The translations under genes and the position numbers were made by a program. From positions 46,066,001 through 46,130,000 of the forward strand of contig OZ320315.1 in NCBI GenBank assembly GCA_976226885.1: a stretch of DNA of 64,000 nucleotides, written 5' to 3'. Under the pieces are notes generated by a model. That model saw only the letters and a list, made by a program, of their open reading frames with translations, did no database searches and was not told the origin of the DNA. This document shows positions 1 to 64,000 of the stretch, piece by piece; within the stretch, counting starts at the first letter, position 1; each line of letters opens with the position of its first letter. Source of the stretch: Iphione sp. A-MEVVRFRX5. Taxonomy: Eukaryota.

Positions 1-3000
1 TGGATGTCTTCAGGAGTCAGGTCAGATAATAGGTGTCTGACGAAGCTAGCATTATTTGGTGCCGAAGGTGAGGCCAACTGTCGATCGTGCTGGCCTATTT
101 ACGTTCACCAGCTCAATCAGGTCGACACATGACGCCGCTGACGGTGCTGACCTTACCAATTCCATCAGGCCCTGGTCGTTTTCATCAAGCGACAACCCTC
201 ACTTCCCAACTCTGATATGTGATGTCTTATTCAAGATGGCATCCTAACGCGGGTTACGCACGTGCCGCCTGTCCCCCTTACCCCGCCACCCAACAACCTC
301 CCCCTCCCCTTTCCGCCAACGCTGAGGCCAGTTTGCCACCTAAAGCTCTTCCATCGAAGTAGCTTTATCTTTTTAATGTATACATATGTACACACATGTA
401 TACATGTATATTTATAAGGTAAAACATGCCTACCTCCGTATGGACGTATAAACATTAAAGTACATGTTTACCTTGTGGTCACTTTGTCAGTCAAGGTTAA
501 TCCAGTGAGCTGAGAGATTGATTGCTGATCCCCTGACGTACAATCTTATATGTCAGTGGTCTCAGACCATGGACATGTAATATTCAAGGCATTAAGAAAC
601 AATTTTTGTATATGTACTTGTCATTTGATTATTCCCAAATGTGAGCCTAACTCGCACGCTAAGCTTATTCACGTGTATTATGTGTAACTGTACATTGTAT
701 ATACCATGTCCTTTATTATGGCAAGCTTGCACACAAGACGTGCCTAACACAGAGCCTGTCAGACTGTTCTCCAAAAAGATTACATGGGTAGATAAAGAAT
801 TCACCCCACCCCCACCCCCCCAAAAAACAAAAAAAAACACGCTCTGTCTCTAGTGAATATAGGTTTCGTGTGAATCGAGCCCATTCACTCTACAGTGCAC
901 GATGAATTTTCAAATTGCGACGTACAAGTAACTCGCAGCATTTGTATACATGTGTGTGTGGCTTCTAATTGTACAGAATGGCAGATTGTAGGTGTCTAAG
1001 GTAACACACATAATTGGGGAGTTTTTACTGCTAGGCTGCGTTTGTACATATGAGGTACTACAGCACGTGAAGGTCCTGATCTACCTGTACCTAGAATAAT
1101 CGTTTTTATGTTAATTAAATGTTGGCGGTCTGTTTTGCCAAGCTTTATTTTGTTCAGTACTGTCATGAACTGGGTCAACCACCTCCATTCATTCCTCAGC
1201 AAGACCTGTAGCCCAACAGCTGTTGCGGAGAATGTTTATTTAGCGGCCTGTCAAAAATTGAGATGATACGCTGGTTGTTTTAATTGGCAAATAATAAGTT
1301 ATATCACAGAGCAAAAAACCTCGTGATTGTATTGAGCTGAGCATAAGGATAAATGAGTGGTTCCAGCTTTGAATTGAAGAGGAACACGTGTATAGTCGTT
1401 CATGTGTTGCATATGTTGTAACATAACAGGGTCTACCCTAAGCCATGGTTAGATCATGTACATGTACACACCTCTTTGGACCATTAAGGTGTACGATGTT
1501 GGAGATTACTGTGATGCCCTCGGTAAGAGTACGCGGTAGCCTTTAGAGCAGTGTCTAAATGTGTGAGTGCATTTGAACCATCCGGCCTTTAAGAAGGGGT
1601 GAATGTCACCAACGTTCCGGTGTACAAAAGACGTATTTTATTGTTACATATAGATGAGTTATCTTGCCCGATCGTAGGGATATGAGCAGACAGCCTGGGT
1701 TTGGAAAGCCTATGTCTGACTTTAGAATCAACTCAGTCTGGTTACAAGGTCTTCGTATACTTGTACATGTACATGTACGGTGTAATGGGTTGACCATATC
1801 TTGTTAGATGTTGATTTACTTATCCCATGGTTATATTTTATATCCATATTGATATTGAAATACCAACAACCAAAAAATAACTCAGAACTATCTACATAGT
1901 GTGAAGAGGATTTCGGCCCAAGCCCTTTTTCTCTCCAGGGTAGAGTGAGGTAAGCCTATTCCAGCCGTCGATGTACCTCCTCGTTAGTCCATGCATAGTT
2001 GAGCTCTAGTACTCTGCCCTGTAGAAGGCTGTGTGAGTATATGCTGTGGCAGCCAAGAACTAATCTGTAACTTGGCGTTAATCTTGAGCGAAAGAAGACG
2101 TTAAAGTGAGGTCAGGACCTGCCGGGGCCCGGCCAGCTGGGCCCCCCATCATCAGGCTAGTTAGTTCTGCAGAGAATGGCTGATGGCGCCAGGGCCAGCC
2201 AGAGGTTACTGCCTTTCCCAGGGCAGTTGGCGGATATTGGGGCGGGAAAAGACGGCCGTGGGGGCCGGCGTTGGTCGGGATAAAAAGGGCCATCGATCTC
2301 AGTCAAGAAGCACACACATGGGCGGCGGCACCAGGATGGCTAGGGCATGATAGGGTTGGAAATCGGAGCAGCCAGTTGTCCGAGCGGGGGCTGGGTGGGT
2401 GGTTGGGGGTGGGAGTGGGGGAGCTGGGCATCCGCCAGCTGGGGCGGGGGTTATCCACCCCAACAGGAACCACTTGATATATCTTGGATCGGGGCCCGTC
2501 GACACGGGTGGGAATGCATCCTATCACCCCCGCTCCACCCCACCCAACCCCAATCCACTTCATTCCACCACACCACACCACACCAGCCCACTCCCTGTCA
2601 CTCCGTATTATTGTGGGTGTTTGGTGGTTTAAGGGGGGGGGGGGGGGGTCAGCTTCCGAAACGAAGACAGCGACAGGCCGTCGGCATCGATTAGACGGAC
2701 GGACAGCGAATTAGATGGTAGAAGAAAGACCCGGGCAGGAGGGACTAGCAATTGACTAATGGCGGAGCGGACGAGGTTGCGCACATTGGAATGCTGTGCT
2801 AAAAGAAGTCAACCTGCTCTGGACGCCGAGTAATCACGTTGTCTGTCCACGGAATATGTGTTGGTCTCTGACCGATGGGCCTCCCCTACTATTGCATACA
2901 TGTACATACATGTTGCGAGAGATTTATTCACCAACCGTTCACTAGACAGCCAGTCAAATCCCGCTATACGCTTACGCCAGAACTACTGTTAAAAAAACAC

Positions 3001-6000
3001 AGTTCCGGTGGAATTTCAAAAGAACATAGCATTTTCTCTTCGTTTTTATAGTGATTTTGTCCAGGAAATGTCACTACACTGGGGACATCTTGCCCCCTAC
3101 TGAGAAACCAAATGTATGTTTCCCCGAATTCGAAATCCGCCACATCACATCTGCTTGTACACACGTACCGACCTGGCACATGCGGACAACGGAACATGCT
3201 AAGTTTATACATTGTACATAGAGAGATCAATTTATTTTGTATTTTTATGGTGGCCTGTTGGGGCTCCTGCGGAGGTTGGGGAAGGGAGGGGGTGTGGGGA
3301 GGTGGCGCTTATGCGAATAGCGCTGTCAATATAAAGTGCAGAGTATATTCAAGGTGGCAAGTGATGTCCAAATCTCTGGTCAGAGACCTATGACGACCGG
3401 TTGTTGAAAAAACAGAGAATGATTATTTAGGCGGGTCCCAACTGTGTGTACTTGCTCATGTATGCTGGAGCAGCATGCATGTTATAACTGTGCTGGTATT
3501 GCTGAGTGGAGGCGCCGCGGACAGACTAGCAAAGAGGGCAGTGGCAGATTTAGAGAGATTTCCACTCAGAAATAGTTCAACTAGTAAAATATCCTGTAAC
3601 ATGGACAGTTGTGATAAGAACCAAGAGTGCCCACATTTGAGGAGTACATTAGGCGTTTTCAATGCTTTGTAATCCTCTTGGAATCATTTACCTAGTTTAG
3701 GGCGATAAATGCATCAATTGAGTGCTGGGAAACACATTGTGCATTATATATGAATTATATACAGAGTAATCGATTTGAATGTCTCTGTAATAAGAAAGCG
3801 CTGAGCAACGAGTCCCTCGGTTAAAGATCAGAATAGATGTCAGTCATCACTTGGAGGCAGCGGGAAATTGCTTGGTAGGCGTTCTTTCTTGTCCTTTAAC
3901 TCGATCGGTAGTGAGTGTTCCATGGTAGACATTGGTGCCTCACTAGCTTCGCGTGTGGTGTAGCACGTGCTGAATCATCGGCCATGTAGAAGAGAGGCAG
4001 TGTGCATGTTGGCCTGCACCACAGAGAGCCGGCGGTGCTTATCTAAACAGGGCTCCACCCTCCCCTCATCGCCCGCCCCCACCCCCGGCGGTCCTGATAT
4101 ATAAGCCAATAGATCAATATTGAAGCTTCAATCTGCATAGCTGACAGGTGTGGCCAACTGTTTGACGGCTGTGGGCCACGTTAGTGGGCTGGCAGCGGTG
4201 TGTACGTTTATCCTGACGGCGGTGCTTGTTCGTCAGGTTGGGTGCCAACCATACGACCTCACAGCAGGTACAATAAGTCCACCAACACCTGAGAGAGCTT
4301 CTGGTGCTAAAATGTAAGCAGTCATGATCTGGGAATGGCCATCGCCTTAGGGCAAGATTCCATATAACCCATAAATACCACACAACAGTGTAAATAAGTA
4401 GTGAAAAACACACGAAAGGGCAAGTAACTCATGAAAAATACGCCCACATCCCTCTAAATAACTCTTGAAAAACCACACAACAGAAGAAATAACTCATGAA
4501 ATGTGCGGATATCTGTGCAAATTTATGATATACACACAGACACAAACACACAGAACCACACACACGAGGTAAACCGCTTCCATCATATCCTTGGGTTGTG
4601 TATGCGTTTGAATGAAATTTTTTAGCAGTGCCCATTTTCAAGCAACAAACATATTAACACAACGCAGGCTGTAGGAACCACTCTGTTGGTTAGCACGTGT
4701 TGGTGGGGAAAAAACGCAACACCAATGCAACATAGATGCACTGCGCACATTAATGCAAGTATGGAAACCAGCGCTGAACCTCTGGAACCTCCCCCCCCTC
4801 CCAACAGACCCACCCAACTCACCACCCACCTAGCAAACCACCCTCAGCCGCTTCTGGACGTCAGCTTGCCTCGACCTTGCATATGCAGCAGTATGATCAA
4901 GAAATATTTTCAGTGGTCGTCCGTCTCGATGCATTGAAAATAGTCCAAGGTTATACATTTACGGCCGTGACCAAAGGTCAGGGTCCTTTCAGTCCCAACA
5001 TATAAATGTCCGTCCCATGTCCCAGTCAAATCAATGTTATGATAAATTTCCTGTTTTACTGATTGCCGTTTACATGACCTGCTACATGTATATCTCGGCT
5101 AACCGGTGTAAACGCGGCTACATCAACACTAATGATATACATTACCGTGGTAATGGACCGACTAAACATCGGTTTCGGTAAATTGTGACCGTTTCATGGA
5201 ATTGGAATTTAAGTGAGTTATTAAATGAGAACAGTAAATCATCACGGCAGCTTCGAAAGCCAGCGCGTGACGCAGCGGTCTGATAAAATAGGCACTGCGT
5301 TCCTAAAATAAAGTACAATGGTATATTTAGTCGTTTTTTCCCCCACAAAAGTATATACGATTCTTACCCTGGCGTTATCTCTTTCAGGAAACAGAATTAT
5401 ACTTGCGGTAACTTTACTTTACCCTTGAGCTGATAAATTATAATTGTTCCTTTTATCGCCATATTATCGAATAATGGTACAAAATGTTGTGGACGTATTG
5501 CCGTGAACCAATATAAATGATACAGTGTTTAGTTAGCTTAAAGATGCATGCAATGTTCCTAGCCTCTCACGGCTCCGTGCACATGATGCGGTGTATGTAG
5601 TATGTGCGGTTGGTTATGCTGCCACAACCGTTTACCACGAAGTCAACAAGAATGCAACAGGGTTTGTTTTTTTTTTTTTTTTGTAAATTTCTCTTTGTTA
5701 CCTGAAAAAATTACATTCAGGATGTAACAAAGTCTAAATATCCTAGTGAATGTGAACTAATGTAACGAGATGATCAGTGATTGTAGAGCATAAGTATATG
5801 AATTTTGCACATTAAGATACCATTCCATAATCTCCATCAGTCTACCTAATTACAGTCCTTGTCTCAGGATGTCAACAACACAACTATATAAATGCCGAAC
5901 AGTGGCAATAGCACTGCTGGTGTAGCCAGGTTGACGAAGCCTCCTTGGGTTGTTTCGTATTCATCGATTGTCAGTATCCGGTTGACGAAGCCTCCCTGAA

Positions 6001-6695
6001 AGATCACAAAGTATCCAACAGTCGTGCTGCCACGGCTGACCCCATCCTCCGCTCGAATAATATACAGCGTCATCGTACTTTTCATAGCCGCCGACTCCAT
6101 CATTAATTAGTGGAAAATGAGACTTCTCAGCCGATAGGATAAAAGGATTGACCGATCCTTGACTGATGTTTGTATATCGATTGAAAAAAAAATCGGACAA
6201 ACAAACGGAGTCCGAACACGCGCGCGTGCCTTCTTCGGTAATCGTCTCTGGTCTGGGGGTGAGGTCAGAGGCTGCCAGCCGCTCCGTGTCATAACCCAGT
6301 CAGCGGGTTATTGATGGGCGATGCCCCTCATGACACGGACTTACGTCTCTCGCTTGTTAAAGGCAGCTACCGAGAGAAGTTGATTTGTGTACTGTTCCGA
6401 CACCAGGCAGTAGCACTCAGCGTTCGTCAACTTGTCAAATAAACGGGTATTCCGACTGATCACGTCTAGGGGGATGGGAGTTTGGAGGGGGGGGTATTTT
6501 TAAGTCTTTGCCATAGATTCAGTGAAAGACAACGAACTGTGATTAGGCCATTCGTCTAAACCGCATTAATGTTTTCTAGAAAGGTCATTTACTCTGAGAG
6601 ACGTGTATTTTCAATCAGTCACTAAAATACAAACTCATTCGCTCGGCTTCACTTGGCCCATACTTGAGAGGGGAACTCGTATCCATGTAATACCA

Positions 6696-6709
6696 TCGCC
6701 CCCTGTTGG
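6696..6709 (-). promoter_or_regulatory. CTCF-like motif (CCAACAGGGGGCGA) abutting an RFX/X-box-like motif (GTTACCATGGATAT, 6709-6722)
   Basis: Motif match by eye to the CTCF consensus CCASYAGRKGGCR and the X-box GTTRCCATGGYAAC. No functional evidence. Confidence 0.3.
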
Positions 6710-6959
6710 TTACCATGGATATTGGGACACCTGGCGGCAGTCAAGATAATTGGGAGTCGAATACAGTGCTACCTTACAGTACTGAGGAAGTGAGTTGGGA
6801 ATTCTGGCGGATGCGTTGGATCGTGTTTTGATCATTTACGCCGTGCCTTGGGGTAGAGTTTGATGGCGGAGGTGTAGCAGCATGAGCTATTGCCAGGTGA
6901 GACGCTAACGGTTCGTTCATTAACGTCCTGTTTTTTTCTCTCTCTTTCCCTCTCGCCAG

Positions 6960-7147
6960 ATTGGACTACTGCGGTATAGCGCTGCTGACGATGGGATCGT
7001 TCGTACCATGGCTCTACTACAGCTTCTACTGCCGGCTAGAGCCCAAGGTCACCTACCTGGTGCTCATCTTCGTGCTCGGCACGGCCTGCATCATAGTCTC
7101 CATGTGGGACAAGTTCGCCGAGCCCAAGTTCCGGCCTGTCAGAGCAG
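6960..7147 (+). CDS. ADIPOR: Adiponectin receptor (PAQR family) internal coding exon, third from last
   Basis: Polypyrimidine tract plus AG at 6958-6959 and donor G|GTGAGG at 7148. Translation LDYCGIALLTMGSFVPWLYYSFYCRLEPKVTYLVLIFVLGTACIIVSMWDKFAEPKFRPVRA matches the ADIPOR1/2 LDYSGIALLIMGSFVPWLYYSFYC...WDRFATP motif. Earlier exons were not found, so they presumably lie upstream of the window. Confidence 0.93.
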
Positions 7148-7798
7148 GTGAGGCGCTCAGAGCAGCTCTGGCAACCCCTACACGGCCGGGTGTGGCCAGC
7201 TCGAAGTTCTCCCCACTGCGACATCCATCGATTAGCAGTGCAATGATTGTTCTTGTCATTGTAAATGTGTTAAAGTTATACGAATCACACAAAGAGGTTA
7301 TGTTACTTTGAAATATACGCGGTTTAATCGCAAGCCTTTATTGACGTGACAGATCTCGGTAATATGGTTTCTTAGCAAATACTCGAGGCGTTGCTGTTAT
7401 CTTTTAAAAAAAATGCATAACCTAATCATTTATTTCCATTTGGTATCAACACGAATCATTTTATTTAGAATACTGCGCGGGCCTTCCCAGTCAAGTATGT
7501 TGTAATAAAAGAAGCGTAATATTTGGAAAGTGATTTGATATCCAAGAAACTGCATGTACATGTAAAAGAAAGATCTTCAGCCGACAGTAAGCTTACTCCC
7601 CCCCCCCCCGCACCTGTTATCGCCGTGACTGGCAGCAGTTACCTCCACTTTCGTGCAAATCCTGAATTCTACTTGATACCGTGTGAATCTGACGCTCCTC
7701 ACCTGTCCCCAGGTGTGACCTGATAAACGTTCTCTCACCCGAACTGACTGACTGTCTCTCTCTCTCTCTCTCCCACTGTGACCTTTCGTGACCTCCAG

Positions 7799-7992
7799 CT
7801 GTCTTCATCGCGCTGGGCCTGAGCGGTGTGATCCCGGCCATGCACTACATGATCACGGACGGTGTCAGTGAGCCGGCCAACGTGGCGGCGCTCGGCTGGC
7901 TCGTCCTCATGGCCGTGCTCTATATCTCGGGCGCCATCATCTACGCCGTCCGCATCCCAGAACGCATCTGGCCTGGCAAGTTTGACATTTGG
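7799..7992 (+). CDS. ADIPOR: Adiponectin receptor penultimate coding exon
   Basis: Acceptor ctccag| (AG 7797-7798), phase 1 consistent with the previous exon (G|CT = Ala). Encodes AVFIALGLSGVIPAMHYMITDG...LGWLVLMAVLYISGAIIYAVRIPERIWPGKFDIW. Donor TGG|GTAAGC at 7993. Confidence 0.93.
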
Positions 7993-8908
7993 GTAAGCCT
8001 GCCTTGCCCTGCCTGTAAAATATCGACACTAAATATTCCACGTGTCCGATTTTATATATAATGTACGGTTTCTGTGCCTGAGAGAGTTATTTTTTTACGC
8101 TCATGGATGCGGTTATTCCATGTACATGTACATGTACATTTGCATTTTCTCTCCTCCTCATGTGCAGCTGTTTGTGGAATGTTGAAATTGAAGCATCTCT
8201 GTTGAAATCATGCATTTTTCCCCTGGAAATTGACGAGATTTAAGGAAATCTGTTGAAATTATGCAGTTTTCATGCAAATGACACGCAGATTAACTTGATT
8301 TTATATATCTTATCACATCTATTCTTGAAGAGTCCTGTGCATTCCTATATCTCAAACACTGCTTTCCTATGCTACTGGCGTATCCGGGTCCATGTCTACA
8401 GAAAAATTTACAGACAATGTTTGTTGCCGGAGTCCAACACCGGAATAGGTCTAGTTGTTTATCATATCATAATACCGTCATTTCCCATACAAAAATATCC
8501 AAATACGTTGTACGAAATCAGATATATAGAATATGGTGCTTGCTGCTGTCTTGAAAGTGATTACCCGTAAAGTAGCAACTCATCTTGTGGGCAGTGCAAC
8601 TAGAGGGGCAACTCGGAATAATGTTTGGCTGGGCCCGTTTGCATATTTTACATAAAGTCCTGAACTCAGGTATCAGGGCAACTTGCAGTTAAGGACAAAA
8701 TTGGCTGGTTTACTCGCTGGAGTTCATTTTGAATTGCTCCTGTATATCAAGCAGTGTGTTTATCCTCTTACCCGTTATTTTAAACAACCAAAACAAATAT
8801 TATGGTTGTTGCTTGAGTGTAAAATATTTTCCTTAGTGGACAAGCATTCCAAGAAGCTGGGAGTAACGCCACCTTTGGTGTTGTTTTTTTTTTTTATTCT
8901 CCTTGCAG

Positions 8909-9043
8909 TTCCAGAGCCATCAGATCTTCCACATGTTCGTGGTGGCCGCTGCCTTCGTGCACTACCACGGCATCTCGGAGATCGCCACCTACCGGCTCAC
9001 CTTTGGCGACTGCATCGACGACGACACCGAGGCCACCTCCTAG
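8909..9043 (+). CDS. ADIPOR: Adiponectin receptor terminal coding exon
   Basis: Acceptor T-tract...ccttgcag| at phase 0. Encodes FQSHQIFHMFVVAAAFVHYHGISEIATYRLTFGDCIDDDTEATS*, including the zinc-binding HQIFH motif of PAQR proteins. TAG at 9041-9043. Confidence 0.93.
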   Translation, partial: FQSHQIFHMFVVAAAFVHYHGISEIATYRLTFGDCIDDDTEATS

Positions 9044-12000
9044 GGGGCGCCACCGACGGGTGGCCGAAGCAGCGGCGGCGGCGACGGCCCGCCGGTCACG
9101 TGATCTGCGTACATTGTGATCCCCACCTGGTAACCGGATGAAGACTCGTGATGTCAACCCTCTCACCAGCACCAGACGGGAGGGCGGGGGCGGAGGGGGA
9201 GGGGGCGTGTGGTTGAAAGTCAGCCGGGTTTATATCTATCGCCCCTCCCCCACATCGGAGGAGACGAAAAAGTGTAACGTTAGCATAGGCCTCAGAAACT
9301 CAGGCTCAACCGCATGTATACTGGGGGCTGGAAAAAAAAGCGTATTTGAAGCTATGTGCTAGGGCCTTGATGTACTAGGCGCTTATTGTTAATTAGGGTT
9401 TGGGGGCCTGACACACCGTACTCAGGTGTTTCCTGTTCGGGGGCTGGGTGTCGTCATGGTATCAGTCTGCTTTTGACATACCGAGGCTCTGTAGATAGGT
9501 ATTAAAATTAACTAATAAGATATTACAACAAAGTCCTTATATATAGGACTTAACCTCCGACTTGGTGTACATGTTGGTCATCGTTAGGAGTAAAAGTGTT
9601 TTTTTTTTATAGTGAACTTAAAATGAAGTGCAGCAAGAAACAGACAAAAATCATTTACTCGGAAGTAGAGATAAAACAGTATATTACCCATATTCAGTAC
9701 TAGGTGTCACTGTAAAGACAAAATCTCACTTGTAATGAAGGCATGCTCAGAACTATTTGTTGAGAACCTAAAGGGAGGTGATAGCACATGATTGTTTTTG
9801 GAATCCAGCTGGCATGGATGATTTTACTTGATAGCTTCTCTACAATAGCTATGGTGTGTGCGTGCCTCGGAATAAGTGCCTCCAACTCCTAATACAAAAC
9901 ACAAAGAAGTCGATATGTTTGAAGTAAATGAGCGCTTGTTGTATGCAAGATAAATACTTTATGAGACAACACCTTACAATAGAGAGGGAGAAAAGAAACG
10001 GGAATGTTAAAAAAAACAAACAAACAAACCCAGCAGATATGATACTTAGTCTATTTACTTCACACTCAGACGAGGACAACACTGAAGCTGGGCTACTGTA
10101 TGGATGCATAGTAGAACCTTCCCCGCACTCTAGGGCGGGTGTCTGACATGCTACATTGGGTCTTTGGTCAGACCAAAATGGGCGATAAAAGGAGCAGCCC
10201 TGTGATCAGCACCTGGAAGTGTGCAGTGAAGGGGCGCAGGTCCACGAGAAGCTGCTTTCCCCCTTTTCTGCCAGACTTGCCCAGGACACTAAAGCATACT
10301 TCTGACATTTGTAGGTCTTACCCTGGGAGAGCTGCAGTTCTTGAGTGGTTGGTATGTCTAACGGCAGGTCTCAGCCTTCCTTGTTGGTATGTGTAATACA
10401 ACAGTGCTTTGAAGTATGCGTGATCAGTGAAATAAGTGATAGACGATATATAGGCCATTTGTTCCGTAGTGTTATTAAAATACCATTACTAGAATGGTTG
10501 CCCAAAATAGGACTGGCCCACAGTGAGTGCATTGGTGTGGATCTGTGTTGATCTGTCGAATTATGTTGGTGAGCCTTAACATATTTATAGACAAATGTTA
10601 ATACTGTGGAGAAGGTGGCAGTGTTCTTAAGTATGAAGCTTATCACAATGTAGATTACAGGGAAATAGGTCTAAATAGGCACCATTAGTGATGTCCTAGA
10701 CTCAAACTTGCTCAAATTATGCTTTCCACCTGCCATATACACACATATTTATTTATAGTCTTGTTATCAAGGTTCGTTAAGAGAACCACCTCTTGGGCCT
10801 ACTCTGGGTAACAAAGCACGTCAGAGCAAACCAGATTTTGATTTGGAGGAGAACCTCTGGTCCCGTATGAAAGCATCGTAGACGTTTTCTTTTTAACGTT
10901 AGGAGGGCTTTGGAGACCGTTAATATCACCAGCGTGAAATGTGTTGTAGGTATAAATGATCTCTGTAGAGAGTGATGAAAGGTATACATGTACATGATAT
11001 CCTTCAGCGAAAGCCAGTGAAGGAAGTAACTAAAGAACAAGAAGGGGTAAGAGAGGGAGGGTGTCATTGTAATTATTTTGGTTTTACTAAGTGCAAATAC
11101 TTAAATAATACAGGCAGTTGTGCAGGTAAGAATTATGAATAAAGGTCCCGCAACTATATAGACTGCACATGTTGCAGCGTGGCTTTTGTGGATCTTGAGG
11201 ACACAAAACTTCTTGCATAGTCAAATGCAATATTGTTATGACCACAGGGAAAGACGAGGAAGATGCCAAGGAAAAATGACTATTAAAAGACAGGACTAAC
11301 GTCCATATGTTGGTTGTTATATTGTTGCTTATTGGTTGATCCTGTCTATACCTCAGTTTGTAAACATAGCCCTGTTTCTGGTAAAACGCGTGGGAAAAAA
11401 TCTCTCGTTCTCTGTGTTGGTAATTTATATACGGGGAGTATGCTCCAAATCCCACACTTGAGTGAAACAATATATTTGTGCGTTAGGTTTCCTTTGCAAG
11501 TATAGAACAGTTCAAAGTTGCCCCAAGCTTCATATTCAAGACAAAGAGTCTTGACTTTTATATCTTTGGTTATGTTTTCTTGCTTTGAACGTTGACTTCG
11601 AAGGTGTATTATTTATTATCGTTCACATTTGAGCAATACTTCCTGTCAACATCTGAGTTGATGGTTCTTCCGAATACAGTGTATCATATAGCTATATATA
11701 TTTGTTGGGGTGTTCTTATTGTACTTCATGACAGTGTACTTGCGTTCGTATATTTCATCTCACCAGATAACCCTCTATTGACGTAAACTCTGCGTTTGAC
11801 AAAATGTGTTTCAGGGTTTAACAAAACTAATGATAACATTAAAAACATATGTTTACTTGGGCAGCAAAACCAGGTATTGGAGATTTTCCCTTCATTATAG
11901 TGTACTCTACTTTGGTCACTTAAAAGCAGTTATCAAGTTAATAGTGTTATCCAAATAAGCGTTCACATCAGATCCACTCCTGACAACATTTGCTCCCGAT

Positions 12001-14614
12001 CAGACTCCGTTCCGGATTGTTTCGGAAGAGAAGCACATTGTGAAAGTCTTTAGATCGATAACTGCGCTGCAGGAAACGTATAACGTGTACTGTGGTGTGT
12101 TCTCAAACTACACACGATAAACCACCCCAGATGTGGAGGACTGGATTTACAGCGGGATCGCGAAAAGATACCGTCAAACTCCAGAGACCGTTACCCTTAG
12201 AAATTGTAGGTGATAGGATGGCAATAGGCAGTAGATTTTACGTCCATCTTTATGTCTCAAAAATGGAAACATTTGCCTGAAAAAGATCCTCCGGGTGATT
12301 CCTTACATTTGTTTGGTGAATTTAAAGTATGTGGACGGAAAGTACAATGTGTGTCCCAATCTGATTATATATTCATAAGAGTAACCTATCGTGGGCAGCT
12401 TATGGGTTTATAATAGAAATCCTGAACGTTAGTTGGACTTTCGCGCTTTTATTTTGCCTTTATGTGATAAGTGTGTAGGTGAGGTGGCTAAAGAAGGAAA
12501 AAGATATTGTGCAGTACACGTATACGTCCTCATATTTGTTAGATTCCAGTACCACGATATTCAGGCCTACTGACATGGCCAGTGAGACAGCCGATAGAAA
12601 ATACCATCAAATATTTGCTGACGAAGACGTGATCACTGAGAACAGAACTCATGAGCCAGTGTATGTAAAGTTGAACCTTTTCATCCGTGAAAATCCCAAG
12701 AGAACGAAAAATAAGTGATAATCGCTTCTCACTGCAGTTTTAAAGCGTCTCATCAGAGGACACCTCATGATGGTGTCAGGAAATTCCCCTCAAACACTGT
12801 CTACTTGTGGGTATAAAATGTAACTCGATCCAGCACTGCTATTTGTCATTTATATCCACGAGGGTCTGCATTTTTTGTGGGGAAATCAAAACCAAAGAAA
12901 AAGATCAGTCTCAAGCTTTATGGAACATCATCTACCTGTATATAATATTTCACCGGAATGATACATCCATACATATCTGAATAAAACTGGATATATTTCA
13001 ATCTTTTGAAAATTTTTTCTTACATACATATACAATGTATATGATTTATAAATTAACTTTGATAGGACGTGTAGGTCTTTTCAGAAATATGCAATTAAGG
13101 ATATTCGGCACAATTTTACAAGTTACAGGCTTAATGTTGATATCTATTTGGTTTAATCAAGAAAATAAATAAATTTTACCAGAAATTTGTGATAGAAAAT
13201 ATTCACAGCAAACCCATTTTTTCCATTTTGTGTAGCACGAGTCATCTATATTCTATAATTTTGGAAGGTTGTGATTTAAAAAGTATTTCACAGTATTTTA
13301 GGTAATCTTTTTAGTTTTCTCTAGCTTCATCATCCATGCAGTAAAGAAATAGCCTTACTTTTCATTACGCTGTACTAACTGAAGTTAAAAAACTGAGAAG
13401 GCCTGGACATTTGTACATGTATGTTACTATTTTGCAATTGATAATTCCAGAACGAACCTTGCTCTTCCTTTATGACTAGTCCCGTAGATGTCAGCACCGT
13501 CATCTTGCACACTTCATAACATCGACACTTGCCACAAGATGGGAGTAGTATAAATATCCCATCAAGAGTTGATTCTGCTGATTGATTTCAGTATGATGTA
13601 TGCTGTACTGTACACAGGTAATCACAGTTAGTCCATACACTTGAAATGTTAGGCCTTCCTTCCTTTCAATACTGTCACCTATGTCAACGTCTCGCATCTC
13701 ATGGATGGATGCCATCAATACTTATATGGCATGCGATCCAGCAATAGATCATTTGACTCATCGCTGAGTGGAAATGCATATGTGCATACATATACATGTA
13801 TTTTAGGGGCACCAGCATTAAAGAAGACACAAATCAACATAAGTGGCAATAGTAAAGTGCAGAATGTCTTGGACATGTATATTTCAGCATCACATTTGAT
13901 AGTATAGTGCATACATCTTAAGTTTTTGTAAATAGGTCAATTGACGTATTGCTTAGTGAGAGATGTACATTTACATTAGCATAATGATCAGTAGTGAATA
14001 TGTCACTATAATCACAATGGTAAAGATCAGAGCATCCAAGCAGTGCTTATGATGCAAGTGTCGTGAATGTACAATGGAATCACGGAAATCGGGATGGATG
14101 CCAGATAGTGCTTTTCTAATTTAATCCACCATGGGGAATCCGGAGACTCACACATCTGGACTCTTATGAATATCCATTTTTTAGTCCTGAAATACAATTA
14201 TTTTGAGTAATAATGTGGACAGCAGGTTGATTTCACACCAGTCCTAGCTCACTGTGACGCCTTACTTTATACTGAGGAAAAGGCGAGGAAAGAATATAGT
14301 TCATGAAGGGTGCAGCCCATGAAAAGTCATATTAATCGACTCCTGAAAACTGTACAGCATGGCAAATAGCTCATCAAAATCGCACAGCATACTGATTAAC
14401 TGCACAACATACTAAGTAACTCGTGAAAATCGCACATTAAATAACTCATGGAAAGCCCTACAACATATATAATGTTTTGCAGTCCAGCAGTTTCGTAGTC
14501 TATTAACATACAGTGCAACGCCACCAAAGGTACACATTTGCAATAAGGACAATAAGGATAGTTTGATAAAAAACATTATTTACTCAATAATCAAGTTAAA
14601 CAGAGAGGGGACAG

Positions 14615-14749
14615 GGATAATGCACGAATGGCAGCATAAGAACATTCTCAGGTAGAGCAAGGATAATGCACGGAAGGCAGCATAAGGACATTCTCAGGTA
14701 GAGCAAGGCTAATGCACGGAAGGCAGCATAAGAACATTCTCAAGTAGAG
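14615..14749. repeat. 46-bp tandem repeat, about 3 copies
   Basis: GGATAATGCACGGAAGGCAGCATAAGAACATTCTCAGGTAGAGCAA units start at 14615, 14661 and 14707. Confidence 0.9.
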
Positions 14750-16639
14750 CCTCTTTGAATATGCCAGACCATGGGAGAGAGAACAAAGGTGTGATGAAAA
14801 AACAGGAGAACTGTGTTACAGGAAGGAGGCAGGGCAAGACACCTAGAGAAACAACCATACGATGTTCGGTTTTCTCTCTAAAAAGCATTAAGATGAATAC
14901 TTATGTGAAATGGTGTACATATTTCCTGTTAAGTTCAGAGAGGTTTGCTAGGAGGTTGTAGCTATTCTGGGCATTGACTGAAGTAACTTTTATTGAAAAT
15001 GGCCTTAGATCACAGCATCTCAGATCGGGACGCGTCTCTAATGGGGACGGTTATGCACATAACCAAGGGTGTTTGATTAGAGGCGCCCCACTGTGTATTT
15101 TCGTATATTAGTACACGTATATTGTGAACCCCCTCTAGCGGATCAGCTAACCAGTGGAGCTCAGATAAATGAGTTTACAGCATTTAAGTGCAGTTATAAG
15201 CAGCTTTCAAAATGGGTAGTTGAGCAGTTGTATACTGTGTAATGTTAAACAACGGTATTGAGCTTCCACGAACCCCATTCCACCCTAGTCAAGTGGTACG
15301 TGTGTCTACATGGTGAGCATCTCCTTCTCCACCTCACCCCCCATTTAGTCAAAGAACACCTTTATACTTTAATAGTGTAGGTTCTTTGAGACAGACTACC
15401 CATGATGCTTGCTCGCCAGTCTAGAGTCTGGTTAACTCATAAGAGGCTTCCTTGTTAATCACTTTGTCCCATTCTTAATCAGTCAGTGTGCGTGTGTGTT
15501 TGGGGGTTGGAGGGGGCAATCTTTGAAGAGGAGACAATCAGTGGCAAGGTTGGATTCCCATGCTTGGCCCACTATCATACGTATGAGCTCCACATTGCAG
15601 CTAACAGCTGCATCTTCCACTAGTTTGTACACAATCTGAATGGGTTCAGGTTCGACACTTCCATTTCCTCATTAGTGAGATTCACATTGTTGTCATTACA
15701 ATTGGCTGCCTGCTTTTTGTATTGTGGTTTATTAGATGGGATTTCCAGATGGTGACGTCTTTTATAAGATTTTCGTTAACCTGGGCTGTGCTGGGAAATG
15801 GGCGTTGACGGGCGTGCTTCAATCTCCAATGTCGGCACATTTTGACAGGTCTGGGCTGGAACAGGTACTACAAAGGGGAACTCATTTCCCCCCAACCTTA
15901 ACTGATCAATGGTAGCCATCAGCTAGCGTTAAGTCATTCTGCATTTTCTACTCAGAGGGCGATTGATGGAGTAAGAGGCAGGTAAGTCCCCACCAAGAGT
16001 TACGTATTAGAAGATTGGCAAAAATGTGTTACTATCCATCATACCTTCCATAGTTTTCTTCTGTTAAAGAACTTTTACTTCATGGCTATTTGTCTCCTTA
16101 TATTTACTAGATAATGTGTAATTCATACACAATCAGACTGTACATGCCTTTCTCTAGTGCCCTTGCCATTTTTCGGTTGTTCCCATGAAGTAAAATATTT
16201 TACCACCTTACTGCTATGCCCGGTACTCTTCTGATACCGTAATACCTGAGCACTTTGGTCCGTGACCTGAATGAGTAAATGTTTAAAGGTGCATACCACA
16301 ACTGACTGAACCATACCCTGATACACGTAAATTCATGGAAATTTCCTTTCTCATCAAGATTCCTTTGATTAGCTATCTGATGTTCAGTGGAGTTCAGATC
16401 CACTATATTTCTGAGTAGACAGTTGAATGCTGGTTAACGACCATACTGTTTGGCTAGCAAAACCATCAATATGACCATATGAGGTGCGAATGGAAATATT
16501 AGCCTCTGACAGCCTATGTATCAAAATATCACCATCCTGGCAGACCCACATACAGCCAAACCAGCCTGTGACCACACAACTTAGGATCTTCTCCATAGCA
16601 TTTAAGTATCACATACATTGTAGCGGGCAGATGTTCGAA

Positions 16640-16730
16640 ATTCATACAAATTTGGCTGAAAAAAGGTAAAATTTATGCAAATTCATCTGAAAAAAGCGTA
16701 ATTCATGTAAATTCAGCCAAAAAATGGCTA
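16640..16730. repeat. Degenerate ~30-bp minisatellite (GAAATTCATGCAAA...CTGAAAA family)
   Basis: About 3 degenerate units. The same unit recurs at about 22725-22915. Confidence 0.55.
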
Positions 16731-17309
16731 GAGACTGTTATGCAGCCGAAACTTCTAATGCGATCACTTGAGCTTGAAATGGAGGGGTGGTTGCAAACTG
16801 GCATTCAGCTGTACATGGAGAGCAGATAGTCTGACCTCCTAAAAGGGATTGCTGGATGTCCTAAACAGGTCATGTTTGAGCCAGCTTCAAAAGCTGTTAT
16901 GTCAGATTTTGTGAGGACAGCCTGGGTGTCACGAAGAAGGAGTGCAACACCTGCTACACGGGAATTGGCTCATCCGTAGAGCATAATGAGGCCTGTGCTG
17001 GGCAGCAATGAGCGAGGGGGCCCATCCCGAGACTGTGGCGAGGCAGCCAGCCGACCTCCCTGCTCGATACCTCCATGCTATATAGGAGGGGTCCATTTTG
17101 AGAAGGAGGTTAGAATACCCAGCCACCACTCTGCTAGATGACTCCTCACTACAAGGGAGGGGAGGGGCCCATCCTGAGAGTGCACTGGGACTTTCTGTGC
17201 AGCTCCTTGCTTGATGCTTGCCTGCTACGAGGGAGGGGACCAGTGCTGCGAGTGTACTGGAGCTGCCTGTCCACTGCCGTGCTTGTTGCCCGATGTTTCT
17301 AGTGAAAGA

Positions 17310-17469
17310 CTGAGTGTGGATATGAATGTGAGTCTGAGTGTGAGTATGAGTCTGAATGTGGATGGAAGTGTGAGCCTGAATCTGATGTGAATATGAAGGT
17401 GAGGGTAAGTGCAAATCTGACTGTGAATGTGAGTGTGATGAGAATTTGAATCTGAGTTTGAGTGTGAGT
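17310..17469. repeat. Degenerate hexamer array (NTGART)n
   Basis: gtgagt ctgagt gtgagt atgagt ctgaat... A shorter copy lies at about 19350-19410. Confidence 0.75.
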
Positions 17470-18390
17470 GGCTATCCAGAGTCTGCAAAATGTGTAAATT
17501 TACAGACAAAGCTCATTTTTGGTCTCCGGAGATTTTCCCCAGAGCATGGACTGCATGCTGTGGCATAAATGTCTGGACACAAGGAAACACCATAGTACGT
17601 TCTCATTGTTTCATTGTTTTCTGCACCACACAGTCCATGCTGTGGGAAAAATCTCTGGACACAAGGAAACCGGGCCTAAGAATGTGATTGCTGATTGTTT
17701 AAACTGCGACGAAGTAACCAGGTTTAGAATGCACTTCTGCTGGTCAGAAGTTGTCATCTGATCTATTACCACTTTGTGATTCACTCACATGAGAAGCCAA
17801 GAACTATCTACGTACTTGTGCTTGAAGTAACAAACCCTCTGTTTAGCCACCGGTATGGATAGCTGTCGATGGATAGAATTTATATGAGAATGAAAAATCA
17901 CAACATTCATGATTATACTAATGCTGCCGCTCAAAACATAATGATCACTTTCACTCATATAAAGGCAACATGTACTATGACACCACCACATTGTTTGGAA
18001 CGTGGACACCCTTCAAAGGTACACAGTTAAGCAAAAAGCCATAGCACTGTTCTGTGATAAATGGGATCACAGCTGGTTAATACTACTTTACAAGAATGTT
18101 GTCATTTCGAATTGGCATCAACCTATACACATTCCTAGGATGTTCTCCATTGGTTATCATGTCCCTGTCAACAGTAAAGTTGGCAATTATCTCATACATC
18201 ACACTTAGTCATTGAGGTCTTGCATACGGAGTAACTACTGAAGGAGTGTAAGACCTCTATCTGGCACTGACCTTGGTGGAGCCTGAAAAGTGTTTGATCT
18301 GATAGAATATGTTGGTTGGGGTTTACATTATATCTCAATGTGTAAAGTCGTGCCCCTGCAGTGGGTTAAATTTGATATAAGTGTAAGTTT

Positions 18391-18655
18391 GGATAAATGT
18401 GTAAACTTATGTTAAAGGTTCACAGGTTTTGAGTGTACATGTCTGATGTTCACAGGTTTTTAGTGTATATATGTACATGTCTGATGGATAAATGTGTAAT
18501 GTTAAAGGTTCACAGGTTTTTAGTGTACATGTCTGATGGATAAATGTGTAAACTTATGTTAAAGGTTCACAGGTTTTGAGTGTACATGTCTGATGTTCAC
18601 AGGTTTTGAGTTTACATATCTGATGTTCACAGGTTTTGAGTGTACATGTCTGATG
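18391..18655. repeat. Compound minisatellite built from a 30-bp and a ~27-bp unit
   Basis: Repeated GTTCACAGGTTTTGAGTGTACATGTCTGAT interspersed with GGATAAATGTGTAAACTTATGTTAAAG. Confidence 0.9.
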
Positions 18656-19841
18656 TGCTTTAAAATCCCATTCTCTTCACTGGCATTCTCTTACATATCC
18701 ACTAAATACCTTTAGAAATCTGATATACCTAAACATGAAGTGCTGAGAGCGCACTATGGCCACCCGTCCACCTCTTGTGTGAAAGGCACTATGAGGTAGG
18801 GGGCCTGCTCCGGGAGCATGTTATGGCCACCTCAACACCAACTCAACTCTCGGACGAACACCATACCACTAAGAGGGAGGAGGCCTGTGCCGAGAATCTG
18901 CCATTGCTGCCCATTCACCTCCTGCCTGGATGCTGAATGGGATGCAGGCTGAAAGCATGCTAAAGGTGAGCACCAACCTTCCTACAGGATGCTGCACTGG
19001 TATGAGGGAGGGGGGGGCCCTGTTCCGCAAGTTCACTGAGGCCATCCAACCAACTTCCCTGCTGGATGCTAGACTTTTGCCCTGCTGAGAGTGCGCTGAG
19101 GCAGTACACCAACCCCCATGCTGGATGCTGGCCTTTGCTACTAGCATTGGTGGTTTACTACTACTACACCCTTGCCATATGTGTGTTGACGCTGGCCACC
19201 CACCTCCGTGATGGATGATGGACACTAGAAAGGGGGGGGGGACCCTTCTTGAAAACGTACCCTGGCTGCCTGCCTACTTACCTGCTGGACACCAGACTAG
19301 TTTAAGGGAGGGGAGTGCTAAGAGTTTGTTATGCCATTACCCACCAAGTGTGAATCTGAATCAGAGTGTGAGAGGTCGTGTGAGTCTGAGTCTGCAGTAT
19401 GTGCACGTGAGTGTGTGTGCATGTCTGTTTGTCTGTGTGTGTTTCTTTATTTTCTACTTGCCTCAAACTTATGACTAGTAATGTTAATTGTAAGGAATGA
19501 GAAAAAAATAAGACAAAAATTTAAAGGCGATCAAAGTGGATGCAGGAGGGAAAGAATTGTTGGTAGAGGCGCAGGATACATATTTATGTCCTTGATACCA
19601 AATGAGTGATTTGTGAGAGTTGTAGGCGAATAAGAAGGTCGGGCCGGAAGCGTATGGCCGGAAATAAATGCAGGAGGCGGACTCCGATGGCAAATATCGA
19701 TGCATTCACTGGGAAAGATGATACATCACATAAAGCTTCCTGCGTGATTCAGGAATATGCGTTATTATCTGATCTCTCATGCATCGAGCCTATATAGCTT
19801 GGGTTCGCAGCATTCCTCCAAACCCTTCACCATGCAGTAGG

Positions 19842-19918
19842 CTAGTTCCGTTAGGACCCACACATGTATATGTATGTACATATCTAGTTCCGTTAGGACC
19901 CGCACATGTATATGTATA
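19842..19918. repeat. 42-bp tandem duplication
   Basis: CTAGTTCCGTTAGGACCC(A/G)CACATGTATATGTAT at 19842 and 19884. Confidence 0.9.
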
Positions 19919-20757
19919 TAAATATCCTCGATAAATGGTCCCTAGAAAAATTTGCAGAAGGTACAATCAACTGAGCAGCTTTAAATGTACGGTGTATTTT
20001 CTGACATCTGTTAAAGCCCGCCCGTCATCTAATGGTATACTAGTCGAAATATTTGAATAAAAAACTCTACAGCCTGCTCAAAGACGATGCTAGCACTGGC
20101 TCCTTTGATCTTGGTCATATACATGTATTCTTATAATCGAGATTTTATAAGTAAACGTGGCTAGATGTACCAAGCTTCCTCACAAGTAATGGATGGGAGC
20201 GATTCCCTGAAAACTAGCACTTCCAGTCACACATAAAGAGTGCATTAAATCCTTGAAATAAACTTGTTCCACGAAATACCTAATCGGCATGACACTACGT
20301 CGAAGCCGATTTGGTTTTAAAATGACCCTCCCCTCCATTGAGAAGCTTAGTTTGGGGTCTGTGAAGCCAAGAGCTTGTAGAATTTCTTTTAACTGCCTCG
20401 GTCTAAAACAATTTATTAAATGGAGGGCTCTTTGCATATAGGATAGCCAGATTTAGAATTTCTGTCGAATGTGGTTTCAGGACTAGATCTCTGGCTTTGC
20501 TGTGGTCATGACCATTTTTCAATCAGTTTTCTTCATATTTTCCTAGGGTGCTTTAGCCATGTACGCAGGTTATACATGTATATCCACCACTGGGGGTTGG
20601 GTCTGGGCTGTCCACACCTTCCCGCCACCAGGAGCAGGGCTTATCCCTTTGTATGCAACTTAGACACACTGTTTTTATTGGTTTTAAACATGACAAAAGT
20701 ACACCAAACATATGTTAATTATTTAAAATTAATCTCAGATAATAAAATAATACTTTT

Positions 20758-20880
20758 TTGTTGAAAGTGAGGCATATCGGTGGAAATTTTGCAACTTTTT
20801 GTTGAAAGTGAGGCATATTGGTGGAGATTTTGCAGCTTATTGTTGAAAGTGAGGCAAATTGGTGGAAATTTTGTAACTTT
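20758..20880. repeat. 41-bp tandem repeat, 3 copies
   Basis: TTGTTGAAAGTGAGGCATATTGGTGGAAATTTTGCAACTTT-like units at 20758, 20799 and 20840. Confidence 0.9.
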
Positions 20881-22254
20881 TATGCAAGTGGTATGCAAAT
20901 TAGTAACACGTTTGAAAGAACTTTACATGTTTTAAATGCCTATTTCCAGCGTGCACAGGGTGGTGTGGTCTGGGAAGACTAGACCATCCCCAATCAACAC
21001 ACACATCAGGTGGCAGGTCTGGGATGTATGCGCATGTGAGAATAGCGCCTAATGGTTTCTGCGAACTCTTGCTATAATAATACTTTGTATTTCCGAAGGT
21101 TTCTCAGACAGCTGAGAAAATCTGTTTGCAGGAACCATCAATTGTCGTTTAAAACTTGTTATGTTTTCACCATTTTGATGCAATGATGGAATCTTTCCCC
21201 ACTGTCAGTATACATTTTCGAGCAGTAAGTGAATGTTGATGTGAAAAAAATATATACATGTAGTAGAACCTCGCCTTATGAAGAGACACGTACTGTGAAC
21301 AGACCACAGATGTCCACAACAAAGTTGTATTATTACTGTTAAGCATAGGGGATTTGTTAAGAGATCATCATATATGGTGGACAAAACCAAAGAATTGACG
21401 GGCCAAATATATCATACTTTGGAGACTACCTACAAGGCAACGAGCCATCTAGCCCCTATTAAAAGAAATGTTGCCACCGAATAAGGTGGGATGAATTCAT
21501 TTCCAGGCAACATGCATGTGTAACTAATCAATATCGGAATTTTAAATTGAAAATGCAAATAGTGCTTGATTTTCAATGAAATGCTCGATATTTCAACTTC
21601 GAATATGGTTTGCCATGCAGTCCCTATCTTTTAGCATTACAAAAGGAGTGCATTGGTCAAAGGACTATGCACTGTCAAATTTGTACTTTCTAAACATACA
21701 CAATCAAAATAGCACATGCTTCAAAGTGAAAGTAGAATAGAGAAGCATTTATTTAGGATGTTCTATTAATTTTGCATTAAAACATCATATTTCGAATTAA
21801 GCTCTAATAATTTTATGCACCCAAGCAGCCTTAACCTTTAAATTAGTAAGTTCAACTTGGAAATTATGCGATTTCTTTATCAACACACAAAGCAGAAGGA
21901 AATCATATACAGTAATAGAGTAAAACCTCACTTTTCTGTCACCTTGCTATTGCAGTACCTTCACCATTCCACAAATAGTTCTTTGGAACAGAATAGATTC
22001 CTTTATATTTCTATATACCATTTCCTCAGTACTCCAGGCATAAAATTTGAGTGAAATAGTGCTCCATCCCCTCGCAACATGTTCTCTCCGATCTGTTTGC
22101 ACCTCGCCAGTAGTACCCTCCACTTCCTACGATGTGTTTGTACCTCTCAAGCAACCTTTCTTTGATGTTTTCAGGCCTGTCCAGTCTTAGTCTAACACCT
22201 TGGGTGACCACCATGAACTCTGTCAGAAACTTGAAACACAAGCAAACTACACTC

Positions 22255-22314
22255 CTTCTTTCTTTCTTTCTTTCTTTCTTTCTTTCCTTCTTTCTTTCTT
22301 TCTTTCTTTCTTTC
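22255..22314. repeat. (CTTT)n microsatellite
   Basis: About 15 tetranucleotide units, directly visible. Confidence 0.97.
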
Positions 22315-22724
22315 AGTCTAGCAGATTCTATAAACATGTATGTCTTTTAAATAAATATGTAACCTGTAAATTGTTACATGATTGTGTCTTCTTTAGAATA
22401 AAAAATGTTTTCCTTAAGAAATGACACTAAAATACAGCTCCCCCGCTATTCCACCATCCTCCCTACTGCAGGTGTAATCAATTGGAACAAAGCAGTATTG
22501 CAAAAGTGAGGTAGGAAATCTTTTAGTGACCTTGACATTGATCTCTGGTTGAAGGGCCATGCATGCTCAACCATACCAAAATTGGTAACCCTTTTAGGCT
22601 GGATTTCCATGAGGCGTGTTTCTATGCACGTGGAGGTTAACCTGAAAGCCACTCTGTCCATACCAACCGTGAACACGGCGGAAGCATATCCATGTAACCA
22701 TGTTTTTTCACCGGAAAACACCAG

Positions 22725-22915
22725 AAAAAAGGCAAATTGATGTAAATTCAGCTGAAACACGGTTAAATTAAAGTCAAACTGTGCAAAATTACGAGATCCA
22801 TGCAAAATGAGCTGAAACATGGCGAAATTCATGCAAAATTCGCTGAAAATGGTGAAATTCATGTAATTTGTGCCAAATATGGCAAAAGTTACATAAATTC
22901 TTCCAAAAACAGTTA
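22725..22915. repeat. Degenerate ~30-bp minisatellite, same family as 16640-16730
   Basis: Units such as GAAATTCATGCAAAATTCGCTGAAAATGGT and GAAATTCATGTAATTTGTGCCAAATATGGC. Confidence 0.6.
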
Positions 22916-23552
22916 CATTCATTATTACATGTGTGGAAATATGTTCGTTTTTACATAAAACAGCTTACGTGATTCTTTCATATCACTTTTTGTGTACTTC
23001 TATGGAAAACGTGCTGTAACACTGTGAAGAATGGAACATGCCCCATTCTGAAAACATGGCATACACCCCACATACACATGGATTAGGTGTGTATATTTAT
23101 GTGTTCCAAAAAACACATTGAAAACATGATTGCACGCCTGTGAAAACATGGATGCATGGAAACCTAGCCCTAAGACCTCTTTCTCATTAGATGATAGATT
23201 CAGAATACATGTACATATTTAAGCTAGACCATAGTTAAAACTTGTAAAAAGTGCCTTTGCATATCACACTATAATGAGCCAACTGGCAGGTACACTTTAA
23301 AAGAAAAGGAAACATGACCACGAAATCAAGTATAAGACGTGCCTATGCATGACTCTTTATGCTTGGCTCTTTATACCAGTTTTCTTTTGATTCCATGTCT
23401 ATTAACCCTTTTCAGTACATTTTCAAAGTGTATTTGCGGCCAGATCCTCTGGGGGCTGTCACCTTCCAGTATTTACTATATTCAGTATATTGTCATTAGC
23501 AAACTATGTTCAGTGACAACACACAGTGGTTTTGTAAAATGTTTGGGCTATC

Positions 23553-23558
23553 TTTATT
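23553..23558 (-). terminator. Putative polyadenylation signal AATAAA downstream of YR
   Basis: AATAAA about 90 nt after the YR stop on the minus strand. Position only. Confidence 0.35.
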
Positions 23559-23649
23559 AATCACAGTCATCAATAAAATTTTCGTTTGTATACATATAAT
23601 GGTAAAATTAATAATTTAATTGTGAGTACATCGAGATATGCACCAAACT

Positions 23650-24609
23650 TTATTGATTAAGAGTGTCGACTAGAATTTTTGAAACCTGTGTAGCCTCTGC
23701 AGTTTTAACATAAGCTTGGAAAGCATTTGAGGCCCACGTACCGAAATGCTTTATTTGTAAGATGTCACAACCTTCCTGGTATGCAATCGTAGCTGCAGAC
23801 CTTCGGAGACTATGGAGAGATATTTTCTCCGGGTCTATCTGAGCTGCTAAGCACACTTCTCGAAATTTCTTGGTGAGATATACCGTTGTAACTGGGGTGA
23901 CCAAATCCCCCCAAGTTAACAATGGTTGTGCTGGACGGACAGTAGGAATGGACTGCAGCAACGATTGATACGCATGCACAGGGCATAAAATAGGATCATG
24001 GGATCCTGACAATACAATTTGTCTGTTCTGTGAATACAATTGTTGGGTTTTCGACCATTTTTGCTGCATTATTAATTTTCCATGTTTGACAGAAAAGTCG
24101 TCCCTCATTGGATGACGAGTAGGATCGAATGACGAAGTGGTACGAGGTGCCACTTCAGATTGTCGTAAACCAGCATAGAATATGAGCATAAGACCGAATC
24201 TGAGGATGAGAGCACATGGCTGAGAGAGAGTGGCATATAAAACACGCTTGATTTCGCCTGGATCAAGTGGTTGTTTCCTTGATATAACATGTTGTTTGGA
24301 GCGCTGAACCGCGTCCAATGCCAACTTCGCTTGCCTAGACATAAATCCCACATCGTCTCGACCATGTTCCCTCAAGAACTCACAAACAGCCGAAATAGCA
24401 TTCATGATAGAAGAAGGGCTGTTCATGAATTTCGTGAGGTATTGAATGTACATACACGCTTGGAGAGGGGTAGGCTGGAGTGGAGCCGCATTAAAGCGGA
24501 AACAGAAGGACAAATAGGTACGTGTCGCTGACCTGCGATTGGCCATGGTACCAGGCGCTCGTGCCCTAGCAACTAGCTCTTTTGCCTCCGCTGCCAGCCT
24601 CCGCTCCAC
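23650..24609 (-). CDS. Tyrosine recombinase of the DIRS-like element (319 aa from GTG; first ATG at 24546)
   Basis: Catalytic set intact: R in GLRQSE, K in KWSKT, HxxR in LHSLRRSAAT, W in GTWAS and Y in FQAYVK. The N-terminal APGT..N.....Y..FC region is typical of DIRS YRs. Confidence 0.92.
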   Translation of the reverse strand: MERRLAAEAKELVARARAPGTMANRRSATRTYLSFCFRFNAAPLQPTPLQACMYIQYLTKFMNSPSSIMNAISAVCEFLREHGRDDVGFMSRQAKLALDAVQRSKQHVISRKQPLDPGEIKRVLYATLSQPCALILRFGLMLIFYAGLRQSEVAPRTTSSFDPTRHPMRDDFSVKHGKLIMQQKWSKTQQLYSQNRQIVLSGSHDPILCPVHAYQSLLQSIPTVRPAQPLLTWGDLVTPVTTVYLTKKFREVCLAAQIDPEKISLHSLRRSAATIAYQEGCDILQIKHFGTWASNAFQAYVKTAEATQVSKILVDTLNQ

Positions 24610-24621
24610 TGGGTCTGTAAT

Positions 24622-25410
24622 TTACAATATAGGCCATAACAGTTTTTGATCCACTACAGGGTTCAACCTAGTTAGCCCTCCCTTAGAAATGAAATCGTGT
24701 GCTATGAAAGGGTATTTAGGGTGATCGTCCCATCTGGAGAGGGCATCGGCTAATACCATGTACTCCCCAGGGGTGTGTTCATACTCTAGCGTGAATTGTT
24801 GTTTTGCTTGGTGTAGCCAAAGGGATCTAGCACATCTCTGTAGTATTGGGTCCCTGGCCCTCCCAAATTTGTAGCTTTCTACTGCCGCCATGTTGTCACA
24901 GCGGATCTTAATTCTCTTGCCCTCATCCCTTTTACCAGTTAGGGTGACTACAGCGATTAGTAGGTTGACGCCCTCTACCTGGCTGATGTGGAGTCCTTCG
25001 CAGCAGTCAGGTATTTTGTGTGCATAGTAGTGCCTGTCATCAGCTGCTCCTATTCCACCCAGGGAGGCGTCTACCACTATTTCTCTGTCGACTACGATAT
25101 TCGGGATTATACCCACCCCATTCCAGGCTTCAAGATAATTGATGAACCACATCAGGTCCAACCTAGCATCATGATCTATGCGAATAAACCTCCCTTGCTG
25201 TTCCCTAAGGTTTTTTAACAGTCTGCCCAGGAAGACTCTAGCAGGAGGTACACACCGCGCCACCTGGAGGATCTTCCCGAGCAGGCTTTGGTAGTCATGG
25301 CGTGTTACTGACTTCTGCTTATAGACCTTGTGGACTATTTCTAGTATGTCTGTTAGCCTAGTCCATGGAATGGATACCGTCATCGCTTCTGTGTCTATGT
25401 CTATACCCAA
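24622..25410 (-). CDS. RT thumb plus RNase H (DIRS type), distal part of pol
   Basis: WLGIDIDT, LLGKILQVARCVPPARVFL, and RNase H acidic residues in VDASLGG, SQVEGVN, CDNMAAV and LADALSR. Confidence 0.9.
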   Translation of the reverse strand: MGIDIDTEAMTVSIPWTRLTDILEIVHKVYKQKSVTRHDYQSLLGKILQVARCVPPARVFLGRLLKNLREQQGRFIRIDHDARLDLMWFINYLEAWNGVGIIPNIVVDREIVVDASLGGIGAADDRHYYAHKIPDCCEGLHISQVEGVNLLIAVVTLTGKRDEGKRIKIRCDNMAAVESYKFGRARDPILQRCARSLWLHQAKQQFTLEYEHTPGEYMVLADALSRWDDHPKYPFIAHDFISKGGLTRLNPVVDQKLLWPIL

Positions 25411-26498
25411 CCAAGTGACCTTTGTATTTGGGTTTTGTGCCTTTCTTTTGCCTCTGGTAAGTTCAACTCACCAAACAGGTTACGGACTCTATCGAATGCA
25501 GCTATGGCTTTTTCTTCCGTGTCATTAACTCATATTGAGTCATCGAGATACATGTAGCCTACAATTCCTTCCTGCCTGATTATATGCATGATCACATCTG
25601 CGACCCGTTGCATGTGATTGGCTGAACATCTGGAGCCAAATGGGATAGTGGTATCAAAATAATACCGCTGATCCCACCTGAACCCCAGAAGCGGCCAATC
25701 CAATGGGCATGTAGGGAAATTTCTGTATGCCCTAGCTATATCAAGGGTTGCTAGGTACGGTTTATTTCCCATCTCCCTTATGCTTGTCATGAGTGCCTGA
25801 ATAGTAGGTAAGGAGTGGTCCCTCACGATTCCTAAGACCATATTCTTCCCTATGTATGCGTTGACCACCGCTTCTTCTGGGAAGGACATGTCCATAATCA
25901 CTCGTCTTTTATCGGGCTCCTTTTTGGGGCGTGTCATAAGAGGGGATGTATGGATCCAGGGATAGAAAGGAGGGCTACTGAACGGGCCATGGACTGCTCC
26001 TAATTCAATCTCCTTTTGTATGTAGTCTTGAATAGCCTGCGGGTGTTGGTTAGCAGAGGGATGATTATTCTGTTTCTGAGTTGGTAGAACTGGGCCCATA
26101 TACCCTAACGGGAAGCCATATGCTATTAGGTCTAATAGTTGTGTGTCATGGTATTTGTCTTGGAGATAATTGCGCCAAACGTGAATGTTAGTAATGCTTG
26201 GGACCTCAATGCGTGCCCCTAACAAGTTTGGTCTACCATCTTGTTTGACTAGGCTATAAATGTATGCAAGTGAGTGGTTGACCCTCGTTGCATCCACTGT
26301 CGGCCAGTTTTGTGCTTTATGGTGTGCTAATTGTTGGTAATTACATGCATGGACTATGTCACCATCGTCGTTTTTACAGATTGCACGGACAAGTTGAAAG
26401 TCTATACCAGGCGTACAGTCGTAATGGCCAAGTGATTGGCTATTCTCAGTCCTTGACTGGGCCTCCTCTACTCGTTTTTTGATGGTTGACGATTTTGA
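25411..26498 (-). pseudogene. Reverse transcriptase part of pol, with an in-frame TGA (25532-25530) and a 1-bp deletion (A-run 25444-25442)
   Basis: Motifs GFPLGY, RVIMDMS, LDIARAYRNF, PFGSRCSA and YLDD. After YLDDSI there is a TGA, then VNDTEEKAIAAFDRVRNLFGELNLPEAKE. One missing A shifts the frame into (K)AQNPNTKVTWLG. The frame is open upstream as far as the TAG at 26501-26499. Confidence 0.88.
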
Positions 26499-27718
26499 CT
26501 ATTATTGGCCTGGTAGTGCGATGCTCCGAATGTCTTACTCTGAAACTGCTGTGTAGTTTGCATGGCATTTTTCGAGTTTGAAGTGACCTTTGCTCTCTTA
26601 CCACATGCCACATTAGTGTGTGCATGTTTTGCACCGTTTAGTGCATAACGATACATGCACACATGTAAGAACCTGGTTTCCTGTTCAAGGTGAGATTCAG
26701 CCTTATGTGAACAGGAGCCCACGTTATACTGCGGACAAGGAACTTCCAGTACCTCAGCTGGGTTAACTGGAGCCATAGAGACCATTAAACGCTCATAAGC
26801 AATTTCATGTGAGCTAGACCAGCTGATTTCATTCCTCTCAATCATATCGAAAATGTTATTTGTCCACCTTCTAACATTCTTCCACGGGCGCCTCTGTGCG
26901 TCCTGTGTAATATGCAATAAGTGCTCAAGTACATAAGGTTTGTCTTGAATATGTATTGCAGTATCGTCTTTTAACATTGACAAATAAGATGGCAAAAATT
27001 CGCGATATGTCATACTCTCACGATACTCATTCTTTTGTTTGGGAGTGGTGATACCGTCCTTTTGGACGTACATGTGAGGTTTGGGAATCAAATTGCGGAT
27101 TCTCAAATCTACATTACCTCGAGTCTCGTTTGACTGTTGTAACCATGGAGCAGTTGCCTCTAGGAAGTTATCAATGTAATGTTGGACTGGGGCACCACTT
27201 CGAAGAGTAGAAGGCGGAGGTAGATATGCTGAGGAAGCTTGTTGTCGTCTTGGGAAGTAGGCAGTTGCTGGCTGCACGTGGGTCTGCGTTGGTTGCAACA
27301 GGTGTGTCTGAGGCCACGCCAGCGTTCCTTCGAGGTGCGTCGTCGGAGTTGTCAAACCGGTACTGCTTCGGACGTGTGGCGAAGGTGTGTGACTGGTAAC
27401 TGTCGTCGTAGTACCACGTTGTTGACCGGTAGGCACTGCGCTGACCCCAACGGACGTTTGGCTGGCCTGCTGGTGAACGGTCACGCCTGTGTTCTGCTGT
27501 CCTTCCGTATGTATTTCTCCGGAGGAAACGGCCTCTACAGGTGGCTGGGAGGTAGCAATGGAAGCTGTAAGAGACAAAATGTGAGACTTTAGTTGGGTGA
27601 TATCATCCATTGCCTTCTCTAGCCTTTCGAGGCGGTCGGTGACTTTCAATCTCGCAGCCTTTTCTTTTCCCGCAGCAGTTTTGCCTGGTGTGGCAGCCTT
27701 GTCAGCTGGTGCAGACAT
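26468..27718 (-). CDS. Gag-like ORF1 of the DIRS-like element (416 aa from MSAPADK)
   Basis: N-terminal coiled coil (DRLERLEKAMDDITQL), Thr/Gln/Pro-rich linker, conserved EHL..I.QDA...PWKNVRRW....IE....W block, and a C-terminal Cys/His knuckle CPQYNVGSC...HVCMYR...H...C. Confidence 0.82.
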   Translation of the reverse strand: MSAPADKAATPGKTAAGKEKAARLKVTDRLERLEKAMDDITQLKSHILSLTASIATSQPPVEAVSSGEIHTEGQQNTGVTVHQQASQTSVGVSAVPTGQQRGTTTTVTSHTPSPHVRSSTGLTTPTTHLEGTLAWPQTHLLQPTQTHVQPATAYFPRRQQASSAYLPPPSTLRSGAPVQHYIDNFLEATAPWLQQSNETRGNVDLRIRNLIPKPHMYVQKDGITTPKQKNEYRESMTYREFLPSYLSMLKDDTAIHIQDKPYVLEHLLHITQDAQRRPWKNVRRWTNNIFDMIERNEISWSSSHEIAYERLMVSMAPVNPAEVLEVPCPQYNVGSCSHKAESHLEQETRFLHVCMYRYALNGAKHAHTNVACGKRAKVTSNSKNAMQTTQQFQSKTFGASHYQANNSQNRQPSKNE

Positions 27719-27781
27719 CCTCGTAGTGCGGCTCTGTCGACAGCACACGACGAACAGAGGCAGAGGTACATGGCTGAAGGG

Positions 27782-27787
27782 TTTATA
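27782..27787 (-). promoter_or_regulatory. TATA box of the DIRS-like element
   Basis: GATATAAACCC about 65 nt upstream of the gag ATG (27718), followed by a pyrimidine-rich leader CTCTGCCTCTGTTCGTCG. Confidence 0.5.
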
Positions 27788-28679
27788 TCCAGGGCCCTGG
27801 TCACGGTTGGACAGGTTGCTAATGATTCGCCCTATTATACATGCCGTCCCATTTATTAGCTTGTAGATGTTGTAGGTATTATTCAGCCTCCTTAAATTCA
27901 TATCTATATTTTTACTTCTTTTTATGTTAATTTATTTACTTTTGTTATGCGATTGTTTTATACATAAAGCTGCTTGATCCATGTTTTTCGGATTAGATGA
28001 TCAAATGCTCAAAATGCATACTTTCTGTGATATTCATATATACTTGTAACCGGAATACCTCATGAACATCTTCATTCTTATCAATTAAGGGACTAGGATA
28101 GTATGCAGTATCAATCTCTGTTCTGGAGTTCTTTAATACTCTGAATACATTTGCTTTCAGACTTTCAAGAGAGAGAACAGAAAGGAGATGGTTGCACCGG
28201 TTACACCTACATTGTACATAACGTACACCTGTGTTATGTTAGGGTAAAATTTTCGTATCTATGTAACCACTGGAGCTATCCAACTTCATGTACATGTTTA
28301 CATGTGACTTGCAATGATTTCCTTTCGTTTCTTGTTTCGTAGAACCAATCTTGTTGGTTACAATGACCAATTAAAAGAACAAGAACAACTAATTTCATTG
28401 GTTGTACGATTTTGTACGATTAACTTCTTCCCAGAATTCTTTGCCAAACGAAACAGAGAACGGGTAAGCATCTGTAGCCAATATACTCATTCAACCCAGG
28501 AAAGCTACGTTTACAAACGGAAACTAGCAGTCCTACTGTGTAGTGGTGTGAGTTTTTGTTTGAATTTGATTTTTGAGTGTACATTAGCTGTGAAAAATAG
28601 TATTAGTACAGGGTGCCAAGGTGATTTTTTAATCAGTGGTACATACATTAGCACCCAGTAAGTTATGTGAAGAATGTCC

Positions 28680-29794
28680 GTAAACCTTTCTCGACGCTGG
28701 TTTATTCGACTTTTGCCTATTTTCAGTATAGAGAGCCAAAAATTTTTAGGGCAAGTGTTGAAGTGCCTGGCTATGGTGGTGTCTGATTTGGTATGTCAAA
28801 CTTGTGATTGCTAAACCTGTCACGTAAAGATTGTTAGGTTTGACCTATGTATTGGATGCCACATGCCGCACATGTGATAAGGTTTGCCAAATTGTTCCTC
28901 TGAGAGGATATTGTTTCATGAGTTTTGTTTGGACAGTTTAGGTATTTTACCCACACTTCCCCTGTTATATTGATTCTTGGACAGTTCATGTATTTATAGA
29001 TTAGTGGGCTCTTGCACTTGTTGATGGTGTTTGCAAGATTCTTCCTTGTTATTGGGGCACTAGTGATCTTAGCCCGTACTAGCATGTCTGACAGGTTTTT
29101 GTTTCATTTGAAGCCATGAATGACTTTATGTTGTGACAAAATTATGGCGAGTCGATTTAGTTTTTTTCTAGCAGTGGCCATTGTGCGTCTGTAGTCTTTC
29201 CTAGGTCTGGGTTGCCAAGGTCGTATAGGTGGTGACCACATGACACATCACTGGTGTCGCATTGATCTCTTCGGAAGGTCCATCAAGTAGTTCATTCCAG
29301 TCGAGTTTTAAAACATGTAGGGCAGCTTCCATGACAAGTTTGGTCAGGTAGCCATGTCCCAGCATATGTTTCCCCAATTTGGCCACGTGTAAAAAGAAGT
29401 CTTCAGGCCAGGTGCAGATGTGTCTGACCCAAACAAATTGTGAATACGGGATGGCATTCACACAGCTTCTTGGGTGACATGATTGGTATAGTAGATAGTT
29501 GTAAGTGTCAGTTGGTTTGGAGTACACAGCTATGTGTAGGTGTCCACTCTCGTTCGTAATGACTGTGGTATCTAGGAAATGGATTTCTCCATCTGAGTTT
29601 TCAAGGGTAAATTTTATGGTTTTATGTACAGAGTAGAGAGGGGAGTGGAATTTTAGAAGTTCAGCTTCCCCATGTGGCCACATTAAGAAGATGTCATCTA
29701 TGTAACTCAACCAAGTTGAGGGTTGCAGTGGGTGATTGTACACATGATCATCTTTAAATTTGCCCATGAATATATTGGTAAATGATTGGGCCAC
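28680..29794 (-). mobile_element. 5'-truncated, degenerate Penelope-like element (RT C-half plus GIY-YIG endonuclease)
   Basis: SFTNIFMG, WLSYIDDIFLMWPHG, IKFTLE..FLDTTV, VYSKPTD..YL.Y.SCHP and AIPYSQ, then a Cys linker and LITCAACGIQYIGQT*QSLRDRFSNH...ARHFN. Contains stops and frameshifts and begins abruptly near 29800. Confidence 0.9.
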
Positions 29795-32700
29795 ACGTCG
29801 TCTTTATTCCTCACATAACACAGGAAATATCAAAATGTACCTGATCTTTGACCTGAAACTATTTCCTAGTCCACCTAGTCATTTTGAAGACAGATTGAAG
29901 GCAAAATTAGTTTTCGTTCATACAAATACCATATTGCTATTAAAACTAAAGGCATTCGTTATCAAGAAATATGTGTGATTAGTGAAAGAAATCAAGTTTA
30001 ATTACAGACCAGGAATTACACTCAAAGAACTTCCAAATCAACACTGGTCCAAGTTAATGTCTATCCTGAGGAATATTTAAAACTCAAAGTAGAAGGCTAA
30101 TGCTTGAAGGTTTCGCTCAAATATTGTTTAAATCATTGTATATGTCTGTATGCGCATTGGCAGTTTGAAATCAAACTGAAAAATTACAGCGGAACCATCT
30201 AACCCTATGATATAAATGAATTTATAAAATGATATTGTAACACATGTACGTGTGTGTGAAAAAGATATAGCCATAAGCAAGCGTAGTAGTATTTTTTTCA
30301 GAAAAACAACTATAATATCTTATCGGCTATGTCATTACAGGAGGTCAAAACATGCTCTGATCGATCTTAGTATTCCTGCTCAGACTGCTTGGCTCTCCAA
30401 TGTCAAACAATAACACCTAATATGGTAATAATTAGGGGTGTAGGCTTACAATACAACCCCCCTGCCAAATACTTGGTCCTATATTTACGAATCTGATCCA
30501 TACGAATGGTAATAAATTTTGGTAGAAACGTGATTTACGACCCAGCGTAGAAGAAATGCGGACTGAGTGTCGGATATTGCCGGACATTCTTTCCATTAAG
30601 CGTAGCTTGTTTCGTTAATACACACAGCCCGCCCGCGCTTTTTGGCACCTTGGGTCTGATCAACCGTACCATGGGCGTTAATCAAACCTTGTGCTCACAG
30701 CAAGCTAACAGCGGGTGACATGGAAATCGCGTATAACTAATCTCTGCGAGCGCCAAGGCCTGTTGGGCTTAGTCAAGCTTCAAATGCTTCCTACTTGGAA
30801 ATATACATCCCCGAAAGTATGTTTATGTGGTTACAAATCTTCCCGAAGAAATAGTGCCAACTAAATTGGGATTGTACTTATCATTGCTGGTCAGTTACGT
30901 ATATTTACCATTACTTACACGTGCATCTAGAAGACTAATGTATTATTTGTCCACATAAATTTAACGCTGGTGAGTAAAAGATCAGTAGATATCATTAGAT
31001 TCATCTCGAAGGGTCTTTCACACCTGGTCAATTTCCGACAAATTCAACTGTGATATCTTTATTCCAAATTTAACAGTATCATCACACGCTCATTTAAATT
31101 TAACTGAAGCCCTGCTAGTGACACCTCTAGAAAATGACGAATTGTCTTTTTATCAAGGGAAGCACGATCTATTAAATAGTCCAACACGTACCATCCTTTT
31201 CTGATACGGAATTACGATAGTTTCTTAATATCATAGGACACTGGACGTCCAAGGCAGAACAGGCATTTTGCTGGTGGTTAGAGATGACCGCATATATCAC
31301 ACGTTTATTCAGAGCTGGAAATGTAAGCCTATAAAAATGTACGAGATAAAGGCCTGAAGCAAGAATGATTAGTCTCTGGTTTTGATGCACTCCCAATGCA
31401 GAAGACGAACGGGTGTCTTGCTGTCTTTCTTCTTTTTGTTGAAGGACATTGAACAAAGAACTGTTCGCTACGTGCATACATTTCACTTTTCAAAACTATG
31501 TATTCATTATTTTGGAAAATAGAGGGTGGCTCATTGAACAGGCTCATATCGGAGTAATCTGATTTTGCATGAAAATCGTAACCGGCTGACGGATAGTACT
31601 CACGAAAATGTTCAATGAATTTTGTTATTTTTTGTATCTAAATGATATTGACCAGTGTCCATTTAATACATATATTTAATTCTTTGCCAGAAGACTGAAA
31701 GGATTTTCAGTGAATCAACATTAAAACCATACGTTGTGCTATCGTGCTATATCAGTGGCGTGACCATGAATGGCATTTTGACCCTCATGCCATCCAAACA
31801 CTTGTATAAACATTCTTGAACCAAAAGAAAAAAGCACTTCAACTTGCGACCTCCACATTATAGAAATATAAAATTTAACCTGCTTTAAATCGTGTAAAAG
31901 AATCCAAAAGCGATGACATGAGGGGGAAAGGCCTCTAAGACATATGCAAATGCGATATTCTTATTCATCGAAGCAGCTCAAACAGTCTTTCCATCAATTC
32001 CAACAGTTCGGAAGCATTGATCGTGCTGCATTTGGTAGCCTTTTCACTGCTTTTTATTGAAGCCTGTTCATCTCTGTGATCTAAGAGGCTTATTGTAAGC
32101 CAGTCGAAATGGGCTAGACGAAAGCTTTAATCCACAAGTACGAAAGTTGCGTCGACCCCAGTGCATGAACGGTAAGTCAAAACAGGACGCACTTATTATC
32201 CATAGTATTGTTGGCCATGCAGTGCATATTCCTGGCAGTACTTGTTATATTTGGCCTGGACTGCAGGACGTGGCTTTTAGCTGGCATTGGCCACATTTGG
32301 CGCCGAGTCAATGGTTTGACGACCCCAATGTAGTGAGCAATTAATGCAACTATAATATTGAACAGCTGGTAGCTGTGCCATAGGAAGTTTGTTCGGTGCA
32401 GCTGTACGACCTGGAGGCCTTCGGCATGTACCATACAGTCCCTCCGGCCACACATTGAAGCTTATCTATGCCCAGTTGACTGAGAAAACATAGCCAGAGT
32501 CTAACACATAATTGTGAACGGGATATAGAGGTGAATATGTAAGAAACGGGTAGCTATACGGATCCGGCTTCACTTCGACTTCAGTTCCTGGCTGATATTA
32601 TTTCTAGACGTATAGCCTTTCCCATCCCCCGTCACCCCGGAGTCGGGACTCGGAGTTGTGTTTTGGAGACGTCGGTGCAGGAATGAAGAGACCATAAATG

Positions 32701-33112
32701 GACGCTATACGGCAGCCTGGAGACGTCGGAACGCTTTATATTTACAAACTCCTTGAAAGGTGTCCGACAAGGGACGAACACTACGCCGGTCGGTATAGAC
32801 TTGGCGGTCGTGACGGTGTGCGATCAGTTATCAACAGAGAGCCGTTCGATCCGCGCGTTCCCAACTGTATGCGGGCATATTTGGAGCCAGATCAATGGAG
32901 GAGGTAGGTCGCTGGTCTTCGCCTATCAGGCCTTGTCACAACGAATTTACTGAACATCAATCTTAGATGCTCCAATTGCAAAGTAGGAAGCGCCTTGTTT
33001 ATCACCGTGACAACAGGTGACAGGGCCGTACGGGTTCCTGGCGAAATCCGAAAGATATCTGTATGATAAAGGACCGTTTATAAATATAGTCTCCATAAGA
33101 CTGGGTTGTGCA

Positions 33113-33853
33113 ATGAAGAGGAGTGACGAGGAACGGGTCACCGCTCGGGACCATAAACTTTCCTTCGATGAGTATACAGGGAAGTTCTATTTCGAAAGTA
33201 AAATCGAGGGGCTGGAGAGGACATGTCGGATTCGACTCAGACACACAGAGGCCATGAATAAAGGTGAGACATTGAACCTCGACATTCAGAGGCGAAAGCT
33301 GGAGGGAAAGATGCACATCTTCGAAATGAAGAACTCGCGCGAGAGCGATGCGCTCAAGGAGAGTTTGCGAGACATCACAGCACATCGCAGTGCTCTGGAG
33401 GAAGTGGGCCGTAAGAACGACGTCGACCCGGAACGCAACGATAAGCTGGGCCGTTATGGACTGAATGCAACCCGGAAGGAGTTGCTTCCATTAATCGAGA
33501 TCGAGAAACAGAAGATGGACCCCACTTGGCGGAGGAAGCGGGAATGTGAACTCCTGCTCTCCCAGAGGAAGCCGATGCCCGTGATCGACAGACAGATGAC
33601 CACATCCCGCATAATGTTATCGTGGCGACGTCCCGACAAAGCAGTCAGCAACACGGTGGGAGGAGGAAAGCCAATGCCACAGCTCATACTGCCTCCACTC
33701 AAAGTTCAATTGTGTACTAAAAAGGGCCTGGCCAAGTCAGTGACAGGCAGTGTGGCCGATATGGAGGACGACGTGGATCCGGAAACGACATCGCTTCCGT
33801 CAGTCTTCATCACACACGTCCCCAAGTCAAGTGTGGTGCCAAATAACATTTAA
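33113..33853 (+). CDS. Intronless ORF, 246 aa from MKRSDEE, uncharacterised coiled-coil/charged protein
   Basis: 278 stop-free codons (33017-33853), GC-rich third positions and natural composition. Heptad-like LDIQRRKLEG...RESDALKESLRDI. No transposon motif recognised. Confidence 0.72.
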   Translation: MKRSDEERVTARDHKLSFDEYTGKFYFESKIEGLERTCRIRLRHTEAMNKGETLNLDIQRRKLEGKMHIFEMKNSRESDALKESLRDITAHRSALEEVGRKNDVDPERNDKLGRYGLNATRKELLPLIEIEKQKMDPTWRRKRECELLLSQRKPMPVIDRQMTTSRIMLSWRRPDKAVSNTVGGGKPMPQLILPPLKVQLCTKKGLAKSVTGSVADMEDDVDPETTSLPSVFITHVPKSSVVPNNI

Positions 33854-36800
33854 TCCTAAATTATCCAGGAGTGCAATCTGCAAACTTGATGTGTGTGAAG
33901 AGTTTTTTTGTATTCGATCTTTTTTTAAAATGTCAGATGCTTGTTTCACTCTTGCCTTTTCGATGAGAACAACGTCAGCCAAGTTCCACTTGATGTTCGA
34001 ATGGTACGCACCTACCATTGTTGTTTACATACGACCTGGTATCTACTTTTGTTTTATTTCTCGCACACGAAAACATTTGTCTACAAATGAAGAATATCAT
34101 TATCAAAATAACACAAGGCTGGTGATCATGTGTGTTTTTTTTTCGCATGAGAAATTTTCGAATTTATTTTCGATTTCGAAGGTACAGCCCTCGGCTTGGA
34201 AAAATTTATTTTTGTAAGCATTGTAATCCTTCTAATGTGCCCCTTCATTTCATGCCCAACCACCCAGATTAAGGTTTACCTTATGGTGACGCAACATGTA
34301 ATCCCAAAGGCATATTTGAAGCAGCGTGAGTGCGAACAACTAACGTCGTGTCGATCATTAGTGGTGGACAAATCGGAAATCCGATAGTTCACAGCTTAGT
34401 ACAAAAGTCAAAAATAGGTAACGGCATATGTTTTTCGCACACTCTTCTCACAACACGGTGAAAAAAGTAAAGTGCAATGGTTGTTGAAATTATTATGGTT
34501 ACAATTGTCACTTGCTGTTAAATCAACAAATGCTTGAACCTAAGTTGGTAGTTACCTAGACTTGTTAATGCCCTTGACAATGACCCCCCTATGGACACGG
34601 AAAGATCCGTCTTAACGGTCTAGAATTGCCAATAAACATGTTACTGTACAGTTGTCCAATGACTTTCATTAGCAACCGTTACTGATTATTACAGGCGGGA
34701 AGATAATAATAGGCCCTACTCCAAGAAATAAAACATCAGGACAGCAACAAATGCCAGTAATGAGGAATTCATCCTTAGTGCATTTGGAACCGGTCTAAAC
34801 CATAACAGAAGTCGTTTAGTTCCACATTAAGAGCCCTGATTTAATACAGTTATTCAACAACATAGCCATACATGAACCACTGCATCATGTGGTTGCTGCT
34901 GGTTCCATCTGTGTATGAGCTGCATACTATTATTGGAGGTTTTGTCTATCTGATATGTAAACTTATATGTCAAGAAAAACAAGATTTACTGCGAGCAATA
35001 AATTCCTTCCTTCTAGATGCCATTTTTTAAAAAATATTGTGATTTACAAAACTTTGGAAGGAGTATACTGAGGGACAGCCATATTCCCGTACTGCGAAGA
35101 CTCTCAATGCAAACAATGACTAAATTTTTCTGACTCATGCTTAGTATCAAGGTCCCCGTGTCTTTGTGTAGCATGGCTACCTGTTTTTAGTGTGTCTTTT
35201 TTGCACATAGGATAACAACACAAGTGCATCCATGTACACTTACACATGTAGTGTGTGGCATGTTGTGAGTCTCTGTGTAGCATGTTTTTGGATGAAACAG
35301 GTCCTATTCGCCCATGTTTCACAGCTGTGATATGCATGTTTGAAATGGGAAGTATAGTTATCTACTGAGATGTAATATGATGAATATGCTGCCAGGAGAT
35401 ACATAAGCATGGCAGGAAGGTGAGGGATTTTCACAGTATTACAGCTGTGAAAACATGCTACATGCCACATGGATATACTTGGAAAATGGGCCTTAAAATG
35501 TGATTACCGCATCGATACTGTTACTGTTAACAGCACTACCATACCTACTACAGTAATTAACCTGCAGTATATTAACTCTTAGAGAGAACTAAAAATAGAG
35601 ATGGTTTTCTACAGCCAATCCACATACTAGAAGCTTGACCATACATGTACATGGATTAAGCTTGTAAAATCAGGGTTACTCTTCTTATCACCCCTAATTA
35701 TCACGCATCATAATCTCGTCTATTTGCGCTATTGTATAGAACGTATAGGTCTAGACAGCGACGAGGTGCACGCACGGCTCAGGTGATGGTGCTCTAAATG
35801 AAGCCATTTATAGCGCCGTGACTTATTGATGGACATAATGTAAGATTGTAAATTTCTTTCCTTGTTGAGTTTATGGTTTCGCTCCCCTTTACACAAATAG
35901 TGGGGCTCGGTCTTGTATGTGGAGTTGCAGGGCATTTGCAGACGAGAATTTGTCGCGTATTCCGTGCTCACCTCACATACAGACCGCTGAAGATGCAATG
36001 GCCTTTGCTTGTCCACGAATAAACGGACCGCTGGGTACGCTGGAAGGGAAAAAAATGCTACGAGGCTCTTTCGCTTGAAGCCTAGTGAGGTTTCCTTTCT
36101 CTGTGGTCACATATTGCGCCCCCGAGGCGGATTTAAGTCGGTTGATCGGGGATCAGCACTACATTGGTTCTGGATTGGCTTAAAGTGATCGACCTACGTC
36201 CCAGTCTACCACGCAAGCGCCAACGCACTCAAGGCAGGGCTTAGGGCCCTTTTTGCCTGACAGAGCGCTGGCCCTCTGGGATGCATTTAGAGTAGATTGA
36301 AGATTTATCCATGTGTGAGGTGCATTCCTTTAATATACATATGTAGGTTAGTGGTGAAAATTTTGTTAGGCGATTTAGCTAAAATGGAAAAGTAGGTATG
36401 AAAGTGGCTTTCCCTATATTGTGCAGCAAGTGTGGTAAGTCATGGTCCCATGCAAGGTCTGTCAAAGCACAGACTGCAAACACAAGCAGCAAAAAGAGGC
36501 ATATTCAAATGTACACGCATTTGCATTATTGCGCTCAGGATTCGTAAAGTACACAAGAGACCAAACCAGGCGCTGGCCTCATTTATAACAGTCACAAACA
36601 CAAAGTATAAATACCAAGGATAAACACACTGAATGATGTGGCCTACCTGCGCCTCTACTATTTCCACACAAAACTAACCTGATAAACGAAATCAAAGAAC
36701 AGCGGTACAGGAATATTCTGAAAACGCCGGCATTTGAACTTTCCATAGTAATACCATGCATATAAACTGTAGGGCTAACTACAAATAGAGCAAATTTGCT

Positions 36801-39519
36801 TCAATGCACTTCCCCTGTATTGTTTCTTTAGGTCAAGGTTGCATCATGCCTTAACAATACAGGCATTCGGCAAGGTTAACAGGGAGTTTTAATGGCGGTT
36901 TAGGTGTTTAGAACGTAATCTTTTTGTACAGTAGATAAGTGGATAAGCGGAGAAGAGGATTAACATTCTTGACCGTAAACAGAAACGTAAATAATCAGAT
37001 AGATATCAAAGTTTGCGTTCTATCAAGACTTAAGCTGGATACATGTTATAAAAAACAGACAACAACTATTGAAAGAATATTTTTCGGTGATATGCACTAC
37101 AACCTGTCGCAGCTTTATGCGTAATTGTCTCACTTAACAGGGGTGGGAGTGGGCTTAATCAAGCTTAACGAAGAACAACTAAGGCCTGCGGACCTATGCA
37201 TACATATCAAACGATTTACAATCAAAACATTGTTATACGGTTCCGTTATCATTTATGTAACCTATATCACTTACAATAAACCAGGAGGTACAAAGGAGAA
37301 GTGCCAAGTCCCAACGACGCCATTCATTTGCATTACACGTAGTGAAAAACGTTGCAATGCAAGAGGTGTAAATTTAACGGCGAAACACAACAGAACTACT
37401 ACCTGGTTGTTATAACACAAGTATGTTCAAAGTGCCATCTATACAAAGCGCGTGGCTACACCTATTCTTTAAAGATATTGGAAATTTATTACGCCCTGTA
37501 TTTTGTAATTCACTGAAATGAATTAGAGGGAATAGACATCGAAATGGAAAAATATAAAAACTGTTTTGATAAATGCATTTACAAGAAAATGGAAGTTCTT
37601 TCTTGATACAATTAACGGTGTTCCTGACAAATATAGTTTTCCCACAGTCGTGGAGATGCATTTATTTGTATTAGGCTGCTTCTTTCAAACCATTTACAGA
37701 TAAAAGAAAACAAAGAATGTCCGGTGCAGATATACACTACATTTAGAGGGCAATCTAGGAAGCCACTTGGGAGTCACTTATTTTAATATTTTCTCTGAAT
37801 TTCCACACTTGAGCTTCGGCCGTTTTATACGTCAGCACAACATGGTTATTGACGTGAAGCCAACTCATATTATCAATGTAACACTTGATTTCCACATGGT
37901 AAGCTGTTCTTTCCTCGCGGCTGCACTTAGCTGTCATGGCGATGTTAGTTGTCAGTGATGAATCACCCATGAAACCTCCTTATACCAAAGACTCTCCTGC
38001 ATGCGTCACAGTCTCGTTCTTTAAGCATTTCATCCTAAACCGACCTCCCTACGTATCCTTTTCACTTGATCCCATCTGTCCTGTTGCATCAGACCCATAG
38101 CCAAGCGGGTATCGAGGGTATCGTCCGATTACCCCCACAAAACCTAATGCCTATAGGTCTACATAGACATACGGCCTTCAGGAAGTCCATCTCTGGGGTA
38201 TTGGGGGTATCATCCGATTGGCCTACTCCGTACAACAATTTCTGGCTACGGGCCTGTACATCCCCCCGCCCCATATTCCTCTCCGTTCTCGTCTTTCTGC
38301 AAAAAATTCCCCAAAATATGTGCATGCAGCAATTGTGCAATACTGTCGGTCTTTTTCAGTCTTATTACCTTCACAAAAACACATGCATCAGGGTGAGGGT
38401 ATATGTAGATGTGAACTCGCCCTTGTCTGCCAAATAACCCTGGCTGTGTGTATTACAAGATGCCGGTGCTGTGCGATATTAAGTATACAGTTGTGCGTCT
38501 ACACACCTGAGATATCCACTTTATCGCCCGCACGACGAGCGCAACGGCACAATAGCCAACGAGGGTAAGCCGCTTCCCACGAACCTGAACATACAAGATG
38601 TATAAGATCAAGGGCTGTCCTGGTCAACAACTGATCCTCCAATCAGGTGCCGCTCTTCAAGGCATCCCAAGGGCCTCATCTCAAGCTTAGCGCAATCCCA
38701 TCGAATTGATTGCATCAATCTGTTTTGTGCCTTAAGACCTGTGAGGCGAATACTTGAAACGGAGACGTGCAGACGCACCATAGAAACCCGTGAGAGACCC
38801 ATTCTGCATAGGGCCGGGGATTACTTCCGTTCCTCCGAATTCCAATGTTATATCCTGCAAGAACAACATTTTTAAAGGTAGCTTGATCCGGGAGAGGAAA
38901 TGATATGCGAACTAGTAAGGATTTCTTTATTATCTGTGAAAATAATGTTGTCTTTATGGTGCAAACATTTTGTCAGTATCCTTGAAATAAAAGATTAAAA
39001 AACACCGAAAGCACTTACTTCACAGTTCAATAAAGTTTACTTCTGAAAGCCGCGATGCAAACGAACCAATGACTTTGTGAAGTACATGTACTGTGAACAA
39101 TAATGTTTCACGGCCTTCTGAATGATGCGTACACGACACAGATATCGTATTGATGGATGAGATTGACAAAGACTTTCTACGGCCCATTTCTGCCTTTCGA
39201 ACGCAGCTGTTGGCGACGAAACGGAAATAAACTGGACAGTCGTGTGAATTACATTACAAGACAGTCCGCACGAATGCCATTTGTTGCAAGCTGGCGCAAT
39301 CACAGCCATTAGTCACAAGATAGCAGAGCCTGACAATGACTGTGGCGTGTTGGCACAGCAAGCCCTACTGACCTGTCCTCAGTGGCTTCCTGGGTGAAGC
39401 CTGGCGCCAAAGTGCTATTCGCCTGCAGCCACACAGTGGGATGCATAATATACAAAGGCGTTAAGGGCGTCCAGAATGTACGCTGGCACTTGTTTAATGG
39501 ACGACTGCATGTCTGTAGA

Positions 39520-39920
39520 TTTACCCTGGCACAAGCTGATTATTCAACAGTAATGTTAAGCTGTTGTAATAAGAATGACTTAAACAGGCTGCAAAGACTG
39601 CAAAACAGACCGGTGGCCATTATCTACACCAAGCATGATAACTGTTATAAATCTCGAACTATGTTACCCAGCTCCGACCTGCACATATTGTTCAAATTAA
39701 TGACCATTGCTCAGAGTCGCAAAGTCTTCACTTTTGACATTGTGCACAATCTTAATTTGCTCAGCTTATTATCAAACAATCGCAACTTAACACTAGACAA
39801 CATGATGCAGAATGTTTACATACATATACCCAAGCCGAAAACAGGACTGGTTAAAAAAAATCAATTCACTCCAGTGCAATCAAATCATGAAACTACATGG
39901 ATTCTAGCATAAGAATGGCT
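39520..39920 (+). mobile_element. 3' fragment of a CR1/L2-group LINE ORF2 (post-RT C-terminal region)
   Basis: ADYSTVMLSCCNKNDLNRLQRLQNRPVAII resembles DYC.VVW.NC....LQRLQNRAARII. IPKPKTGLVKK followed by a frameshift to KSIHSSAIKS*NYMD resembles PKP.TE..KKSF.YS....WN.L. Confidence 0.75.
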
Positions 39921-41488
39921 AGGATTCAATGGCTATTTTTTTACTGTTCTCTCGATCTGTTTGATATGATAACAGGTATTGAGATGCTCCGATGTAAACT
40001 CATGCACAGAAGTTTAGTTCCAATGCGCAGTGCTTGCACTCTTCTATTTTACTGTAATACTGATTCTTGTCTTTACTGAACTGGTAATAATGGTGTATGA
40101 ACCCATGTCCATCTGGATTTAAAAAAACGCCTTATCAAGGCGATCTTTTGGATAAAATATTTTTTTCTTATCATACCATGGTACTGAGTCAGATTGGCAA
40201 CTACATGCAGAACATAATATTGGCAAACAAAACCATACTAGGAAGCACGATTTCAGATGCATGTACTAGGACTGATGCCAGTAGCATCATGGGTACATAC
40301 ATATTATTACGATCGGTAGTATTTATAAATATCCACATTGAATGATATTTTTGTACTCTGCAGAACATTACAACTGTAGTGAAGAGCACATGCTGTACAT
40401 ACGTTAAGTCCACCTTTTAAACTGAATGAACTAACTTTTCAAAACAACATAACAAAACGTAATTCTGGCTATGACAAGCATAACATTCATATCATACCAC
40501 AGCAGCAATGTCACACATATTGCCCTCACACATACACATTTGTTTCTATTTGTGGAACGAGTTAGGGGAATGAGGTAAGGCAGAGGCTGTAAATCCATCC
40601 CTTTTAGTGCATTGCTGGGACGACAGAACGACGCCGGCTGTGGGGGGTCCTCAGCCATGTTGGCACGCTTGCATCCCCTGTAATGGGTCGGATCTCCACC
40701 GGCGTCACTAGTAAGGTCTCCCACCGCTAGATGGAGGCATGATTTGTCGTCGAACGTGACGACGGGCTGGGTTGGTCGCCGAGCTACCGCTCGAAACGGA
40801 TGCGAGCTGATAGCGTCTGGTTGCGACGCAAGTCACATTTTCGAAAGGTTAGAAGCCATGGGGCGCTTTGTCTGAAGGAGAACGCTGACAGGAGCTTAGA
40901 ACGGGATGCGATGGGCCTCGCTCGTCATACATCTATTCGTCAATACTGCCAGATACCAAGGTATATTGACTAGGACTCGTGTAATAATGGACTGTTGAAT
41001 GTCGAGTTGCCGAGCAGTCTGTTTCATTTGTGATGGTTGCAAAACGAGGTCCGAACAGACTGTCCTTGGACCGCAATTGTGTCGCACAGATACTGTGTTA
41101 GCGTCAGACAAGCCGGTTCACACAAATAACCGATGTCAATTCTACTTCTTATATATAGATATATATAATTCAAAATGAGTCTTCAATTAGATGTTGGTAG
41201 AGTAAATCGGACTTTGTGATATGGTTAGACAGAATATTGTCCGTTATTATTTGACATGTTTTAATCGTATTGTATCTTTAATACAACAGTGTAGTTATGT
41301 CAACCTTGTTTATGCAGAGTAGTCAAACCATTAGCGAATTGGTGGGCGTTATGAGAGGTAGGCGCTGTAACTGTGTAAGGAACAGGGAGACGGTGGCCAT
41401 CAGATAAATTATAAAAAGAGGAAACTGTGTTTTGTGTTATGCATAGAATGGATTGCTCCATGTTTCAGTTTTTGACGACTTCCATGTA

Positions 41489-41829
41489 CAGTCAACTCTC
41501 ACTTAAAGACCGGGCCACAGAGGAGACCAGAGCAGGTTTTAACAGAGCCACAAGCATTTTTTTAAACTTTTTATTTCCACTGGATTAACAAATATGGTTA
41601 GTACATCATCCAGTATTGTCCTAGCATCAAAACTATTCATTGAAGTCACAGAAATCTTGGTTATAGACAACTATTGACCAACAGATAACATCCTTACAAC
41701 CTTACAGCAATAGAAACAGATGGTATGAAATGAGATGTGCATACATTTCTATATATATGAGACCACAGAGGAAACCAGACCTCAACAAAGACCAGTATCA
41801 GAGGTGGTCTTCTAAGCAAGAGTTGACTG
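41489..41829. mobile_element. 341-bp Tc1/mariner-pogo type MITE with TA target-site duplication
   Basis: Left TIR CAGTCAACTCTCACTTAAAGACC and right TIR (reverse complement) CAGTCAACTCTTGCTTAGAAGACC. TA at 41487-41488 and 41830-41831. Internal subterminal repeats G(A/G)CCACAGAGGA(A/G)ACCAGA. Confidence 0.88.
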
Positions 41830-43821
41830 TACATGTACTTGTAACCTACATTTATAAACAGCAAGTATTTAGGTGGCCGGCCACAATGTGTTTATATTAT
41901 CACAACCGCAGTGCCATCCGCATCTGTACGGATTAAGCAAAACTTGAGCACTATGGGTGTCAGGCAAAAGCGGGTAGGAACCATATGTTTGGAGCAATAG
42001 GAAGACAGAAACAGGCTGAGTTGCACTAATCCTCCTCCTGGATGTTGTGAATCGTGTCCTCCACGAGGTAATCCGGCTGAAAATCCTCAGGATCTACGGC
42101 CTGCCAACTGCTGCTGGTTACGGATATGGAGGAAATGCCAGAGAGGTTGAAAATACAGCAAACGTAAGGTGACTGATCCTGTACAGCTGGAAGGGGAACT
42201 GCAAGAGATGAGCATGGCTCCTAATACACACAGAGATGACCAGTGCAGATGTACAGCAGGCTACTTGATCCATTGATCACGGAAACTGTTAATAGCAAAA
42301 TGTGAATCACACTATCGAAATACTTTATAAAAGAGAGGCCGCTTTAGATCGAGCACCTGGGACCAAATCCTTGCTTGGCGGATACTAGCAGAGTGATAGG
42401 GAAATTCCATTAATTATGTATAGTGTCAGAACATTAGTTTTGTTTGGGATCTAGAGCGCTTGGCCCGATGGAAGAGGATACATAAAACGATATGATTATT
42501 TGATTGGTTGTTGTATTTCTCCAAGGGACATTCTATTGCTGGAGCATAACAGTGTGAGCTCTCAAAATATACAGAGGTTGCATGGGTTTGATATCGTGAA
42601 TTGACCTATCAATGGGAGGCATGGAAACTGTCGACCATCACTGGTCTTATATTGCTGGCAACACTAAAACATTTTCTAGCTGCAGGCCATTCATCACAAA
42701 CAAAACGTCATCTGCACCTATAAAATATACAAAAGATTTAGTGAAGCCAGCAGGCAGAATCACGGAAAATGCCCAAACCCCTCAACCATCGGTTAATTTT
42801 CAAATTCTATCAGGCACATAATGATGGTAGACGAGCTGTACACCCATTTATGTGATTTTGTGTACTTGAATATCCTTAGAGATAGCGCAGCGAACTCTGT
42901 TTCGTCTAAATCAACATCTGACCTATCCGGCCGATGTCGTCTTTTTGGCTTAAAAGATCATTGTATTTGCTCCGATATGGCGCATGATGATGTAATTACA
43001 ATGTATAGAACCATCATCTGTCTACTGGGTACAAGAATGTATATGTATAATTATATGTAGGCCCATATATGTGAAACGCATTTGGGGGGGAGTTGTCTGG
43101 GAACCAGATCCACTTCATATGCAGACCTCAGCCAGAACAGATTACTTCCTTATGCTATAAATTTTCCAAAACATCTGCGAACTGGACAGGCCCTATATAT
43201 AACATTGCCTGTCTCAGGACATGTTTGAAGGCAACAAGTTAAGGGTAACAACCAGGTATAGAGTCAGTATACTATCCCTTCTATAGGGGATTTCTTAAAG
43301 ACAGCCTTACGACTTTAGTTTCTAATTTAGCTGTGACACATTGGTTTTGCACAAAGATTATCTATGATGACCTGTTATAATCTTAGTCGAATTAAGCAAC
43401 GTTTTCACCTCCCATGTCGAGTCCTTCTGTGACTCTCACACAGGCTCATATTACTGTATAATCAATAGTTACCACACCTCCTGACAACTATTTGGATGCC
43501 CAACGCACATATAGGCGCAGGTCGTGATAAGTAGTTGAACGGACCATGGAGGACTTCTGAGCTGACATCGATTCTCCGGCACCAATCTCTCCAGCATCCA
43601 TATTATATCCGACCCTGACTGCGTCCTCTGCTACCTTCTTTCTTTCTTTCCGTTACCAGCTGCCACTTCAATCGACACATCTCCACCATGGCCGAACAGA
43701 GAAACGCAGTCAGATTCGGGGCAAGGTGGAGAACTAAATGCCAAGAGGAAATGACTGTCCACTACCTCCATTGAGTTGTATGAGCAGTATCTCATCTCAA
43801 TACAGGTATCATAGGACCCCC

Positions 43822-44750
43822 AATGTTCCCGTGTGTGGGCTGATGCTCACGCGGACGGCTATTTCTGTTGGGTACGAACTTGAGGTGTAAAATTTCAAGG
43901 TATCCACGAGCTGGCTGAAGAAGTTCTAAGCCAGACACGGCAATAGTTCGTTTAATTTGTCAGATAAAATAGATCAGTCTCTGATGGAACATTGAAGGTA
44001 CTGGGGTACGTCACCTCCATCATCCAAGGATAGGCACCAAGCACATTCAATTGTCACTTGGAGAGTGTCCTACTAGGCAGAACTCTGGTAGCGAGGGGCA
44101 TTGCCATCAGTCAAGAAGGCCAAGGTCAGATTACCGCCATGTTCTGTATGAAAATGGTTGGGGCTTTCAAGGAGAACGGATACTTATGTACCGTAGTAAA
44201 CTGGACCATGGGACACTGGCAGTCACCTGGAAGGCTAACAAGTGCTCCTGGGTGGTGATGTCCAGCTTTGACGAGTAAATCAAGGCCAAGGGTAGGAATA
44301 TCCTCCCCTTGATGGACAAAGCCCCCGCTCGTACACGCAGGAATAAAGCTCAGTGATATGAAGATGGTACACTTTCCAGCTAATGCCACCTCTATTTTCC
44401 TTCAGCCCTTGGGCCATGGACAATCAAAGTATGGGAATTTTGTCAGGCTGTGATCAATCAGACTAATGAATACTGCTTCACAAGTGTAAGGGTCAGGTCA
44501 TTCACTAAGGAGATTGCCAATCGGAGGAGGGCAGAATGATGACTCTACTTCTTTGATCTTTTCACCACAGCATGTGCTGAGTCAATGACGCTGGAAAAGT
44601 ACACTACAATGGACCAAGACATCTCGACACACAGCTCACAAGAGAATGAGTAGTGGGGAGAACGGGGAGGAGGAAGATGAGGATGAGGATAAGGGAGGAG
44701 TACGAGGGAACGAGAGACAGTGAAGAGAAGGAAATATACTGATGAGAAGA
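43822..44750 (+). pseudogene. Degenerate pogo/Tigger (CENP-B HTH plus DDE_1) transposase
   Basis: Across frames: NVPVCGLMLT...NFKVSTSWLKKF*ARHG (CENP-B-type HTH), GRTLVARG...ITAMFC, WKANKCSW, RNILPLMDKAPA (DNAPAH equivalent), MVHFPANATSIFLQPLG, and an acidic tail near 44600-44750. Several stops and frameshifts. Confidence 0.85.
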
Positions 44751-45299
44751 TGACTGGTTTTATCACAATGTGCTGTTTAATAAAAGTGAACGCGTTCTAA
44801 ACAGAAATGAGACATACGTATAAAATCCGCCATTGTGACTGGACCCTCCTGTAGATATAACTTTATATAAATATTTATTTTTTACAGTAGAAAATTCATA
44901 TACCTCCTTATGTTCTATGTGTATTTCCAGGAATGTGCGAACAAGTAAATATGGATAGGATGCACTTTCTGTCGCCATTTATTTTTATAATGAGAGCATG
45001 ATGAACTAGGTCGGGTTTGCTGGCTGCATTTCTTTCTCCTTTTTTTAAAACTCAGACTGTGCTAAGGCAGTGAAAGGACAGTAGCAGAGAAGGCAAGAAA
45101 GTCTATATGCTCTAATAGTGAATATATATGGGGTTATCATATAAAAAGGGGCAAGAACTTAAGGTTCACAGATTTGAAGAGGTTGATTTATCCTGCCTCG
45201 GTATTCTGTTCTATAATATAGCAGCTGACATCAGTGTAGACCCCTCCCGCTCGATGAGGTTTATGATTCAGTATTTTCGAACGAGATGTTGCCAACAGG

Positions 45300-47250
45300 G
45301 ACTGCGTTGACGAATTTTATCCCTATTTTCGGCGGGTGGTGGATATTTGCGTATGCAGGTCCCGTTCCGCTCACGTTGGCACGCCCGGCTGTGGTCCATC
45401 GCAGCTCGGTTTACTTTGCGTCCCGTCATATGGACCATTGCCTCGGCCACTTCAGCCCGCAGACCGGCAGACCCGGCGTGCTTGACCCCGCCTACCGCGG
45501 CCCACCCGTCGCGCATCCTCCCGTCGATGCTCCCACTGCAGCCGCCAGGGCGCCGTCCCAGGAGGCAAGGCCCGATCCATCACGAGCTTCCGCCGGGAAT
45601 CACGAGGTGGCGCGACGAACGCAACGCAGCTTTGTTGATCATGCATCTCATTGGCTGCATCAGCGGGCTTAGACTTGAGCCGGGCTTAGGTTGGTCATAG
45701 CGGTTGAAGGGATCAAGTAGTGATACTGTTTGATGATCCAATCTGGGTGGACGGTTAAAAGACCTTTTCGCATGCACCTCCCTTTTTAGCACGTTAGATG
45801 GATTGAAGCTTCAGATAAAACCATCGGGTCGTTTTTTAGGCCAACACGTGCCTTTAACAACCTCAACAGGGAACATAATTTATAACAGGAAACGCGTCAT
45901 TGATACTTTTGCCACGCTTACATCTCATTTGTATTAGACTGGCATGTGTATTTTTCAGATATTGGAACCGCCTATATCGGCAAATCTATATTAATGGCAA
46001 AATTACGTGGCCTGGTTCAGCTGAAGCTGTGATTGTTGCGATCAGTGATTATTTGAGCAGTTTCATGACTGCTGTGTGGGATATACGCTGAATATTTCAT
46101 TGATGTGAAATAGACGTTTACCAGAGTGATTTGCAGTGAAGCGAGTATGTCTGGAAATTTGGGGGGAGGGAAATGATACATATGAAATTTTATCCAATCC
46201 ATCACCGCAGAAATGTCAAATCGTAACCGATACATCAGCATTCAAGAAGTTGGTTAGGGACAGGCTGTGTGGTGCATAGCGGCGGAGGGGCCGGTAATAT
46301 GGGACTACTGCATGTCATGGCCCGCTAACCGCGTGCCGTCAGCGCGCTGTCAGCAGCCAGCAAGGGAGGAAGTAGGCAGCGCGCCACACAGACAGACGGA
46401 AGCACCAGGAGGACCGTGGGCTGTGTCCAACCTGCCGCTGCGCCATCGCCCAACACAGCAGACGCCGCGTTCACTAGGCCGCAGCAGCAGCTCCACGGCC
46501 GCCCCCGGCACCGCGTCCGCCGCTCCCAGCAGCGGCGGTGACTGAGTGCCTGGTACGCCTTCAGTCGCCAGCACATGTCTACCCACCTTCAGTGGCTGTA
46601 GCGGCCTTTATCAGGAGCAGCAGGAGTAGCTCAGTAAGAGTATAGGAGTAGGATACCAAGGAAGGGAGACCGCGTACTGCGACCGGCGCTGGGCCCCTGA
46701 TAAAGCAAGCAATTACACGACCGCCGTAAGGCGAGTGGCACATATCGGACACCAGCCCGGGAAAACACAAGGAGTAATGTCCACAACAGTTCTTTGATGA
46801 GAAGGCAGAATACGGCGTTCACTTTGTACCGACCACCGCTGAATTCCACTCCTGTTCTCGGGGCTATAGGGATAAAATCATCATCTTACAGACGACAGAG
46901 CACCGAGGACCATCGACGCTAGTATCTTTTTCATTAGTAGGATGGAGAGAGCTTTAAGCCCTGCCCCACATAGGACTTTCACCGCCGCCAGGGACAGCCG
47001 TTGTGAAGCAGTTGGCGTGCGATGTGGCGAGAACTACCCTACGATGCCCACAGCAACTTGTAGCACCAGCACCAGTGCACCAGCGACCAGACTTTTGCTA
47101 ATGCTGTTAGCCCGTGCGAAAGTTATCCTCGTTCTGATCTCCGTTCTTCCCTGCCTGATGGCCCTTTCGAATGCTGCGGACAACACTAAGCCTCACAAGT
47201 ACGCGGAGCCAGCCGAGCTCCCCATAAAGACGTAAGTATAACATCTCTCT
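45300..47250. promoter_or_regulatory. GC/CpG-rich island, probable promoter and 5' UTR of the gene whose first coding exon ends at 47231
   Basis: Visibly elevated GC and CpG content against an AT-rich background, CCAAT-type boxes near 45650-45740, and a first-exon-like ORF at its 3' edge. Confidence 0.5.
46942..47231 (+). CDS. First coding exon with signal peptide (ATG at 46942 or 47044); possibly a voltage-gated Ca2+ channel alpha2delta-type subunit
   Basis: Hydrophobic RLLLMLLARAKVILVLISVLPCLMALSNA followed by ADNTKPHKYAEPAELPIKT, then a perfect donor AC|GTAAGT (47232) in phase 2. As recalled, CACNA2D3/4 exon 1 ends IPLSV/IPLET in phase 2. Exon 2 was not identified. Confidence 0.5.
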
Positions 47251-50200
47251 ACCGAAATTAACCTCCGCCAGCCAGCCACCTTCCACATTCGTCGTCCAGC
47301 CGTGTGGTCACATAGCCACAATGCCGTCGGGCATGGACCTGTTCGCATTCCAAAAGCGTATCGATAGGTTTATTGTGTGTATATTTTATCGGCCTGTTGG
47401 GTAGATCACGTTACTGTTAGCAGGGGACAATTTAAACGTGTGTGGGGAAAAAGGTATGGATTCTCGACAGCTATACCGTTGCTGATCTGAGAGACAAGGC
47501 TGGGGCCATATTCACAGAGAGGCATAGACTTCCCACCAAAGAGAGATCATTAACACTGCTTTTCGCAAAGGAAATTTCCTCCGCCCATAAACAGGGATTT
47601 TACCGTCCATTCATAGCCCTCTAAACTAGCAACAATAGTAAGCGGAACAACGGTAGTGACGGGCTAAAGGTGACTTTTTTTGGTTTTCAGCTGTTGGCTA
47701 ACTAGCACGGAGAGGAAGCGGGAAGGTTTGGTGCTGGGGAATGAAGAGGGGGTCACTGTGGGTGGGTACTATGGGCGCCGGCTGTACAATCAAGCACTGA
47801 CAAATGGCGAGCTATCTCCTCAGAGGCCCTCAGTGCCTGTGAGGTTGGAAGGTGGGGCGGAAGAGGGCGCTCCAGACGGGGGCGTCACATCCGGACTTTC
47901 TGTTCCTTGGTTCGAAAGCTTTGCTCCACCCTCCCGCCTACCACCGCTTCTCCAGCTCCGCCTCCACGCTCCTCCAGGGTCGATACTCCAGGCGCTCGAT
48001 CAGATTCAATCTACAGAGGAGCCTGGGGCCAGCGGGCCATGGCCCGGGGTCATCAGTTAAACACCGACAGTCGATGTCTGCCGGCTCACGCTGCCGGCGC
48101 CTTCCTGTGATAACAGACATGTTCCTTCTACCTATAAGGCAAACGGACAGGATGGCCTCTTATCAACAGGATACTTTTTAAAAAATAACATTATGTTTTA
48201 TGGCTGTAAATATTTGTCAGTTGTCGTGCAGCAAAAAGATTTCTTCTCGCATTCCAGTCCCTGATTTAAAAAAAGGCCATTTGCAAGATTACGACCGGAC
48301 GCGATCGTAATGTCCTGTTATTCTTGTTAACTGATATATGGGCCGTTCACCGGACCCTTTCAGAAGAATTTAATGAGGCTTCGCCACAGTGCATCGTTCT
48401 TTTTGACATCGCACCGGGGTATCGGCTGGTGCATTGTGGATCCACCAGTGTGAAAAAATGATATGTGCATCTATAATCGATTCCTAACTCACCATTTCCC
48501 GTTTCTATACGGCATTGTATAGCAACCATAAAACATATACATATATACCGACATAAAAATGGAATTACATATATTATATACACATGTAGATATTGTGTTT
48601 CTCCTTTTCAAATAGTGCAAGATTTAAATACGTGACGCGATGCCCTTGCCGTTTTACACTTTTGTTGGGGAAAAAATCACGAATACACATGACTATCTAT
48701 GTAGTTAATTTACATATGTGCCCTATCAGCTGAAATTGTGGAAACTGTGATTCTTTAAATCTTCAGCGGGGCGGGGATGAGTGGCACTGGGGGTCGGTGG
48801 CAGTCCCCATCCGCACTGGCAGGCGTCTACTTCTTTGTCTATTATTGATGGAGAACCTGACGGATGCCGGGTCGGCTGGGTTTGGGGCTGCGCCGTTAAC
48901 ATAGGCAGAATCGTCAGAGACATACGACAACGGTCGACTCCTGAAAGAGAGTTGGCTTTCTCCACATGGTACCACGCCCACCCGTAACCTATCCCTATCA
49001 ACGTTTCCAGGTACATGCACATGTGAGCGAAACGTCTCTCCACCAGGCATCCTACCGTTCCCTTTCGAGATACATGTATGTTCCGGCGTGCCATGGTTGC
49101 GTGCATTGCATGAATGCCCACACATGTATATTAAGTGACTCTTCAACTAAGCACAATTCCCGTGACTCTGTTGAGCCTGTGTATTGACCGCATGGTTGGT
49201 CTAAGTCGGTATCTATGTGTATATTCCATTACTGGGTTTCTTCATTCAGAGGCCTTTTCTCATAACCTCATAACTTCATTTTATACACCACAACAGTCCA
49301 ACAGTACGGAAGGCTCATCTATTTCGCAACTCGTGACCTCATATTCGCCCGAATATTTCTGGCGCACAAAACGATGATATTGCAACCGGTTCTGATAACA
49401 GGAACACCCGACGGGAGATAGCAGTCGGGGACTGTGTGTGGCGAAGGAACGTGTGTAATTTTCAACGCAAGTCGATCTTGGTGGGTGTTTTTTTCGGGGG
49501 TTTTGAACCTGTCTAGAGGATTGGCACGAAGCCCGAGAGGAAAGGCCCCTGATTGGTCCTGTTTGGCGGTTCTTACATGGAGACTTGGCGGATGAGGACG
49601 TCCGGCCGACCTGGAGCGCCAAGTAGGAAGCGAGCGTCGTAGCTTGTAAAGAGACGTTGGCCACGAGGCCCATTCATTTGCGTGCATGCGCGACCATAAT
49701 AAGGAGGCTGACATGGCAGAGCTTGCACGAGGCCGCCCTTGGCGACGGACGGTGACACTCATCTGCTGACTTTTTCTATCATGAACCGTGTCTTGTGGCT
49801 TTCCAGACGGTCGCCATCTCCACCCTTTAGCGGGTCACGCGAAGTGTACGAGCCGATGCAGTCTGCCCATGCAACCCAGGTATCAGCGTGATTTCCACGG
49901 CGTTTATCATTGGTGGTTTCGTTTTTAATCATTGATGAGGAGGAAATATAATCTAAGGGGTGAAATTTACTAAGGAAATAGCCCTTCGCATGCTACTTTT
50001 ATCTTTAAAGAATGATTGTGGCAGAGCCTGGATCTTCCGGGCATAGCACAGAACTGCCGGCAGAGACCCGGGCTCCTTGCTTTAAGCACGTCCCTTTGAA
50101 GATTGATGCTTCTATAAACAGCAGGGAAGAAAGCCAAAGAGAACCAACTGTAGAAAGACATTCTCATTTCAGACGTTTGGAGAAAACCTATCACTAAACC

Positions 50201-53200
50201 TGCCACACAAGCAGATCGCGATGTTGATGTGTTAATTCCCCCAGCCCTCCTTTTCTTTAATGCATGCTGTATACAGGTATGCCCTCGTCGGCATCTGTCT
50301 TTTCCTAACACCTCATTAAAACTGACAACAGAGCTGTTGCCAGAGTGAGACTCTTGATCATAGCTACATGTAAAGTTTGATTGCAAAAGAGCGACGGGAA
50401 ACCTTGGGGTTAAATGACTGTCATCACAGGGAGGCTGCAACACTTCATCATAGCATACCGGGGTTCCACACGTGTGTGTGGTGGGGAGGTGGTTTCGTTC
50501 TTGAAAACCGTCCATTATCACCGGGCATTTCAAACCAATATTGATTTGCCACATCCCCTTCCGTTAGGCTGCAGATTTAACAGAGGATTTTGTGAAGACG
50601 GCCCTCCAAGCAAAGATGATATTTCACTCTCCTTCCTTTTTTTACTTATATTGGGATAACGCCATTAGAGTGTCAAAATTGCCCCGTGCCCGTGCTGCGG
50701 TTCGCCACGCCAAACGCAACTTAGACGTGTTTCTATGTTTTTTTTTTCACCGCGCAATCGATTGTTATGGATGGGTAAGGGTAGACAAGATGATGTGTCA
50801 TGCCTACCAACAATCCACTCTGCCGTGGGCTGTTTGTGTGAAACTGATTGCGAGCGGGCAGGCGCCGCTGCCTCCCAATATGCCCCACCACCCACAGAAC
50901 AGACCACAACGCCACTCGTTGGCCAGACATCAGTGACAGGTACTCTGCTGCCACTAATCAAAGCCTCGCCATTTCCGTGCTAGATGCCCTCCGAATGGAC
51001 GACCTACAGCCCGGGCCGGTCCGCCGCTTTACTTCAACAAGATTAGAATGAGGGGTAAAAAAATATATAAGCTCGTTAAGAAGATCAGCAGTAATGAGAA
51101 AGACCACCACGATCGCAGAATTCGTCTGGTTTCATGATCCAAAAGGCAGCATGCGTTCTAGCCATGATGATGGGCATCCCACGGCCTGATGTAGCAGTTA
51201 TTGGCTGTCATGTTTGTCCCTATTCAGCTTGGTTAAAATGATGTACCTAGAGCACGGTGGTCCAGTGATAATCCTCCTATCAGCGTTCACTCCCTGTGGC
51301 AGAGTATCCTCGGATGGAGCAAGACCACGGTACGAGGCCAACGTTTACAAAAGGAAAACAGTCCGGTACAATGGACGCCAGATCCTTGGCTCTGATTGAT
51401 CGGACGAGTCTGCCATTATGTTTGGAATTCTGTTCGACGGGAAGGTGCACGACGACACGTTGTGCCCGTTGACTACATGTAGTTTGTTTGCTGAGCTGTT
51501 TTCCTTGACAGTGTCGTTCGTGCTGCTGAAAACTGAATGGAGAAAAATGCCGACTGCTTCATTCGCCTTTTCCAAGGAAAAAGATTATGTCTAGTGTTGT
51601 ATCTGTTAAATAACGCAGAGGTGTTCTGTTCGTTTTACTGCCCAATTTGTGGAGCCCTTTTGGGGCATTGCGTGTATGAATTTGGCTGAAGGTGACCTTT
51701 GAATTATCCCTCCCCAGACTTCCACTCGAATAATGACCTCGCTGCGTCCCTTACCGGTCGGCTCACTAGGGACAACCATGTTACTTGTTCCTGCAATAGA
51801 TGAATGGAGACGAACAAAAGTGAGCTGCTCGTTGTTATGTAGATCTGCAGGCAATGGGCTAACAAACCCATCAGTCAGGTCGTAGAGCAGCTCACGCGCT
51901 TTACACAGTATGTATTTGGTCCAGTCAACGGCAAGCTAATCAGTCAGCCAACTGCACCAGTGATCCCGAAAATGGCCCGCCTCATTTTATCGATGTTTTT
52001 TCCACCATAGAGCGCATGGAAGGGCAACCTCTAAAAAAATTAAGATTTCTCGAATAGCAGTCTAACCTAAGATGCCTATTTCTATTGGTTTAATTGAAAA
52101 AGTTAGCAGAATTATACAAGCAATGGGCATCACGGACAACGTAAGCAAAACGTATCAAAATAATAAAGTAAATGTACAATTAGGTTTCGGTTTTAAGGTG
52201 TGTGTATGAAAATGAGCATATTTTTGTTGATGGATATCTGTAGTGGTGTAGAATTTCTCCCTGCTTACGAGCTTCTTTTTGTGGCAATCCCTCTTGGCGA
52301 CATTGCCCAGTACACCTACACAGCGCGTAGCAATTACCCCCAGTTTCACCTCCCTAGCATGTCTTCTTGCCCATCAGGCAAAATCTAGGGCCACCTGGCC
52401 CAGAGCTGCATCTATGGTGAAAGAAAAAACGTGCTGCCTTTTGGGTGGTGTGATCTGATTACTACGGAGAGTGCACGCAATCTTGATAGCATGGTGGGCT
52501 GACCAGGCAGCTGACTATTACGGATGCAATTCCAAGATTATCATATTACGAGCATAATATGGACAGGCAACTCCTTCCATTGACCAGCATAGAGACGCAT
52601 TCCCGTGGAGATGATAGTTGAAGGGCGACAGTTTCGGTCAATGTAAGAATACTGTTGTTTCACCTAAATAGCTAATAACTCTGGGTCAAATTGGTGATAG
52701 AGAAGGGTTTAGAGATAGCCCTCATCTTTCTGTCAGCGCCATCGGATCTCAGTAATGAGGACTTAGCTATTCATGTCTCTTATCCCTACATAAATCCTGA
52801 TTGCAGTAGTCTTGAAGGCAACAAATGTCCCCCAGGCTTAACGATGGTGAAAGCCAGTCTTCTGCTCCCGGAAACCCCATATAATAGACGAAACACTCGG
52901 ATCGTGTATTCCGTGCTTTGTCACACAAGTATGTTGATATCTCACCGACTAAAAACAATAATGAATGACGATCACAGCGTGAGAATTACAGAAGCTGACA
53001 GAGCACAGTACATCCATGATCTGGTCGACTTAAAATGAATACATGTAGGTGCTCTTTCGCACATTACACTGGCCCCATCAATTATGGTCATGAAACTATG
53101 CAGAGATTACACTTTGTAAGGACTTAGCGCCTCCAGCAGCCTTCTGACAGACACACATCAGAGGATCATCCCCTGATAGTTGCTTGCACTACTTTCTCTT

Positions 53201-55860
53201 GGCCTGCTCATCTATTACAATCTGCTGTCTGCGTTTTATTGAAAATCTTCCCCGTGTAACAGCTTAGCAATGTACGTGTTCTTTGTTTCGTACATCCTAA
53301 TGATACACACTTGCTTAAGATAGATACTTTGTTTAGAGAGAAAAAAAGAGTCTCAAGTTTTAGAGCTTTACCGATGGCAGATGTCGCTTTGTCATAATAG
53401 ATCAAAATTCTCTAGGGAAGTTATCGTCTTAGAGAAAGTGAAAAAGAATTTTCCGAATGGCATTAATTATTCACCCTGATACTTAAAAGTACAATAGATT
53501 CTTTCCTCAAGGGCCTGTGATGGGCTTCTTTGGGTAATACGTTCGAAGCTAGCACATGGAAAGGTCATTTGTCAAAAAAATAAGGGTAGCTTCAGGCTGA
53601 AAACACAGGACGTGAAATATTGATGGGCTTCTTTGTGAGACAAAGGATACACGTGGACACGGCTGTAGTGAACAAAGCGAAAGTCAAGGATTGACAAGAC
53701 CTTGCATCGGACACGCCAAGGCGGATGACTGCGACCTTCAACATTACGCTTTGCAGGGATAGGCCGTCCGGCAAGCTTACAGTGAAAGTCACATGCCATG
53801 ATAAAGGATTCCAGGATTCCTTTTTGGCGCATAAGGTTGATCCATTGTATGTGTCCGTATAGGATCAGAGCCTCTTATATGCCTTTGGTCCCTTTTAGTG
53901 ATTAATATTATGAAAAAAGTCAAGGAAGTGTTTTATGTTGATTAAATCTGCTTACTTGGACTTTGAACAAAAATAACAGCAACACACTAGAGATAAGAAG
54001 AATAGGTAACTGTGGAATAGATCGCAGGACAAGAGTCTGGGTCCTCGAGGAGGGGGAAAAAGAAAGAGGCCATACATCAAAGATGTCATGAGAGAGATGA
54101 TGGATCTGCGGTCTTTCCCTTTTGCCTCCACCCGAACGAGTGTTACAGTCCACAGAGGACGAGGCTGGAATAATACCCTGACCTACAAAATGATAGTCTT
54201 GTCCTCCTAACCAGGGCGCCAAATTAAGCTGGTTAGGAACGTGTGTGTTCTGTTCTACCAAAATATAGCAAGGAGGAAAAGTAGAGTGCAGTCCTGTTGG
54301 TAGAGGGGATACAAAATGGGTCGTCGTCTTGGTGACAGTGTGCTCATGTGAAGATAGATACATTATGGCTTCTTTTCTCGTGCCTAAGTAGACCTCTCAT
54401 TTTCTACCGTTCTTATCATCTGTGTAATTATCGTTTCTGTCTTCCTTCAGTATGCGTGTTTCTAATATGCTTATTAACAGGAGGTGTGTTCTTTCGAGTC
54501 TGCCTCTGCACGATTTTGAATTACTTGCAGGGACATTTCCATAATGGGTTGTCGCACAACGGATGGGGTCTTTGCATGACTCTCCAGCCTTTAATTTGAG
54601 CTGAACAAGTTATGCGTTCGAAATACACGTGTTGCATTACTCCCTGCAATCGTCTCACTTGTCAGTCCTTTAATTGAACACCTCTTGTATTTGTGACTGT
54701 GTCTAGCTATTCAACGGACTAGAATGTTTGGCGGAAAGTGGAGATGCTATGAAAGTAACCTGATGACTAGAATTATTTGAAAAGGGTTATTGAATCCATA
54801 ATGTTCTACATTGTCTACTAGAATAAAACATGTCTGAATTATATTGGGCGTGGACTGAACTCTTCCTTTTAAGCCATTTCAAAGCTGTGCACTGGATTAC
54901 ATATTTATACAACATTGATCATATTCAGTGTAAAGTTCGTTGTGACAAGGTAGGCACACTAGGCCATCCAATGAATCTCCTATTCCACATTATAAACGGT
55001 CTCTGGGCAAAAAATAGATACGTGTACATGTGTTATAAAAGGTCAACGTGGGCAGTTTTGTCTCAATTTAAGTGATCTAGGCTAATATTATTGGTAATCA
55101 GCATCAACTCTTCATGTCATTCCAGCGGTTCAGACGCAAACGTCTCTTAAATAAAATAAATCGCACTTACGTTCAGTAACTTAACTGCTCCATCGATGAG
55201 TCTTTCTTTGAATAGAGCATTGTTTTGAGCAAAAGGTTTATATTTTGTTGTGTGTATTCGACACTCTACTAGAAAAAAGTCTTTTTTCGGTGTAAGTTAA
55301 GAAAATGAAGAGCTGGTAAAAATGGCTGATCATTCACGTCCTTGGCGTCCTCTTTTTGTTTTTGTCCAACCATAGTCCTGTTTCTTTACACTATTGCGTG
55401 AGGCCTTTCTATCAGATACGTGCAGGCATACTCTCTTGGTCTATCCTGATAATAGTACCGTGGGAATCCCCTTAGAATTGGAACTATTTGTCCTGCCCCT
55501 GCTGTCAGCTTCAGAACCAATTCTCTCCCTGGTTTCTTTCCAGGCCCCCACTCCTTCTCTTTGTAGACTCGTTCAACTTCAATTCAGCACGAATCAATCT
55601 CACCCAGACAGCAGTCGTGGTTCATATTCTTTATTACTTGAGGAAACTAATGGTACTGTTTGTTAATACATTGCCTCGAGTATGTGTCATTCTAAAAAAA
55701 TCAGTTTGAATATCGTAATAAACGCTTGTTATTAATAGTAACAATGGAGAAATGATCCGACATACAGTGAGTGGTGTTTAAATTGTTTTTAATTTATAGT
55801 GAAAACAATGGTACCACTCATCGGGCAGATGCTTTTAATTTCTGACTTAAGGCCAAGAGC

Positions 55861-55887
55861 TACAGGTGGCTCAAAAATAAGTATACA
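55861..55887 (+). mobile_element. Solo Tc1-like terminal inverted repeat end (TA-CAGGTGGCTCAAAAATAAGTATACA)
   Basis: Resembles Tc1-family TIR starts. The partner TIR was not found and may lie in the gap at 56490-56828. Confidence 0.3.
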
Positions 55888-56489
55888 AGGAATTTTCTTA
55901 TAACTTCTCAGATTTATTCGATACACCATTTGTAATTCAAATATGGAAAAAAAAGCTGGGGTATCAAGACTCATTTATCCAGCAGTGATCATCAAAGGGA
56001 TGCTCCCCTTACCATTGAAGTCAATGGCAGAAGAGCAAAAAAGGAGTCATTCTGGAGACAATTCATGTCATAAGTTCAAAACCTGACAAACAATTTCTGT
56101 CAAAAATTATATTTAGCCTTAAATATATATATTGTTCAAGATAAAAACATAAAAATATATGGTTTCAAGGTTACTTTCTCCACAAACTGACCTGAAAGGT
56201 GTAGAACTAGAAATTTTTGTAATAGGCTGAATAGCACACAATTTGTCATTTTTAACACATTTTATGCTGTAAATCTAAAACCTGACGTACATTTTTGTAA
56301 AATTTTACATTTAAATCTTCATATCTATGATCATCAAGATAACAGCAAAAAAATATGTATTTTCAGTTCTATTCTCTATACATAATGTCCCAAAGTAAGA
56401 ACACCACCCCCTGATGAAGTTGGCTGCCAACCAAGTTGGAGGGAGAGAGAGGGGAGGGAGCAACTGAGGTAGGGAGGGAAACAGAGAGA

Positions 56490-56828
56490 NNNNNNNNNNN
56501 NNNNNNNNNNNNNNNNNNNNNNNNNNNNNNNNNNNNNNNNNNNNNNNNNNNNNNNNNNNNNNNNNNNNNNNNNNNNNNNNNNNNNNNNNNNNNNNNNNNN
56601 NNNNNNNNNNNNNNNNNNNNNNNNNNNNNNNNNNNNNNNNNNNNNNNNNNNNNNNNNNNNNNNNNNNNNNNNNNNNNNNNNNNNNNNNNNNNNNNNNNNN
56701 NNNNNNNNNNNNNNNNNNNNNNNNNNNNNNNNNNNNNNNNNNNNNNNNNNNNNNNNNNNNNNNNNNNNNNNNNNNNNNNNNNNNNNNNNNNNNNNNNNNN
56801 NNNNNNNNNNNNNNNNNNNNNNNNNNNN
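56490..56828. other. Assembly gap (339 N) flanked by GA-rich simple repeats
   Basis: Run of N. Flanks GGGAGAGAGAGG and GAGAGAGGGAGACACACACAGAG suggest a collapsed microsatellite. Confidence 0.99.
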
Positions 56829-56925
56829 GGCCGGAAAGAGAGAGGGAGACACACACAGAGGCAGAGACAGAGACAGAGCACACCATAGGTCTAGTTTCAA
56901 CTTCATTCACCAACACAGCCAAAAA

Positions 56926-56988
56926 TCAGTTTCTTGAATTAAGAATATTTCTTATTTTAAGAAAAATGTTCTTAATTCAAGAAACTGA
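56926..56988. repeat. Near-perfect 63-nt palindrome/hairpin
   Basis: TCAGTTTCTTGAATTAAGAA (56926-56945) is the exact reverse complement of 56969-56988. Pairing continues inward with one G-T pair, a 2-nt bulge and a 3-nt loop. Confidence 0.9.
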
Positions 56989-59900
56989 AGGTGTACATAT
57001 TAGTTCATAAAATCGCCACTTGGCGCCTGCCGCTCTCGCCCTTAAATACTCTCAATGTAAACTGAAACGTTTCCAATAAATTTTGAAATGGGTCGACGAA
57101 CAACTCACTGTCATCTGCAATCACAAATGATATTCACTGTTATAATGATTCATTCGACTGTTTTTGTAGAGAAGAAGCTCGAAAGTAATATGATACTTTG
57201 CCGCGATAATTTAAACTATACAAAACAGAATCAATCTATTACAGAACAAACCTTTTGACAATGCTTCTCTCATATTAGGCTTTATCGTTTAGCAACAAGT
57301 AAGGGACATGAATAAAGGACCTACCGAAGGGTTTACAACAATGACTGTAAAAAGCAACACAAAAAAAATCTATTAAGAGGGAGATGAATTATACTGACAC
57401 AACAATAGCTGTATTTTATGAAGCCTAATTGTATGGCTTATCTCCAATGATCAAGCAGCACTTCTGCAAATGTTGTGAACTGAAGCCAGAGATGGGATAG
57501 ATGAGTGACATAAATGCCATGTTCATGCCAAGGAAATCAAACCTGTTTGTTAATCATTGAATATGTCGAGGAAACGCGACTCACAAGCACTTGTTAGTAC
57601 AAAATGCAGTAAGTGAACCTTTTTACATAAGGAACGCCATCAAATTTACAGTACACAGATTTTGTTTATAAATGTACTCCAAAGTATCATTGACGAGGCA
57701 CATGTACAAGTTGTCTACATTATGAATTTATCTGATATGTTTTGCGCCTTACCAAGGTGCCGAGAGCGACTTGGTGCGAAAGGTAGTTGAACCCAGGAGA
57801 ATTCCTCAGACAATAATCAGATTTAGCGGATACAATTCATTCAGCTGATGTTGCGTTTAATGAGACGGATGAGATTAGTAACACTAGCCACGGGAGAGGT
57901 GCGCGCAGGAAAAGGCTCCGCCAGTGGGTGTGTAGTATTGCTTTACGCTGCTTGCTCCACGACAAGGAGAGTACTGGCAAAGGAGATCATCTTCATTTGA
58001 GGGGTCGCGCATTCTCTTTCCGCAAATTTACGGAACCGTTAATTATTAGTTTAAATAACAAATCTGTATTCCCCTGTGTGCATTATTTTTATAGGTGTTT
58101 TTGCCTTTACTTTCTGGACAATGAAAGAACGACACCAAGTTTAAGTCCTACATGACACATCGGACTGGGGAACTCCCATTCCGAGGACCATGCAGTAAGT
58201 TTTTAAATGTTGCTTGTTTCAACCGACGTACTCCTAGGTCGCATGCAAACTGATCTAACCTATGCAGCTATATGTCCCAGAGCTAAAAAGATTTGTCATA
58301 CTGTGACCACTGCCTCCAGGACACCCAAGGCACGAGGGCAACTGTGTTAAAGACACCGTCCACTAGGGGACCTCACTTGATCCCACCGCTTGGGTCTCCG
58401 TTGTATTGATCGAGCCTGTCCCGCCGCCCCGCCACTCCGTCCGCAGGATGTTGGCTGCAGATGTGGTAATCCCTGAGGGCCGTGGGGTAAGGAAATCCCT
58501 TTGCTCTTTCAGGCGGCCAGCAATGCGGATTAGCAATGATTATTACCCGATGCTCCTTGCCCTTCTTGCCTGCAGCCTTGGTCAATTGCCACTATCGTTT
58601 ATCAGTTGGCAGCCCGGCACTATGCCCTATTACTCAACAGTCGGCCACAACCGCAATAATTGGTCAGATTCTATCAACAGGATGGCATGTGGATGAGGAC
58701 AGGGGTATTAGGTGACTCATTGCAAAAGCAGCTCTCGCTTCACACAGGAGGAGCGTATTCGTGTAGCTACAGAGGCGTATAACAGTGTGCCACATCGACG
58801 GCGAAGAACAGTCTTCACACACAAGTGTGATAATGCCAACGATTTGTACGGAATACGACACTTGCTCTTGCTCGTCCCTGCAATGGCGCCTTCCAAGCCT
58901 CATGGATAAAGGTCGATGTTACCAACGATAAAGCACAAAAGTAATTCACGACACAGGTGCCCTACATATTTGCGGGGACCAATCATTTAGTGCAGTTGTA
59001 TAGATTAGCTTTTTGAAAAGAGACTTTCGTGCAGCCTGAAGAACATATGCTTTCTTAAGTTATTTTAAGCATCATTGGGCTATATGGAGACAGTCCCCGG
59101 CGTTTATCATTTTAACGTCATTACCTCTCCGCTTCCTCTAGGGCCTATAGCCTGCGTGTTTCACTTCCCTATTCCACTCCAATAACACCTTCCCGGTCCC
59201 CACAGGCTTTTGGTTCAAGATCCAATGTAAATGGCAGAAGCAGCCGTAGCTGCAACACTCCTCGTCTCTCTCTTTTGACTTGCGGCCATCGCTCCGCCCT
59301 GTGAAGTCACAACACCCCTTTTCAAATACACCGTCCGTTAGTGTTGGAATAGAGTGCCATTCTGGCGTCTTTCACGCATGTGTCACTGTTCAATAGGTGT
59401 TTCTACAATGAAAAGAAAACCTAGTTTCATCAAAAGAGCGTGCCTCTGAGACAACCTTGCGCCTCAACAATTTCTTGCATGATCGCAGCTTTTGAAGTTT
59501 TCAATGTATGCGATAGGCTGCGTTCCTTCATCAGTGTGTCGGTGACAAAAACATGCTGCGCTGAAAAGATACTGAAACTAAGACCATCAATGTTTCAATA
59601 AAATCACCACATGTAAGAACGTGAAGTGATGTAGACTTTTACAGAATCATGTCGTTTGGAAATAATACCGACAGTATCAACAGAATGATGCCTCATTATC
59701 TTCGTAGTATATTTTCAAACATGCAAGAAGACGCTCAAATCCTGTGAATATGACTAAATACAATGTAATTTCGGATTGAAAATGGTGTTAGTATATACAA
59801 GGGAACAACTGAAGCATTGATATGATCTATATGACTCTCGATCACGTCTTTGTGCTAATCTCTGTGGTTACATGTAGATGTTTTTTTCACTGGCATGTGT

Positions 59901-60673
59901 TTTTTTTTCTGGCTAGACATGGAGTATAAAACCTCTCGAGTGGTCACCCCCTTCCCGGTATTCACATGTCCGTTGGCTACACTCGCCCCTAGCACACCTT
60001 GTCCACATGGCAATAAATGCTCACATTTTCACAACCAATAAGCGGAACTGGTCACGTAAAGCCGGCAAGTAATTCATATCTTCAATGAAAGATGTAAGCC
60101 ATAGCCAGCATTAGGGTGGGTGGGTGTTGCTGCCGGTCGACAAAACTGTTTCATCCAGTTGTCCCCACGGCCAATATCCTCACCGACACGTCTTGGGCTA
60201 CAGGCGTCGAGTAAAAAGCCTAGTACCAACTCGTCCAAGTTTTTATTTCCCATGCGGTGCAGACTTGGGATATGGCCAGGTTTACCTATTGGGACACTGC
60301 AAACACAGGCAGAGCGATATGTAGCCGGTGGCACGACGGCAGGGCGGCCGCGGCGGAAGGGATTGGGGCCACCGGTGGTGGTAGACATTGCTACTGGTTG
60401 ACTCCTACCAGAGGAACAATGTCGCTGACCTCAATGCATTACCGCTGTATGAAGTGAGAGCGGCTCCCACCCACCTCACCTCTTTTCTCTGTCGGGATAT
60501 GAATTTATATCTAAATGACACACAATGCATTTTTTTCAATGAAAAATGGTATTCTTTCGCCTAGAAGGAAATATATATCTTTTATTTCGTTGCGGATGGG
60601 CGTCTACACATCTTATGGTCCATGAAGTGGTCATGTTCTGTCTTTTGGGAGAACTTCCCTCGCGCTCAGCCCA

Positions 60674-60687
60674 GTCTCTATGGTAAC
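60674..60687 (+). promoter_or_regulatory. RFX X-box (GTCTCTATGGTAAC)
   Basis: Full match to the X-box consensus GTHNYY-AT-RRNAAC. ATG GCG TCT CCA follows about 110 nt downstream. Confidence 0.4.
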
Positions 60688-63600
60688 GAGATTAAGAGGA
60701 CTCACGTATAATAGGAACTAATGCTGAGTTTCATCTGGGCCATTGAACCCATCGGCCTAGTTCTGAATACAAACAAGCGACAAAGTGCCCACCTCGCCCA
60801 TGGCGTCTCCACCCACCTGGTCGCAGCTGAAGAAGGAAGCAATTAATTGTGGGCAGCCTTGTCCTGGCTATCAAGACACCACACTTTCCCGTCCATTCCC
60901 AGAGCTACCTTTTTCCATTTGATGAGATTGTTAATGCTTTATTCAGAGCTCCATATACTGGTTGCTGGGTCGGCCTGAAGCCACCGACTGACTGGCAGAG
61001 AGTTGTACCGGATTTAATCAATTCAGGCTCCAGAGCGCGGACTTGGGTCGGGATCAAACCGCTGTCAGATAGTCGCCGGCCTAGATGCAGCTCGACCTGC
61101 CTGTCTCATTATTCTGGTTGTCAATGGAACAGGTGGCGACCCCTGGCGCAGGCTGGCGCTGCGGCACACCCCTCTAGTCTAACCCTGTCATGATAGGAGG
61201 TGAGTGCATAATGTTCGTACAGGATCACAGGGATCGCACCGCTGAATTATAGTCCTGGCAACTATACCTAGTTGGGCTGTTCCTTTCTGTTCATTCTTCC
61301 ATCCCTTCCCATCAAAGCGGCCGTTCAAAGTTTGTTCTTTATTGCAATAACAGTATTTGCCCTCTTCAGTACATCTGTTAAGATACAATATCTATCATTG
61401 AGAGACCGGTTTTGCAACCAAGCCACTTTTGTCCTTATTCCTTGTCTTGCTCCTTTGTTCTTGTCCTCTTCCAGTTCTCTTACTCGCAGTGTCTAGTAGT
61501 TATGCCCTGTTATCAAACAGTCCTGCTTTTATCCCTACAACTTTGTTTCTGTATCATTCCCCTTTCTAGAACCCTCCCTTGTCAATCTTTTTCTTGCAAA
61601 AAAAACTAATGATCCTTTCAATAATATCGACATGTTTGATTTTGTTCGCCCTTGGAACGGGGGCGCTCGGCATTCTGACATGGATATGGAATTAATAAGT
61701 AAGCGGCCATAAAACCGTTTCATGAATATGTTCCAAGGAAAACACGAAATCACATAGACCAGTCAGCAGTTACTTGTAGCCTGTCATAAACGCGAGATAA
61801 TCCATTATACGATGAAATACCAAGACTTATTATGATTACATACGAATCATTAAAGGCAGCAGATGGAGGAACAGATTTAAGAACCCGTACCCTTTCAAAT
61901 TGTAAAAGAAAATATTCAGTATATCTATATATACTGACTGTGATATGATTTTCACGACACAGTAAACTAGAGTTCCTTTTTCACGGTTTTGAAAATCTTG
62001 TCTGAGCCATTTCAAATTGGCAAATTAGGAACTTCTTAAAATCTAGTTTTTGTATTTATGCAATTTATATATGACATATCATTTGAACTGAACAGATATT
62101 TCACAACTATCTCAGAATGTACAGAGTCAATCATTTGAGATATGTATTCAGATCGTGTATAAATCTCTACAATTGATCGGTAGACAAATATTTCATTGGC
62201 TATGTAAGTTTGGTAACTGTGATATACAGTTGAGACTCATCAACTGGAGACTCGACAACCAGAGTACTACATTAACCGGTCTAGAACAAATGTATTTTAG
62301 TTACTATTTGTACTGCTTAACCAGAAATTGTTTTCCATATCTGGAGTGTATTTTTCAACTGGTAAAGACAATCATAATAGCATTAATGTTTTAACTGGAC
62401 CAGCATTAGGCCGACTTGGCCATGGTTAGAGACAACACAGTGCGTCATCCAGATGGGGTAGGGGATTCCTTTTGATATAACAGGTGTTAGGGGTCACTCA
62501 GCCAGAACTTTCTACCAGTAGAGACAACCCAGGGTGTCATCCGGGCAGGGCAGGGCAGGGGGGGGGGGGTAGCTTTGATATTATCAGCGTCATGGCTAAT
62601 CGGCCACAGAGACAGCACATAAAAGGTTATAATGTATTCTTTACTGTTATGCAACATTTCCCCACCAGGAGATGTTAGTGTGCTTGACTGAATAACTGGA
62701 GTATCTGGTAACTGGACTAAACTAAAGGGAATTCAGGTAGTTCAGTGGATAAGGTTTGACTATATAGGCAAATGAAGAAATGAATATGAATAAAATACAA
62801 CATTCCCTCTTCACATTGACTGAAGTGAGCTACGATACAATATCAACAAATGTAAAAAAAAAAAAAAAGTTGTAGCTAAACTCCTCTTATAATGCTTATG
62901 AGTTGAGAATATTCCGTGTTTCAAATCAGTGCAGTATGTTACCAAGATCCTTAAGTGCACACGAATATCTGTTCTAATCTTTCCCTTTGTTGCCTCCCCC
63001 TCCACCTGCCGGACCTTTTTTATGTTGCAAAGCAGATAAGTATGCCATGACAATATACGAGCAATCAAACCGTATCAATAAAAATCACATGTAATTAGTT
63101 TTTTACGGAATTGTGTATTATTTCAAATTATCACCCTAAAGAAAACACATTAATGGTATTTTGCAGGTTAGGAGATAAAGAATGCGCAGAAATGCGCTGC
63201 TGCCATATAAGGGGGATTTACTGACAATGAGAGTTTGGTAAACTGTGATGTGATGATTTGGCTCCATGGCCGAAAGAAAAGGTCATAGGGATAAGTAAAG
63301 GTTATCATGTTGACGAGACTGCATATACAATGATGCTATAAGAAGATCTTGACTATCAATACATGTATATGGTGTCATATTCTACATGATAGCGGCTTAT
63401 CAATAGTCTCATCATTTCACTCTCATTTCAAGTCTTGATTTTATGGGGAATCGTTCAATGATAAGCAGGACCTAAGGTAAACCTGCTGCTCACAACAGGT
63501 GGATCATGACGTTAATTAGCTACCGTCCAGGATAAATTTACCGAACAGCTAGAGGGATAATGATCAATTACCATAGGTCAAGTGGCGGTCTTCGCTGATG

Positions 63601-64000
63601 CTAACATTAGAGCAATATGGGGGAGTTCGCTTCTATAAGACAACGAAGCTACCTCCATAACATGCTTTGGCTTATTTTTGTTCTGAAACTTACATATGAG
63701 GCAACAATTCGACGGGAAATTTGTGTGCTATAAAGGCTGCAACTAACAAAACATCCACGTCAGGTAAACATTCAATGTGAGCGACAAGTTCGGATACGTG
63801 AGTACAGACCGTATACAACTCTTCCTAATTTTAATTGGGCTTCGATCCGCCAGTTAAATAATGAATGCGACTTTTCCATTGATAAACAGGTAGGCGGGAT
63901 AGCTGAATGTTACCCAAGGGCCCGCCCAAAGGTTTCTTTAGTGGTAAACTCTCAGGCAGGGAGCTGGATCTTTGCGTATTCGGAATGGTACTGGAATAAC

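Follow-up and report, generated by a model that had tools for sequence, protein, structure and literature searches.

A conserved candidate -1 frameshift signal at the gag/pol junction of a Ngaro-like retrotransposon family in Iphione sp.

How tyrosine-recombinase retrotransposons express a Pol and a recombinase that lack start codons of their own has, in the literature that we found, been a matter of guesswork only. The question is raised by an element within a 64,000-nt stretch of DNA from Iphione sp. A-MEVVRFRX5 (assembly GCA_976226885.1, contig OZ320315.1, positions 46,066,001-46,130,000 of the forward strand), which we call the window and to which all coordinates refer. On the minus strand of the window lie a gag frame (to 26468), a pol frame (from 26498) and a tyrosine recombinase (YR) frame (to 23650). 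Gag-Pol frameshifting is textbook knowledge for retroviruses and LTR elements, and MMTV gag-pro uses the heptamer A_AAA_AAC. A preliminary description of this locus had proposed that the same heptamer joins gag to pol here, and we analysed this proposal in the window and among relatives of the element.

The element and its relatives

All features of the element lie on the minus strand. At its 5' side we identified the remnant of a split-direct-repeat unit, A1 (27780-27855), which is 74-81% identical to the A repeats of seven relatives and includes a TATAAA at 27787-27782. ORF1 (26468-27718) encodes 416 aa from an ATG that matches relatives and is called gag by position only. It consists of a conserved N-terminal segment, a low-complexity linker, a helical domain and a Cys/His-rich end, and has no Pfam match. 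A structural model of Gag has a pLDDT of 78 over the conserved part; a fold search with it gave a top Z of 5.0 among 48,161 chains, with no viral matches at E < 1 and no clear fold match. The pol frame (24622-26498), which is -1 relative to gag, includes an N-terminal conserved region, a reverse transcriptase (RVT_1, E 6e-8) and a C-terminal part without a Pfam match, which we take from its motifs to be RNase H-like. The YR ORF (23650-24615) is open, houses a Phage_integrase match (E 9.5e-7) and encodes 321 aa counted from a split Asp codon, without a conserved start codon. It is followed by a single 3' repeat unit B (23493-23645, ends approximate), recognised by eye from its likeness to the B unit of one relative (L040).

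The copy in the window carries a TGA in pol at 25532-25530 and a break of the pol frame between 25467 and 25404; it is therefore dead, and a full Pol is impossible from it. The second A and second B units that are present in relatives are both missing, and the window holds no direct repeat pair of the element, so that no terminal repeat pair is left.

To find relatives, we searched the genome from which the window comes (1.18 Gb) at the protein level, scored the best 124 of 5,432 candidates and took 8 kb around every one of the 123 loci other than the window copy. Since these best 124 all come from one genome, their shared ancestry means that they are not independent. They fall into 109 clusters at 80% nucleotide identity, and Pol identity among 93 representatives ranges from 38 to 82%, with a median of 49%. 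A second set of 23 further loci was chosen through the recombinase rather than pol. The tree of relatives is a quick version built from copies of the Iphione sp. genome only. Two scans of metagenomes returned 68 and 207 pattern matches, none confirmed as relatives, the single match of a viral scan was weak, 32 aa long and left unused, and a search of a protein collection with gag gave no match at near or longer lengths.

Ngaro elements belong to the order DIRS, with definitions in the accessible parts of PMC3783388, PMC3266345 and PMC9210276. The family shares with them a tyrosine recombinase in place of a DDE integrase and the order gag, RT/RH, YR. Both split direct repeats were found in 94 of the 124 best loci, arranged as A...B A B in 90. 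The members of the pairs have median identities of 98.6% and 99.5%, and terminal inverted repeats were found in none of the 124. In 61 open copies, Pol runs on for 29-36 aa past the AD.LSR motif and then ends, which leaves no room for a methyltransferase; Pfam returned RVT_1 only for two intact Pols, and no hydrolase ORF was seen in two intact copies. Because of the split direct repeats and the missing methyltransferase, we regard the element as Ngaro-like by the definitions of PMC3266345 and PMC3783388, an assignment based on these features. The preliminary description had spoken of a DIRS-group tyrosine-recombinase element; the tyrosine recombinase was confirmed, and the element is more exactly Ngaro-like than DIRS1-like, DIRS1-like membership being out for want of terminal inverted repeats (0/124 loci) and of a methyltransferase. 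Split direct repeats, according to the part of PMC3266345 available, are common to PAT-like and Ngaro elements, and Ngaro is favoured over PAT-like because the methyltransferase is missing.

The gag/pol junction and its heptamer

The layout of the junction in the window agrees with the preliminary description. The pol frame is -1 to gag and opens just after a TAG at 26501-26499, gag stops at a TAG at 26470-26468, and the overlap of 28 nt includes, in gag phase, A_AAA_AAC at 26480-26474, with C before it and GA after it (context TCA AAA AAC GAG TAG). The gag stop lies 3 nt past the heptamer, a position shared by 93 of 121 loci. The first ATG in pol is at 26099, codon 134, and falls, as had been stated, after the GFPLGY block about 130 codons in. 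The heptamer is canonical, and in the accessible portion of PMC5009743 it is among the most shift-prone in mammalian ribosomes, with spacers of 5-9 nt given for -1 signals. By an arithmetic estimate, the chance of an in-phase X_XXY_YYZ within the overlap of the window copy is about 0.6% for about 8 positions. Across the 3' 900 nt of the gag genes of relatives, only 14 of 19,668 in-phase positions carry any X_XXY_YYZ, and one of these is AAAAAAC.

Alignment of other copies, as proposed in the preliminary description, supported the conservation of the heptamer. Close to the expected position, 115 of the 124 best loci have AAAAAAC as their best-matching site, which stands in the pol phase in 111; a canonical site, in phase and open into pol, was found in 106, and AAAAAAC in 102 of the 109 clusters. 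As this search was guided by the motif, the frame test was redone without the heptamer. A long ORF lies upstream of pol in 91 loci (33 of the 124 best loci have none); among the 91, pol is -1 in 88, in the same frame in two and +1 in one. These last three are broken copies, and none of the intact ones has gag and pol in a continuous frame. All three frames are open in 52 loci, and pol is -1 in 52/52, with AAAAAAC in 51 and TAAAAAC in one. A strict junction test was failed by 18 of the 124 best loci, none of which has three open frames. Of the 23 loci picked through the recombinase, 17 keep the junction, 15 of them with AAAAAAC. The overlap itself ranges from 19 to 274 nt in relatives (one outlier, 1,111 nt), and the short 28-nt overlap, which the earlier account had listed among the traits to be compared, is evidently incidental rather than conserved.

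The conservation extends to the choice of codons. An alignment of 81 gags has 51 columns in which the amino acid is at least 90% invariant, but only three are fixed as codons: the Lys (AAA, 99%) and Asn (AAC, 99%) of the heptamer and the Gly of a splice donor discussed below (GGT, 100%). The other 48 columns have a top codon of at most 69%, and Lys-Asn elsewhere in gag is written AAAAAAC in 1 of 42 cases. These data bear on the idea that Pol is self-started, by re-initiation, leaky scanning or a non-AUG codon, with the conserved site serving as a Gag C-terminal motif or as an RNA signal for packaging or priming. Gag does mostly end K-N-E/D-stop, the stem described below could have other roles, and 42 of 92 scorable representatives have an ATG before the first conserved Pol motif. 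However, a protein motif could be kept without fixing AAA, AAC and the wobble A before them, an RNA signal could do its work with pol in any frame, whereas pol is -1 in all 52 intact copies, and the remaining 50 of the 92 have no ATG ahead of the conserved Pol residues; the absence of an early pol start, as first described for the window, thus applies to these 50 and not to the 42. Positions of the first pol ATG spread from -289 to +187 codons. Overall, we consider a self-started Pol very improbable.

Two routes at the RNA level would also place Pol behind Gag, namely splicing from the gag donor to an acceptor near the junction and slippage of the polymerase on the A run. The element does have real-looking splice signals, but acceptor-like sites (score at least 8) occur near the junction in 8 of the 93 representatives, at the level of control windows (6-10 of 93), compared with 52 of 61 loci at the YR acceptor on which the scoring matrix was trained. 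In one broken copy (L048), gag and pol share a frame owing to one additional A in the run; nevertheless, the run is of six A only and is bounded by C on its 5' side in 115 of 121 loci, and a stem at ribosome spacing would presumably be superfluous. We give this pair of routes hardly any credence. Programmed -1 frameshifting at 26480-26474 is very probably the means by which Gag-Pol is made: the identical slippery sequence in nearly all distant relatives makes it likely that ribosomes slip there. The proposal of the preliminary description is therefore supported, as judged by a heptamer and phase kept across deep divergence, and passes the sequence tests that it had put forward.

A predicted stem downstream of the heptamer

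Two small hairpins, at 26459-26447 and 26440-26427 (together 26427-26459), had been named as structures following the slip site. Both sequences are present, but we rejected them as the stimulator, since their pair probabilities are about 0.2 compared with 0.79 (60-nt fold) for a basal GGCC/GGCC helix that joins 26463-26460 to 26429-26426, and the 94 nt downstream of the heptamer have z = -0.05 against shuffles. They are minor folds: together they reach -10.3 kcal/mol versus -12.3 kcal/mol for the minimum-energy fold, the first starts 14 nt past the heptamer, and the second competes with the basal helix. The predicted stimulatory stem of the window copy (26423-26466) is itself weak. Its basal helix has 4 bp and a spacer of 10 nt, and a GG/UU extension that would shorten the spacer to 7 nt has a pair probability of 0.25-0.31. 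Its z is -0.4, compared with a mean of -1.45 in the 93 representatives, and it ranks 45 of 92 in an arm-swap test. This weakness may reflect decay of the copy.

In the family, the signal is stronger. Over 70 nt starting 5 nt past the heptamer, the mean z of -1.45 in the 93 representatives contrasts with -0.06 to +0.40 in nine control windows, although z is below -1.5 in only 45% of representatives. The longest helix starts 7-8 nt past the heptamer in 46/93 and 5-9 nt past it in 61/93, and a helix of at least 5 bp is absent in 9/93. When arms were swapped between copies, own-arm duplexes stood at -15.0 kcal/mol and swapped ones at -10.5 kcal/mol, a gap that was missing at three control positions, and 75 stems comprise 64 different arm pairs. 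A simple swap test for a pseudoknot in 70 representatives found no signal (loop-to-downstream pairing -3.30 own versus -3.15 swapped). We therefore predict that the stimulator is a family-wide stem that mostly starts 7-8 nt past the heptamer and whose arms co-vary, so that the covariation sought by the preliminary description appears in this family stem. With dozens of naturally differing stems behind the same heptamer, the family provides a panel for work on frameshift efficiency.

The recombinase frame, the expression model and known systems

The YR frame bears no fixed relation to pol. In the window it lies in frame behind the pol TAA (24624-24622); over 120 loci it is 0, -1 or +1 in 39, 50 and 31, and in copies with open pol in 29, 33 and 22, too wide a spread for any one recoding event to account for. 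As this frame varies, we rejected the idea that ribosomes read through the pol TAA into YR. Instead, in 78 of 81 loci a T-rich tract leads up to the first AG past the pol stop, which is a YAG and lies in phase 1 of YR. In the window, this predicted 3' splice acceptor (TTACAG/A; pol stop and acceptor together 24615-24624, intron end 24615) scores 10.7, close to the family median of 10.9. The acceptor codon is where conservation of YR sets in, and invariant residues lie ahead of the most frequent first Met.

A matching donor is predicted within gag. The sequence AG/GTAAT (27113-27119, intron start 27117) lies in phase 1 of gag, in the linker of the Gag model (pLDDT <50). In relatives, the donor column is GGT in 81/81 open gags, the codon before it ends in A in 81/81 despite being any of five codons for four amino acids, and AAY follows, whereas four other Gly columns of gag use all four codons. 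AGGTAAY stands at this place in 115 of the 124 best loci compared with 0-9 in six control windows. Donor and acceptor phases agree in all 61 loci where both were scored, and the predicted introns of these loci measure 2,468-2,656 nt. The GT...AG ends, the donor consensus, the pyrimidine-rich acceptor and the matching phase are those of a spliceosomal intron. Since YR has neither a fixed phase to pol nor a conserved ATG, whereas the donor is invariant and the YAG phase-matched, a spliced Gag(N)-recombinase is predicted, and we hold this to be highly likely.

A frameshift into the Ngaro YR ORF has been proposed by Poulter and Butler 2015, as quoted in the accessible text of PMC13003380, and could be combined with -1 frameshifting for Gag-Pol: YR would then be reached by a second frameshift or by read-through at the pol/YR boundary. 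The in-frame YR of the window copy and the prevalence of the -1 relation (50 of 120, the commonest) would suit such recoding, but the three frame relations among copies with open pol, the variable length of the spacer between the pol stop and the YR start, the invariant YAG in fixed phase to YR behind its T-rich tract and the matching invariant donor in gag all argue against it, and we judge it improbable. A search for spliced (processed) genomic copies gave five pattern matches, four of them ordinary unspliced elements and one unrelated, and gag was joined to YR in 0 of the 23 further YR loci. An internal deletion in one locus (L172) was rejected as a splice, as the GT is kept. The YR search of a protein collection returned 13 unnamed proteins of 194-344 aa (5 of 13 inspected), none long enough for a Gag-YR fusion.

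In other clades a second donor may add to this splice. GGTRAG occurs 20-100 nt past the heptamer in 41 of the 93 representatives, compared with 0-9 in nine other windows, and in one clade it doubles as the 3' arm of the stem; its use would yield a frameshifted Gag-recombinase or a pol-less gag mRNA. Yet it is absent from the 15-member clade that includes the window copy, is clustered on the tree and occurs in two phases (16 in phase 1, 17 in phase 0) of which only phase 1 fits YR, and stem pairing alone could retain part of GGTRAG. We regard its use as possible but rather unlikely.

It is probable that both predicted events act together, in which case one RNA would give three proteins, Gag, Gag-Pol and Gag(N)-YR. 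Most ribosomes would stop 3 nt past the heptamer and release Gag (416 aa in the window copy). A minority, paused by the predicted stem, would slip from A_AAA_AAC to AAA_AAA_C into the pol frame, with a trans-frame junction ...PSKN-RVEE... (or K for N) and a Gag-Pol of about 1,030 aa in intact copies. Splicing would remove about 2.5 kb (27117-24615) and fuse the 321-aa recombinase to a part of Gag of about 200 aa. The slippage and its rate, the splicing and all the protein products enter this model as predictions from the invariance and phase of the heptamer, donor and acceptor, from the folding excess of the family and from the co-varying arms. As a more tentative suggestion, to which we attach somewhat less than even confidence, animal Ngaro elements might run a retrovirus-like programme on one RNA, with Gag, a -1 Gag-Pol and a splice product, Gag(N)-recombinase, by which the integrating enzyme would enter the particle, and this would replace the printed recombinase frameshift; with a stem and a second donor in many clades, one fold could govern both slippage and splicing.

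The preliminary description did not know this route to be well documented for the group. That stands for gag/pol, where we found none, and not for the Ngaro recombinase ORF, for which a frameshift is in print. No gag/pol slippery site or Gag-YR splice was found in the accessible portions of PMC8547959, PMC3783388, PMC6681497, PMC3266345, PMC5405496, PMC9210276, PMC7192593, PMC4157794, PMC2632668, PMC9341512, PMC8556966, PMC9940879, PMC5009743 or bioRxiv 2021.01.25.428050; Goodwin and Poulter 2004, Poulter and Butler 2015 and Repbase notes may mention a gag/pol frameshift. What is new here is the documented conservation of a frameshift signal in the order DIRS, paired with a predicted splice that contradicts the printed route. 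The family offers an exact, testable slip site and splice pair, each fixed to the nucleotide across about 100 diverged lineages.

Compared with known systems, the family resembles the DIRS1-like elements of PMC3266345 (in the part available) in having gag, RT/RH and a tyrosine recombinase, but differs in lacking inverted terminal repeats in the 124 best loci, room for a methyltransferase and a long pol/YR overlap. The likeness to Ngaro is closer and includes the gene order, the A...B A B repeats, the missing methyltransferase region and a variable YR frame; in fungal Ngaro, YR is in frame or shifted relative to RT-RH, according to the accessible text of PMC3783388. Unlike Ngaro, no hydrolase ORF appears in the two intact copies, and the slip is predicted at gag/pol rather than into YR, which looks spliced. 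With retroviruses and animal Ty3/gypsy elements, the family shares an X_XXY_YYZ site (A_AAA_AAC), a pol in the -1 frame, as in 28 of 51 animal LTR elements in the available part of PMC5009743, and a 3' structure at 5-9 nt in most copies. On the other hand, a tyrosine recombinase and split direct repeats take the place of a DDE integrase and LTRs, and the stimulator of the family resembles a stem whose loop is large and variable, for which the simple swap test gave no pseudoknot signal. Finally, the predicted spliced third product would be a recombinase fused to Gag, whereas in retroviruses it is Env.

Sequence around the slippery heptamer

The flanks of the A_AAA_AAC slippery heptamer, which lies in gag phase within the minus-strand Ngaro copy, are nearly invariant too across all relatives (26481 and 26473-26468 in the window). 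The base immediately 5' of the heptamer is C in 115 of 121 loci, and on its 3' side G (117/121) is followed by A (121/121), with the gag stop located at +3 nt from the heptamer in 93 of the 121. Because these flanking bases are nearly fixed, the first codon of the -1 frame is almost always CGA. In two related loci, L048 and L121, the A run of the heptamer is longer by one A; in L048 this extra base brings gag and pol into one continuous frame, and pol is broken further downstream.

A second donor-like motif, GGTRAG, was found 20-100 nt 3' of the heptamer in 41 of the 93 representatives (for example L055, L084 and L136), compared with 0-9 in control windows, and in none of the clade that holds the window copy. 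In the representatives its phase relative to pol is 0 or 1 and never 2, the phase that would place a stop within the pol frame. For one clade, GGTRAG itself serves as the 3' arm in the predicted frameshift stem.

Diversity, repeats and derivative copies

Within this genome the Ngaro-like family is very diverse and low-copy, with 109 clusters among the best 124 of 5,432 candidate loci. Terminal-repeat identity is about 99% and 52 copies have all three frames open, and thus many lineages have moved recently. Each of the three intact lineages tested has two copies.

The window copy has apparently retained the 5' A unit of the split direct repeats (A1, 27780-27855) and a single B (23493-23645), which seems to be the arrangement expected from recombination between the two B repeats. 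Another locus, L171 (G000:C10:46553923-46560223), is a derived form: almost directly after a promoter region resembling repeat A come the pol end, the predicted splice acceptor and an open recombinase ORF. No gag or reverse transcriptase match was found in this locus.

Neighbouring element and Gag fold

Fragments of another reverse-transcriptase element lie upstream of the Ngaro copy (28511-29803, minus strand). Their ORFs look Penelope-like by motif, and Pfam gave no support for this assignment. Comparison of the model of the conserved Gag part (26564-27238, minus strand) with solved and viral structures gave no clear match; the model itself confidently predicts a fold (pLDDT 78), comprising a helical domain and a Cys/His-rich end.
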